A stretch of DNA of 63,722 bases, the filler included, from Choristocarpus tenellus KU-1152 (lineage: Eukaryota > Protista > Phaeophyceae): the NCBI GenBank assembly GCA_964200185.2. It is 11 parts of 11 records of this genome, joined end to end, with 100 filler letters (N's around TTAATTAATTAA, not from the genome) between each part and the next. Parts side by side here need not be neighbours in the genome. Positions count along the whole stretch, not along the records: positions 29,018 to 38,350 come from CAXNAD020003769.1; 10 more parts are not named here. One strand, given 5' to 3'. The position numbers were made by a program, and so were the translations under genes. Below the pieces are notes generated by a model that saw only the letters and a list, made by a program, of their open reading frames with translations, ran no database searches and was not told the DNA's origin. Positions 1 to 63,722 of the stretch are shown here, piece by piece (the stretch's first letter is position 1; each line of letters starts with the position of its first letter).

Positions 1-29
1 CCCTCACCCCCTCCCAGATACTTTGAGCC
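1..29. mobile_element. MITE family A terminal fragment at the window start
   Basis: C-rich tract followed by AGATACTTTGAGCC, the same end as the full family-A copies. Confidence 0.7.
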
Positions 30-363
30 ACAAATGTGTCCTAACGGGTGATTCTTTCATGTTTCCAACGTGTACATCTGCCCGTACTTGTGATTCATAG
101 CTCTAAACAAACTCAGGGATAGTAGAGAAACATGAGAATGAAGAATGGTACAATTTTCACTCCCATTTGTACCATGACCTCACCAACATTCCCAGTAGAT
201 GGAGATGCATAAATATCTGGAAGTAGGAAGAGAATTAGACATAGATAATTTGATCTCTTTCACAACTCATGAGATCTGGGACTACAACAAAGTGCTCTTT
301 TTGTAGCCTACTGAGAGGTGGTCCATAGATGATATAAATTATTCTACTTGTTGATCTGTGTAC

Positions 364-2944
364 CTTTTCAAGGTTGAATTGCCTCGAGCTAAGGTTGGCA
401 ACAGCCCTGAGCTGCTTTGTATTGTCTAGTGTGCTATCCAGGAGCTTGGCCTTGAGCTCATAACTTCGCTCCTCTAGTCTCTGCAGCTCTGCTGTGTGCT
501 TAGCTTCAATGTCCCCCAAACGGCGTCGGGCTTCATCATGACTCATGCCCGAGCTCACCTTGCAGGCAGGGACAAGGCAAAAGCAATGTAGATTGGTTAC
601 ATCGGGGCGTAGGAGGGGCGTAGATATTGCTTGAGGTTTCTTGGGTGTAGTTGTCATGTGTCTTGACGCTACTGTAGATGACCAGTGTTTGCCATAGAGT
701 ACAATAATCACTTTAACAAACCCTCATTGTCATGAGCTTGATTGTCACATTGTTCATACCACAAATATGAGGAAAAGGAGAGCTTGATGAGCAACCAACC
801 CTCTAACCAGAAGAAGAAAATATTGTCTTTGCTCGTCTTGCATATGGCACCCTTCCCTATTGAAAAAGCTACACTTGTTCTAGGGCGCTACATTATGTAC
901 CAACTGACTTAAAAACATATCTGCACTGACAAAACCTTCAAACACTGTTGTAGATCGGACTCCTCTGGGAAATACTTGCATTGGAAAACTAAGGTTATCT
1001 GAGTTGAGTCTAGAGCTGTGACTGATCCTCGACTCTAATTTGATGCCTAAGGTCTATTTTGTCGCCTCGCGACCACTATAGAAAGTGCTCACTTTGTCGA
1101 TCATCTCTAGATTTATGAGCTGCCCAAATTTGAGCATCTGCAACTCATTGCATCTTGCAATATGGTCCTGCATTTCTGCCTCCTTGAAAACCTTGGCTTT
1201 GTCAAGACGTGTGCGATCGCGGTGAAGATCCTGGAGAAAAAAATCATCCAAAAAACAGAGAGCAATTACAGAGGATAATAGGAGACATACTGGAATTGTT
1301 TACAGGTGAGCGTGTGGGGGATAAATTCGTGTGAGCAATGCACCAAAAGCATTGAAGTTTTCTGCGCTGGCCTGCTCTAGAGCAAGAGTTAGGGCCTTGT
1401 GGGACAAGTTGGATAATCAGACGTTTTGATGTACCCTTTCATGGGCAGTGAAGGGAACCACTAGTGTATTCTCACTATGGGAAACACAAGGCTTAGGCAG
1501 AGTAAAATAATATGCTGGATTAGGATTGATAATATGCAATATAGATGAGTGACTTGTTGAGGAGTAATTTGAGGTGGTGGGGGTACCCTCTTGGACCAAA
1601 ATAGATGAAGGCAATTTAAAGAGGGTTTGTGCTGGGTAGGGAGTTCGCTTTGTGTGTCGCTTCTGGTTATAGGACAACAGAGATGGTGCTTGCCTTGAAG
1701 TTATTCTTTTCACTCTTGATCTCCTGAATAAGCTCCGAAATGCGACATCTCAATCCCCCAAGCCCAGACCTGGTAAAGAGTATGTGTGTACCCATGCTGG
1801 CATTGGCAACCAGCTTGGGTCGTGTAATAGACATCCTCCTCCTGTCCACAAGTTACCAAGAAACAATTTTTGTTTGCTGTTGTCGTTTGGGGTTACATCA
1901 TTAACAATCTTTTACTCAAGTTGTAGGAGGATCTTCAGATTTTGCTTCATAGTGGTGTTCAATCTCTTGTTTCTATTCAAAGCCACACAGTGATTATAGA
2001 AAAAATAGACAAAGGTTGTCCCCTTCAACGGCAACAGGGTATTACGATCTTGGCTAATACTGGAGAGTCTGGTTCTTGCTTCCTTAGCATCTCTTTTTTA
2101 TCTCTTCTACCAGCTGTGTAGAAAAGGTGCTACACCCTTCTAAAGGTCGGCCATTGGCACCTGGGCTTGTTGCTCATACCCTCACTCCCATGTTCTTCGC
2201 CCCCTCCAACTTCCCCACCTTCCCCTGCGCCTGCCATACAGTAAACCTGATTGATTTTTAGTGCCACATACACATCAAGCTCGTTCAGCTTGGCCTGCAG
2301 GGGAGAGTGAGGGTAAGAGGGGTTGGGGAGGCGCAATTAGGTGCTAAGATGTGAAATGAGGAATACCATGCTACGCACATCATGTGGGGTGGTTGACACA
2401 GAAATAAATGGTTTGAATAGTAAATCTTCAGTCAATGAAGAGATCAGGAAATATCACTACTGCTCTTTTCTTTTTTCACCTTGTACATTACTTTAGTGCT
2501 GATTACAGATTACTCTCGAGTGCACTATAGAATAAACTAAGCACAAACTGAGATGTAGAGTTTGAGGGAAAGATCCACAATTGCTCGTTAGAAGCAAAGA
2601 CAGTACTTTGAGTATTTTATGTTGACCTCGACAATACAACCCTCCCAAGAGTGGGGCAAACCTCTGTGCCATCCATGGGCAGTTTGCACTGCCCCTTTCA
2701 TCATGTACATGGCATGACGCATTTGTTGCCATGAGACAAACACTTGCACTGAAATCCATCTGGTTGAAGCTCCCTTGGCAGTCAGCAAGGATGACAGCAA
2801 CAACAATACACTATACCCAAATTCCAAACAGGAGTTATGGAACTTGCAAGAGTGGCATCTCCTAACCTGCTTCTTGGCCTGGTAGGCCTTGATCTCACTC
2901 GCTGTTTGCTTCAAGTCCTTATCAATCTGACGTTCACGAGTTAC
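364..2944 (-). CDS. CFAP44: Cilia- and flagella-associated protein 44 (WDR52), internal C-terminal coiled-coil exons, partial at both ends. Exons 2944-2867, 2294-2161, 1841-1694, 1230-1093, 558-364
   Basis: Phase-consistent exons translate to VTRERQIDKDLKQTASEIKAYQAKKQ|AKLNELDVYVALKINQVYC...|...HILFTRSGLGGLRCRISELIQE...NNFK|DLHRDRTRL...CNELQMLKFGQLINLEMIDK|VSSGMSHDEARRRL.... The LNEL.V.V.LK..Q and LQMLKFG..I.LE motifs match the CFAP44 C-terminus. The intron after 1694 has a GC donor. Confidence 0.85.
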
Positions 2945-3322
2945 CTAGGAGAGAGATTTTGAGGGCAGAGAGCAAAGTCATGGATGTGTGAGGATCTGCT
3001 GTACATCCAAAGGTCACAAAAGAACTTTAAAATCCCCAATCTTGTTGGTCTGCTGCTACCCAGTCGGGTACATACCTACCATTTATTACAACTCTGCTCA
3101 GAGTTACGGGCTATGCACCACATGTGACTGGGGTTTCCACTTGTGTGGTATTCTCACAAGAACATGTCCTCCCCACTCAAGCGTTTAACACCCACAACAC
3201 ACAACCCCCCCCCTCAGTACCCCTCATTTCTCCTTCCACAACAGATTGCTACTGTGACAAACTTTCTCACCACATTTCCCACATAAGTTCTGGACTTAGA
3301 TGAAGACATGGGATCAAGCTGA

Positions 3323-3415
3323 GACCCAAAGTATCTGGGGGGGGGGGGGGATCTGCACCAGGGTGTCCATTTGGGCCGTAACCAGGAAAAGTGCACTTAC
3401 ATTATACATCCGGCG
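3323..3415 (+). mobile_element. MITE family A, left half, cut by the contig end
   Basis: GACCCAAAGTATCT-polyG-...GTGTCCATTTGGG...AAAAGTGCACTTACATTA aligns with 4320-4498. Confidence 0.85.
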
Positions 3416-3515
3416 NNNNNNNNNNNNNNNNNNNNNNNNNNNNNNNNNNNNNNNNNNNNTTAATTAATTAANNNNNNNNNNNNNNNNNNNNNNNNNNNNN
3501 NNNNNNNNNNNNNNN
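3416..3515. other. Artificial contig linker. Identical linkers at 6655-6754, 10176-10275, 13101-13200, 15948-16047, 28918-29017, 38351-38450, 45611-45710, 48665-48764, 56966-57065
   Basis: Each is exactly 44 N + TTAATTAATTAA (stops in all six frames) + 44 N. Confidence 0.97.
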
Positions 3516-3783
3516 CTCTCCTCCAGCTTGACTTCCTGCTAGGTCATGAACTCCTTCAGATCCTCGTATGATCTCCCAACACGATCCTTAACACCAGGTT
3601 CCAGGTCCCCCTCACCGTTCATCACTCCTTGAAGAACTGCATGATCCAGTACATTGTCCACGATCTCAACACTAAGTTCCTCCTTCAATTTGATTAGAAA
3701 ATTACTCCTATCTCTACCCCACCGGCAGGCCTTGCAAGCCACCACAACAATGACAGCTGTAACCTGAGAGAGAGTATCGAGGC

Positions 3784-4042
3784 GAGTGAAAGTATCGTAG
3801 AAGGTACGAGTTTTTCCCTGTTTGTCCATTTGGGGTTTGACTTCCGACGGGTTGTTAATGACATTTTACCTACCCCAAAATGTTTCGGAGTAGGTAAAAT
3901 GCATACATTATGAAAAGGTGTGTACGGAACAAGGATATTGACATCCCCCAACAAACATGATAGCCAAAATTACATTAAAATTGCGACATTGGATTTTGTC
4001 CCCCAAATGGACACGACTCTGCCCTCTAAGATGATTTCACTC
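3784..4042 (-). mobile_element. MITE family B, full length (~259 bp)
   Basis: TIRs GAGTGAAAGTATCGTAGAAGGTA / CCCTCTAAGATGATTTCACTC and a central hairpin CATTTTACCTAC...GTAGGTAAAATG; aligns with eight other copies. Confidence 0.9.
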
Positions 4043-4319
4043 TGCACCGACCAAGACAATTGTGTCAAAGAAACCTCAGTATCTTGTGAGCAAGTTTACC
4101 TGAACATGGTGGCACTTCAGAAGATTTGAAAATACTTAACATACCTTACGGTAATCACATGCAAAATTTAGAACTAGAATCTACTAATGAGTAAAAGATC
4201 AACGATTGAACATTAATAAAAACATTTTCCCTTGATGCAGCTCAGGTGTCAACCACAAGGCACAGGTCTTGCACAGATCTTGTGCCAGCACATATATACC
4301 CTAATGATAGGCAATCTGA

Positions 4320-4498
4320 GACCCAAGGTATCTGGGGGAGGGGGGGGGTCCACACCTGGGTGTCCATTTGGGTCAAAATAAGGAAAAGCGCATTTACATG
4401 ATCCATCGGACATATGAAACCAAATCACCAAAAAAACGTGATATGAAAAAAGTGACCCCAAATGGACAGCCGCCACCCCCCTCCAGATACTTTGACCC
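4320..4498 (+). mobile_element. MITE family A, full length (~179 bp)
   Basis: TIRs CAAGGTATCT-polyG / polyC-AGATACTTTG with inverted subterminal GTCCATTTGGG / CCCAAATGGAC. Confidence 0.9.
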
Positions 4499-5879
4499 GG
4501 ACTACTCTAAATTTCCAACAAGATATACTGAGCAGCATCGATGTTGTAACAGTAACATTGGTCATACACAAGGGAAAAAAAATATGTTACTAAATGCAAA
4601 CACTGAATCAAGGGAAACTGTAACATTTAAGGTGTGGCACTACCGATTACTAGTATATCCATTCGGGAAAAAGCACTAACACCAGTGGTCCTCAAGATTG
4701 CCTCTCTGCATAACAGGGTACAGCTTCTTCACCCACTCTTTGAGTGTCAAGGAAGGGATACAACCGACTGTCTAGACCGCATGGTATCACCTTGTGATCC
4801 AATGGGCACAAAAAGTAAAGTCGTATCTATTTTCTTACCCATCCTTTGGCACGGTTCACTACCCTCTGACTTCATCTCTTGAAACAGTTATCAACAGCAG
4901 CAGTCTGTCTCTCCTCGACACAAACCTGTGCGAGACTAGGAAATTGGTAGCCCTTAGCTCGCATGGCATTGAGCTTCACCAAGATTCCCTTAACAGTTTT
5001 TGACATCCTATCAAAACGTTATCAAAATGTTGCTCCAATGACTCTTTCCTCTCTATGACTGCATCCTCTCCCTCTACGATTCTTGGATCATGTTTCCACC
5101 TCCAGAAAAGAAGCCCCAGGTACTGATCCTTGAACAGCACCTCTAGTATCTTTGACAACTCCAACTTACAACCAATAGCGGTATCCGAATATTGCTGACC
5201 CATCACATGAAACTCAATACAAGCCTCGCTGTTCAGCGTAGTCCCACGGCGCAGGTACAACAGTACCTTGGGCCCCCCCATTCTAAGTGAAGCTCCATAC
5301 CTCCAGCACACATGGAGCGGCATACCAGCACGTTCTATGTTCAGCGACCTATTAGCAGTCTAAGTAAACCTGCTAGAAAATTGGATTAGAAATCAAGAAG
5401 AATCTCCCGTTGCTTGACTGTCATCGAGAATTGAAGGGCAACGAGCGACAGACACGATACCAAATCCATCAGTTCCTGTTCTCTGTTTGCAATTTTCTTC
5501 TCAACCTATGACCTGAAACACCATGAAAACAACCAACCTGCCATCTAAGATGATTCCAACCTGCTATTCGCCGTCCCCATGACCACCCGTGAACGAGGAC
5601 AACCACACGCCCCAGGACGACAACAAACGAAATTTATACAAAATCTACGTGTTGGCTTTACCCCTTTCTTGGTAAGTGGTAATAATCTATTATCAATGAG
5701 TAGTGAGTTGATAGGTAATGTATGGTTAAAATTAACCCCTGAAAGATTAATTGGAAAGACGAAAAAATATATACAAAAAAATAATCTGTCCATTCTTCAA
5801 ACTCTCTACAAACACCTCACCTCTCCAACCAAACTTTCAAAATCCAGAACTTTTCACTTACCCAGCAAATTAAAAAAAG

Positions 5880-6210
5880 TCCCGTCCACTGCCCAGACCA
5901 GTCCGACAATAATCTAACATGTACTAGTCCATGTTCACTAGGTATTAAACTGGTCCATGCACACCCTCTGGTCCAGGCCGAACATGCTCTGACATGTCCG
6001 GACCATGTCGAATGGGTATTGTACCAGTCCATGTCCACCAGCAGGACTGCGTTCAGTATTCTCTAATATGTCCGGACCATGACCACTGCGTATTGTACCA
6101 GTCCATTTCCACCTGCCCCACAGTCTAACTTTTTTTCCTTGCGTGTCCAAACCATGGCCGTCCACCAGTTCAATTTCTTTCTGGCGTGTCCGGATCATAT
6201 CCACATGCTC
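5880..6210. repeat. Array of short degenerate motifs (GTCCGGACCATG / GTACCAGTCCAT), possibly a transposon subterminal region
   Basis: Repeated gtccggaccatg, gtaccagtccatgtccac and gtccggatcat variants across about 330 bp. Confidence 0.5.
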
Positions 6211-6779
6211 TACAAATCCAGCTCTCTATTTCATTTGGCCTTTCCATGCGAACAATGAAAATGTGTATGACATATTGAAGGATAACTTATGCTCCATTAT
6301 TTGCATATAGATAGCACCCTTTCAAATCATCTCCAGACCTCCTTGGTTCGAAATCATTAATAACATACACTTTTGATTAAATATTACTATACCCTCTGAA
6401 ATTTTGGAGATGTGTCAGGGAAAAAGCCAAACCAATATCACAAGTACTCCTGTAAAAGTTACAGTTGTCATAAATGTGAAAGATGCCTCTCTAAAATCTA
6501 TTTACGATTTGAATATCAGCTATACAACGAACACTCCCTTAAAGCTTGGAAATTACGATGTTATGTGTACATTGCTGCTATGCCTCGCCCTTACATAACT
6601 GGTTGACGAGATAGGGAAGCATCCTAAGAACCTGACAGGCCCCTCCTTGCCCAANNNNNNNNNNNNNNNNNNNNNNNNNNNNNNNNNNNNNNNNNNNNTT
6701 AATTAATTAANNNNNNNNNNNNNNNNNNNNNNNNNNNNNNNNNNNNNNNNNNNNTGGTATTCAGAGACATTTGGGCACC

Positions 6780-9700
6780 CTTCCTATGCGGGGGGGTCGA
6801 CGGGGGGGTTGCCATACCGACGTTCTGACCATTGATGTGCCCAGTTCTGGTCTCAAAATAGCCCCAAAAGACTCCTACTTTGAAGGCTTGAATCACCTCG
6901 AGTTTGTTCCTGATGATCCTCGACCCTCATCCTTTCTGAATGCTGACATTGTCTACCCGATTTCATTCTGTGGGTTATCGTCCGATTCGGCGCCAGTCTT
7001 GCTCTGCGAGCCCAGATGTTTCACGGCACAAACTTATGGCACAGTGATAGTATTAAAAAAACGGGCAACACATTCCGTTGGATGAGATTATTCAAATACA
7101 ATGAGAGACTAACTTCCAACTTCCTCCTTGAAGTTCGAAGTAGGTTCGTAGATTATGAGGGTTCTATGACAATGATAGTCATCATCTTGATCAAACTCTC
7201 TTGAAACATTGACACAGCAACTGCATCATGAGTATTCAGCGTGCACCACAATTTTAGCAACTGTGAAGATATTTCTTGGTGTGTTCCTCCCTAGTCTAAG
7301 GCCTGGTGTTCTTCTTAGCTCTCCTGGTCTGAGCATTTTTTTTCAGGAGTATCTTCTTCAGTACTGAGCATCTCCAGTACAATGATAAGCACAGTATTGA
7401 AGAAGTGATTAAGCAACAACGAACTAAGAAAGCACCCTTCGCGGAGGCCTTGTGCAATAATACTGAATCAGTCTGAGTATTCCCCATTGTCCATCTGGAC
7501 ACAAGTCCACATTCCGACATAGAATTGATGAATGATTGGAATCTTCTTAGCTGAAATACCAGATTTGGTCTGTACTGACAATAGAAGGTCTTGATCGAAA
7601 GAGTCACACTCCTTCTACAGGTCAATGGAATTAAATATACGTACAGAGACCTTTTCTCGCTCGAGTTCCAGCATGACACTTGCCAAGTATATCATGTTGA
7701 TGATCGATTATCTAGGTTCCAATCCGGATTGCGTTATTGGTAATATACCCTCCTGCTCAAGGTAGGTTCATGGGCGTCGGGCTCGAAGTATCTTGGGGGG
7801 GTGGTGGCTGTCCATTTGGGCCCAAATTTTTCCATGTCGCGATTTTTGGGAGATTTGGTTGCGTACGTCGGATGGATAATGTAAGTGCACGTTTCCTGGT
7901 TATGACCCAAATGGACACTAGTGTAGACCCCCCCCTCTCCCAGATACTTTGGGTAGTCGTGCAACATCTTTAGATTTGCCAGGATGAAATACCAGAGTGA
8001 TACCCCTGTAGTTCCCACTGTCAGCTCGATCCTTCTTCTTGTGGGTGGGTTTAATGACAGCGCCCTTCCATTTCTGAGGGAGATCCTCTGACTGCCACTC
8101 AGCAAGATTGATGTGAAAGACCTGTTAGTAGTTAGTGCTGCTGATACACGTAGACACCACCAGTGGATTAGATAATAGGATGGAGAGCCAGTGACATATA
8201 TTATATGTACTGACTCATAGCGTTGATTGGTTCTTACATCAGATTCAAGATACACTTTCTATACTTAAGACAAGTAGATAAGTTATTCATAGCAAATTGG
8301 TGAGGACGATTACAAACCCCACACTGCAGAATAATAATATGGTAGTTTAGGCTAGTCTCATCCACATGCTCAGTCAGCGGAATCGAGACCATAAAGGCCC
8401 TTGTAATATTGACTTTGTTCATCTACATCAAGCTATTCTTTGTCCTTCATTAAAGCACCATAAAAGTCGCGGGTCCAGTGTGCGATAATTCAACAAGACC
8501 TTCAGGTGAAGGCGGTCCCCATCAAGTCCCAGCTTCGGGAGTTGCACTGGAAGGTCATTTGGGTCAACAGCCTCTTGGTTGGCCAGAGAGTGTATATGGC
8601 ACTCATCTCTTGCCCAATGGTAAATTCATCAAGTGGCAAGTAAGGGTGTAGTGGATAGGGCGAGTTGATGATACTGGGGTCGAATTTGATCGATCTTACA
8701 TTCAACAGTATTTGGAAATTCTTCCTTCTTCACCCAAGACTAGGTAGGTTCTGGTTCTTGTAGTGATCTATCCATCTCATCTCGAATAAATGGAGGGTGA
8801 CCCTGTTTGCTCCCGTCCATATCGAAGACTTTCAGAAGTTGATAGAACCAGCCTGAGCTCCATGCCGAGTACGTTCTTCCATCTCTGAGATGTAAGGCAA
8901 TAAAGAAATCCTGCACAGCTGAGGACACCACTTGCTCCAAGCCCTCGCTACCCATCTTCAAGACCTTTTTGAGACTATGGCTTTATGGTTCGACACATAG
9001 CTGCATCCAGGCACCTTCCCTTGTTCGCCAAGCTTCAAGAATCCTTTCTTAAACCTCAAGGTCGGCAAACCATCCTCGAGAAACAGCCGTTCGTGTTGGG
9101 GGTTGGATCAGTCTAGTGGCAGTCTCCGGCATACATGCAGTACACATGGATGCAGTGATATCAAGATCCTCTCAATCACCAACTCTTGAAGACCAAGGAA
9201 CTTCTCAGCAAATAGCATTCGATTGTGCGGTCTGCAACTCAAGATCCGAGTTAAGAGTATGACGATCTAAGAGGATCTGTTTCTTGGATGGGCATATCCT
9301 TCAATTTGGTGCAAATTGTCCATGGAGTTGAGCTGACATTGGCACAATTTGGTGATTTGATTTCAGGACAGGATATACCATCACATTCCGAATGAGTTTT
9401 CTGTCGACTTGGTATGTGATAATGTAATCAAGGCGGCGTCTCTCACCCTTCGACCTCAAATAGTTATGGGAGCTTTGGCCTTTAGTTGTGCTGAAAAATG
9501 TGTTGATGAGTGCAAGTTTGTGCATCCTAGCAAATGTCGGCAATCGGACATCACCCATCATCATTTAGCTCATCACATCTATAAGTCCCCAGAACCAGGT
9601 TATTACCCACCCTCCCCTTCACTTTTCCTTTCAGTTCTAGCGTTCGTATCCATTAAGATACGCAGTTTCTCCTTAGACGTCACCTGTTCTACAATCTTTT

Positions 9701-9920
9701 CGAGGTTTATCTAGAAGTGATCCTTCTATATCCTTTCGGTGTTTGGCTGTAGGGTCAATCGGAGTATATGCCACGATGAATGAGACCACACTTGAACCAC
9801 CGGGGAAGGGGATCCAAACTTTCGTCAGTTGGTAGCCGATGTATTCCTGCTCAAAGTCCTCTTCTCGTGCAAACAAATGTTCCACCGCCAATCCAACATC
9901 ATGATTCCCTCATCTATCGT
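6780..9920 (-). mobile_element. Decayed LINE (AP endonuclease + reverse transcriptase, RTE-like), many stops and frameshifts
   Basis: APE motifs VSFIVAYTP, LALINTFFST, RRLDYIIT; linker WFYQLLKVFDMDG and LNVRSIKFDPSII; RT motifs PQKWKGAVIKPTHKKKDRADSGNYRGITLV, GLREGCFLSSLLLNHFF, and a decayed YADD (LNTHDAVAVS). Confidence 0.9.
7780..7955 (-). mobile_element. MITE family A inserted into the LINE RT, with a 4-bp target-site duplication GTCG
   Basis: TIRs present; GTCG at 7776-7779 and 7956-7959. Confidence 0.9.
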
Positions 9921-10275
9921 TGCCTCCACTGAATAGCGCATCCGATGGAGTGGGCCTGTAGTGGTATCGTGTCCGCGTGTCTCGCCCTGTTCACGCCATT
10001 TACGGCCATCATGTGGGCATTATCTCAATGGTAGGCCTCTTCGGCCATCCAGATATCATTCGCACTGAAGCCGTCCGAGAGAAGTTCCTCATAGGAGCGT
10101 TCTTAATTGACTGGTCTTTCACTTGTCAACGCATCCAAACAGTGGGTATATCGACAATGAACGATGAAACGGCTCNNNNNNNNNNNNNNNNNNNNNNNNN
10201 NNNNNNNNNNNNNNNNNNNTTAATTAATTAANNNNNNNNNNNNNNNNNNNNNNNNNNNNNNNNNNNNNNNNNNNN

Positions 10276-10318
10276 GTGAAAAACGGACGCCGACCCCCCC
10301 CCCCAGGTACTTTGACCC
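10276..10318 (+). mobile_element. MITE family A right-end fragment at a contig start
   Basis: GGACGCCGA-polyC-AGGTACTTTGACCC. Confidence 0.7.
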
Positions 10319-11472
10319 TCAAAATTTGAAATAGGGAGGTTGACTAAAGGTGGGGCAGGAATCAACCCAAGGGGGCATTTTTTGTACTTGAGAGCATGTG
10401 GGCATTGTGTGTGTTTGTACGGGCGATCACGTGTCAATCAATGTAGTGTGGGGGACAGTAACATCATATGCGCCTAATCTGAATTAGGATTGCACATGAA
10501 GAAAGTAATAACTTAAGAATTCCGAACGTAAGGGGCATGTTCGTGCTTTCGCCAAAGCTGGTACAAGGGATCTTGGAATTGTTTATAGAGAGAAGCGCAT
10601 AGGAACAAATTGGGCAAATGCGTTCCACACCGTGAACGGCTGGTTGCCGATGAGGGGTGTGGATCTGGAATGGGCGTGTAAGCTATGGTAAGTTATGCGA
10701 TAATGGTTGGGTGGAGGGCCGTGACTAAGCGGTCATACAACTGCTTGGGTACATGATGGCACAAGCATGTTATTACAGGCTATGCGAACGGATTAATGTC
10801 GCAACATTCGTCATGGGCACTATATAATGATGGTATTTGAGAGATTGGACGTTCGGGAACGCTCTTGAATGAGCTGTGCAGAGGGTGTACCTTTGTTATA
10901 CGGAACTCACCTCCAGCTTTCCTCTGGAGGCATGGCGGCGTTCGGTGGTTGGACAAAGCCTCTCCTTTAATCGAGTGATGTCTGCATGGGGTGGGCACAT
11001 TGTGAATGGGACAGGGAAAACCGGCAGTAGGAGAGAGAAAAGGTTTTGCGCATCGGGTTAGGTCCTGAGAGCATGGCAGGTCGCGGTCGGGTTACATCCT
11101 CCTCGAAGGGTACGCACCTGATGTCCTTTCACAAAAAGGAACTCCTGTTGTGTTTTTTCCCTCTGACATGACTGGTGTGTAGGGTTACGTACAGCGCACA
11201 GGGATAGAAGCAGATGAAATCGATCCTCCTAGAAGGGATACACACCTGGTCTCCCCTGACCAAGAAAGTACAGTGGTGTCCACCTCTTTCGATACGGTTG
11301 TATCAAAATTGCTCAATTATATACGACACGAACAACCCCCCTTTCTTTATTTTGTGTCTGTAGGTAGGTGGAAATGGATAGGAGGTCTGCGATGACATTG
11401 AAATAGAACAAATACAGACCTTATTTACAAAAAGTTGAAAAAGAAAAACTATAGATACAACTCTCCATCCTC

Positions 11473-11638
11473 TATTACTTCAGTAGTGTGATAGGGTCAA
11501 AATGTGGAGTGTACATATTTTCTCATATGTCCACATTTGAAGAATTATATTATAGTATTACTTCATGAGTGTGATGGGGTCAAAATGTGGAGTGTACATC
11601 TTTTCTCATAAGTGCGCATTTGAAGATTTATATTATAG
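11473..11638. repeat. Tandem duplication, about 83 bp x2
   Basis: TATTACTTCA...GGGTCAAAATGTGGAGTGTACAT...CATTTGAAGA.TTATATTATAG occurs twice in succession. Confidence 0.85.
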
Positions 11639-12339
11639 TGCAAAAAAAAAGAACGTTCGCCAAACCATACACGTGACCAACCCCCACACTCGTTCACTCA
11701 CTCAACAACTAATCAATGAGGCACAACAATATAGAGCATTCGTTGTCGCCGTTCGTGGAGAGGATCATAACCATAGCACCACAGACATGGGATGGCCACC
11801 CGTCAGCCACTACCGGATCTGGCTAACATGGAGAATGAACTCGTGGACTCTGGAGGAGTAGACCCCGCGACATCCTAAGGGTAAGTCCAGGCCTCCATCA
11901 CTGTTAGACATACTCCAATGTAGGGTAGGCTTTCTGTAAATACAGCAATGAGGGATTAGCGCTTGAAGAATAAACGTACTTTATTATATGGTACCATATG
12001 CTTCAAAAATCCCACATCTAGATCCGAATTAGAGACACGTGGTGTTCACCAGTTACACAATAGCTCAGAACCGGTGACGCACATGTCCTCCCTTCAACAA
12101 CAAGACAAAACCTCTCAATGAAGAACATAATATCCGATACACCAATCCCGATATGTATCGATGATTGACGATATTCCTGCCTTCTATCTATACCTAGCCC
12201 TAAACCTAACCCTCCCCCCAACCCTAACACTGTATATCTCAACCTCAACACCATCCCTGACCATTACAACGCCAAGTCCATGCCAACACATCCTTCACTC
12301 TTCCTTCATAAACTTACTTAATGCAGTTTTTGGCATCCT

Positions 12340-12720
12340 TTGCCGCACGACAAAGTAATTTAAGTTGTGGTCGGTGCACAGAAGAAAATATTGGAAGGCA
12401 CACTCCACCAATACATCGACCTCAACCGTCCAACAAATCAACCCTAGTCTCCCATTTTCCATACGCCAAGAGACACCAATTATGGTCTGTACATGCGGTG
12501 ATGTATGCAGAGGTACACCCCACCAAACGTTCGTTATTCCTTTGTCCCAAAAACCAGCCCTTAGACCACAATTTGTCGTGCCACAAAACACACAAATTGT
12601 AGTCAGTGCATACGTGAATATGCTCGAAGGCACAACCCACCAAACGTTCGTCATTCATCGTCCAAAAACTCGACCACAGCCTATTATCTGCCATAGGACA
12701 AACCCACTTATTTTGCATTG
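12340..12720. repeat. Degenerate tandem repeat, about 116-bp period, ~3 copies
   Basis: Anchor GA(A)GG(C/T)ACA..CCACCAA at about 12394, 12510 and 12626, each preceded by TT(G/A)T(G/A)GTC.GT(G/A)CA. Confidence 0.75.
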
Positions 12721-12813
12721 TCCTCTATGTGGTTTACGAAATGTTCCTATAATATTTTTGGTGTGGCCCACGTTTGCCCGCAAACGCGATGCATACCTTT
12801 TGCAGATGGTCTA

Positions 12814-13071
12814 TGTCAAAGCACCTTAGAGGGTAGAGCAGCGTCCATTTGGGGGCCAAAATCCAATGTTGCAATTTTGATGTAATTTTGGCTATCATGT
12901 TTTATAGGAGATGTCAATATCCTTGCTCCGGACACACCTTTTCATAACGTATACATTTTACATATTCCGAAACATTTTGGAGTAGTTAAAATGTCACTAA
13001 AAACCTGTCGGAAGCCAAACTCCAAAAGGACAAACAGGGAAAAATTCGTACCCTCTAAGAAACTTTCACTC
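12814..13071 (+). mobile_element. MITE family B, full length
   Basis: TIRs ...TTAGAGGGTA / TACCCTCTAAGA...; TCTA on both flanks (possible target-site duplication). Confidence 0.9.
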
Positions 13072-13200
13072 TCTAACAGAGGCGGTTTCAGCCCTCACGG
13101 NNNNNNNNNNNNNNNNNNNNNNNNNNNNNNNNNNNNNNNNNNNNTTAATTAATTAANNNNNNNNNNNNNNNNNNNNNNNNNNNNNNNNNNNNNNNNNNNN

Positions 13201-13369
13201 TTCGAAATGTTTAGGAGTAGGTAAAGTATGTATGTTATTAAAAGGTGTGTCCAGAACATGGATATTGACACTTCATCACAAACACAATAGCCAAAGTTAT
13301 ATCAAAATCGCAACATTGGATTTTGGCCCCCAAATGGACCCGGCTCTACCCTCTAAGATACTTTGGCTC
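13201..13369 (-). mobile_element. MITE family B half copy abutting the DUF3638 pseudogene
   Basis: Ends in TACCCTCTAAGATACTTTGGCTC directly before the helicase-like coding sequence. Confidence 0.88.
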
Positions 13370-15925
13370 TCAACACCTTTGTGCTTCCGTCTTTGGGTTG
13401 CAAACTGTTCCACATGCCATTTCATAGGGATGTGCAGCTCACAGTATCCAGTGCCCCTGCCATGAGAGGATATCTTGAGCGCTGCCAGCGAGAAGGAGGT
13501 GTTTTGCTAGTGGCACCTGAACATCGCTTCTCTTTGCAACTCAAGGCTATCGAGCTGAGACAGACTACCCAAGAAGTTAGCATGGAAATCTGGAAAATGG
13601 AGGACCTGCCATACATTGATATATCCTTGATGAGATTGATGAGCTACTCCACCACCGGAACCAGTTCGTCTACGCCACTGGTGATCCAATGGATCTACCT
13701 GACGGCAAAGAGCGCGTTCAAGTTGTACAGGCTCTATTGCGTGTAGTCAAATACCACAGGGGATACGAAGGATTGAGCCGGCTTCTAAGCAACCCCAAGA
13801 TTGCAGCTCTCGACTTGTACCAGGTCCATATGTGGACAAGATTAAGAATAAACTTTGTTAGGAGCTGTTTCCTGCTGTCCTGAAAGATCCACCATTCGAA
13901 ATGAAGTGGATGCCAAAATAGATATGTGAATTTGACGACAAACAGGCAGCAAGGAGGACTGCTCTCTACCTCCTTGCGACAGACAATTCAGTGAGTGCTG
14001 ATGGGACCCTTTGTCGGGACGATTTATGGGAGAGAAACACTGACTGGGTGCAGCTCCTGGCTCTGAGGGGGCAGCTGGCATGTGGTACGTTTTTCCACTG
14101 TCTGGAAAAGAGGGCAAGGGTAGAATATGGCATTGCCAGGACAGCGGGTAGCAAGAAACGGCTTGCAGATCCTATCTGTGTCATCAATTCCCCTGTAAAG
14201 AGGGCAAGGGTAGAATATGGCGTTCCCAGGACAGCAGGTGCCAAGAAACGGATTGCAATTCCTTTCCGTGCCACCAATACCCCTGCATTGCGCAGCGAGT
14301 GGAAACACCCAGATGTGGCCATAACCCTTACATCCCTTTCCTACTACTATGATGGGTTGAGCAAGGTTTAGATGCGTCAGGCATTGACTTGCCTGTTGTC
14401 GATGGGTCCCAATGCTCAAGTGGATTACTACACGGTCTGGGTGAAAACTGGTTTCCTTAATGGTCTAGAATGTGTGAGAGAGGCAGACACATTTGATATG
14501 GTTGCTAAGATTGACCTCAGCAATGAAGTTCAGATGGACGTGATTCATAAGCACCTGGGAAATAACTTTGAGGCGGTGAACTTCTGGCTGACGTATGTGG
14601 TGTTGCCTACAGAGACTGAGCAGTTCCCAAAGTACATTGGGGCTAATCCATGGTTCTTGGCTAACGAGAAGACCACGACTGGGTTTTCAGGGACAAACGA
14701 GAATTATCACCTTCTACCTCTGCAGGTCCATAAGAGCAGTGAGAAGGCCCTTAAATCCTTGCAAGCAGCCAATGGCCAAATGCTGGATCTCATCTTGCAG
14801 AATGAGAGGCACGCGATTCTCAATCCCCATACACCAAGAAAGGCAGGGTCAGAGTATGATGTGTGGTATGACCTTCTCACTTTGGCTGTGAAGGAACGAG
14901 CACATGCTCTCCTGGATTGTGGTGGACTCTTGGGTCGTGTCACCTCCTGGGAGGCAGCTGAATTCCTTGTATCTCCACAAGCAAAATTATCATCCATGTT
15001 CCGAGGTGTAGTCTTCTTTGAATCATCATTTGGAGGCGGATCAAGCGGCAAAGAGTGGGTAATGTTGGATCACCATGGGCATTTTGTGCCACTACACCGC
15101 TCAGGTATCCATGAGAGTGAAGCCTTTGCGATCTTTGATGAGGCACGCTGCCGTGGGGCAGACCTGAGATTATCCCCTGATACCAAGGCTTTGCTCACAG
15201 TTGGTCCTAAGAATAGTAAAGACAAATTGATGCAGGCTGCCGGGCGACTTCGACTGCTTGGCAGGAGCAAGCAGTCACTGGTTACTGTCAGCACACAAGA
15301 TGTAACACTCAAAATACGGGAAGTGACGAGGTCTGGGGCTGTTGTGCCACTGGGCTCCAAAGATGTGTTGGCATATGTTATGGCTAATACTGTTGAGTGC
15401 ATGCAGTCAGGACTTCTCCAGTGGGCCATGCAGGGATTGCACTATTCCCACACATTTGGCCTGCCTGAGAAGGTTGAGCAAGAGGAGGTACTGACATTGA
15501 AAGATATGTATGGTGGTGCCCATGAGCAGTGTTCGGTTTCACTGGTGGTGAAGAAGGAGAAGCAGTTAGCACAGTCAAAGAGTAGTGGTCACAAGCAATT
15601 TAGTCTGCTGAGAAAATCAGTACGAAGACCAGAGCTTACGGTAAGGACTACCCAGTTGCAGGGGATTGGAGTCTAGTAGGCGAGTGTGAGAGGGACCGTC
15701 AACTTGAGACCGAGAAAGAAGAGGAAGAGGACCGTCAGGTGTCTAGGATAACACCAAGATCCGAGGTTGACTGGGATTTTGAGGCTGTGCTCAACACCTT
15801 CTCTCCAACCCTTTTGCAGTTTGATGGGACTGAGGTTGGTGCATTAAAGTGTGACTGTGCACACAAGCGACTAGTTACTAGGTTGAACCTTGAGCTTGAT
15901 AACGTATCATTCCTATCCCCCTAAC
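13370..15925 (+). pseudogene. Intronless DUF3638/DUF3645-family SF2 (SecA-like) helicase-fold protein, disrupted
   Basis: Motifs LFHMPFHRD, GGVLLVAPEHRFSLQLK, LDEIDELLH (DExD), LLALRGQLA, RVEYG, AIPFRATNTPALRSEWKHPDVAI.LT.LSYYY.GL (DUF3645), GFSGT, FDEARCRGADL, KDKLMQAAGRLRLLG. Frameshifts near 13395, 13622, 13855 and 15600; in-frame TAG at about 13919 and 14369. Confidence 0.85.
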
Positions 15926-16047
15926 CGGCGGTTGTCTTCTTGTAGCCNNNNNNNNNNNNNNNNNNNNNNNNNNNNNNNNNNNNNNNNNNNNTTAATTAAT
16001 TAANNNNNNNNNNNNNNNNNNNNNNNNNNNNNNNNNNNNNNNNNNNN

Positions 16048-16632
16048 GTAATTTTGGCTATCGTGTTTGCTAGGAAGTGTCAATATCCTTGTTCCGGACA
16101 AACTTTTTCATAAAATGAGCATTTTACCTACTCCGAAACAATTTGGAGTAGGAAAATGTCATTAAAAAAAACATGGGAAGACAAGCACCAAATGGACAAA
16201 TCGGGTAAAACGTGTACCCTCTAAGATACTTTCACTCTATCCATCCAACGTATGCAACTGAATCATCCATCCAACATAAGACTAATTGGCCCCAAGTGGA
16301 CAGACGCCATCCCCCCCCCCCAGATACTTTGAGTCTGAATGATGCGAGTCAAAATATCTTAGAGGGTAGGGCCACATCAGTTTGGGGTCCAAAATCCGAT
16401 GTTGCAATTTTGATGTAATTCTTGCTATGACGTTTGTTAGCAAGTGCCAGTATCCTCCTTGCTCTGGACAACCTTTCATAGTCGTATACATTTTCCCTAC
16501 TCCAAAATATTGAATATAAATTGAATAAAATATAAAAATAAAAAACCGAAAAAGGGCACAAAAAACCCGTGGGAAGCTAAGCCCCAAACAGACAAACAGG
16601 GCAATACTCCTACTGTCTCAAATTCTTTGGGT
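16048..16632 (+). mobile_element. Nested MITE cluster: family B (16048-16237), family A right half (16238-16335), second family B (16346-~16632)
   Basis: The family-B end TTTCACTC is followed directly by internal family-A sequence TATCCATCC...AGATACTTTGAGTC; a new B TIR starts about 10 bp later. Confidence 0.85.
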
Positions 16633-17585
16633 CATACACTGGTTCCACGTTTTACAAGGTAGCTCAGGTTTCTATCACATGTGACCATCCTGCGCACCCT
16701 GGGAGTCCCCTCTATTAATGTGCTGGTGGACTAGTGTGGTCCAAAAGAAAGACACCTTACCTACCTATCCTTGTATCTGTTCTTGTGTATCTCCTACAAT
16801 ATGGTAGATCACCGTCCAAATATTGTACTCATTTGTGGTAGTCATTACTGTGATAAGCCTCAAAAATATGCTTCACCTAATCAAGCGTGCTCCAAAGAGC
16901 TAACCCTAGCCCCAACACTGCGTGTCTCTCGAGAAGCAAGAATCTGCTCAAAGCATAGTAAGCACAACTTCTAATCACTGAGATGCGAATTCTCCAGTCA
17001 AACAACAATGGGGATCAGTATATATAGACTCTACCACTTACAAATAACCAACCATTCCTTAACTTTAAGCAAAGTGTGAGACATAGGGAACTTTATCTGT
17101 GGCATACAATATATCATCTGCTGCAAGCCACCACAAAATATTATCCCCAGTACACGTAAGATAATAAAGAAATCCCTCAGGAGGTACAATTTGAGCATTC
17201 TACTATTATGGCAGTATATACATGGCATGTCTTGCCAATCCTGAAGGTCCCAAATACTGTGGGATAAATAAGAAGCAATAACATTTTTGTACCAAAGGAG
17301 GGCTTAACGTTTCCTGTCACTTACATATGGTGCTCAATGAGCAACTCCATAAATGATGTTAAGTACAGAAGAAAATTGCTCAACAATCAGGTGTGAATAC
17401 ACCTTCAAATACTCATAAATTATGGAATACTTTTTTCGCTTTGTGATAATAATCACTTCAGTCTGTGGCACTCAATACAACTGGGATTTGCAGCATTTTC
17501 ATTACCAATATGTATCGATCCAGAACTGCATGTATAAGCACCAGAATTGCAATGGATTATTTGCATGTTGTCCTGTTATGTGTGA

Positions 17586-17842
17586 GAGTGAAAGTGTCTT
17601 AGAGGGTACAAGTTTTACCTTGTTTGTCCATTTGGGGCTTGGCTTCCCATGAGTTCTAATGCATTTTTCCTACTCCAAAATGCTTCAGAGTAGGTAAATT
17701 GTATACGTTATAAAAAGATGTGTCCAGAACATGGATATTGACACTTCTTAACAAACACGAGGGCAAAGATAAAATCGTAATCGCAACATTGGATTTTGAC
17801 CCCCAAATGGACGCGGCTCTACCCTCTAAGATCATTTGGCTT
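17586..17842 (-). mobile_element. MITE family B, full length
   Basis: Both TIRs and the central hairpin are present. Confidence 0.9.
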
Positions 17843-17878
17843 TGAGTGTGCGGATGTCAAGTCTTTGTTCATACTTAC

Positions 17879-20800
17879 AGCTTCCTTGCGGCTTGGGGGT
17901 TTGAAGGAGGTGCTCCTTGGACGAATTTCGCGCCTTCAAACTCGCTCAGTGCCAGACTTCTTTGCATAGATTTCTGGATTCGATTATCCAATTCCACATG
18001 GCAAGTAAAACAGATTGTATACGTGTACCATCCTATCTGTCGCCTTAGTACAAGAAACACTAGACCAAGATTGAGGCAACAGTGTTGAGAGAAGTCCAGC
18101 ACAAGATTTAAGGGTGGAGGTGGAGGAACAAGTAAATGGAACAACGCACAAGAAGCAAGGCACATATACAAGTAGTCAGTTATAGTGCAAGAAGAGGTGG
18201 TATGTTCTAGTAATTTGTATGAGAATCAGTGCAGTGTATAGTGGTATGTTCTAGTAATTTGTATGAGAATCAGTGCAGTGTATAGTGCCTCACACCACAA
18301 TTGGGATAGTCCCCAGGAGAAGGTCAAGAAGCAAGAACTGCTTTAACAACTTCAAACGATGGAAAATCTTAAGCGTCACTAGATCCGTTTGTCTTAATGA
18401 AGACAAAACATTACTGGAAAGAGGATCCCCACATAATGTGGGAGCCTAGAGACTAAAGATCGACCTCGCCGGGAATCAAACCCGGATCTCACCCGTGACA
18501 GGGGCAAATGCTAACCATTATGCCACGAAGCCGTTCCACATACGCAGAATATTATCCAGATTCCTACTTTATATATTTTATAACATTGTTGAGATTGTAC
18601 GTATATTATCTTATCGAGTATCCCATCAAAAAGAAAGCATATATATCGTAACGGATCTTTGTTGTTCTGATTATTCTCAAGTTAGCGTTGAACCTGGCCC
18701 AAACAACAAAAAATAAGGTGTGAAATTGTTCACTGTTTCGTACCTGTTCATTTCAACTGCTGGATATTTTGGGTTGAAAAGAATTGCAATCACTTCACAG
18801 GAACAGGTGAAGACAATTACTACATGATACAGTTTTAAAGTTTGAATTTTTATCTTCACTGTACTTGAGTAAGTCAAATAATACCTCCCTCAATCCCATC
18901 CTTGACAACTTGGAGGAAAGACAAAAAAAAACAAATACCACACTATCTCCTTTCCACTTACCACACGACCAATTATATGGGCAGCTCCAAATTTCGTTTG
19001 CTCAGCAAAAGCAAGAGCCCTCACTCGAGTCCTTCCAGCAATCCCCCTGGCCAGCCGCTGCAAAAATATAGCTGCTTTCACCCTCTTGAGTTGCATCTCC
19101 CTTGCTCTGGCAGCCTTAGAACGACCTATGGCTCCTCTCCATACTCGCTACATGGAAGCAGGTACAGGCATGGTTGAGGGAGGAATGACTGCTGAGATTC
19201 AAAGTGTCTTAGAGGGTAGAGCTGTGTCCGTTTGGGGGACAAAATCCAATGTTGTGATTTTGATGTAATTTCGGCTACGTGTTTGCTAGGAAGTGTCAAT
19301 GTTCTTGTTCCAGACACACCTTTTCATAACATACACATTTGACCTACTCCGAAATATTTCAAGAGTAGGAAAACTTAATAAAAACCTGTGGGAAGCCAAG
19401 CCCCAAACGGACAATTAGGGCAAAACTCGTACTCTCTAAGATATTTTCACCCAGAAGCAGAAGAAGGTAGAAAAGGAGGAGAGCGGTTGAACTAATCTTG
19501 CACTAAACCTCAGAACTGACGGAGTTTCCAATGCCTCCTCCCTGATGATCGTCCGCTCTATAAATTGTGCTTCCAAAACACATTTCATTATGCAAGTACA
19601 TCTCGAACAAAAGATTCATAACTCATACCTCATCTTGCTACATGTCAACTGGAAGAAACTCATGCCAGTGCAGTTACCACCATAATGTTGACCCCTGTTG
19701 TGGTCAGTCATCTTATCCAAGATGGGGTGGAGTTGTTGTCAACAAGCCTTTGTGACTGTTTTCCAGTTTGTGTCTTGAAATCCCTATGTTCTCCAATACA
19801 ATTTCACAACATCTACACCAACAGAGTTTTCCCTCTACATTCACAGACTCCTAAACAGGGTGTCAGGCAACACATTTGTGGGTCCCTTACAAACGAAATC
19901 AGAAATATCACTTCCCCTTGAGGATACTCTGTCTCAATCGCTCTCCATACCCACATGTTGATTTCAGACCCTACCATTCATTCTGTACACCCCCCCAATT
20001 TTGTGAAGTTTCAACATGTATGCCTTTTTTATGTTGAACATTATTCTTTTGTTGCTGTAAGCCCCGTCCACCTTGCATGTTTTGTGTCCTACCCTCAGCT
20101 TGACAACAACAACAAAAAAAACCTTTCTATATCTACACCACGAAAAGACCGTGTTTGAGATGCTCCTATGCTCCCTACCCATGTTACAGCACCAAAAAAA
20201 AGCTGGAGTATCGGATAGATGTAAGGGGAGAAAATATACCCGAAGGTACAAAAAAAAATTCAAGAAGACGACACTGTTGGTGGTAGATTTTATTGAAGAC
20301 AAAAGTCATTGCCCTTTTTCGGGAAGGTGCTGTGTATTCACAAGTTCCATATGTTATTCATCTCCAGTCTTCTGACTACTACAGATGACCTCAAATCACC
20401 CCAAAAACAATGAAAACTTGAGGAATTCCTCTGATTCACCCACACTCACCCCTGCCAGCAGAGTCATATTTCTGAATCTAGTTTCACTCGCCTTCCACAC
20501 ATTGGCAAACCCTTTCCCCTTAGTGATACAGCCCTTAAATATATGTTTATCGTCCTCCAACCATCCTGCCCTTATCTCATCACTTCATTTCCCTTACAAT
20601 TCCATCAAAATATGTGAATATGGACTGTAGGGATTGTTGCCAAGACTGCCCTCTGTACATATGCTACTACCTCCAGTCCAGCATGCTACTACAATTGTTT
20701 GATGGTAAACTCTATAAAGAGTAAGGCTCAGGTGCAGGTGTCACTGGAAGCAAACTTGTAGCACAGTTGTAACTGCTGTGAGAATATAAAACATACAAAT

Positions 20801-23655
20801 CATTGCACTTATATTATCCATCCGATGCATACAACCAAATCACACAAAATTCGCGACACGGAAAAATTGGCCCCAAGTGGACAGTCGCCACCATCCCCAG
20901 TTACTTTGAGCCATATGCGCAAGGTGAAGAAAACCCACAGTTCGCTTCAATGATTTTACTTTTTTAGCGGGCTTGGTCGATTTCGTCCAGCATATATATA
21001 TATATATATATCCTCCACGAGTCTATTTAAATTGTCAGCATCGAACGACTACACCTATGTACCTAGGATTTCCTACGAACTAGGCTCTCCCAGGAAAGAG
21101 GTCACTTGGGGTGTTTTATCAAGAGAGCTGCACTTGGCCCTGCAATAATAGGATTGAAGGGTGGGGAGCATATTTCGAAGACCAATAACTGCACCAGTAT
21201 ATTCATATAGCACCCAGCGTACCAACAGGATACACTCAATTTTGCTTGAGCCTCCCCTACCTCCCTCAGCAATATTTATCCGATTGTAATGAATGTTTCA
21301 GAGGATTGATTGTTTTAACACCCCTTTCCGCACCTGAATATCAATAGCAAATGGCCTTCCACGCTCCTTCTCTCTTCTCTCCCGCTCTTTCTCCCTCTCC
21401 TTCCTCCCACCAAGGGCATTTGTCTCAGTAGTTCTCTTTCCCACAACCAACCGCTGCTGCTGCCACTTCCCTTCTCGCCTTCTCCTAAGTGCCTCCTCTT
21501 CCCTACGTATCCAGAGTATACCCTCTCGGCAGATCCATCCCCGAGCAGCTGCTTGTATCCTTCTCGCTGAGAGATAAGGCAGACCCTCGCCTAGCAGAAG
21601 CAAAGACGCATCAAGACCTTGAAAGTATGAATTGCCTCTTACCTTATTTTTTCGTTTCACATCCACCATGTTTTCTCCTCTTTTCCCATTGTTGGAGGAG
21701 AGGACTCGGCCATGCGGTACAATTTCGATAGTGGAGATGTCTACTGTGTCGTCATTGGTCTCATCTAACCCCCACTTTGTGATGGTCTTGTCACCTGGAG
21801 TGGTTGTGGTGATGCTGCTACCTGCAATACATGCAAAGTTGTGCTCCTGCACACTACTTTCTCCCTCTTCATCTGAGACCACTTGCTCACAAATGTCCTC
21901 CTTCACATTACCCTCAAATGCCGCAGAATATTTTGGTAGGGTTGATTGGGGCTCTATAACATCGGTCTTTAACATTGATAACGGTGACATAGGTGACTGC
22001 AACGTATCAACTGGTGTTCCCTTAGACATCACCACCAATTGTTCGTTCCTTGTTGCCTCCTTCTTCTGTGGAGCGACTGCCCTACCCTGCGACCCACGCC
22101 ATCCTGCTTGGATTTTTATAGCAGCAGCAAGTGCCTTAGCATTGAAGCTTCTCACTAAGTTCGCCGCATTTGAGTCTTCTTCCATCTGCCGTGCATTCCT
22201 CCTAATGCACTCTACCTGCCGGTGGGAGCGCCAACCTCTAAACAGAGTCTGGATATGAATACCCAGAATAAGTTTTGATCCCTCCTCGAGGTTCTGCAGC
22301 TGCTGAAATTCTTTTGCCAATCTTTGTGCTGCCTGGATTTTGGCCCTGCTAAGCCAACTCCTCCATGCCCTTTGCATCTCAACAGCAGCAGCAAAGTACT
22401 CATCCCGAGATTGCTTAGACATTTGCTTTAGAAGGTGCAGGAATGGTTCAGTGTACCAGCTTCGTCTGACTACTCGTGCCACAAGTGCCAATGCTTGATC
22501 TCTCCTGTTTTTCAGCTCTGTTGTACATACCCTCTGCAACCGTGCCTCAAATTCCCCCACCCCGAATCGCTCAGGGAGATCTAACTCTACCAGGACCTTG
22601 AAGTGGAGCCAATCCGATCGGCCTGCATTGCAGTCCTCCCTGGCCAAGGTAGACATTCCTAAATGGGGGTGCTCTCCCAGACGCAGGAGTCGTAGCTGCT
22701 CAGCCTTGGCCCCTTTCAGGTCCCAAGTATGACCGTAGTGCAGGAAGCCAGTGGCAGGATGCTTCAGACGAAAAACCCCTCCCCTCACAACAAATTGAGA
22801 GATAGAATCATCATGTGCGCCATCAAGGGGGAGGCCTGTTTCCCCAATGAAAGCGCCCACGCGAAGACCACTGGGAGGTGGGCGACCTTTTAACTTACTG
22901 CCGAGCATTAGGTCAAAGGAACAACTAAGTCCACCCCCGAATACCCCTTGAGATTCCTGGTCTCCACCATTTTTTTCACTGTCCTTTTCACACTGATCCC
23001 TTGCCTTTTTGTGCACCTTCGTCTTGTCCTGCCCACTACACGAGGAGGATATAACTGCGGTTGAGGTCCTTCCATTTCCTCCCCCATATGAGCCAAATGC
23101 ACCTAAGTGGTTTGAAAGTTGTGGAAGGCGATGCTCATTTATCGATTGCAAGGGAAAAGAAGACTCCCAGGCAGATGAAATAACCGAGGGTGTGCTTCTT
23201 TGATCTTCTAAACCTCCATCTTGATTTGCTGTGGCTCCAGTAGTACCCCGCCCGAGAGCTTTCTCCATTAGATCGTCTTCCAAAATGCACGTGCCGATGG
23301 CTTCCAACAAATTGTCGAACAATCCTGTGGGATTCGTTGACAAACGTCGTTCGACCCCCGATGAAGGGGCTCGGCCATCCAGATTCGGAAGCGATCCTGG
23401 TTGGAGTGGTAGGTCCCAAGCAGCTGAAGAATACCATTGAGGTGTTGCAGACACCGGGGGAAGCACTGGGGGCATTCCGATGTTAAATTTTCCTAGGTTG
23501 TTCTGGTTTTGTGTTTTCGTATAGCTGCTGACTCCACGACCACGACGTTTATGGCGCATATTTGTTGTTGTTGATGCTTTCGCCCCTACTATCGACATAT
23601 TTGAGGATTCTGCAATTTTGGTGGGCGGCGATAGGCACCGACGAAATTCCTCCAT
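17879..23655 (-). CDS. IQ calmodulin-binding-motif protein with a degenerate GIY-YIG-like domain. Exons 23655-21334, 19147-18962, 18036-17879; 3' end unresolved
   Basis: IQ motifs MQRAWRSWLSR, IQTLFRGWRSHR, IQAGWRGSQGR, IQAAARGWICR. Splicing of exon 1 to exon 2 rebuilds another IQ motif (AIDIQ|RVWRGAIGR), and exon 2 adds LQRLARGIAGR. Canonical GT-AG sites with matching phases; exon 3 is less certain. Confidence 0.8.
18197..18284. repeat. Perfect tandem duplication, 44 bp x2
   Basis: GTGGTATGTTCTAGTAATTTGTATGAGAATCAGTGCAGTGTATA twice. Confidence 0.9.
18461..18532 (-). tRNA. tRNA-Asp(GTC), probably a degenerate pseudo-tRNA, inside intron 2 of the IQ gene
   Basis: Reverse complement GGCTTCG-TGGCATAATGGTTAGCAT-TTGCCC-CTGTCAC-GGGTG-AGAT-CCGGG-TTTGATT-CCCGG-CGAGGTC-G, 72 nt, anticodon GTC. 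T-loop reads TTTGA instead of TTCGA and the D-stem has two mismatches. Confidence 0.8.
19196..19452 (+). mobile_element. MITE family B, full length, about 50 bp from the IQ-gene exon 2 acceptor
   Basis: TIRs CAAAGTGTCTTAGAGGGTA / TACTCTCTAAGATATTTTC. Confidence 0.9.
20804..20912 (+). mobile_element. MITE family A right half
   Basis: TGCACTTA.ATTATCCATCC...CCCAAGTGGACAG...TACTTTGAGCC. Confidence 0.8.
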
Positions 23656-24041
23656 GGCCCTACTCGTTGAGGTACAAGGTGTGGGTGTTGTCGCTCATGG
23701 AGGCCTCGTTCTTTGCAAGACTACAAGGGAAAATATAGAGGAACGTGACTGACGGTGCGTAATTAGGTCGTCCTCTTCATCATTTTCTCCAGGAACGCCA
23801 TAGCTGAGCGAGCATTTTTTCCAGAGTGATCCAATGCGATGGAGGCACCCCTCTTTTACCTGTCGTCAGGGCTTGCTCTACTACTATGCTGAGGACTTAG
23901 CGACCTTCCTACTACTGATGGGTCCTGGCTGGACCCGACGTTTCGCGTGAAACGTTTTATGAAAAAACACCTCGAAGAATTTTGTATCGCAGAAGGGATA
24001 AAAAATAAGTCCATCACAACAAGGCAAGGTCAAACTTTAGG
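23656..24041. promoter_or_regulatory. Putative bidirectional promoter between the IQ gene and the IMPACT-like gene
   Basis: Head-to-head start codons 386 bp apart in a CpG-rich, repeat-free stretch; no specific elements identified. Confidence 0.5.
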
Positions 24042-26023
24042 ATGAATCCCCCCAGCCCTGCTCCCTCCATGCACGATATTCCTTCCGTGCATCTCAGAAG
24101 TCCCCCGGTAACAATATCCAAGTGCATTTTTCAGGGGCATACAGGAAGGTATTGTACCATCAATACATTATCACCCACAAACAGAAGAGCCTGTTCCGCC
24201 TCAACCTTGGAGTCCCTCATTTTCAGTTTTCCAACTATCATACTGCAGATTTCTACTCCATAGTGACAACATAGAGTGCCTCAGTGTCTCAAAGTGCCAT
24301 CACTGGCTCATGCTTTGCCCCGGTTGCCTCAGCATCGTGCATTTATCACTTCACACAGGGTCATCACCTTGGGTGAGGTCACTGCGTTTGTGGAGGCTGT
24401 GGCGGCGGAGGTGCGTTTGAATGCAGGCTACGCAAATTTTGTATACCCCTTCGCTTACAGACTTAAGAAAAAAAACGATAAAGAGGGCGAGAAAGAAAGT
24501 GCTGGGGTCGAGGGACAGTCGGATGAGGGTGACGTGGGATCGAGCGACAAACTCTTGCATCTGCTGCGGATGTGGGATCTTTGGGACGTTGTTCTTGTCG
24601 TGAGTCGGATCGATGGTGGCTTCATGATGGCAGAACTCCTTGGACTTAGGAGGTGAGGGAGTGTTCTTTGTCAAGAGAATGTGAAGCACAATTCCATTGA
24701 TCGGTGGAGAGGCCCACGTAGACCTCTGTTCTATTTCGAAGTACAACCTTCGCGTTGTTCTCTCAATGTGACACGCGCAATGCTCTATCCATTTCGTGTC
24801 TCTTTCAACTCCAAAACAACCATTCAACCTCAAGGTACAAGATTGTGGTCGATCGTGCGAAACGAGTTCTGGATCAATATCACCTTGCCCCCCTTATGGA
24901 AGCAATAGATGCCAGCCTAAAGCTACTGAAAGGGGACAATAACGGGGAATGTGGACTGGAAGCAGCAAGCCATTCGAGCTTCCATGATGAGAGAACAAGC
25001 TCTTGCGAGAATCCTACAAGCACCACCCATAGCAAGTATTCACCGGCACATGAAGGTAATAAGAAGTGTGTCAACATAGATAAGCCTTCAGAAGAGGACT
25101 CCACATCCTCACATCTTGCTGGTCACGAGATATTGAGGGAGGTTCCGGATGCTATGATGAGTGCAACTGGCATCAGTGTGTCATATTCGAAAGGGGTGGC
25201 CAGCACTCACCGCACCACTGACTGTAATGCCCCTAGCGGCTCTAGTGATGCAACGAAAAGAGGCCCAAGCCATCGGGCAGTTCTTCCCCTTGCACGACTC
25301 TCGATCTCCCCAGAAACAGTGGAGTTTCCTGCGAAACACAAACCATCATTTATGGGAAGCAAGGGGGTGGGGAAGAAGAGAGGACAAGTCAACCACTTTC
25401 TCAATGCTGCACCTAGGAGCGAGACATCTAGTGATAGTCCTGCTTATTGTGGTGATGAGCTGGCCCGAATAAACAACAATCAAAAATGTATAGAAATGTC
25501 ACAAGCAAACCCTGCAGGATGGAGTCATACAAGGAATGAGCTCAGTCAGAACTTAGATGTTGCCATCCCTATAGGTCGACGGAAAGAAAGGAGGGTAACC
25601 CTGGCGAAGAGACAAATCAACAGCCCTAGCATTCCCCATCATTCCACGCCAGATCTGACGAAGGAAATAAGTACTGATTCATTGGTGTGGAACAGTTCTT
25701 GTGACACATTCAGCTGCAACACTAGGGAGAAGACTGCTGCAGTAACAAAGTCTGTTGTGCAGGAGTTACCAAAGAATGCTTTGTACCCCCCTGCTCTCAA
25801 GCAAGTTGATGAACGTTGGGAACAAACATTGACTGCTAAAGAATGGTGCAATACCCTCAACACCCCAATACCGGCTATGACAATAAAGCATGGAGATAAG
25901 AGTAGGGGTGTGGTCAAAGACATTGTTGTCTCCAGGGGGAAGAATAAGAACGAGGAGGTCAGCCCTAGGGCTTGGACACGAGAGGCCTGTGTGACCACCC
26001 CACTCCAATTCATTGCATCTTGA
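24042..26023 (+). CDS. IMPACT/YigZ (UPF0029) domain protein with a long low-complexity C-terminus. Exons 24042-24148, 24359-24652, 24835-26023
   Basis: Spliced product ...ISKCIFQGHTGR|VITLGEVTAFV...PFAYRL...SDEGDVGSSDKLLHLL...VVLVVSRIDGG...LLGLRR|YKIVVDRAKRVL matches the IMPACT pattern KS.F.AH..RV, AYR, DDGE, VVSRW.GG, LG..RF. Both introns are phase 2 GT-AG. Confidence 0.82.
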
Positions 26024-26966
26024 TAGAGTAGAAAGCGATATATACAAGTCCGTCGTACGTACAAAGGATGCTCTACGGATTTGGTTAGAAAATGAGATCG
26101 TTTTGCTACTCCAATATATCTATATTAATGCAATCTGATTCAAGTTGGAAGAAAATTAATACTCAGGTGGTTAAATGATGAGAAGCAACATGTGAAATTA
26201 GATTAAATATCTGTCACATTTGATCTCAATACAGGAGTAGTAGAGGGTATATTTGTCTGTTCCAAACATTTCTCGTCTCAACTTCACCAAGAATGGCAAT
26301 AATATGAAGGGTGAATATACAACACGATGCATGTCTGGGTCCACCACACTGCCACCCCATCTGCACTGCAGCATGAATGGGAGTCTAGACTACCACAACA
26401 TAATTTTTTGCTGGGAGAGCATTCACAGACATCAACTTCCTAGGTAGCATGAAGTAGTAGAGTAGAAGCAATACTGCCGTACTTCATAAGATATTATACT
26501 AACTGACAGATATACCCAAGTTCTGATTGTTTTGAATTAAATGCTTGTTTTTATCCCCTCTGTAGTAACCCGACTTTCATCTATTTTATCTGTGCAACAG
26601 AAGAAGCCCTAAAAATTGAAGGTGTCATTGCACAAGAACGGTCAACAAACAATCGCCACATTTGAGCGGAGTCCATTTTCGTTTTCTAAGAAAAGACTTT
26701 CCTTCACAATTTCTGGGGATGCTTAGAATGTAACCGTGGATACCTTTGGTTCAGTACAACTCAAGGCCAACAAGAAATTAATTGTGTCCTCATCAAAATT
26801 CTCTTATCTTGGTGACTCCAAGCTATATTTTAAAATATAGTCTGTAAATGAATGGTATGTGTCATTGAGTTACCTTGGGGTAGCTGGGCAAGACCAAACT
26901 GCCTTGATTGGAATAATGCCAATATAAATAATTCTGCTGCTCCTACAATTGATATTATTTCCACAT

Positions 26967-27225
26967 GAGTCAATGTATCTTGGAGGGTAGAGCCGCGTCC
27001 ATTTGTGGGCCAAAATCCAATGTTGCAATTTTTATGTAATTCTGGTTATCATGTTTGTTAGGAGATGTCAATATCTTTGTTCCGGACACTACTTTTCATA
27101 ATGTATACATTTTTTCTGCTCCTCACCATTTTGGAGTAGATAAAAAGTCATAAAATGCCTGTTGGAAGACAAGCCCCTAATGAACAAACAGGGAAAAACT
27201 CGTACCCTCTAAGATAATTTAAGTC
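26967..27225 (+). mobile_element. MITE family B, full length
   Basis: TIRs present; flanks ACAT / GCAT (possible mutated 4-bp target-site duplication). Confidence 0.9.
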
Positions 27226-28890
27226 GCATTCAAAATAATGATAGTAGTAGTAGGTTGGGGGGTAGGGGATATTGCAGAGTAAATAATACCTCCTGTTCTC
27301 TCAATGTTACACGCATAGATATTGTGTAAAGTTTGTTTTCATACATGACTCAATACACCTCAGAGTTGCAAGTACTCACCATTGTTTTGCAGTTCTTCTG
27401 ACTTGCACTTCTTCGCCGGTTCCAATATCCCTGCAGTTAAACCTTTTACCCCAAGTAACGATATTCCAATTCACCTATCCTAGAATATTTGTGATGAAGA
27501 TCAAGGTCTGAAGTCAATCGATCTCTTTTCTCTCAGACTGAGAGAGGGGTGGCATGTATACTATACCTTAAACAGAGAGGCAGTATGTACCACATGTGTA
27601 GTAGTATACTATACTCGGAAGTACTTATCAGAATAGAGTAATTGCACATATATGTACCACGTTTCTTGATACACTTGTTGTGGAGTACAAGACTACAAAG
27701 CACACATTCTTTTTGACACACGGTGGGCAGTTTTATGAGGAGGAGCCTACAGACAAGTATCCAGATCGAGGCTCTCTCAGTTTTATTCCATTTCGAGTAG
27801 GTCCAGTCATTGCAATGCTTTACGTTGCTTCTACCTCACCATAGTAGATCGTCTCAGTTCCCTAATGCAGGGCAAATGGGGTAGATAAATGCGAAAATTG
27901 AATAGTCTCTACCAGTATCCCAAACCAGAATATGATACACATCACAACCTTCCCACATCAAGTCACTCCAGAAACACTAGTGGCCAAGTGGAAAGCTCTG
28001 AAGCCGATTTTATTGTTTTTAACGATGAGACAGCTAAGTTACTGGAATAGCGAATCACCCTACAACCAGCATAACATAACACCTGCATTTTACAACATAA
28101 AGCTTGGCCTTTTCCATGTCAAAGCATTTTCCAGAAAACAAACCTTACAGACAAAAACACCCCGAGCGCTGGATGGACACAGTACATTACAGAGCAAGTG
28201 GCCCAGGTGCCATCGAAGACATTGGACATCATGGAGAAACTGTCACGAGCATTTCCTGGATAATAGATACGTCAAGAGCAAGTTTTTCTCTTGGATAGTG
28301 GATGGGTATATATATAATTTTTTCTTTTTTACATTGTTTCTTCCTCCTTGTGCCACGTCACTTCCCATTTATCGCCTTATTTTCCTTGCAACCTCCGACC
28401 ATAGGTTTGAAGAGACCAAGAAACAGGTACGAAAAAATGGATAATTTCGAGCAAAACGGTTGGGTGTCTTTCTGGACATCGGATATCGTAGGTCATACAG
28501 CCTGGAGTTTTTGCTAGAGAACAGATTTTATGGAGTATGCTGTACCAAGTGGGGTTACCTTGCTAACACTGGGCATAACCCTAGTAAAAAACTACAGATG
28601 ATATCGAACAAGCGGATTTGGGCATTACATGAGGACAACTGACATTGAGTCAAAGTAAACGGGAGGTACCTAGAGTTATAATGGAAAACGGCCCAAAACT
28701 GAATACCTCTCTTTTACTTCGGCTCAGTATAGGGAGTACCATATCTCCGAATGTGGTCACCAATGTCACAGAGCAAATCAGCATGATTGTTGTTGTGGAC
28801 GATGGTAGACGTTAGGGACTCAATGTTAGGGACTCAATATTGATGGCCAACGTTCTAGGGTAACACTACTTCCGTAGGGCATAGTGTTGA

Positions 28891-28917
28891 GAGCCAAAGT
28901 ATCTTAGACGGTAGGAC
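28891..28917 (+). mobile_element. MITE family B terminus at a contig end
   Basis: GAGCCAAAGTATCTTAGACGGTAG. Confidence 0.7.
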
Positions 28918-30145
28918 NNNNNNNNNNNNNNNNNNNNNNNNNNNNNNNNNNNNNNNNNNNNTTAATTAATTAANNNNNNNNNNNNNNNNNNNNNNNNNNN
29001 NNNNNNNNNNNNNNNNNCCCCTGCCCCAGCAACTTCATACTTGATCCTCCAGGGTATCTAGATGCTGCAGTACAGAGTTTTTTTGCAGTTGCTGCATCTG
29101 TAGGAACTATCTGGTGTTCCCTTGTCATAGTATATGGCACAACTCTTTTCTACTAGTGTACATCACGGGTTGTGTATTGACTGACCAGGCGTCGCAGATG
29201 GACGCTTGTTATCCACCAGAAATACTCCCCCTTCTGGAGGAGATGTCACCTTGTTCATAGCACATAGTATGGCGTGATTTATTGCAGTACTATATGTCAC
29301 CCTCAAGAGCTCTCACTGACTTTCCTCTACATAGTAGGCTATTTTAATCTTTGAATATACCCATAATTGCTGTTATTTTTGTTGTCACTCCGTTTTCTTG
29401 TACCATATTCCGCAAGGCCACGTAGATGGGACAAACTATGTACAATGATGCTAATTGTGTATACTAGATATGGCACTGTCGAAGGTACAGTGCTTGTCTG
29501 CACAACAGTATACTTTAGAGTCTGTAGCCCTCGGAACCCTAACCTTAACACTTTTGATTCTACTATGTTATTTTTTTTTGTTCGTGAGCAGCCCTTGACA
29601 TATGCTCAACCATGGACCTTTGTTGAAAGGTTTTGACAGACCGTACCATGCCATGCCATACCATACCATACCATACCCTGGAGGGTCACATCTGACTGGG
29701 TGCTATGCGCAGACTTGTTCCTGTTTCTTTTGGTGGGGTAGGTAGAGCCTGGCACTCATGGAGAATGTTGTTTAGCATGGCAGTTACACTGCACTTCTTG
29801 CAGGAGACCCATTTGTGTGGTGAATCAAAGTCGATCAATAAAAAATATATATATTTAAAGGGCTTGGAACATCTATGGTTGATGGTAGAATGGGAGGGCA
29901 CCAAATTCTGCCAGAACCTTGCTCCTTAGGTGGAAAGTAGTGCCAGATTTCAAGAGAGAAGGGGTATTTGGGACTGTTTTCTTGGCTTGTCGAGGTGAGG
30001 TTTGATTGGGGCACCCCCGTGATGATAGTGGGGAGAGTGTGAAGTGTTGAGAAGTTGAAAGTGAATGTAGCTTGGGTTGTTCTGAAATGTTTACTTTTGA
30101 ATAATGTTTTATAAATTGTATTCTGTTGGCTTGGAAGGGGGAATG

Positions 30146-30316
30146 AAGAAATATTTTACCTTGGCAGGCATTCTCAACATTTTCAATATGCTGAAGAGTA
30201 CAAAGAAGTATTCTACCTTGGCAGGTATTCTCAACATTTTCAGTATGCTGAAGAGTACAAAGAAGTATTCTACCTTGGCAGGCATTCTCAACATTTTCAA
30301 TAGGCCGAAGAGTACA
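30146..30316. repeat. Tandem repeat, 57 bp x3
   Basis: AAGAAGTATTCTACCTTGGCAGGCATTCTCAACATTTTCAATATGCTGAAGAGTACA three times. Confidence 0.9.
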
Positions 30317-30975
30317 ATCTGTTTCAATGATTACTCTTGCCCAAGGGGGCTCTTGGTCAATGCCAGTGTATTAATCCTGGCTACCTATGTTGCTACGCCC
30401 CCCGCTTATTGTCAGAGCAGATGCTTTCGATATGACTTGGTGGTGTAGTGCACTAGAAGGCGTTTTCAACACACTGGAGGCGAGGTCTCTCACTTGCTTT
30501 AGTTCATGTCAAGGATGGAACATGTATGTATCAAACCCATACTAAAAAATGAATTTCTCAGAAATGTGCCAATAGTGTGGAGGAACCCAAAAAGATACGT
30601 AAAAGTTTGAGGTAGGATGGACAGTCATGCAACTATCTACTTTAGGGGAACAGTGACATCTCAGTTCCTCACAAGGTACGAGAACGGTCTCCTCTACGGT
30701 GATTTGCCAGGCCTTATCTTGTACCACTTGCGCATTTGAGGTTTGGTATATGATGCTTAAGTTTTACCACTCCCTATTTTCTTCCAACAATGATTGAGAA
30801 TTGTGTAGTCGAAGGGGTTGCACATGCCTCTGAGATCCCCCCTCTTATATACTCTACTGCTGCAGAGGATGTTGTGACCTTGTTGTATGGGTCAACTCTC
30901 TCCTCAACGAATGGTGTCCCCTGGAATAACCCCTCTGCTTTTGCCATGCCTGTGATACTAGGTGTTTGCCTGCAG

Positions 30976-32092
30976 TGAAGTTGGGTGAGCTTTTGGATTT
31001 GTTATCTGATGGGACTGTGTCGAGTCAAACTGCAAAGATGGTTCTGCGTGTGATGGTGAAGGTAGGATTTTGTTTGTAATCTGGAACCAAATCGTTGTTT
31101 TGTTTTGTTTTTGTGTTGCACATCGCCTTCCTGATTATTTGTAAAGAGGCGGAAACTTGGTGGAAACTTCCACTTGCCCCGCCTCTTCCTTCTTGTTGCA
31201 TTCAATCCCCCACCCCAAGCCCCGTACAAATCCTGATTTGGTTTGTTGGTGTTCAAGGAGGACCTTGAGAATTCACCGCTCCAGATAGTGGATGCCAGAG
31301 GACTGCGGCAGATATCGGACAGGACAGAGATTGAGGATCTATGCCGTGGGATCGTTGAAGACCCAAAATATGCAGGGCAGGTATGAGGATACTTGCATCC
31401 CTTGCACGACTTGAACATGATTTTTTTAGGGGTAGGGGGTTAACTCTCTGATATAGTGTGCTTACAAAACACTTTTTTCTTTTCTTTTTTTCTGTAGAGC
31501 CAGTTACAACAAGGGATCGTGCGTGTCTGTTTTTTGTTTGCGTTGCCACATGGGGGGAGACGTATTTATTTGCTGTTGTGGACTGAAGGTCATTGGTGTG
31601 AGTTTCAAGTAGGGGTCCTGGTTGTTGTCAATATGAAGGATATGTTGTAGTTTATCTTTTTCTTTGGTGGTTATTTTTCTGAGTTATTTGCCTTCTTTGT
31701 GACCCTATGATGTAAGGGTCTCTAGAGTAGTTCTTTTTGTTTAACGTAGGATTAACTCAAAGTGTGGAGCACGCTTGAGTGGTTGGAGTTATTTTGAAAT
31801 ATAAGCACCCGCTACAATGCATATTTGGTTATGAATACTCATAGCACTCCATTGTATTCATTATTGATAGTGTTATCCAACTCACCCAGTCCAATTCCTT
31901 TCCCTTCACCACTGTGCTTTCGTCTTGCCGACATAGCTACTCAAGTACCGTGAGGGCAAGTCCAATTTGTCCAAGTTCTTCATGGGACAGGCCTTCAAGG
32001 CCACGCGAGGAAAGGCTGATGGCAGGATCGTGGAGGAGTGCATGATGCGCCTCTTGGGTCGCAGAGTAGGAGACAGGGAGGGTGGCAAATAG
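30976..32092 (+). CDS. GATB: Glu/Asp-tRNA amidotransferase subunit B (organellar GatB), 3' exons 30976-31061, 31258-31380, 31937-32092
   Basis: KLGELLDLLSDGTVSSQTAKMVLRVMVK|EDLENSPLQIVDARGLRQISDRTEIEDLCRGIVEDPKYAGQ|LLKYREGKSNLSKFFMGQAFKATRGKADG is the GatB helical/YqeY tail; splice phases consistent, stop at 32090-32092. Confidence 0.9.
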
Positions 32093-34123
32093 CTAAAGGA
32101 AGTCCCACCTTGGACAGGATCGGTGGGGCTATTTTTTGGTTACTATCCCGAGAAATATGTTGAGTGATGTTCATGGGCCTCATGAATGAAGGGTTCATAA
32201 AGTCATTACCGCCCTACCCACCCCCATCGGGTTGATCACGTACCTCTTATGTTCGTAACTGTTCTAATGGAGTTATTGTCATTTATATTATTGATGTGGG
32301 GTTGATGATCGGTTACATTTTCCCTTCCCCCTACTAAAATGTTTTGGTTAACTTATCTTCCATGTTGATGGCCCTGTTTCCTTGCGCTGTGGTTAACATA
32401 TTAGATGAGGTTGGTGTGGGCTGGAGTAGACATAGTAGAGTGTAACCTGGAAGCAAATGTCTACGCAAGAAAGTTGCTCCTCTCACAGTACTGGCTCTTT
32501 TGCTTGATTCCCTCTTTTTTTCTGTTGCATAGTCTTTGAACAGTCTGAAAATTATGAGTGTGGGAGAGGAGTGCTTTTTTGTTGTTGTGTAGCAGTGGTG
32601 GCGTCTTGGATTCACTAAACTCCCTTGGCTGAACAACATTGGGTTAGGGTTCCTGACTTTTCTTGATAGCACCACCGTACAATACAGTAGTGTAACCACC
32701 TTGTCTCAATGCAATGAATGGTTGGTGCAGGTGTAAAGTGGGGATCAATGAGATGTTGCATCACAGAAATGTGGCAGAGGATAAGCCAATTAACTCTACA
32801 GTGGCCTGGTCTCGAACTCGTGTTCTCCTACATTTTTCAAGAGGAACAATGGATTACACTTTTGGCAGACCTGTGAAGTCAGCACATATGAGGATTTTGT
32901 GTACTTGCAAGGTGAGGACAAATGGCAACGAGGGATGATATTGTGCTTTGCACAGAGCCATGTTTCCTCGTAAGAGAGGTCTGCATAGGAGGTCCTTGTA
33001 CAAAGTTCAGGAACCAAGCCAAATAGTACCTGACCTGGGCAAGCAAAAAGGGGTCTTGTGGGGAATGAATGGTGCCGTTTACCCGGCAACCTGGTAATTC
33101 GACTCATCTCTTAAAAGGGATAATTGGAGGGCACTGATATTTTTCTTGGGGTTTGCTTCTTGAAGACTTACTTTTTGACTTTACCCCTTCAATAATACCT
33201 TAGTATCAATGACACCCTCTCTCTCGTACCTTGTCATGTGCTCGGCAGGCAAAGATGACTTAGCAAAGAGCTAACTGCAACACAGCCAACCCCTCAAAAG
33301 CATAGCACTCCCTGCTTCAAGAACACATTTCTCAAAGGTGGTACACAATACTATCAACCTATCGTCTCACGACACGGAGTATGATTCCTCAACCAGGGTC
33401 ACCTCCAATGCACACACAAGCACGGACTGTCACAAACACAGACTGGGAACGATCTACACATCTTTTGCCTTCTACCTATTACACCCTCCTTCTCCTGACA
33501 CTGGTCTTCAGTGGGTCAAGCAACACTATGGTTAGCTCAGAGACATGGTAACACCATGCACCTAAAGCCTCTTTCGCCTCCGTCCATGGATATCATTAAA
33601 ATATAACATATGGTCAGCTCACATGTAATACAAAGTTCTCTTTGAGATAACTACAGGAAAATGCAGGGGAACAAGGACCAGCACTGTAGGACAATTAACA
33701 AAAGTATCGTCTTATGTGGACACACAACACACAGATATTTTGTCAAGAAACTGTAACAAAACACATACCCATACAAACCACAAATACACCCTATGTGGCC
33801 AAACTGACAAAATCAGAGTACACCAAAAAACAGAACAAGGGTATCAGAACCACAACAAATGTGCACGAACGAATATTGCTTCACATCAATTCCTACGGGG
33901 TGTTACAAAGGAGCAAAATTCTACCACCACTCACCTAGGTATGTGATTCCTACCTATACAAAAACTGCATTAAGGTTCATTTTGGTGTTACGCACAGTAT
34001 TTTATCCCTCACAGACAAGCAAAAAAATCACTGATCACTTCCTTCATTCAGCAATACAAGCAAGAAGCACGCATATGTGTCACCTCCCCCTTTCCCAACT
34101 TTACACAACAGTTCAATGTCTAC

Positions 34124-36934
34124 TTAGAAGCTTCCTGGGCACTGTCTGCCCATTGAACCCCCACCGCTGCGATGTCGTCGGTGACTTTCTTGCCGCCTTC
34201 CACTTTCACCACCAGGTCTGTGGTGATCCTCCTCAATAATTGGCACATGAAGTGAGCAAGGAGAGGAATTAAAATTCCCTGTCCTCAAAGGATCAGGATG
34301 CCTGAGTGGACCCACCGAACTAGCTAATGTAGCCCTGGCAGCACCAGGATGAAGACTGTCTGCCCCCCCTCTTCTTGTTGAGGTTGCTGTCCCCACTGCC
34401 CCCAGTCTTCCTGCTGCCACATCACCTTGTGACAAGAGAAAATCCTCCTTTGGTGTATTAGGGTGAAGGAAACGCAACCTATCAATTGATTGGATAAGGC
34501 TGTGGAGGTTCTTGTAATGTCTATCCTCATTCCTAGTGTTCCTAGCATGGAGACCATTATCGCCCACGCGCACAAGCACCTTGGACACTCTAGATTCTCC
34601 TGCAGCATAGTGCACAGCCAGTGCTTTGTGATGCGTAGTTGACAATCGGATCATAAAAGTGCCTTTTGCAGCAGTTTCCAGTTCCCTCTGTACATACTCT
34701 TTCAATAAGAAGCCCTTCAAGACCTGACGCTGCTTCCACATCTTAGTCTTGAAGAGTACCTTTATGGCATCCCACAACCATCCCCAGAATACCTTGAAGT
34801 GCGCATGGGGAATTGGAGCCAAAGACAAAGGACACATGTGAGTCTTTGCCACGACTGCAGGAGAAGTCACCCCCTTCCACAGGTCAGCATCCTGAGCAAA
34901 TGTATCGAAGTCTGACTCTGTCAAGGGGCGCTCCTTTGCCCCTGGTACCCGCTCACGGAAGTCCACTGCCAACCCCTTCCAGCAAAGCAAACCCCACGGA
35001 AGGCTGTCATCCCCTGCAGTTTCCCCCTTCCAAGACCCCAACCCACTGTGAGATTCAGCAGCAGCAGCAGTAGCAACTTGTCTCCACAAGTGCTGCAAGG
35101 CATCTGTTGAAGATTGATTTGGACTTGGAGGGGGAGGGGGAAGGGACTCCATGTACTCAGACATAATCTGTAATGCCAGCCAGCACAGGGAACAGTAAAA
35201 GGAGAAAAGGGAAGAAGGGAGTCAATTCACTGAATGGTTCTAAGTGAACCAAAATGTTTTCTTATTCCACTCTGGAGAAGTCAGTCATGAGCCGCAACAT
35301 TGCCCAGTTGGTCCCAAGAACATAGAGAACAGTTTCTCACTTCTCACCCTCACTCGAACAACGCCAAGGATAAGGGATGAATGATCCTTGGTAACAAATA
35401 TGGTTGAAAAGACCAAAAAGGTTGCAAAACCAGTGCATTCTATTTGACAAATGCACTAGGCATTTGATTGGTTGTTCCACAGAACTTTTTTTGTCCTTCT
35501 GAATTTCACCAACCACTCCACTCAGCAAGGGGACTGACAATAATTTAAAGAGGTGTCGGAGGAAACACCCAATCAACATCCCAACAGACATACACTCGCC
35601 TTTGGGATGAGCTCCTTGAGCACTTCCTTCTCATCCAGGAAGAGGTTTTTATCAGTTACCTTTGTCGAAAGCTGCTTTACGCAACCCGGGTGTCCCCGCA
35701 GCGCCTCCACAATTTTCCCCCTGGAAAATATCTCAAGGAGCTTATCTGCATCCAAGTCACCCTCTCCATCGGGGTTGAGCTCCTGCACTGTTAGCTTTCG
35801 AGCACAACACTTCACAAACAGCTTAGCCGTGCTGGATGGCAGAGTAGGAGTCGGGGGTGCAAGAGGAGGCATGAAGAAGGGGACAAAATCTGATTACTCA
35901 CAAGCTGCAAGTTGTGGTCTGGATTAATGACTATAGGTCTGTTGGGGGTGCAGGGAAGAGTTAGGGGGGTTCTCATGTGAGGTATGTTCTATCCTCTGAT
36001 TATCTAAACCCTAACACTATTTCTTGGCTATGCCAATCAAGTCATTGCCCTTACGTCTGCATGGCAGTTTCTCTATAAAACAGCAAAATACTACAGTTAC
36101 AGGCAACAAAAAATAAAATACACAAATGATTGATCCAATTACTGCATTATGTTCCGTGAAAATAGTTAATCCCACCCATGTCTAAGGGACAGGAATTGAT
36201 AGGCGTTCTCAGCACCAGATCCACCTCCATTTGACACCTTCTCATACCCAATATATGTACAGCATTCAACCAAAAAATGCGAGGACTTCTGATGAGATGT
36301 AAATAACATAATGGTAAGAAGCACGCATAAGCCCAAGGAATACATCAACATAGGATTGCTGGCCGGACCCAGAAGGACCCAGAGGCCCTTGTCATTTGTA
36401 AATGCGACAAAAACAGAACGCCAAGTAGGTATAGAGACAAAACAGCACAAAGCAGAGCATCACATGCCTGATAATTCAACACATAAAACACTCACAAGTA
36501 TTTACACACAATACACACGAGAAGTATATATAAAACTAAACAAAGGAACAACTGCATGTGTAAGAATAGCTAAGCACCCAACCCGCACAAACTTGCTTCC
36601 ACACAACTTCAATGTTCCCTCTAATATAAACTTGAGAACATGCACACCTGATCTTTTTCAGCCCCTTCACCTCCACCACCTCTCCTGTCAACCTTGCAGG
36701 TGGGCATGACTTTGTTCCCTTCATTGTTACCACAGCTCTCAGCTGAGGTACATCTCGCAACAGTTTCTGTAAGAAGTCATAGAGCCATACCCTCTGGTCC
36801 CCAATGAGAAGACCTTCCACACACCCATCAAGTACCAGAAGAGGTTTTCGTGACAGATGACGATTGACATGTCTTGCAATCTCATCCACCACTTTGTCAT
36901 CATGGGCTGGGAGGGACTTCAGTCCAAAGCCATT
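34124..36934 (-). CDS. STAND/NB-ARC-like NTPase fused to a STAT-type linker + SH2 domain, 5' part missing. Exons 36934-36648, 35831-35600 (or 35594), 35167-34124
   Basis: Walker B-like PLLVLDGC, sensor-1-like LRAVVT, VVEVKGL...TAKLFVKCC and GxP motif LRGHP; then STAT linker LPWGLLC...RPLTESDF...FWGWLWDAIKVL and SH2 GFLLKE...GTFMIRLS...LRFLHPNTPKEDF. Confidence 0.82.
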
Positions 36935-39718
36935 CTGTAGAGATGGTTGGGGTACGTGAGACGTGAGACGTGAGATTTACACCAGAGAAGTCAACACAGA
37001 CTAGGAGATGGTCTAATGTAGGGTTTGGTGGTGGTCAATGTTTCAATTAATGTTAAAATCCTGCTTGGCCTGCTGTAGCCTATCATGCACTGGTATTACC
37101 ATTACCTATGATATATTGTAGGAGGGGATTGATGGACAACATCATGAATTGATGCAGAGATCCTAGAGGTTGCATTGAAAAACGCCTATCATGCCAATTA
37201 CTCTATAGTACTATTTTGCATTGGACTACAAAATGCACACTCTAAATGACCACAAAACTGTCTACAGTAATGGTGAAATGCAAGATGACTTATTTCACTT
37301 ACAGTGTACTTGAAAAAAATGAAGTAATAAAGAATCAGACACTTCAAAACAGTTCAGTCAAAAACGCTACATGCAACACAACATTTAAATTTGCATGGAT
37401 CTTCACTGGACCAGCTGACCAGACTAGGGCTGTCGGCTAGCCTGGAACCTGGTAAAATATCTGGCAGCCCTGGATTGGTAGACTTCTTTGATTCAATTTG
37501 CAGTTTGATAGCACACCATAATATCAAAAATATGTAATGTAGAATGATTATGATATCAAACAGCACTCTAGGATTTTTTTTGTTTCCTTACAGTTAATCA
37601 TTGAATGCAAGGCTGCAACATTTTTGGAAGCATGTACAGAAATATATATACCCGAATTCACAGTGCATGTATGGTATTATACTATTGATATTACACAAGG
37701 GAGTTAACTTTCCTACCCACATATACGTAACGCAATACTAATACCATTCACGTAAGCACATGATTGTCAAGAGTCTAGTTTGAACACAAGTTAGTGCGAG
37801 TGGTGACTGTTTCAAAATAGAGCTTTCTAATACTTTGGAAGGTGACTTCATCTTATCACATGAGAGTTTCATTAGGGTGTTGAAAATCTTTACTAGATTT
37901 TCAACAGCTCAAACTATTCACAATTCAAACCTATTCATACCTGACAAATCCTGGAAATTAGATTTCCTCAAGTGTACGCTTCTGTATGCCTTTGAAACAT
38001 GGGAGCGCAGCATTGGATCAATTCACAATAGTGAACAACAAGTGCGCTGTAACAAGTGTTTTCTGATGGGAAGCAGCCAGACTTTTTTAGAGGACAAAAC
38101 AGCAACAGAGTTTGTTAACCAGTTACCAAATACACCTCTTGCCCATGCACACCCTGTCAATTTCTAGTGAGCAGACATGCAAATGTAACCAACCTGGCAA
38201 CTCTGCCAAACAAAGTGTCATTTCCTCACACCACCAACAGCCTGCCACCAGAGACACTCACCATTATTGAGGAGGGGGAGAGGGGGGGCGCATGGTATCC
38301 ACAAGCAACAATTTTTCCACACTGCACCCCACTGCACAACGTAGTGTCCCNNNNNNNNNNNNNNNNNNNNNNNNNNNNNNNNNNNNNNNNNNNNTTAATT
38401 AATTAANNNNNNNNNNNNNNNNNNNNNNNNNNNNNNNNNNNNNNNNNNNNACAGGACAAAGTGAGGTGAAAGGGAGGAGGGGGGGGGGAGGGGGGGGGGG
38501 GGGTGGGGGGGGTAGGGACAACGTATTATTAAATACTAGTGTTAGGTCCAAGCATAGTACTTATAGTACGCCTTGAAAGAAATACAAACGTGTAACAGCG
38601 CAAGGGTATTTTCAACATCAGTCAAATCATCACACCATGCAGTTTCACCAATAGCAAGAAAGCCATCAGACGTACACACTTATTGGATGTACCCCACACT
38701 CCCAACGGACACGCCTCATCCAATAAATAAAAAACATCATCCGTTTGTATTGCCTCAGAAAGTAAGCACACAAAAGAAAAAAGACCTCATCACGATCAAC
38801 AGGATGTGAGAACTGTCACTCGGTGCCAAAATAATAAAAATTAAAATACACAAAATGTTAAAGAATTTTAAAAAAGCATTAGTCTTAACAAAAACACCAA
38901 TTAAACACTAAAAGAAAATCATCCCATCTTACAAAGTCCACTAGAGTTGAAAACTTGCATGCACAGAAGAAGTATCAGTCTTGAAACATGCTTCTCAACA
39001 GAGGATGCATTTACTTTTCCAAAACATACACTACGGTAACACCAAAAAATGATAATATTTCCCCATTTACCCTCCACTACAAAAACTAACCAAGGACTAC
39101 TATTGACAGAACCACTGTGAAAGAGAGTAGGAGGTGCACTTCTCAATGCACGGAGGACCGTAAAAAATGTTTTTTCTTTTCCCTTTCTGTGCAGGCCCAT
39201 CTAAGCCCAGACACACATGCTAAGTATGTTTTTTCTTTTCCCTCGCTGTCCAGACCCATCTAAGCCCAGACACACATGCTAAGTACACAAATCTTATCAG
39301 GAGACAAACACACATACACGTACACATCTTGCAATATGCACTCATTCATATACCGAGCATGCAAGCATTGGTCCAAACACAAAACACTCAAGCCCTCTAC
39401 ATATCTACACTCTCTTCTCTAGTACGGTTAGCATACATACATGCATACATCCATACCATGCAGGTAGGACAAGGATTCCTATCTGTTCAACTCTGAGACC
39501 CACCAGACACTCACTCACTATCATTACTACTCAATTCTTAGGGCTAAGGGATTTGAAATGTCTTACAACAGCACTCAGGTGACGGGGTATTAACTTCCTG
39601 TCTCTAATGTGTGCGCTCATTAGAAAATAACAAAAAAACATAGAACATAAGCATATAGATATAGATGTAGATACATCTTGAATAGCAATACAGTTCCATT
39701 GAACTCTAGAAAAAAACT

Positions 39719-39970
39719 GCCCAACCACAATCGAATTGTTCACATGAAACAGACAAGAGATAGAGACAGATGCACAAACAGTAACTGACACACTCACGAA
39801 AAGATTGCCCAACCACAATCAAATTGTTCACATGAAACAGACAAGAGATAGAGACAGATTCGCAAGCAGTAACTGACACACTCACGAAAAGATTGCCCAA
39901 CCACAATCAAATTGTTCACATGAAACAGACAAGAGATAAGAGATAGATGCACAAACAATAACTGACACAC
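39719..39970. repeat. Tandem repeat, 88 bp x~3, abutting an exon
   Basis: GCCCAACCACAATC.AATTGTTCACATGAAACAGACAAGAGATA...AACTGACACAC three times. Confidence 0.9.
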
Positions 39971-42900
39971 ATGTCCAGAAGATGTAGGTGGAGCATTGGC
40001 AGGAGGAAGGACACCAAGGGATGCCATCGCAACAGCTTCCACTGCTGAGGCAGAGGGAAGTCCCCCCACTGCCCCAGGGGCCACAGACGGTGGTGTGGGG
40101 ACTTTACCCAATGCCATTGCGACTTGCTCCTCTGCCATTTTTCTCTGCATCTCCTGTAGCAATTTTGGGGGGGGTTGAGGAGACGGAATTGATTAGGGAC
40201 ACAATGTGTACGGGGTGTTTGGGGTACCTTGTGTGCCTTCCTACAAGGTGCCTTTCAAACAGCAAGTTCAATGACTTTAAGGTTGCAGAACAGAAAGGAG
40301 TATTGTTGCATAGGATACGTCTTGTGTATCATCTCCATCGTCTCATCCTTCCTGGCTGTTGCTCGTTCTCAATTCCACTTGATAGAATACATTCTAGTCA
40401 CATGCAAGGGACCACAAAAAGGCATTAAAGAATCAAATGCAAGCACTATCGCACTTTTCAACCAAAAAAAAAAAGATTGGATTTGCCTTCGCACATTCAT
40501 CTCCTACCCTACCTACTCTCTCCCTCTCTCTCTAAAAAACACTCATGCTTAGGCAACAAAAAACAGTTGACTTGACAGTTTCACACAATTGTGCACTAGA
40601 GCAATCACAAGGAGCAACTATAAAAAAAACGATTTGCCTTGACCTGCCTGGTCACACCAAGGGGATAAGGACAGGTTGTACTCTATCCTATTACCAGCAG
40701 TGCATGCCTTTGACACACTACTGCGCAAAAAGCTATTTTAAGCTATTTTAAGCTATTTTAAGCTCTGGTGTATGTAGGTGAGCTTTGGTGCATGCACCTC
40801 AAACAGAACACAACATCTGGTCACTCGCTCTTTTTTTTGTTTTTTTCACTTTTTTGTTTTTTGTTAGAGGTCTACACCTCATGCTTTTTGTAGTCATTAA
40901 ATGCACTTCTATGTCATTGAAGTCACCACGGACAACAAGACCGTTCTTCTCCTAAAGCGACCTAAACAAAAATCGCCATTACTGACTTGGTAACAATGAC
41001 CTAACAATCACAAAATACGCTTAGCAACTACAGCACAGAGCCACAGCACACATTAGAGCACAGAACTAGTACAAGTATGTTTGAAAGAAGAACAAACAGC
41101 CGTTTCCGTATGGCATTAACTACAGTAACTCTCAGAAACAATAGGGGTTCAAATCTGGGGAAACAAAAAAAAAAAACGTGCATGCGTGTGGTCCTGTCTT
41201 TCAGTAAAGAAGATTCAACTACTTTAAAGATGAGAGGCATGGGCTCCACACCATGGCATTGGGCTTTTCCAAAAAGCTTCTAGCTCAGAGAGAAGCATAG
41301 AGAGGGGTTAGCGCAAGGCAGACAGAAGGGAACGGATAGAGGGGAGGCAAAAATAAAATAAAAGTAGATTTAACGGCAAGAAGAAGAGGATGGCACAGTA
41401 GCTTGGAGATACTTCAAAGGTGCAATCGGACTAACTAGTATTTCAACCAAATCTGTACCCAAAACCCTGACCATAACCCTATCCCCAACCTTAACACTAT
41501 CCTTAACCCTGATCTTGTGCCTAACCCAGAACCTAACCTGCTTATGGATCAAACACCATCACCTCTCTACAACTTCACTCCAACATTGACCAACTACAAG
41601 GAATAGATTTAGATGGTAATGTGTACGGCATACAAACAAGAGTTCAAACATGTATGGTGGGGGTGGTGCTTCAGGACCTCTAGGCCAAGAAAAGGATGTG
41701 CTGAGTGCTGCTGAGTGGGTGCAAGATCGCAAAGTAGTGTAGAAGTATGGCAACAGGATATATTCTTCAAGTTAAGCACATTTTTCGTTTTTTCATTGTG
41801 TAGAGCACTACTGTGTAAATGTTGCCAATATACAGGAGGAAAAAATGAATCTCCTCCTTTAATCTCAATACTAGAAAAAAAAAGGTTGACCACTGGCGAC
41901 AGTGATTATTATTAACACAGGCACCCCTCTATAGAAAAACTCTCTTGTCAGCATAACCACACAGGTAGGACCATCTGTGGACATATCCATCTATTCTTGA
42001 AGGGATGTGCACACAGACAAATTCCAGCGTTTTATCTCATTTAGGAACCTTATCACAGATCAACCCTAAGGTACAACATGATCATGCAATTAATTGTTCA
42101 CAACACAATCAGATCTACTTACTCATACACCCTGCAAACATCTCAAAGGCTGCTACAAATGGCATAGTGCATCATTGTTCACAAACTGTAACTGCAACTG
42201 TAACTCCAACTCTAACGTAAAACAAAAATTTTGAAGCAAAAAAAATCAATAATCTTTTGAAAATTAAAAAAATAACTACAGAAAAAAATACCACACAAAC
42301 CAGAAACAAAGAGAGAGACAGCAGTAGCAAGCAAGCCCCAAACAGGACAAGCAACAGCCTATTGCTCATTGTAGAGCCTTGGGGAAGTGTCCTGTAATGA
42401 CTTTAGGACAGAGCAACAAAAACACAGCATTTTTCCACTATAAAGAAAGTTCTTCGCACATGAAAAAAAAACACAGAACAGGTTCCTTTCTCGAAGTGAA
42501 CTTTTTTTTTTTGACCAAAACTATCACACTACAGTACACAAGGATGTCAGTCAGATGCCTGTTTGTGAGATCTGTGACTGCTGGCTAGCAAATTTTTGTC
42601 ATGCCCGCCCAAATTGTAATTACAAACACCGCTTCAAACACAAAAAAACTTCTCTTCTAACATAGGTTTCATACATACGTACGATGCCTGTCCAGCATAC
42701 CCTGTGTCTGCTCATCACACACCTGCTTGTACAGCACCTTACATATTTGCCCTACATCAGCACATTATTCTGTTACTCATTATTTTATAAAAGATCCATC
42801 AACTTGTACCACTATCAGTCACTGCACCGACACACACACACATCCTTGCAAAAAAAAACATTTTTCACCATCAGCCTTGAACTTTAAATAAAATATTAGG

Positions 42901-44227
42901 AGACAAATGAACTACTGAGAGGGGAGGGGTTAACAAAGACAAAGATAATGTTTCAGAAATGCACACATTGAGCACCTGTCCTAGTTTTTTGGAGGAACTG
43001 GTGTGATTCTCACATCCACTATATGTGCCAGCAAATATCAGCATAATGCAAAACAACACTGTAGCAGTAGCACTTTGCGTAAGGATAATACATGCACTGT
43101 TGAAAGATGGGAAGCAAACACACGCGTGTGAATGTGTCAAACTAAACACACTTGGGGGGCATATATGCAAGGATCAAGAGCCAAGGGGAGAAAAGATCAG
43201 CAAGATGAAAAGTAGTGATTTTGAAGGATTGGGCGGGCAGGCGAGGAAAGAGGAGAAAAGCAAACAAGGAGATAGAGCAAGGGGGAGAGGGGGGGGGGAG
43301 AGAGAGACCGCAGAAGAGAAAGCGGGGCACAAGATGGGACAACGGAATCAGAGAAAGAGGAGCGAGAGAGGAGACAGAAGAGACGGAGAGAAGGTGGGAG
43401 AGGGGGACGGGATGCGGAGAGCAGGAAAAAGAGAAGCAGAGGAGAGATCAAAGAGAAGCGGTGTGCGACGGCAGAGACAGTGGTCAGGCAGCGAGGTGGA
43501 CAAGGGCACACTAACGTGAAGACATGTAAACTCGACAAAGTAGTACCAAAAAAGAACTCCAGAGAATGTCACTTTCGAGATCGTAATTTCAGTATGAACA
43601 GTCTTGTCTACATAAACAAAATCTCTTCACTCAAGAAAAAGCTATCATCAATAGTTGGCGCCGACAATGGGGTTCAAGGGTGCAGTTCAAGGGCATCATC
43701 ATCTCTCAGATTTGACTCATTCTCCGGCACATAATTCTCACCAGCAGTGGATTTACTGGCGCCACTACCACAGGCTCGGTGTGGTCACTCCATCCCTTGG
43801 GTTGTGCAGGGGTGTCCCACCCACTACGGCGAGTTCGCTTCCGTCTCGGTTTGGACTCTTCGACTTCCACCCCCTTGCTCCCTTCAACTTCCCCGGCACC
43901 AACCCCATTTGTAAATATTTCAGCTAACGTCGTCCCTTCTGAAGTCGCTTTATTTTCTCCCTCGTGGTCATTACCTGTGACCATATTCGAGCTGTGTCCG
44001 GATCCTTCATCGGAGCCAACAGCAAACACCGCCCCACCCTTTCCTTCCTTCACATTATCACTCGGCTCAGGTGAAGAGGGCGTAGCCTTAGCAACGTCTG
44101 AATCCACGCCTTGCTTCCCGCCACCGCCCCTGTGCATCTTTGAATTGTGTTCAGCGGATTGGGGCGAATTTAGGACCTCTCCATCGACTTTCACTTCCAG
44201 GACATTATTCGACGCCACCGCTGACAT
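39971..44227 (-). CDS. Hypothetical protein, 5' part, possibly a splicing factor (RRKRTRRSGWD, ULM-like). Exons ~44227-43742 and ~40153-39971
   Basis: Long open, CpG-rich first exon ending VNPLL|gtgaga; later exon EMQRKMAEEQVAMALG...PPTSSG after a CAG acceptor. Basic-Trp-Asp motif resembles UHM-ligand motifs. No RRM or KH domain visible; exon set probably incomplete. Confidence 0.55.
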
Positions 44228-45587
44228 AATATTCAGCAAAAATAGCGCTGACTGTCAGTTCGACTGTACGTGCGCACTCCACGTTCTCCTGTGACCTGTA
44301 ACGATGGTATGGACCCAGCTTCCACTCTCAATCCTGTTCAACTATCAAGGATTCGTTTTGGTTTGGGTAGTGTGGAAAGTCCTGCGCGCGGTTTACACAT
44401 TATGTTATGTACAATATTCTTGATGTGATTTTGGTTATCTCCACAACATCTCTCCACAGCACCACCTTGTTTCATACTCCAGATTACATCATTTTTGTAT
44501 GTATCGTGTTGTGATACTATACACCAACCACGAATAAAATCAAATGATTTGTAACCCCCTTGAGAATAATATTAAAATGATACTCTTCTCCTACTAAAAT
44601 ATACAATAATCTCATTAATAATAATAGGAAATACCCCAGATTATTTTTTATCTCCTATTTTTGTTATAATGGTAATATCTAACAATAGTGAAGATGTCTC
44701 GCAGCTCGCCGTCGTATGATGTCGATCGAGACTACAAGACAATATTCACCGATTAGTTTTATGTCTCCTTCGATCGGGTGGCCAATAACAGTGACAATCG
44801 AAAACCTCAAACGGCACTCAAGAAGGAAAAAGGTGGTTCCTCCCTATACAAAAAAAATGCAGTTTTCATTCAGCTTCTCACCAAAAGTTAGCCCGGACAT
44901 GTGGAACCCTATTAACCCAGCCAGGGGTTTTACTCTTTCCGAGATTCCAGATCAGAAACGTTACTACTCTGTTTCCATAACTCAAAGAACCTATAACAAA
45001 AGGATTCATATTTGGAATAGATTGATAGGTAGATATTTGAACCACTGTCATATTTGGTTTCGCCCTACTTTTCCGTTCATCAATTTTTTGGCTTTTCAAT
45101 CTTATAAATACAATATTCGGTGTGGATACCAAACGTCTATCACTCATAGAAATCTTGTTTCCATTATATCAAGTCCATGTACAAACATCACAAACAAACA
45201 GAAAATTGTACATATTCATTGTTTATATAAATAGTTGTATTGTGTACTTCATTATTGCTTAAAGTGGTGTATCATTGGAACATATTTGTTACCACACCAA
45301 AAAACTTTAGACCAAGAACGAGGTGAGAACATGTTTCATTCTTGACCGAAGGTGAGGGGGGTCTAGGACAAACTTGAAGAGGAAGGGGCAGAGTAATTAG
45401 TGGTAGGATATCTAATAATGCAACAACGCCCAAAAAGTAAGGCGTGAATGGAGGTATATACCATCGATCATAGTCTTAGTAGAGGAAGAAGAGTAGTTAC
45501 ATTACGAGAAATAATGGTGTGTGTAAAGTATATCTGACAATAGATCAACATATTCCCAACACTAACTAATGAGGTAAAGTACATAAG

Positions 45588-45610
45588 ACCCAAAGTATCT
45601 GGGAGGGGGG
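45588..45610 (+). mobile_element. MITE family A terminus at a contig end
   Basis: GACCCAAAGTATCTGGGAGGGGG. Confidence 0.75.
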
Positions 45611-45832
45611 NNNNNNNNNNNNNNNNNNNNNNNNNNNNNNNNNNNNNNNNNNNNTTAATTAATTAANNNNNNNNNNNNNNNNNNNNNNNNNNNNNNNNNN
45701 NNNNNNNNNNGGGGGGAGAGATGAGATGAGATGAGGGAGGGATAGAGCGGGCAATTCGAGTTATTTCGCCAGCTATTCTTGGAGGTACAGGTGCACCCCT
45801 GCCTGGTGTCTCATCTAGCCTGTTTATACTTG

Positions 45833-45835
<3 letters not shown>

Positions 45836-45869
<34 letters not shown>

Positions 45870-47493
45870 ACGCATTCATCGACAGAGGGTTTCATTTTCA
45901 TTCTGCACTATTTTATTTTATAGAAATACTTTTTGTTGTTGTTGTTGTATGTACGACCAAACACGCCTCACAGAGTTATATATTTATATATACATATGTA
46001 TGTATGTATGTATCAACGTTTTTTTAAAACGCCTTGCTTTGATGTGGATGGCTTGTGTAACGTTCCAGTCTCTACCCTTTGATTGATAACTCAAACAGGC
46101 TCCGATCGCATTGAAAAAATAAAAAAACAAAGAGGCAAAGGTTTTGTCCAGTTAGGTGCAGTAAAGCAAACCAAGCACTTTGAAGTGGGTGTAGCGCTGA
46201 TATATAACGGCAGTTAATATTGTTGGGTGGTACATAGTGCAAAGTATATAATTTTGCTATGCCATGTGTGCAACAAACAGCACGATCTATAGCGTACAGC
46301 ATATTCCATAACAATAGAGGTAGAGATGTGCCTATGTTTAAAAAAACACAATTCGAATACCACCACAGAGTTAACGGGAATAACAATATACTGAAAAAAC
46401 TCACTCAACTGTTTGTTTGTTTGTTTTGTAAACAAAATTTTACAATTCTCGCGAGCTAGAAAAAATATAAATATAAATAAATATAGACAAAAGCAGCGCA
46501 ATTTTTTTCTAAACAAAAAAATAACAACGAAAAGTAAACGCGGTATCACAAAAGAAATAGAAAAAATAAAAAAGGAAAAAAATAAAACGAAAGTCTTAAA
46601 AAAAAAAATCGAACTGGCGAGGAACAGCGGAGCCACATTGAACAAAAAAAAGAAGTAAATCACATTAGAATGAGAAAAAAAAGAGAAAAAAAGAGAAAAA
46701 AAAAAGCCGTCACCGTTGCCACCTACAAGAGAACACGCCACCCTTTCCCGCCACGCTTCCTTTCCAACTACAAGCCTTCAGCAGCAACTGACGCGGCTCT
46801 GTAGCTGAGCCTTAAAGGCACACCACCAACTATGACATCTCCCTCATTATGCCGTCAAAACAAGCACTCACTTCACTCAGCCGCCTAGCCACGAGGACCC
46901 CACTCAAAAAAAAAAAAACAAAAAAAAATACCGGGCCCATCTGCCAGCCTACCCTGTGGCCCCGGCCCCCTTGTCACAGGTACACACGCAAGCAAAGTCG
47001 CTTGTATGGGTTTCTTGTCTATCTCTCCCACACCCCCATCGGTCGCAATTCATTCGCACACACCTATCTATGAAATAAATAAATAAATAAATATAATTAT
47101 CTATCCATCTATCTATCAATCTATCTATATATATAGACCAAGACAGGAAGGCGTTTGAGACACGCCTTCGATCGGCAACAACAAATCGTGCTTTGAAAAA
47201 GAAAAAAAAAGAGAAGAGAAGAGAAGAGAAGAGAAGAGAAGAAGAGAAGAGAAGCCCACCCTAACCCTATACCCTATACCCTATACCCCCTACCCCTACC
47301 TCCTAACCCTAACAAGAACAAAAAAACATCTCGAGAATGGATCGGCGACATGAGCGCACCCCGCACACGACGGGCTTCACAGAAGGAGGACCGGACAAGA
47401 TGCGCGTTATATTAAAAAAAGTTCTAGAACGTGCATCACCGATATATCAAAAAAAAAAAAATGAATGAAAAAAAAAAAAGAAAGAGCGGACCC

Positions 47494-47539
<46 letters not shown>

Positions 47540-48107
47540 TGGTGCGGACCGCGACGTACACGCGAAAGGAAATAAAAAATAAAAATAAAAATAAAAATAA
47601 AATAAACGCTTTACGCATCGCGCGTAGGGCGCCTCGAAAAATAAAATTCCATCACAAGAAAAAAATAATATATTCATATATTTATGTATGTATGTATGGG
47701 CTGGAACACTGAAAATAAAAATAATTAATTTTTTCTCTCTCCGTCCGTGCATTCCAATCTTGACTCACCCTAATACAAAACACATAACACATACACACAT
47801 GCAAGAGGGATTTTTACTAATCTTCCACCAAGAAGGTGCATACCCTCCCCGCCCCCCCCGCCCCCCGCCCCCCTCCCCCACCCTCTCTACCCCCTACCCG
47901 CCAATGTTCTCACCCTGGCTTGCACTTCTCCGGGGGTACCCTCCAGACCTCCTTGAGGCCGAGTCCATAGGTCTGTTCGTCCTTTCCTTGACGCAGGTTG
48001 AAGGTTTGAATTACTTTCTTCTCCCAGGCAGTAGTGACATCAACGTAACACAACCGTTGGCATCAACGTAACACAAGCGAGAATATACAAAGGCAGAGAG
48101 TAGTGGG

Positions 48108-48163
<56 letters not shown>

Positions 48164-48604
48164 ACAGACACAGATAAAGACAGACACAGATAAAGACAGA
48201 CACAGATAAAGACAGACACATAGCCACACACGGACAATGGCGATAATGAAGACATGGATGACATACAGGAAGGGGGGCATGATCGCCGGGTGGGTAAGAC
48301 CAAGGAAGGGGGGATGGAGTTCACATGCTAATAATGCGAGCAGAGTGAAACAAAGAAGATTATATTAAACCCCTAACCTTAGGTCCGTTTACCATTCCTA
48401 CTACTTTTAGTAATACTTCCAATAAATAAATAAATATAAATATATATATACATATTGAAATTAAAATTTAGATGGGTGTAAGAGTACTCCAGGTCGCGAT
48501 CAACAATCAATACCATGCACAATTCAATGAATACCCCATACACAATTCTGCTCGACTGCCTGCTTTGAGTGCAAAACATTGACCGACTCTTTTTCCACAG
48601 AGGC

Positions 48605-48646
<42 letters not shown>
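45836..48646. repeat. Microsatellite and homopolymer-rich intronic DNA: (CA)n, (GAGAA)n, poly-A, poly-C, CCCTA(A/T)-like
   Basis: Visible runs near 45836-45865, 47210-47253, 47495-47537, 48116-48160 and 48607-48646. Confidence 0.9.
47914..48020 (-). CDS. ETFDH: Single internal exon of electron transfer flavoprotein-ubiquinone oxidoreductase
   Basis: Translates KKVIQTFNLRQGKDEQTYGLGLKEVWRVPPEKCKPG, matching the ETF-QO motif F.LR....QTYG.GLKE.W; GTGAG donor at 47913; acceptor uncertain by a few bases. Not in the supplied ORF track. Confidence 0.85.
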
Positions 48647-48764
48647 ACCAACACAACCCAACCCNNNNNNNNNNNNNNNNNNNNNNNNNNNNNNNNNNNN
48701 NNNNNNNNTTAATTAATTAANNNNNNNNNNNNNNNNNNNNNNNNNNNNNNNNNNNNNNNNNNNN

Positions 48765-51743
48765 GGCCACAGGGAAGGGATAGGGGCTTGGGCTGGGGGG
48801 ACCGTGACAGGACAGCTAAGTGCGAGTTGCTATGCCTGCCTGATTGAGGCATACTGTCAAGGGTCTGAGTGGAGTCGTGCGATAGATCTGTATCTCACTC
48901 TCACAGAGGGTGAATGGTCAACAAGGGAGGCATGGGCACCAGAGCATAAGGTACGCCAGGGAGAGAGCAGAGTGGATGAGCGAGGGCGGTGTGAGGATCT
49001 GGTTGCACTCTTGGTCTAGGATCTTCCCTATGCTGTGTTGGAAAAATGTCTACGTTGCATGCGTTGGATGCGGTAATAGCATGTTGCAGTTGTCTACGCT
49101 ACTGTTGTGTTCCAGAATATTGTAACTCGCTGCTGTATCTGTTTTCGCCGGTGAGGTATTGAAGTGCGGAGCGGTGTAGGAGCTTCCTTCGGCTTTTGTT
49201 GTTCACTCTTCCCCCCCTCCCCCCCCTCATATGCCCCCCAATATGGACAGAAAACAGGAAGAGAATAGAAGCTTCGAAACTATTGTTCTGTGGAATCAGG
49301 GATAACCCTAGGAAAAAGAAATGGCTGCACGGGCTGTGTTGTGCAGAGCCTTAGCTTTTAAAAAAAAAAACGATTTTTGACTACTGTTTTTGAGCCTGGA
49401 AGTTTTATCTTCTTGAACCTGGTTTGTGTGTCTATGTGTGTCTCTGTGTGTGTTTCACATCCAGCTGTATGAGGGTGTTCTGAAGGCATGTGTAGGACTT
49501 GGAGATGGAGAAACAGCGCTGAAAGTAATCAATAGGCAAGCTATGGATACAAGGGTTGTTAGGGGGGTGCCGAGTCAGCCGAATCGACGCTGTTGGCACC
49601 TGGCATTGGAGGCCATTTGTATGGCAGGGCTGCGTGAGGAGGTGAGGGACTGGTAGTAGTTTTTAATGTAGCATGTATGACAAAGTAAAGAGCTTAGATT
49701 GTATATTGCTTTTTGAGGGGGAAGAGGTGTCCTTGATTGGCCTATGGTTTTGACCACCTTTTCAGGCATTTCTGGCTCAACAAAGATGAGAGAGGAGTGT
49801 CGTCAATCTCAGCCTTGGAAAAATCGCGTCTAGATTTCCACTCCCCCTTCTTGATTCCGTTCTGAATGTGATTCTGTAAGATAAATCATAGTGCTTAGAT
49901 AACATCAGCATTTTAAATCAACCAATCGAATTTATTTGCAGTGTCACAGTGACACCATGGATCAAGAGGGGTGGAGGGGGTTGGATTGTTGGAGGTGCAG
50001 TTTCTGCTGATAGCAATAATTGCTCTCTTCATACACATGTTTAATCCGTACAGAGGTATTCATAGATGTACAGATGGAGCATGCAGACATGGAGAACAGA
50101 TGTCAATATTGCGTGCATTGGGCAGGCCCCTGGTAGGCAGGAACTACTTGATAGGCATGTTGGGATCGCATGGTGCACAATAGTCACTTTGTTTGACATT
50201 GCAATACAGTTGATCTTGACGAATTTTGGTCATCGAAAGTCCCTGCCCAGCTCATTCGCAACAAGGAATTCAATTATCGCTTTCGTGTGCGCTAGCTAGT
50301 TCATCTTGTGGAAAAATTCGTCAACATCAACTGTGCAGTGGTTCAAACTTTTTCGGATGGTGTGAGCCAAGAACTGGACCTGAGATATGAGATATGAGAT
50401 GTAAGGTGGCAGTCTTGGAGGAATCGTAGGGGGTACTTGCTTTTGGGGCCAAGCGTATGTTTTCTTGTCATTCACAAGGCAGTTAGTAGAGTCTGCCTCA
50501 AATACCCCGGAAAGAAAGGACGTTATATTCCTGTTGCCATGCATGTTCATGTGCCTTGTGTATCCTCCCCTTCCCCCTCCTATAGCGGCGAAGCTGCAAA
50601 TGGTCTCCACTTGTAGAGCTCTAAGGTACACTCGAGGGTGGTTGAATGTCTGGGATATCTGCTGATGAGCATAGGATGTCACTCTAATTGTGGCAACATA
50701 AATACTGTGAACAATTTTTCATGCTACAGATCTCAACATCTCAATTTTTGTTTATCAACTGTAATGTGCAACACCATAGCCCATCGTGGCTTGGAGAGGT
50801 GGGAGGGATAAAACCTGGGTGTGTGTGAAGTTGATGGTATACTGTAAAACGGAGGAGTTGCCACAATCTAGATAAAAACATTAGTTGAATCCTTGAAAGA
50901 GCAGTCACATGAAGTGCATCCAACGCATGGCAAAATTGCAATTATTTTTTTTTTCAGATGTTCAGCTTGTCCGTTATTACGCTACATGTAAGGGAGGGTG
51001 CTGACTGCCTTCTCCCTCTCCACCCTCTCCAGGGCTTGCTTGTGCTCAAGGATATGGTTGAGTCTGGCTTCCCCATAACCTCCTCTACAGAGATTGCAGC
51101 AGCATCACTGCTTCCGCTTCCCCCCAGGGATTTTGATTGGTACAAACCTCGACCACAAGTGAGGATGACTCCCAACTTGCTGGACGTTCCAAAAACCGCT
51201 GCAGACATGTGCCCAAAAGATGCCAAGGCGGATGACATGAGTGGGAGTAAGTATGGGGGGAGCTTTGTGATTGGATTGGGAAGGCTACTTGTTCAGGATT
51301 GGGAAGAGGGTGGACGGGCAGCTGCAAGAAGAGGTCAGCAGCTATTAGAGCGTAAGCGGGAGAGAATCATGAGTGCAGGGGCCATGCTGGAGGCAAGGGG
51401 GGGGGGGAGCGGAGGGAGGGATGGAGAGAACTCTGAGGAGAAGCTGGAGAGAAGTGAAACAGGGAAGAGAGAACGTCCAAAAACTAGACCGATCACCCGT
51501 CCAAAGCTCAAGATAGTCATGCTGGGTATGCAGGGGGTGCTGGGGAAGGGGTGGCGCTTTCGTGCCGCAGCCCGACCTGTGAGCAATGCAGAAGGGCTCC
51601 GTTCTGTCGGTGGTCCAATTCTTGACAGGAAAAGGGAACGGAAAAAGGAGGGAGGATACCTTTCTGAGGAGCTGACAGAACATGGGGTAGGTATGGAGGC
51701 CCCAGAGTTACTGCTGGCTTCAAGTGTGGATGATAAGAGTTAG
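48765..51743 (+). CDS. Pentatricopeptide-repeat (PPR) protein, 3' part. Exons <48765-48950, 49465-49641, 51033-51743
   Basis: PPR-like motifs SCYACLIEAYCQGSEWSRAIDLY, LYEGVLKACVGLGDGETALKVI, PNRRCWHLALEAICMAGLREE|GLLVLKDMVESGF; phase-0 GT-AG introns. Confidence 0.8.
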
Positions 51744-54222
51744 GAAGAAGCCGAGAATGACTGATTGGAACAAGCGTGGTATTTAGAGTAGTACGGGTAA
51801 TGTGTTGGGAAGTAGAATTCAGCGTGATGAAATTGGGAATGTCATTGACAGATGTGGATGAAGAGTTTTCCTTGGCAGTGCCTGCATTTACCCTCTTGTT
51901 TTGAATTTGAGGACTATGAAGGAAGAACTCTGCCCTGAGCTGTACATTGCAAGTTGCAGTGCTGCGCAGAGGGCATATGGGATCTATTTCTTTTGCAGTC
52001 TCCTTGTTTGGGTTGATGTGCAGGGACTGTTTGGTGGTTTAGTGAGTGATGTAGTAATGTCGTGTCTGGTCTCCATCATAGGGCAGGGCATGCTGGTTTG
52101 AAGCACCCCCGTGTGTTTGGTAAGGAAGTAACTGTTATTGTGAGGTGGTTAGCCATATTTATGAAACTTTGAGGAATTATCATGTTTGTGTTATACTGTG
52201 TACATTGTAGGATGTGATTGAATGCCGAGGGTATTTGGTTGAAAGGCATTCATGCTTTTTTGATCATTGTAGAGAAGTCAAGAGCTATATTTTGCTGGTG
52301 CGCATAATTGGTCGGTTTTAGTGTGTACCTGTGCTTGTACTGTTGGGATAAGCCCTGTTCAGCACAAGTTTGGTGGTTAGAAGTAAAAGAGGAGGCAAAC
52401 CAAGAAGAGATGGTCATGTGCATTGTTAAATCACCATGCTGACAACAAGGAAAGGCACAAGGTTATGTACGCATGGACAATATATACTAAGGTCAATGAG
52501 GTAGTATAAAATACTGTTGAGTATTACACGTTTTAGTGGTTTCAAGAAAATACTAAGAATTAGAGAAAGTTCTATACAAATATAGTATGATAAAAATAAA
52601 AATAGATATGCAGAGTGTAGAGTCCCTTCTTGGCTACTGCTACTGCTACAAAGAAGTAAAACTTTTTGGCCTGCTATGGTGTCACCACCAATAATGACTG
52701 GTAGATGGTTTGGATTAATGGATTAATGCCATCACACGAACAATACAACAGTGATACTGACAAGAGGGTGAGATAAGGTTGAAGGTTGAAAGGAATCAAG
52801 CAAGCAGTCATTAAGAAGTAGGCAGAGCCCCTCAGTCGCCCATCCAGCCAGGTATACTTAAACAACAAAAGCAAATAGTGAGAGCCTTGCTCCTCTTAGC
52901 ATCATCATGTGGGTAATGTGACTACTGCACTTTCTTTACTTAACTTGTATTGTGTATGCATATAGCTCTTGACTGGTACTGTCAGACATACAGTATTAAG
53001 GGTAGTGGCCGTTGATGGTTACTACGAATACTACCGTACATCCAACCAAGCGGACCTGGCTGGTAGCCTGTGGTGGGGGGGAAATGAATACTCTGACAAA
53101 CCATTTGTGCCGCACATGTGCACGTATTCTAAACAACTAGAGTTATGGACCAAAAGAAGTAACCATTAAAATTAAATTATTGAACTGTCGGCGCAAGAAA
53201 TGCACGGAGGTTGCTGAGTGGCGACGCGGGGCAAAAAATTCCCCGACTTGAATTGAGCAAACCCAAGACCATGAATGTGTAGCGAGTTCCATTATTAGTG
53301 ACACCTTGTGATCAATGCAAAACTGTTGTGTGGTTCTGTGATCTTTGACACGTTCATAGTCGTGCTTAGCATGTGATCGTGAAAAAAAAAACTTTTCAGG
53401 TGAGTTACTTGGTTATTCCAATTTATCGAACTGAAGCCAATTGAAGTTCTACGGTTCACAACACTACTACCAAAACGCTTTCATCGTGTGAATTTAGGGC
53501 GGTTTTTCGCACACCTGGATCACACTTTAAGAGGGGTTTTGCTTGGCACGGTAATAACAGAGCATGTCTCAGTCATGGTTACGGCAGTGGTGTCCGTATG
53601 TGATGAGACCGAATGTATGACCCTATTGGCAATACTAATATTAATACCCATTAAATGGGTAATGGATGACACGGCACACAACACACGCACATGGTTAGGG
53701 TTAGAGTATGTAGCAGCGTTTTTGTAAGAAATGACATTTTTCTTCATTTTTATCACCCCAAACAGTCACCGATATATTAATAGCATGACCATCCCAGACG
53801 ATTTATGGAAAAAAACTGCTAAGGCGAGTATGCAAGTTATTCCTAAGTGAGTCAAAGTAATCGGGAGGTATCCAGGTTTTGGGCGCTTTGCAACTGAAGC
53901 CAGTTTTTCAATCTTTTGATATTCACACATATTTCTATGGATGAAATGCCAAGTTTGACTTAAGAGCGTTGATTTCCCTATTATTGTAGAGACTTTTTGA
54001 CACAATTCAGAGCCCTCGTAGTGGGTGCGCCTTCGCGCCTCAGCTGCAGCAGCAGCTACACCATTGCTGATGGATGAGTGGAGTAGGTGGGATGCCGTAA
54101 TTATCGTTATTATGACGAAGATGATTATGATTATCTTTTCTACAAAATGCCAGATGGCATAATAATAATTATTATGATGATGATGATCATCAAAACCTAA
54201 CCCTAACCCTAACCTCAACACA

Positions 54223-54500
54223 TTAGCGGTGGAAAGTTTTGGGCGCCTTTGCAAGCAAGCGGGAAGTTTTCTAGATGAGCTAGCTACACACGCGGTAGGG
54301 GAGAGAGGGACAGGAGGTTACACCAGGAAGGGGGCTCTATCAAATCCTGTCTACGACAGATAGTTTCTGTCACATCACATGAAGCCCTATCCAGATGGGT
54401 CATGTGCTTCAAGCTGGAGACACCAGGGAGATGGGCAAGGAGAGGTTGTTAGATTCATGGGATGCCTCCCTAACCCCTCACCCTGGAGTACAAGGCTAAG
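54223..54500 (+). mobile_element. 3' fragment of a non-LTR retrotransposon with a restriction-like endonuclease tail; its 3' tail is duplicated out to about 55125
   Basis: LAVESFGRLCKQAGSFLDELATH matches the AVE.FGRLG..A..FL..LA end of RLE-type elements; second copy at 56560-56836. Confidence 0.65.
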
Positions 54501-54822
54501 CTAGGTTAGAGGCACAGGAAGGGAATTATGTAGCATAATTGGTAGTAAAATAGGGAATAGAATAATGCTTTTTACATATATGACAACTGTTACTTTTTGT
54601 TTTCATTGGTTTTTCCCCTGACACATCTGGAAAATGTTAGAGAGCATAATGATTATTATTATTGTGAGACAGTAGGGAGATGGGCAAGGAGGGGCTTGTT
54701 AGATTCGTGGGATGCCTCCCTAGCCTCTCATTCTAGAGCACAGGACTAATCTAAGTTAGAGGCACAGGAAGGGAGTGGTGTAGGATAACTGGTAGCATAA
54801 TAGGGAATAGATTAATATTTCC

Positions 54823-54998
54823 GGTGCAAAGTATCGGGGGGGGGGTGGCGGCTGTCCATTTGGATTCAATTTTTTCATGTCACGATTTCTGGGCGATTTG
54901 GTTGCATACGTGGGATGGATAATGTAAGTGCACTTTTCCTGATCACGGGCCAAATGAACACAATGGTGTAGACCCCCCCCCCACAGATACTTCGGGTA
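54823..54998 (-). mobile_element. MITE family A, full length, inserted in the duplicated tail
   Basis: TIRs present; the sister duplicate near 54560-54575 lacks the insertion (empty site). Confidence 0.9.
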
Positions 54999-55469
54999 TT
55001 TTCACATTTATGACAACTGTTACTTTTTTAGAGTTTACTCTGACATGTGAATATTTTTTGTTGATTGTTCCCTGACACATCTGGAAATGTGAGAGGGCAT
55101 AATAATAAAATTATTGTGAGTATTATGATTATTATTTTCATGGACAGGTCACCTTTTTTGGGATCTCCGACATTGATGAGGATAATATGCGCAGTCAAAC
55201 ACATTTGCGTGCATCACCTTTTGCAATTGAGTCCAGGGCAAGTGATGTGTTGTGGGTCATACACATGACTGGCACGTGGTAACCCCGACATGAACGGTTG
55301 ATTCAAGCCAGCAAAGCCCGATATTGTGTTTCTGTTCTGGCTGGTCACAACCAATCACACTGAAGATTGATCCACATGGCACTCTGAGGTTGTTGACATA
55401 CACCTAGCATGCCTCATTCTCATCTTGCAATTCCTTTCTGAGCCTTATCTATGGTGGTTCTCATCACGC

Positions 55470-56135
55470 CCCATTACATTATGATTGTTGTGATTTTGAA
55501 TTATTGCAATTTGTGAATCATGTGATTCTGTGGCGGCGTGGTTCACTCAGGCAAGGGTGGTGAAGAGAGTCCCCAGGCAAAACGGACCAGACACACAAAG
55601 ACGAACCGTACCGAGGGTACGAGGTTAAGGTTGGACAAGTGCAAATTGAGGAGTGATGAAGCCCCTTTTTTTTTTTTTTTTTTTTTTATTATCTAAGACG
55701 TNNNNNNNNNNGTGATGAGCATCATCAAAAAAGGGGCTTCATCACCATCAGCCAAGACGTGAGAACAAAGTGGATCTTCCATGTGTGACAACTCTAAATG
55801 ACGAGCTGTCCCAAGTCCATGGGATTGGTCACATGAAGAGATCCCAATGTTTCATTCTGACGGAAAGTCTGTCCGTCAAATCATGGACGCTTGGCTGGGA
55901 ACCTCAATCGGTAAAACAGTATAACGGTATATGGCATACGGCAATAACGGTATAACAACAGACAAACATGCTTTCCACAAATTGTAATGATTATATCTGT
56001 GAATCGTGTGATTCTGTGGCGGTGTTGTTCACTCAGGCAAGGGTGGTGAAGAGAATCACCGAGCAAGACAGACCAGATGAACAAAAATGAACAGTAACCG
56101 AGAGGACGAGGTTATGGTTGGACAAATGCAAAGAC
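55470..56135. repeat. Dispersed direct repeat of about 150 bp (~55505-55650 and ~55990-56135)
   Basis: TGTGAATC.TGTGATTCTGTGGCGG...TTCACTCAGGCAAGGGTGGTGAAGAGA...GAGGTTA.GGTTGGACAA.TGCAAA twice. Confidence 0.8.
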
Positions 56136-56559
56136 TAAAAGGACTTGCAGGAAAAAGTGGGAAACTGAGGAAGTGGGGAGGATCACGATTCGGATGGGTT
56201 TCGGCAAAGAAACCCTTCAGAGATGGCAGATCCGCCTTCGGAAACAAGTACTCTTAAAGAAGAAGAGACTTTGCAAGAAGACAAGGAAATATATCTCTCC
56301 GAGTATCCTGCACACAGCTGAACTGAAAAACCAATGAAAACTATTCACATATCTAACAAATCCCTAAACAAGTAAGAGTTTTCACAAAATGAAAAATGTT
56401 GATCTATTTCCTATTTTACAACCACATATCTATGTTGTACTATTATTGCCTTCCTGTTGTATCCCAAACCTATTCCTGTACCCAAGGGTGAGGGGCTAGG
56501 GAACCATCCCACGAATCTAATAAACCCACATATCACGATATATTGTTTTCTAGAGGTAA

Positions 56560-56836
56560 GCTTAGTCCTGTACTCCAGGGTAAGGGGCTAGGGATGCATC
56601 CCACGGATCTAACAAGTCCCTCCTTGGCCATCTCCCTGGTGTCTCCAGCTTAAAGCACATGAACGTCTGGATAGGGCTTCCTGTGATGTGAGAGAAACTG
56701 TCTGTCGTATACGGGATTTGACTGCCCCCTTCCAGGTGTAACCTCCTGTCCCTCCCCCCCCTACCACGTGCGTAGCTAGCTCGTCCAGAAAACTTTCTAC
56801 TTGCTTGCCGAGGCGCCCAAAACATTCCACCGCTAA
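56560..56836 (-). mobile_element. Second, inverted copy of the RLE-type non-LTR 3' fragment
   Basis: LAVECFGRLGKQVESFLDELATHVVGG...SRIRQTVSLTSQEALSRR; nucleotide sequence aligns with 54223-54500. Confidence 0.65.
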
Positions 56837-57065
56837 GGTATTGCCACACCACAAAAAAGAAGAATAGGGGAATGATGCTCTTCATTTCTCTGAGGGAATA
56901 GAGCGGACTGAATTGGGGCGCAAGACAGGACAAGAACACACCCCAGCAGCAGAGAGCAAGTGAGGNNNNNNNNNNNNNNNNNNNNNNNNNNNNNNNNNNN
57001 NNNNNNNNNTTAATTAATTAANNNNNNNNNNNNNNNNNNNNNNNNNNNNNNNNNNNNNNNNNNNN

Positions 57066-60000
57066 CTCTGCCCTATCTGGTGTAAGCTCATCATCAGCGC
57101 CCAATAAATTCACCCTCTCAAGTACTGCTTGGTGTTCTGGGTCACCCAGCATGGTACCCAATGTTTCCAGAGCTTCTGTTAAGGTCTGGTTATGAGATAG
57201 AAGGTTGGGTACCTCTCATTTACGTTTTGGCTCAATATTTATTTCCACTATTTTGATATTATTTCGTGAACCCATGCAAAAAAAAAACTGTTATGAATGA
57301 AGGGGCAATGTAGAATGCTTACGATATGATATTTTTATTATTGTTGAGTCAGAGGCAAACAGCGACCCTGTGTATAGACAGAGAGAAAAGGATGCTTTCA
57401 TTGTGCTTGTACTGGCATCAAGAGATGTTGGCGTGTTGCTGAGCTGTTGGTAGTCTGAGTGCACTCTCACAGTACTCCCCTAGTGTGACGTGAGCACCTT
57501 CTCCTGTGTGGAGTGCTGTATTGTCAATACCTAGCACTGAGCTCAACGAGTCAGTTCATTCTGAGTAGGATTTGCACAAACACACACACATACACATACA
57601 CACACACACACAAAGCAAGTACTTCGTTCAGATCAAGTTTTGTGCCCCCTGCCTGATACACACTGGAAATGATATGAATGATAGTCCATTGTTTGTCCTT
57701 TGCACACCTGGATGGATTCAATGCAATTGCGCCTGATGGCCTGGGCATACTCTTCCATCTCTTTCTTGGTCGCCAATCCCCCCTTGTATATAGCTTTCAC
57801 CTGCATATAGAGGAAGCAAGCGGGTGGGGGAGGGGAGTAATTTAATGTGCTTGTTGGGAACGGATACATGGTATCAAGGGTACCATGAACTGTCAAACCC
57901 TTGGCCACATCTCTACAATGCTCTAGCTTATCAGCAACCATGTGATCGGCATACCCTGTTCATTGAAAACCCTATCCAACCAACCAACGAGAACCAAACC
58001 TATTGTTGTACAAAGGATAAAAGGGGGGGGACAGCCACGGAAGGTTCAGTTTTGGCACTCAAGTTAGTCTAGAAAAAAAGGAATAAAGCGATCCCCTGGC
58101 TTTCTTATTTGTTGTTGCCCATTTCGAAAGCATAAAAAGAAAAAAGGTACACTTTATATACTCCAATGGACACATCTCTTTTTTTATTGTTGTTGTTGTT
58201 GTTGCCCATATCGAAAGCACAAAAGAAAAAAAGGTACACTTTATATACTCCAATGGACACATCTCAGAGATGTACTCAAATCAGGATGCAACCTTGTTTT
58301 TGAGTGACGAACAAATGTTTCATCTCCGTGTTTTTATCCACATCTACCTCCTAACACGTCTTCACTTAAAGTGTAAGCCAGGTTATGGAGAGATAACAGT
58401 TTTGCTGAGTTCGTCTTTCCCTGATATTGATCATCACTAGCAGCAAGAAGGTAGCACATGGTGTATTCAGGAAGAAAAACTGCGCGGATGCACTAACTGG
58501 AAATGCCCTGCATATTACGTCTTACTGAGCCTTACGCCTTAGAGATTTTCTGAGGCAGAGTCACACCATAGTGCCCTGTCTAGCATTCCTCAAGACACCT
58601 CAGCATTGCCAAGGAAGAACAAGAAGTGAATTTATATATCATTGAAGGGGCCAAGTGAAAATGAACTACTCTTTGCAATCCTTATGAATACAATGTCAAT
58701 GAGCTTTTCACTGCTGTAATTTGTGTCGCAGTTAATTCCCAGAGATAGTGTCACTAGCCCAGGTAGTCACCAAGTATTTTCTGGTTGGAAGATATTAGAA
58801 AGAGCTTTAAGGTCACCCAAATCCTCGTGCTGTGAAAAATGCTCGTTACATTTATTTTCCCAATTCATGAGTCAGAAAAGTTGAAGTGACCTGAGGGACC
58901 TCCAAGGTTCTGGGGAAGTCGATCCAGGGTCCTCGTTCTCTATGTTGAGTGACCAAAAAAGGCCAGGTGGAGCTTTTAGAGACTTGGCACAGTAAACTTA
59001 TAGTGTAGGGCGACTCAGCCCAATCCTGCTGCACACGTATTGCAGAGAATAGCGTGATACATCCTATCTCTTACTGCAATGACCTTCCAATATCAAAATC
59101 CCTGGTTTCTTCAGCTCAATTTATCCTCCTCCTCTACCTTGATCCACTAGATTTCGACCTTCTGAAAGTAGTTTTGGGACACTCCTCCGGGCTAAACTCG
59201 CCATAGTTGACCGTTTGGATTGTTTTTCGGTCGTGTGGTGAGTAAGCACTGTTGAGTTATTAGATGTGTTCTTCCTGTTACCAGTAGAGTGGAAAAGCAC
59301 TCCCCTCTCACCTGCTTGACCACTGTGCTCTTGCCCGATTCCCCTGCTCCTAAGAGTAGTATCTTGAAGTGATTTTGATCTGCTAAAGCCATGTCCTCCA
59401 GTTGTTTGTCTACATCTTTTGTCTGAGAAGTAGTGAATGAATGGTAAAGGAGCATAGAGCACGTAACTCATTCCGACTATATTGTGCTGTCAACCAAACT
59501 TATGTATACATGGCATGACGTCGCGATAGACGACATTATAGCAGGACAAGAGAGTTCATATCCTCATGATGACTCGAAGTACTGTATTTATTTCGAGCGA
59601 GATTTGATAAGGGTAGTACAGAGACTGCTTTCTTTCTGAATAGTGTCTACAACTAAACATTCACAGTTCAATATTGCCTAAGGAACTGAAGATGTAGGTA
59701 TATGCAAAGGGTAGGGAATGCGTATGTTCAGAATACGTAAGTGAGTATTTACAGAATAGTTTCCTTCCGGTCCCCTCCCTTTTCTCCCCCTCGCCGTCGA
59801 TGTTTCCTATGTTCCATTACTTCGTGTAGGATACATTCTACTTCTCTGGTTGCATGATCCATTATATGTATTCAAATTCGATGAGTAGAGCTTGATGCTG
59901 AGGATACACCAGTTGAAACATGTCGAAATATTAGTAAAACCACCCGACTTCCTGCTCGGTAGCTCAGGGGTTTACTATTGTTTCAACAATACCAGAGTTA

Positions 60001-60202
60001 ACACTGTGAGGCAGTACACTTCTGCAGGTCTACAAGGATATTTCCCACCTCATCATCGTAAATACGTCACTAGTGATCCAAACTATGTCGGCTTCACGCG
60101 ACAATTTCATGTGTTTTGGGCATGGCCCTCGACCCAACATACCGTATGTGTAATCACCTGAGCATCTACCTCCATTGTCTGGATGGAGCTTCCACTACCC
60201 AT
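57066..60202 (-). CDS. Heterotrimeric G-protein alpha subunit, 5' part. Exons 60202-60158, 59422-59312, 57800-57708, 57185-<57066
   Basis: MGSGSSIQTMEVDAQ|TKDVDKQLEDMALADQNHFKILLLGAGESGKSTVVKQ|VKAIYKGG...IRRNCIESIQ|TLTEALETLG...: MGxxxS myristoylation motif and the G1 P-loop GAGESGKST at the usual spacing; all phase-0 GT-AG. Cut by the linker. Confidence 0.92.
58118..58265. repeat. Tandem duplication, about 84-bp period, intronic
   Basis: GCCCAT.TCGAAAGCA.AAAAGAAAAAA(A)GGTACACTTTATATACTCCAATGGACACATCTC twice. Confidence 0.85.
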
Positions 60203-60567
60203 GATTGTATCTCCTTCAACACTAGAAAATTGTTTCTTTGTGGAGATTGTTGGAATGCAATGAACGTTAAGCTTTCCTATCGCATTGAAGCATGCCCAGG
60301 ATCAGTCAAAAGGCTCGTCGTAATATCAATCTGATACAAGAAAATACAAATAGTAAGGGCATCACTTGCCCCTCGTCTTCTTCACCTAATACCTACTTTT
60401 GGCAATCGTCACGCCATTGAACGAGAATTGATAGTGGGGAATAAGCATACCCTATATTGTGGAGTCTCTTCAACAAACACGAACGAAACCGAAAAAAACG
60501 TGTAGACACTCAATATGTGCTGCCTGAAGTGTGTGTTATCCCCATAACAGACCCAAATATCGGCAGT

Positions 60568-63054
60568 ATGACAGCCAAGTGGCTGCGTGACCTTCATCGG
60601 GATGCTGCATTTTCCAAGCCTGTGGCAGACCCTGAACCTGATATCTCTAATCCCGTATTCGCCGCAAGAATCGAAACGGAGACAAAACACATGATCGCCG
60701 AGCAAGTGAGTAACAACAAGGGTATGTAGCGTGTAGTCCACGCCAAGTCATATCATTGAGAGAGCACATTCCACCCATTCACGTCTCTATGGTTAGTGCC
60801 TGAGAAACGTTTCCAATATAGAACTATAGAGCTGCTTTTTCTGTCAGAAACTTCTTCCACATTTTGCCCCAATACTCTGGTGGCCTTACCCAGCAGTTTG
60901 GGCAGATATTTCTCGCGATATCGATGGACCGAATGTAACGAAGTCCCACATGCTGCCCCTCTCCTCCCGCATACATGAACTTGTCGTAATATCACTTCCA
61001 ATCAGTGCTTGCGCACCAGCCGTGCCATTGCCGACGCAGTAGCCGAGGTTACCCGAGCAGAACATGCATCTCGTATGGAGGTTGTGGTAAACACTCTCCG
61101 TCAGAGGCTAGCTAAAAGCGATCGTGTGCTCAACACGAACAAGAAGAAGGGATCACATAGGTCAGACTTCCCTATAATCTACACGTGTCCAGAGTGGTCA
61201 GTGGAGTTCCAGGACAGCCTACTTTCAGAATACAGTACTTGTCCACGAATTGTTTTTATCCAATTTACAAGACTATCAAGAAACTCATGTCCCAATAGGA
61301 GGACTCAAGAGTAGTCCTACCTGAACTACATACCACAAAAGCTACTACTATCACCCCTATCCCTCTGCCACTACTTCATCCAACCTACGATACACACAGT
61401 AAAGAGAAGCACATCCCTTGGAGAACAGCCGGGGTTGGTCGTGCGGCTCATCCTTTGCCGCCGCCATGGGTAAACAGCTCCCGAAAGATGGTTCAAGAAA
61501 CGACTTGGATCGGGAAGGGGGCTCCTGCTCCAGAATATTTATATGAGCTCAACTCTCACTTCCACCATTTCTCGAACCATGACACTAATATCACAAGATC
61601 ACCTTCAGGGGAATCAGTTTTTAAGGAAGCCATCACGATACCAACACGTAGGTTCCATCAAGAGTGTGGAACCATTGATGATGCTAAAGTCATAGAAAGA
61701 CTGGCAGATATAAGAAAGCGCTTCAATCGATCTGTCTCCTCCTCAGTTCTTGACATCCCTGTCAGCACTGGTACAGCCCTGGAAACATCCTCTAGTATGG
61801 GTGAGAATGAAGGAGAAATGGGGAGGGGCTGGACCTTGGGGGAGAGTCCATCAAATTGTTGGAGTGATAAACAAGTGTCCCAAAGAAGACAAAGCATAGG
61901 CAATACTGGCAAGCTATGATAGAGGCAGATGCACATGCATAAAGTGTACAATTTTAGAAAAGGGCAGAAACACATATCATGTGGCTAAGATTTTGGATCG
62001 CCAATTTTTTGGTGAAATACCTCACCTAATGCTAACTTTTTATAGTCAAACCAAGCAGTCTTAGGGTCAAATCTCAAAGCCTCCAGCTCTCACCATACTC
62101 AAAAGTTGATCTCTCCAGAAGGAGGCTCGAACGACCATCCAAGGGTTAGGGTTAGATCCGTTCTGTTCATTTTTGCATGGTGTAAGGGGTAAGATTCCAT
62201 CATTGGTGCAGACTGAAAGCATAGATTTAGAAACAGATTAGGGCTTGGGGAAAGGACAATGTCTACAACTCATTGGAAATCAGAGGTGCTTTGGGGTATA
62301 CCACACATGCATATAGGGGTTCTACACAATTACTAGACATTGGAAGGAATTATTTAAGCCTACCTAATGATGGCACTAAGTTTGTGCTTCTAGCAAGAGG
62401 CTTCACACACTTTTCTTTGTGTCTCTCTTCCTCATTGCTCATGGAGGTGAGGAAATGTTACCAAGGTGTCAACTGCAACAAAGAGGGGAGCCCCTGGAAC
62501 AATGTGAGCAAGAGGACCTCAGTCAGGGTCATGCCAAACATTGTACTTGGCAGGAACATGTCACTGCAAGGCCATGGTCAGCCCCAGAAACCCTAGGGAG
62601 ACAAAACCAACTATCATATCCAGGCAATGAAAACGAAAGGAACCTGTCTCTACTTGACTTTCAAGCACACCTAGGTGACCCAGCTAGAGTGCAGAATGTA
62701 GAAGGGGTGGGAACAATGCCTGTGGTTGAGGGTGATAGGAGCAACAGCATTTTCAGCAGGGCTGGGGAAGCATCTCAACTGGAGAAGGAAGAAGAGGTTG
62801 GGGAGGAAGAGAAGAGGTTTGAGCAACAGCAGCAGCAGGAGGAGTCGGGTCAGAATAGTGATGGAGCCCTAATTGGAGCTCGTAGTAGGAAAGAAGACAA
62901 TGAGGTCTCCAGGGGTATCAATATGTCATGGAATCGAGAGAGGGAGAAGAGGGATAAGAAGTATCAGCAGAGGCGGAAGGAGTCAGCCCAAAGGGTGGAT
63001 CAGGCAAGCAAGGGGGGCACATTGCAATTATCAGTTTTAAAAGCTCTGACTTGA
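60568..63054 (+). CDS. Hypothetical protein. Exons 60568-60705, 61006-61160, 61400-61908, 62447-63054
   Basis: Four open segments join with consistent phases (0, 2, 1): MTAKWLRDLHR...MIAEQ|CLRTSRAIADAVAEV...|KEKHIPWRTAG...|EEMLPR...KALT*. The third intron needs a GC donor. No domain recognised. Confidence 0.6.
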
Positions 63055-63078
63055 TCTGAAGTAGTCAGCCATTGCTCT

Positions 63079-63116
<38 letters not shown>

Positions 63117-63696
63117 ATAAGAATTATGAATAGGGGAAGATTTCTATATATGTATATACTTCTTAGAGAGTGTATTATAGATGAGGGCGGTATATGACCA
63201 GTCGTTGTGACCCGAACATTCCATGGGATGCAGGAACCTTGTTGTGTAGGCACACACTGTATGTGGTTCGGGACACATTATTTGATCTATGGACACCTTC
63301 AAAGGTCCTCTCAACAAATCAGGTAGACAAACACAATGGAGCATGCCGCTTACCTCTTTTGGCATGATTTTACCGCCCCAACCTGTCTTTGGAAACTCTA
63401 CAGTTTGATGTATTGGTTGAGGGCTAGGATCAACCCCGATGGTCCTGTTGTTGGCCCATTCGGTAACCAAAACTATCTTGTCAATTGTCAAGGGGTTACA
63501 TGTTTTTGACGTGTTCAGGCTCTGGTGTATTTCAAGCTCACACAAAGACGAACATCACGGCAAAAAATATATAGGCTTCTGCACAATGCAATATAGAAGA
63601 TAATTTTATTTTTCAAGTGATACCTTCCAGAAGAACTGTTGTGTTCTTTTCTTTGAAGATTTATTGGCAGAACATTTATCTACTGAGGGGGGTTTG

Positions 63697-63722
63697 ACAA
63701 AAAGTATCTGAGGGGGGGGGGG
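63697..63722 (+). mobile_element. MITE family A terminus at the window end
   Basis: AAAAGTATCTGA-polyG. Confidence 0.6.

What the first reader, a model, noticed from the sequence alone, without database searches (positions are those of the whole stretch)
34124..36934. NLR-like STAND ATPase with a STAT-type linker-SH2 in the sensor position
Seen: three exons on one contig splice in phase into one protein. The first two carry STAND/NB-ARC hallmarks in the right order (Walker B PLLVLDGC, LRAVVT, VEVKGL..TAKLF, GHP). After a proline-rich hinge the last exon (about 35002-34440) follows the STAT linker plus SH2 closely: LPWGLLC...F...RPLTESDF..FAQ, FWGWL...IKVL...W...GFLLKE, GTFMIRLS and LRFLHPNTPKEDF. 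Known: STATs have VPW..L...L...F...RGLT, FW.W, GF..K, GTFLLRFS and YLYP.IPK; STAND proteins normally carry a C-terminal repeat sensor (LRR, TPR, WD40). Seen: the phosphotyrosine-binding Arg and Lys are kept, there is no STAT DNA-binding domain between the two parts, and the tail after the SH2 has no Tyr. Inference: this is not a transcription factor but may be a phosphotyrosine-gated oligomerising switch, a candidate immune or cell-death receptor. I know of no characterised protein with this layout. Walker A and any N-terminal effector domain are not visible because the contig ends at 38350.
Basis: partly seen in the sequence, partly recalled or inferred. Interest (0 to 1): 0.85.

Follow-up and report, generated by a model that had tools for sequence, protein, structure and literature searches.

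The report
Protease–ATPase switch with STAT-type SH2
This brown-alga gene is an expressed member of an undescribed stramenopile protein family that joins a caspase-like protease and an Apaf-1/NLR-type ATPase switch to the phosphotyrosine-reading module of STAT proteins, a layout that could tie phosphorylation signalling to a cell-death-type machine.

Summary
The piece is a whole 9333-bp contig of Choristocarpus tenellus, a brown alga. Three minus-strand exons (36934-36648, 35831-35600, 35167-34124) are joined in RNA-like contigs. Those contigs also splice exon 1 to a further exon that lies off the contig.

- **Collinear homology:** each exon matches full-length relatives in order. Those relatives carry a CHAT caspase-like protease (His/Cys kept), a P-loop STAND ATPase and a STAT-type linker-SH2.
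- **SH2 end:** a family profile hits only STATs first (E 6e-27 to 3e-18, linker plus SH2). A confident model of the window's own sequence (pLDDT 93.5) matches STAT linker-SH2 structures.
- **ATPase:** its profile hits NRC1, ZAR1, Sr35 and Apaf-1 (E 1e-7 to 1e-5).
- **Not a STAT:** there is no DNA-binding domain and no tail tyrosine.
- **Range:** the family occurs across oomycetes and ochrophyte algae. Its nearest non-SH2 kin are prokaryotic CHAT-NB-ARC-TPR proteins.

No paper describing the layout was found. Phosphotyrosine gating of oligomerisation and protease firing is inference, not shown.

The parts
36935..38350 (-). 3' part of the intron upstream of exon 1 (acceptor AG at 36936-36935). 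The preceding exon lies beyond the contig end.
   Evidence: No coding frame or Walker A here. An X2 contig joins 36936 to 28 letters found nowhere in the window. In frame they read ERGDARLWLE|NGFGL, which matches Ectocarpus P0151 DACNWLEQGFQL.
36648..36934 (-). Exon 1 on this contig: second half of the P-loop ATPase core. It holds Walker B LLVLDGC (36841-36821), RAVVTMK (36739-36719) and VVEVKGL (36679-36659).
   Evidence: Aligns to P0015 414-458 (E 2e-8), P0013 211-298 and P0151 473-572 (E 7e-10). RNA-like depth in X2 is about 1290 against 46 in the intron.
35832..36647 (-). Intron, 816 nt, GT..AG
   Evidence: X2 joint 35831->36648, depth 1070. Dinucleotides checked.
35600..35831 (-). Exon 2: helical domain that follows the ATPase core (ARC1-like). 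It holds TAKLFVK (35830-35810) and the GxP motif RGHPGC (35698-35681).
   Evidence: Aligns to P0015 480-554 (E 1e-12). The GHP column is nearly invariant in the family.
35168..35599 (-). Intron, 432 nt, GC..AG (non-canonical donor)
   Evidence: X2 joint 35167->35600, depth 884. The same junction is used by the annotated product P0001.
35105..35167 (-). Proline-rich hinge (IMSEYMESLPPPPPSPNQSST) between the ATPase module and the STAT-type module
   Evidence: Sequence. The equivalent stretch is disordered in the model of P0013.
34790..35104 (-). STAT-type linker domain (DALQHLW ... LPWGLLC ... ERPLTESDF ...)
   Evidence: Profile A3 aligns to the linker plus SH2 of STAT6, STAT5, STAT3 and STAT1. 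The model is helical here and superposes on STAT linker domains.
34439..34789 (-). SH2 domain (FWGWLW ... GFLLKE ... GTFMIRLS ... LHPNTPKEDF), with the phosphate-binding Arg (in GTFMIRLS) and Lys (in GFLLKE) kept
   Evidence: Pfam SH2 E 0.0036, below the cut-off for this sequence alone. All ten single-sequence hits in solved structures are STATs. The Arg column is at least 90% conserved. Model pLDDT is 93.5.
34124..34438 (-). Low-complexity C-terminal tail (104 residues, no Tyr) and stop codon (34126-34124)
   Evidence: The tail is not conserved in relatives.
31713..34123 (-). Probable long 3' UTR. The lower end is approximate and inferred.
   Evidence: X2 record 2 is 3457 nt long at depth 794. 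It starts at 35169 and has 2287 nt left beyond 34000. I did not lay reads on this part.

Best explanation
**Shown.** This is the 3' two-thirds of an expressed Choristocarpus tenellus gene. It belongs to a stramenopile family with the following layout:
- an N-terminal CHAT caspase-like cysteine protease;
- a STAND P-loop ATPase (NB-ARC/NACHT-like core plus helical domain);
- a flexible hinge;
- a STAT-type linker domain plus SH2.

The window holds Walker B, the helical GxP domain, the hinge, the linker-SH2 and a tail. The protease and Walker A exons lie beyond the contig end.

**Inferred mechanism.** The SH2 sits where other STAND proteins carry TPR, LRR or WD40 sensors, and it keeps a STAT-like phosphotyrosine pocket. 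Binding of a phosphorylated partner, for example a phosphorylated receptor-like kinase, would release or concentrate the protein. Nucleotide-dependent oligomerisation of the ATPase module would then bring the CHAT domains together and switch on proteolysis, as Apaf-1 does for caspase-9. The output would be a proteolytic signal, most plausibly stress, defence or cell death.

My confidence in the identity and architecture is above 0.9. The figure given here applies to the mechanism.
For: **One transcript.** Both junctions and a further upstream exon are seen in RNA-like contigs. The exons are collinear with full-length relatives.

**Architecture in relatives.**
- Pfam finds CHAT, NACHT/AAA_16/NB-ARC and SH2 in P0012, P0014, P0015, P0017, P0027 and P0155. 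NACHT in P0155 scores 48 bits, above the cut-off.
- Motifs are conserved in about 50 oomycete orthologues: CHAT LHFSGHG and VFVSACHS, Walker A GxxGIGKT, Walker B LLxLDGC, GHP, FWxWF and GTFLLRFS.
- They are also present in brown-alga orthologues.

**Solved-structure profile hits.**
- STATs at 6e-27 to 3e-18, against 1e-10 for ordinary SH2 domains.
- NB-ARC and Apaf-1 at 1.6e-7 to 1e-5.
- A CHAT protein at 1.4e-13.

**Folds.**

**Sensor position.** The nearest non-SH2 relatives (P0082, P0084, P0085; E 1e-87 to 1e-79) are CHAT-NB-ARC-TPR proteins, so the SH2 occupies the place of their TPR sensor.

**Tyrosine phosphorylation is plausible in the lineage.** Phytophthora has two putative tyrosine kinases, many TKL kinases and only four SH2 proteins (PMC3019232).
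Against: - No binding, nucleotide, oligomerisation or protease data exist.
- The Choristocarpus 5' exons were not recovered, so its own protease and P-loop are unseen.
- The winged-helix domain that locks other STAND proteins in the off state seems absent, so regulation may differ from Apaf-1 and NLRs.
- Walker B is followed by Gly rather than a second acidic residue, so hydrolysis may be weak.
- Stramenopiles have few tyrosine kinases.
- The family is low-copy and conserved rather than diversified, which fits a housekeeping signal better than a pathogen receptor.
- The Ascophyllum paralogue P0073 lacks the CHAT His/Cys motifs.
Confidence: 0.5

Rival explanations
1. The protein is the same, but the SH2 is a docking or substrate-targeting module rather than the sensor. 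It would tether the protease-ATPase to phosphorylated complexes or substrates. Activation would be set by something else, such as nucleotide state, the hinge or a partner.
For: STAT SH2 domains first dock on phosphorylated receptors (established knowledge). The hinge between ATPase and SH2 is long and disordered, with low inter-domain confidence (pTM 0.54), which suits a tether. The family is conserved and low-copy.
Against: In the closest relatives the same position holds TPR repeats. In characterised STAND proteins those repeats are the regulatory sensor (established knowledge).
Confidence: 0.22
2. The SH2-like module does not read phosphotyrosine. It would bind phospho-Ser/Thr (as the Spt6 SH2 does) or an unphosphorylated surface. 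It could even act as an intramolecular lock that replaces the missing winged-helix domain.
For: Canonical tyrosine kinases are scarce in stramenopiles. The winged helix is absent. The window's own SH2 scores below Pfam's cut-off.
Against: The STAT pocket signature is kept almost letter for letter: GTFLLRFSE in oomycetes, GTFMIRLS here, with the Arg at least 90% conserved and Lys in GFxxK. Similarity to STATs far exceeds similarity to other SH2 types.
Confidence: 0.15
3. The Choristocarpus copy is a truncated or decaying paralogue that lacks a working protease or P-loop and has little or no function. The architecture would then be real only in other species.
For: The contig ends before the 5' exons. 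The 5' part was not found in protein searches. A brown-alga paralogue (P0073) has lost the CHAT catalytic motifs.
Against: The frames are open, with conserved motifs in all three exons. RNA-like contig depth over the exons is several hundred or more, against tens to about 120 in the introns, and splicing is precise. A further upstream exon's translation matches the orthologue's ATPase domain.
Confidence: 0.06

Closest known systems
Apaf-1 / CED-4 / plant CC-NLRs (NB-ARC clade of STAND ATPases)
   Same: P-loop core with FVGR...GxxGIGKT, Walker B hhhhD, a helical domain with a GxP motif (GHPG against GLPL), an effector at the N-terminus and a regulatory domain at the C-terminus. These are the best sequence-profile and fold matches.
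   Different: No winged-helix or MHD-type domain was detected. Walker B is followed by Gly. The effector is a covalently fused CHAT protease rather than a CARD, CC or TIR adaptor. The C-terminal domain is an SH2, not WD40 or LRR. Pfam scores straddle NACHT and NB-ARC.
STAT transcription factors (Dictyostelium STATa, STAT1-6) and plant STAT-type SH2 proteins (Arabidopsis SHA/SHB)
   Same: The linker domain plus SH2 forms one unit, with FWxW, GF.SK, GTFLLRFS and P..PK signatures and the same fold (TM by query 0.71-0.73 to STAT clusters, 0.64 to Arabidopsis SHB).
   Different: There is no N-domain, coiled coil or DNA-binding domain, and no tyrosine after the SH2 for reciprocal dimerisation. It is therefore not a STAT. 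Only the module is shared.
Prokaryotic CHAT-NB-ARC-TPR proteins (P0082, P0084, P0085; P0082 sits on a methanogen-like contig)
   Same: These are the closest relatives of the N-terminal two-thirds (E 1e-87 to 1e-79, about 30% identity). They have the same CHAT Cys motif (VFVSACHS in P0082 and P0085), GxPGIGKT, LLVLDNC/A and GHP.
   Different: They keep a winged-helix-like stretch and TPR repeats after the helical domain. The stramenopile family has a hinge plus STAT linker-SH2 there. The direction and timing of any gene transfer were not tested.
Brown-alga NB-ARC-TPR candidate receptors (Ectocarpus; Zambounis et al., as cited in PMC4053784)
   Same: STAND ATPases of brown algae proposed as immune receptors.
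   Different: Those carry TPR sensors and form variable families. This gene has CHAT and SH2 domains and belongs to a conserved low-copy family.

Membership tests
STAND ATPase (NB-ARC/NACHT type) | Walker A P-loop GxxxxGK[ST] | tested here: inconclusive
   Not on this contig in any frame. It is present upstream on the same strand in Discosporangium (GRKGIGKT, L001:1324-1404), in the Ectocarpus orthologue P0151 (GQKGIGKT) and in nearly all family members long enough to include it. An upstream exon exists in RNA.
STAND ATPase (NB-ARC/NACHT type) | Walker B hhhhD, and a conserved strand after it | tested here: met
   LLVLDGC at 36841-36821 and RAVVTMK at 36739-36719, aligned to LLVLDGC / LLVTM in P0015.
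STAND ATPase (NB-ARC/NACHT type) | Helical domain with a GxP (GLPL-like) motif after the core | tested here: met
   RGHPGC at 35698-35681. The column is nearly invariant, and HMMER aligns it to GLPLAI of NRC1.
STAND ATPase (NB-ARC/NACHT type) | Significant profile or fold similarity to solved STAND modules | tested here: met
   NRC1 1.6e-7, ZAR1 2.4e-6, Sr35 2.2e-6, Apaf-1 1.2e-5. Foldseek finds Apaf-1, NRC3, NRC1, ZAR1, PH0952 and CED-4. P0155 passes Pfam's NACHT cut-off.
STAND ATPase (NB-ARC/NACHT type) | Winged-helix domain (ARC2/WHD) after the helical domain | tested here: not met
   Only about 15 residues separate the end of the helical domain from the Pro-rich hinge here. The model of P0013 goes from the helical domain to one long helix, then disorder, then the STAT linker. 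The prokaryotic relatives do have the extra stretch.
STAT | Linker domain plus SH2 as one unit | tested here: met
STAT | DNA-binding domain, coiled coil and N-domain | tested here: not met
   No STAT_bind, STAT_alpha or STAT_int hits in the window or in any full-length relative. An ATPase and a hinge precede the linker.
STAT | Tyrosine phosphorylation site shortly after the SH2 | tested here: not met
   The 104-residue tail has no Tyr. Oomycete members end about 10 residues after the SH2.
SH2 domain | Phosphate-binding Arg in the FLxR strand, and a basic residue in helix A | tested here: met
   GTFMIRLS and GFLLKE. The Arg column is at least 90% conserved. Pfam SH2 scores 17.8 bits for the window alone, below the 21-bit cut-off, but 40.8 bits in P0012.
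CHAT / caspase-like protease | Catalytic His and Cys (HxxGHG ... SACxS) | tested here: inconclusive
   Not on this contig. Present in Ectocarpus P0151 (VHFTGHG, VFLSSCHS), Scytosiphon P0152 and about 50 oomycete orthologues. Profile hit to the solved CHAT protein 8tl0 at 1.4e-13.

The most novel reading that the evidence does not exclude
A stramenopile-wide, phosphotyrosine-triggered apoptosome-like machine. Engagement of the STAT-type SH2 by a phosphorylated partner would drive nucleotide-dependent assembly of the ATPase module and fire the fused CHAT protease, giving phosphorylation-controlled cell death or defence in oomycetes and brown algae. It would have arisen by fusing a prokaryote-type CHAT-NB-ARC conflict module to the ancient eukaryotic STAT linker-SH2 in place of its TPR sensor.
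Probability: 0.3. Interest if true: 0.9.

Novelty: new variant of a known kind. Interest (0 to 1): 0.74.

Why it matters
STAND ATPases such as Apaf-1, NLRs and bacterial Avs/NACHT proteins are the main switch behind regulated cell death and innate immunity. Their known sensors are repeat domains. SH2 domains are the classic readers of tyrosine phosphorylation and are best known from animals and amoebae.

A conserved protein that wires a STAT-type SH2 to a STAND ATPase and a caspase-like protease would be a direct link between phospho-signalling and an apoptosome-like device. It occurs in a lineage (oomycete pathogens, brown seaweeds) where tyrosine phosphorylation and programmed cell death are both poorly understood.

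It also gives a handle on two further questions. One is the origin of the STAT linker-SH2 module. The other is how prokaryotic conflict modules were reused in eukaryotes. The parts are easy to test: peptide binding, nucleotide binding, oligomerisation, protease assays and knock-outs in tractable oomycetes or Ectocarpus.

Tried and rejected
- **Single-exon family scans:** Pfam and NCBIfam gave nothing for exons 1 and 2, and SH2 only below the cut-off for exon 3. Single-exon comparison with solved structures gave nothing meaningful for exon 1.
- **Upstream sequence:** no Walker A or other coding frame in the 1.4 kb upstream.
- **Wasted search:** The search for homologous proteins with P0015 alone returned only itself.
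- **Choristocarpus 5' half:** searching with a CHAT+ATPase profile found Ectocarpus, Scytosiphon, Phaeothamnion and unnamed algal assemblies, but no Choristocarpus protein.
- **STAT transcription factor reading:** rejected, because there is no DNA-binding domain, coiled coil or tail tyrosine.
- **Generic AAA+/ORC reading:** considered, since ORC and p97 appear in Foldseek. It is less likely, because sequence profiles rank NB-ARC proteins first and the GxP motif is present.
- **PADLOC:** only a weak SAVED_CHAT hit for P0014 and TPR hits for the prokaryotic relatives.
- **Rest of the contig:** no Pfam match for other ORFs and no Rfam family.
- **Literature:** two SH2-evolution papers (Liu et al. 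2011; Liu and Nash 2012, recalled from memory) are not held, so I cannot rule out a passing mention there.
- **Joined spliced protein:** not typed or searched. Exons were searched apart by reference, and where a joined sequence was needed I used the database record P0001.
- **Other limits:** No complex prediction was run, because no specific binding claim rests on it.
Full report
**Source and gene model.** The piece 29018-38350 is a complete 9333-bp contig of the brown alga Choristocarpus tenellus (assembly GCA_964200185.2, contig CAXNAD020003769.1). I fixed the boundaries by reading the sequence:
- exon 1, 36934-36648, ends in phase 2 (AG + C = Ser);
- exon 2, 35831-35600;
- exon 3, 35167-34124, including the stop.

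**Transcript evidence.** Three public runs of one study hold the stretch. Laid on 34000-38350, run X1 spans it in one piece, as DNA would, and is probably the source.

Run X2 behaves like RNA. Its contig depth is about 730-1300 over the three exons and 12-119 in the gaps. Its library type is not on record, so this is my reading of the depth pattern and joints. X2 contains contigs that skip exactly 36647-35832 (GT..AG) and 35599-35168 (GC..AG). Both junctions are therefore real, and the second intron uses a GC donor. The annotated 450-aa product P0001 uses the same junctions.

X2 also has a contig that runs from exon 1 across the acceptor at 36936/36935 into 28 letters found nowhere in the window. 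In frame these read ERGDARLWLE before NGFGL, which matches DACNWLEQGFQL at the same place in the Ectocarpus orthologue P0151. So the gene continues upstream of the contig, still inside the ATPase domain. The Met at which P0001 starts is an annotation artefact.

**Relatives.** An exhaustive search with exon 3 found 28 proteins. Besides P0001 there were short brown-alga models holding only the SH2 exon (Discosporangium, Ectocarpus). There were also long proteins of 580-960 aa in which the match lies at the C-terminus. In these, Pfam finds CHAT, then NACHT/AAA_16/NB-ARC, then SH2.

Each window exon aligns collinearly to them:
- exon 1 to P0015 414-458 (E 2e-8);
- exon 2 to P0015 480-554 (E 1e-12);
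- exon 3 to P0015 662-904.

A profile of seven full-length members retrieved about 60 more. They come from Saprolegnia, Achlya, Thraustotheca, Aphanomyces, Lagenidium, Pythium, Globisporangium, Phytophthora, Peronospora, the brown alga Ascophyllum, Chrysoparadoxa and uncultured eukaryotes. Their only names are 'SH2 domain-containing' or 'CHAT domain-containing' protein. Most species show one locus, so the family looks low-copy.

**Brown-alga orthologues.** On the Discosporangium contig L001 the exons lie in the same order on one strand:
- a Walker A exon (ILGRKGIGKTQV, 1324-1404);
- a Walker B exon (3109-3348);
- a GHPG exon (4446-4577);
- the SH2 exon (5957-6586).

In Ectocarpus, P0151 (718 aa, partial) carries CHAT His (VHFTGHG) and Cys (VFLSSCHS), GQKGIGKT, ILVLDGC and GHPGC. 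It ends in QETASDALEVLWSEV. The same letters begin P0003, the representative of the 90%-identity cluster that holds the Ectocarpus SH2-exon model P0029.

**The STAT-type module.**
- Alone, exon 3 scores below Pfam's SH2 cut-off, yet its ten hits among solved structures are all STATs.
- A 33-sequence profile headed by the window's sequence hits STAT6, STAT5A/B, STAT3, Dictyostelium STATa, STAT2 and STAT1 at E 6e-27 to 3e-18, over both linker and SH2. The next hits, ordinary SH2 domains, start at 1e-10 and cover the SH2 only.
- The model of the window's residues (34427-35041) is confident (pLDDT 93.5, pTM 0.87).
- Its 33 best Foldseek matches are STATs over about 210 columns.
- In the ESM Atlas it matches STAT clusters at TM 0.71-0.73 and Arabidopsis SH2 protein B at 0.64.
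- The phosphate-binding Arg (GTFMIRLS) and the helix-A Lys (GFLLKE) are kept, and the Arg column is at least 90% conserved.
- There is no DNA-binding domain, and the 104-residue tail has no Tyr.

It shares a module with STATs but is not a STAT.

**The ATPase.** A profile of the module (18 sequences, including P0001) hits NRC1 (1.6e-7), NRC2, At5g66900, Sr35, ZAR1, Apaf-1 (1.2e-5), NRC4, RPP1, DARK and NLRP1. The model of P0013 125-660 (pLDDT 82.9) shows a P-loop core and a helical domain. Its best Foldseek matches include Apaf-1, NRC3, NRC1, Sr35, ZAR1, the archaeal STAND protein PH0952 and CED-4, with STAT6 for the C-terminal half.

Two departures stand out. After the helical domain the model shows one long helix, a disordered hinge and then the STAT linker, with no winged-helix domain. 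The prokaryotic relatives have an extra stretch there. Also, Walker B is followed by Gly rather than an acidic residue.

**Nearest relatives without an SH2.** P0082, P0084 and P0085 (E 1e-87 to 1e-79 against the family profile) are CHAT-NB-ARC-TPR proteins. P0082 lies on a prokaryotic contig beside methanogenesis-type genes (MTD, MtrH). This places the SH2 where these relatives have their TPR sensor. It also hints that the CHAT-ATPase module is of prokaryotic type, but I did not test direction or timing.

**Mechanism.** The architecture and the conservation of catalytic and binding residues are shown. The rest is inferred from what is established for Apaf-1, NLRs and STATs.

A phosphorylated ligand would bind the SH2. 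The ATPase module would then assemble, and the fused CHAT proteases would be activated by proximity. Phytophthora has two putative tyrosine kinases, 139 TKL kinases (many of them membrane-spanning) and only four SH2 proteins (PMC3019232), so a phosphotyrosine input is plausible but unproven.

The low copy number and deep conservation argue for an endogenous signalling or death switch rather than a diversified pathogen receptor. Three rivals remain open: an SH2 that acts as a tether, an SH2 that does not read phosphotyrosine, and a decayed copy in this species.

**Novelty.** No paper in the library holds CHAT, SH2, STAND, caspase and NTPase together, or CHAT domain, NB-ARC, SH2 and eukaryote together. 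Searches on SH2 in oomycetes, stramenopiles and Ectocarpus gave only passing mentions. Two SH2-evolution papers are not held.

The proteins are in public databases under automatic names. What is new is therefore the recognition of the architecture and its range, not the sequences. I rate it a new variant of a known kind: a STAND switch with a new sensor-position domain.

**Limits.**
- The joined spliced protein was not typed or searched. Exons were handled by reference, and P0001 stood in where a joined sequence was needed.
- The 3' UTR length and the RNA nature of run X2 are inferences.

Noticed in passing
window 35168-35599: The second intron uses a GC donor (GC..AG). This is confirmed by the RNA-like joint and by the annotated product. 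A GT six bases downstream is not used.
   Followed up: yes
window ~31713-34123: The RNA-like contig that covers the last exon is 3457 nt long and runs on for about 2.3 kb below 34000. This implies a 3' UTR of about 2.4 kb.
   Followed up: partly
window 30146-30317 and 29640-29677: Three tandem copies of a 57-bp unit (93% alike) and a short (ACCAT)n run lie downstream of the gene. No function was found, and the ORF over the repeat has no family match.
   Followed up: partly
window 35153-35155 (Tyr in IMSEYMES): Many family members have a Tyr 5-15 residues after the IP[KS] motif that ends the helical domain: SEYME here, PYAYP in Ectocarpus, MYAAV in Chrysoparadoxa, NDYCPLLPY in Saprolegniales. 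Phytophthora lacks it. It could be a phospho-site for the SH2, but that is pure speculation.
   Followed up: partly
P0073 (Ascophyllum nodosum, 765 aa): This brown-alga paralogue, 24% identical to the window's product, keeps Walker A/B, GHP and the SH2. It lacks the CHAT His and Cys motifs, so its protease may be dead.
   Followed up: partly
L003:8001-10697 (ENA ERZ27252234 k141_758355): The closest non-SH2 relative (CHAT-NB-ARC-TPR, P0082) sits in a prokaryotic contig between uvrC and a formate-dehydrogenase-like gene, near MTD and MtrH. The host therefore looks like a methanogen-type archaeon.
   Followed up: partly
L005, L007, L008, L009: In four contigs from one metagenome and three unnamed algal assemblies (GCA_0244496xx/0244498xx), the CHAT-ATPase(-SH2) gene is followed by a HOOK-domain gene on the opposite strand. 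The neighbourhood is conserved.
   Followed up: no
family-wide: Walker B reads LLxLDGC in nearly all eukaryotic members and LLVLDNC/A in the prokaryotic relatives. There is no second acidic residue directly after the Asp, which is closer to the NACHT pattern than to NB-ARC DDVW.
   Followed up: partly
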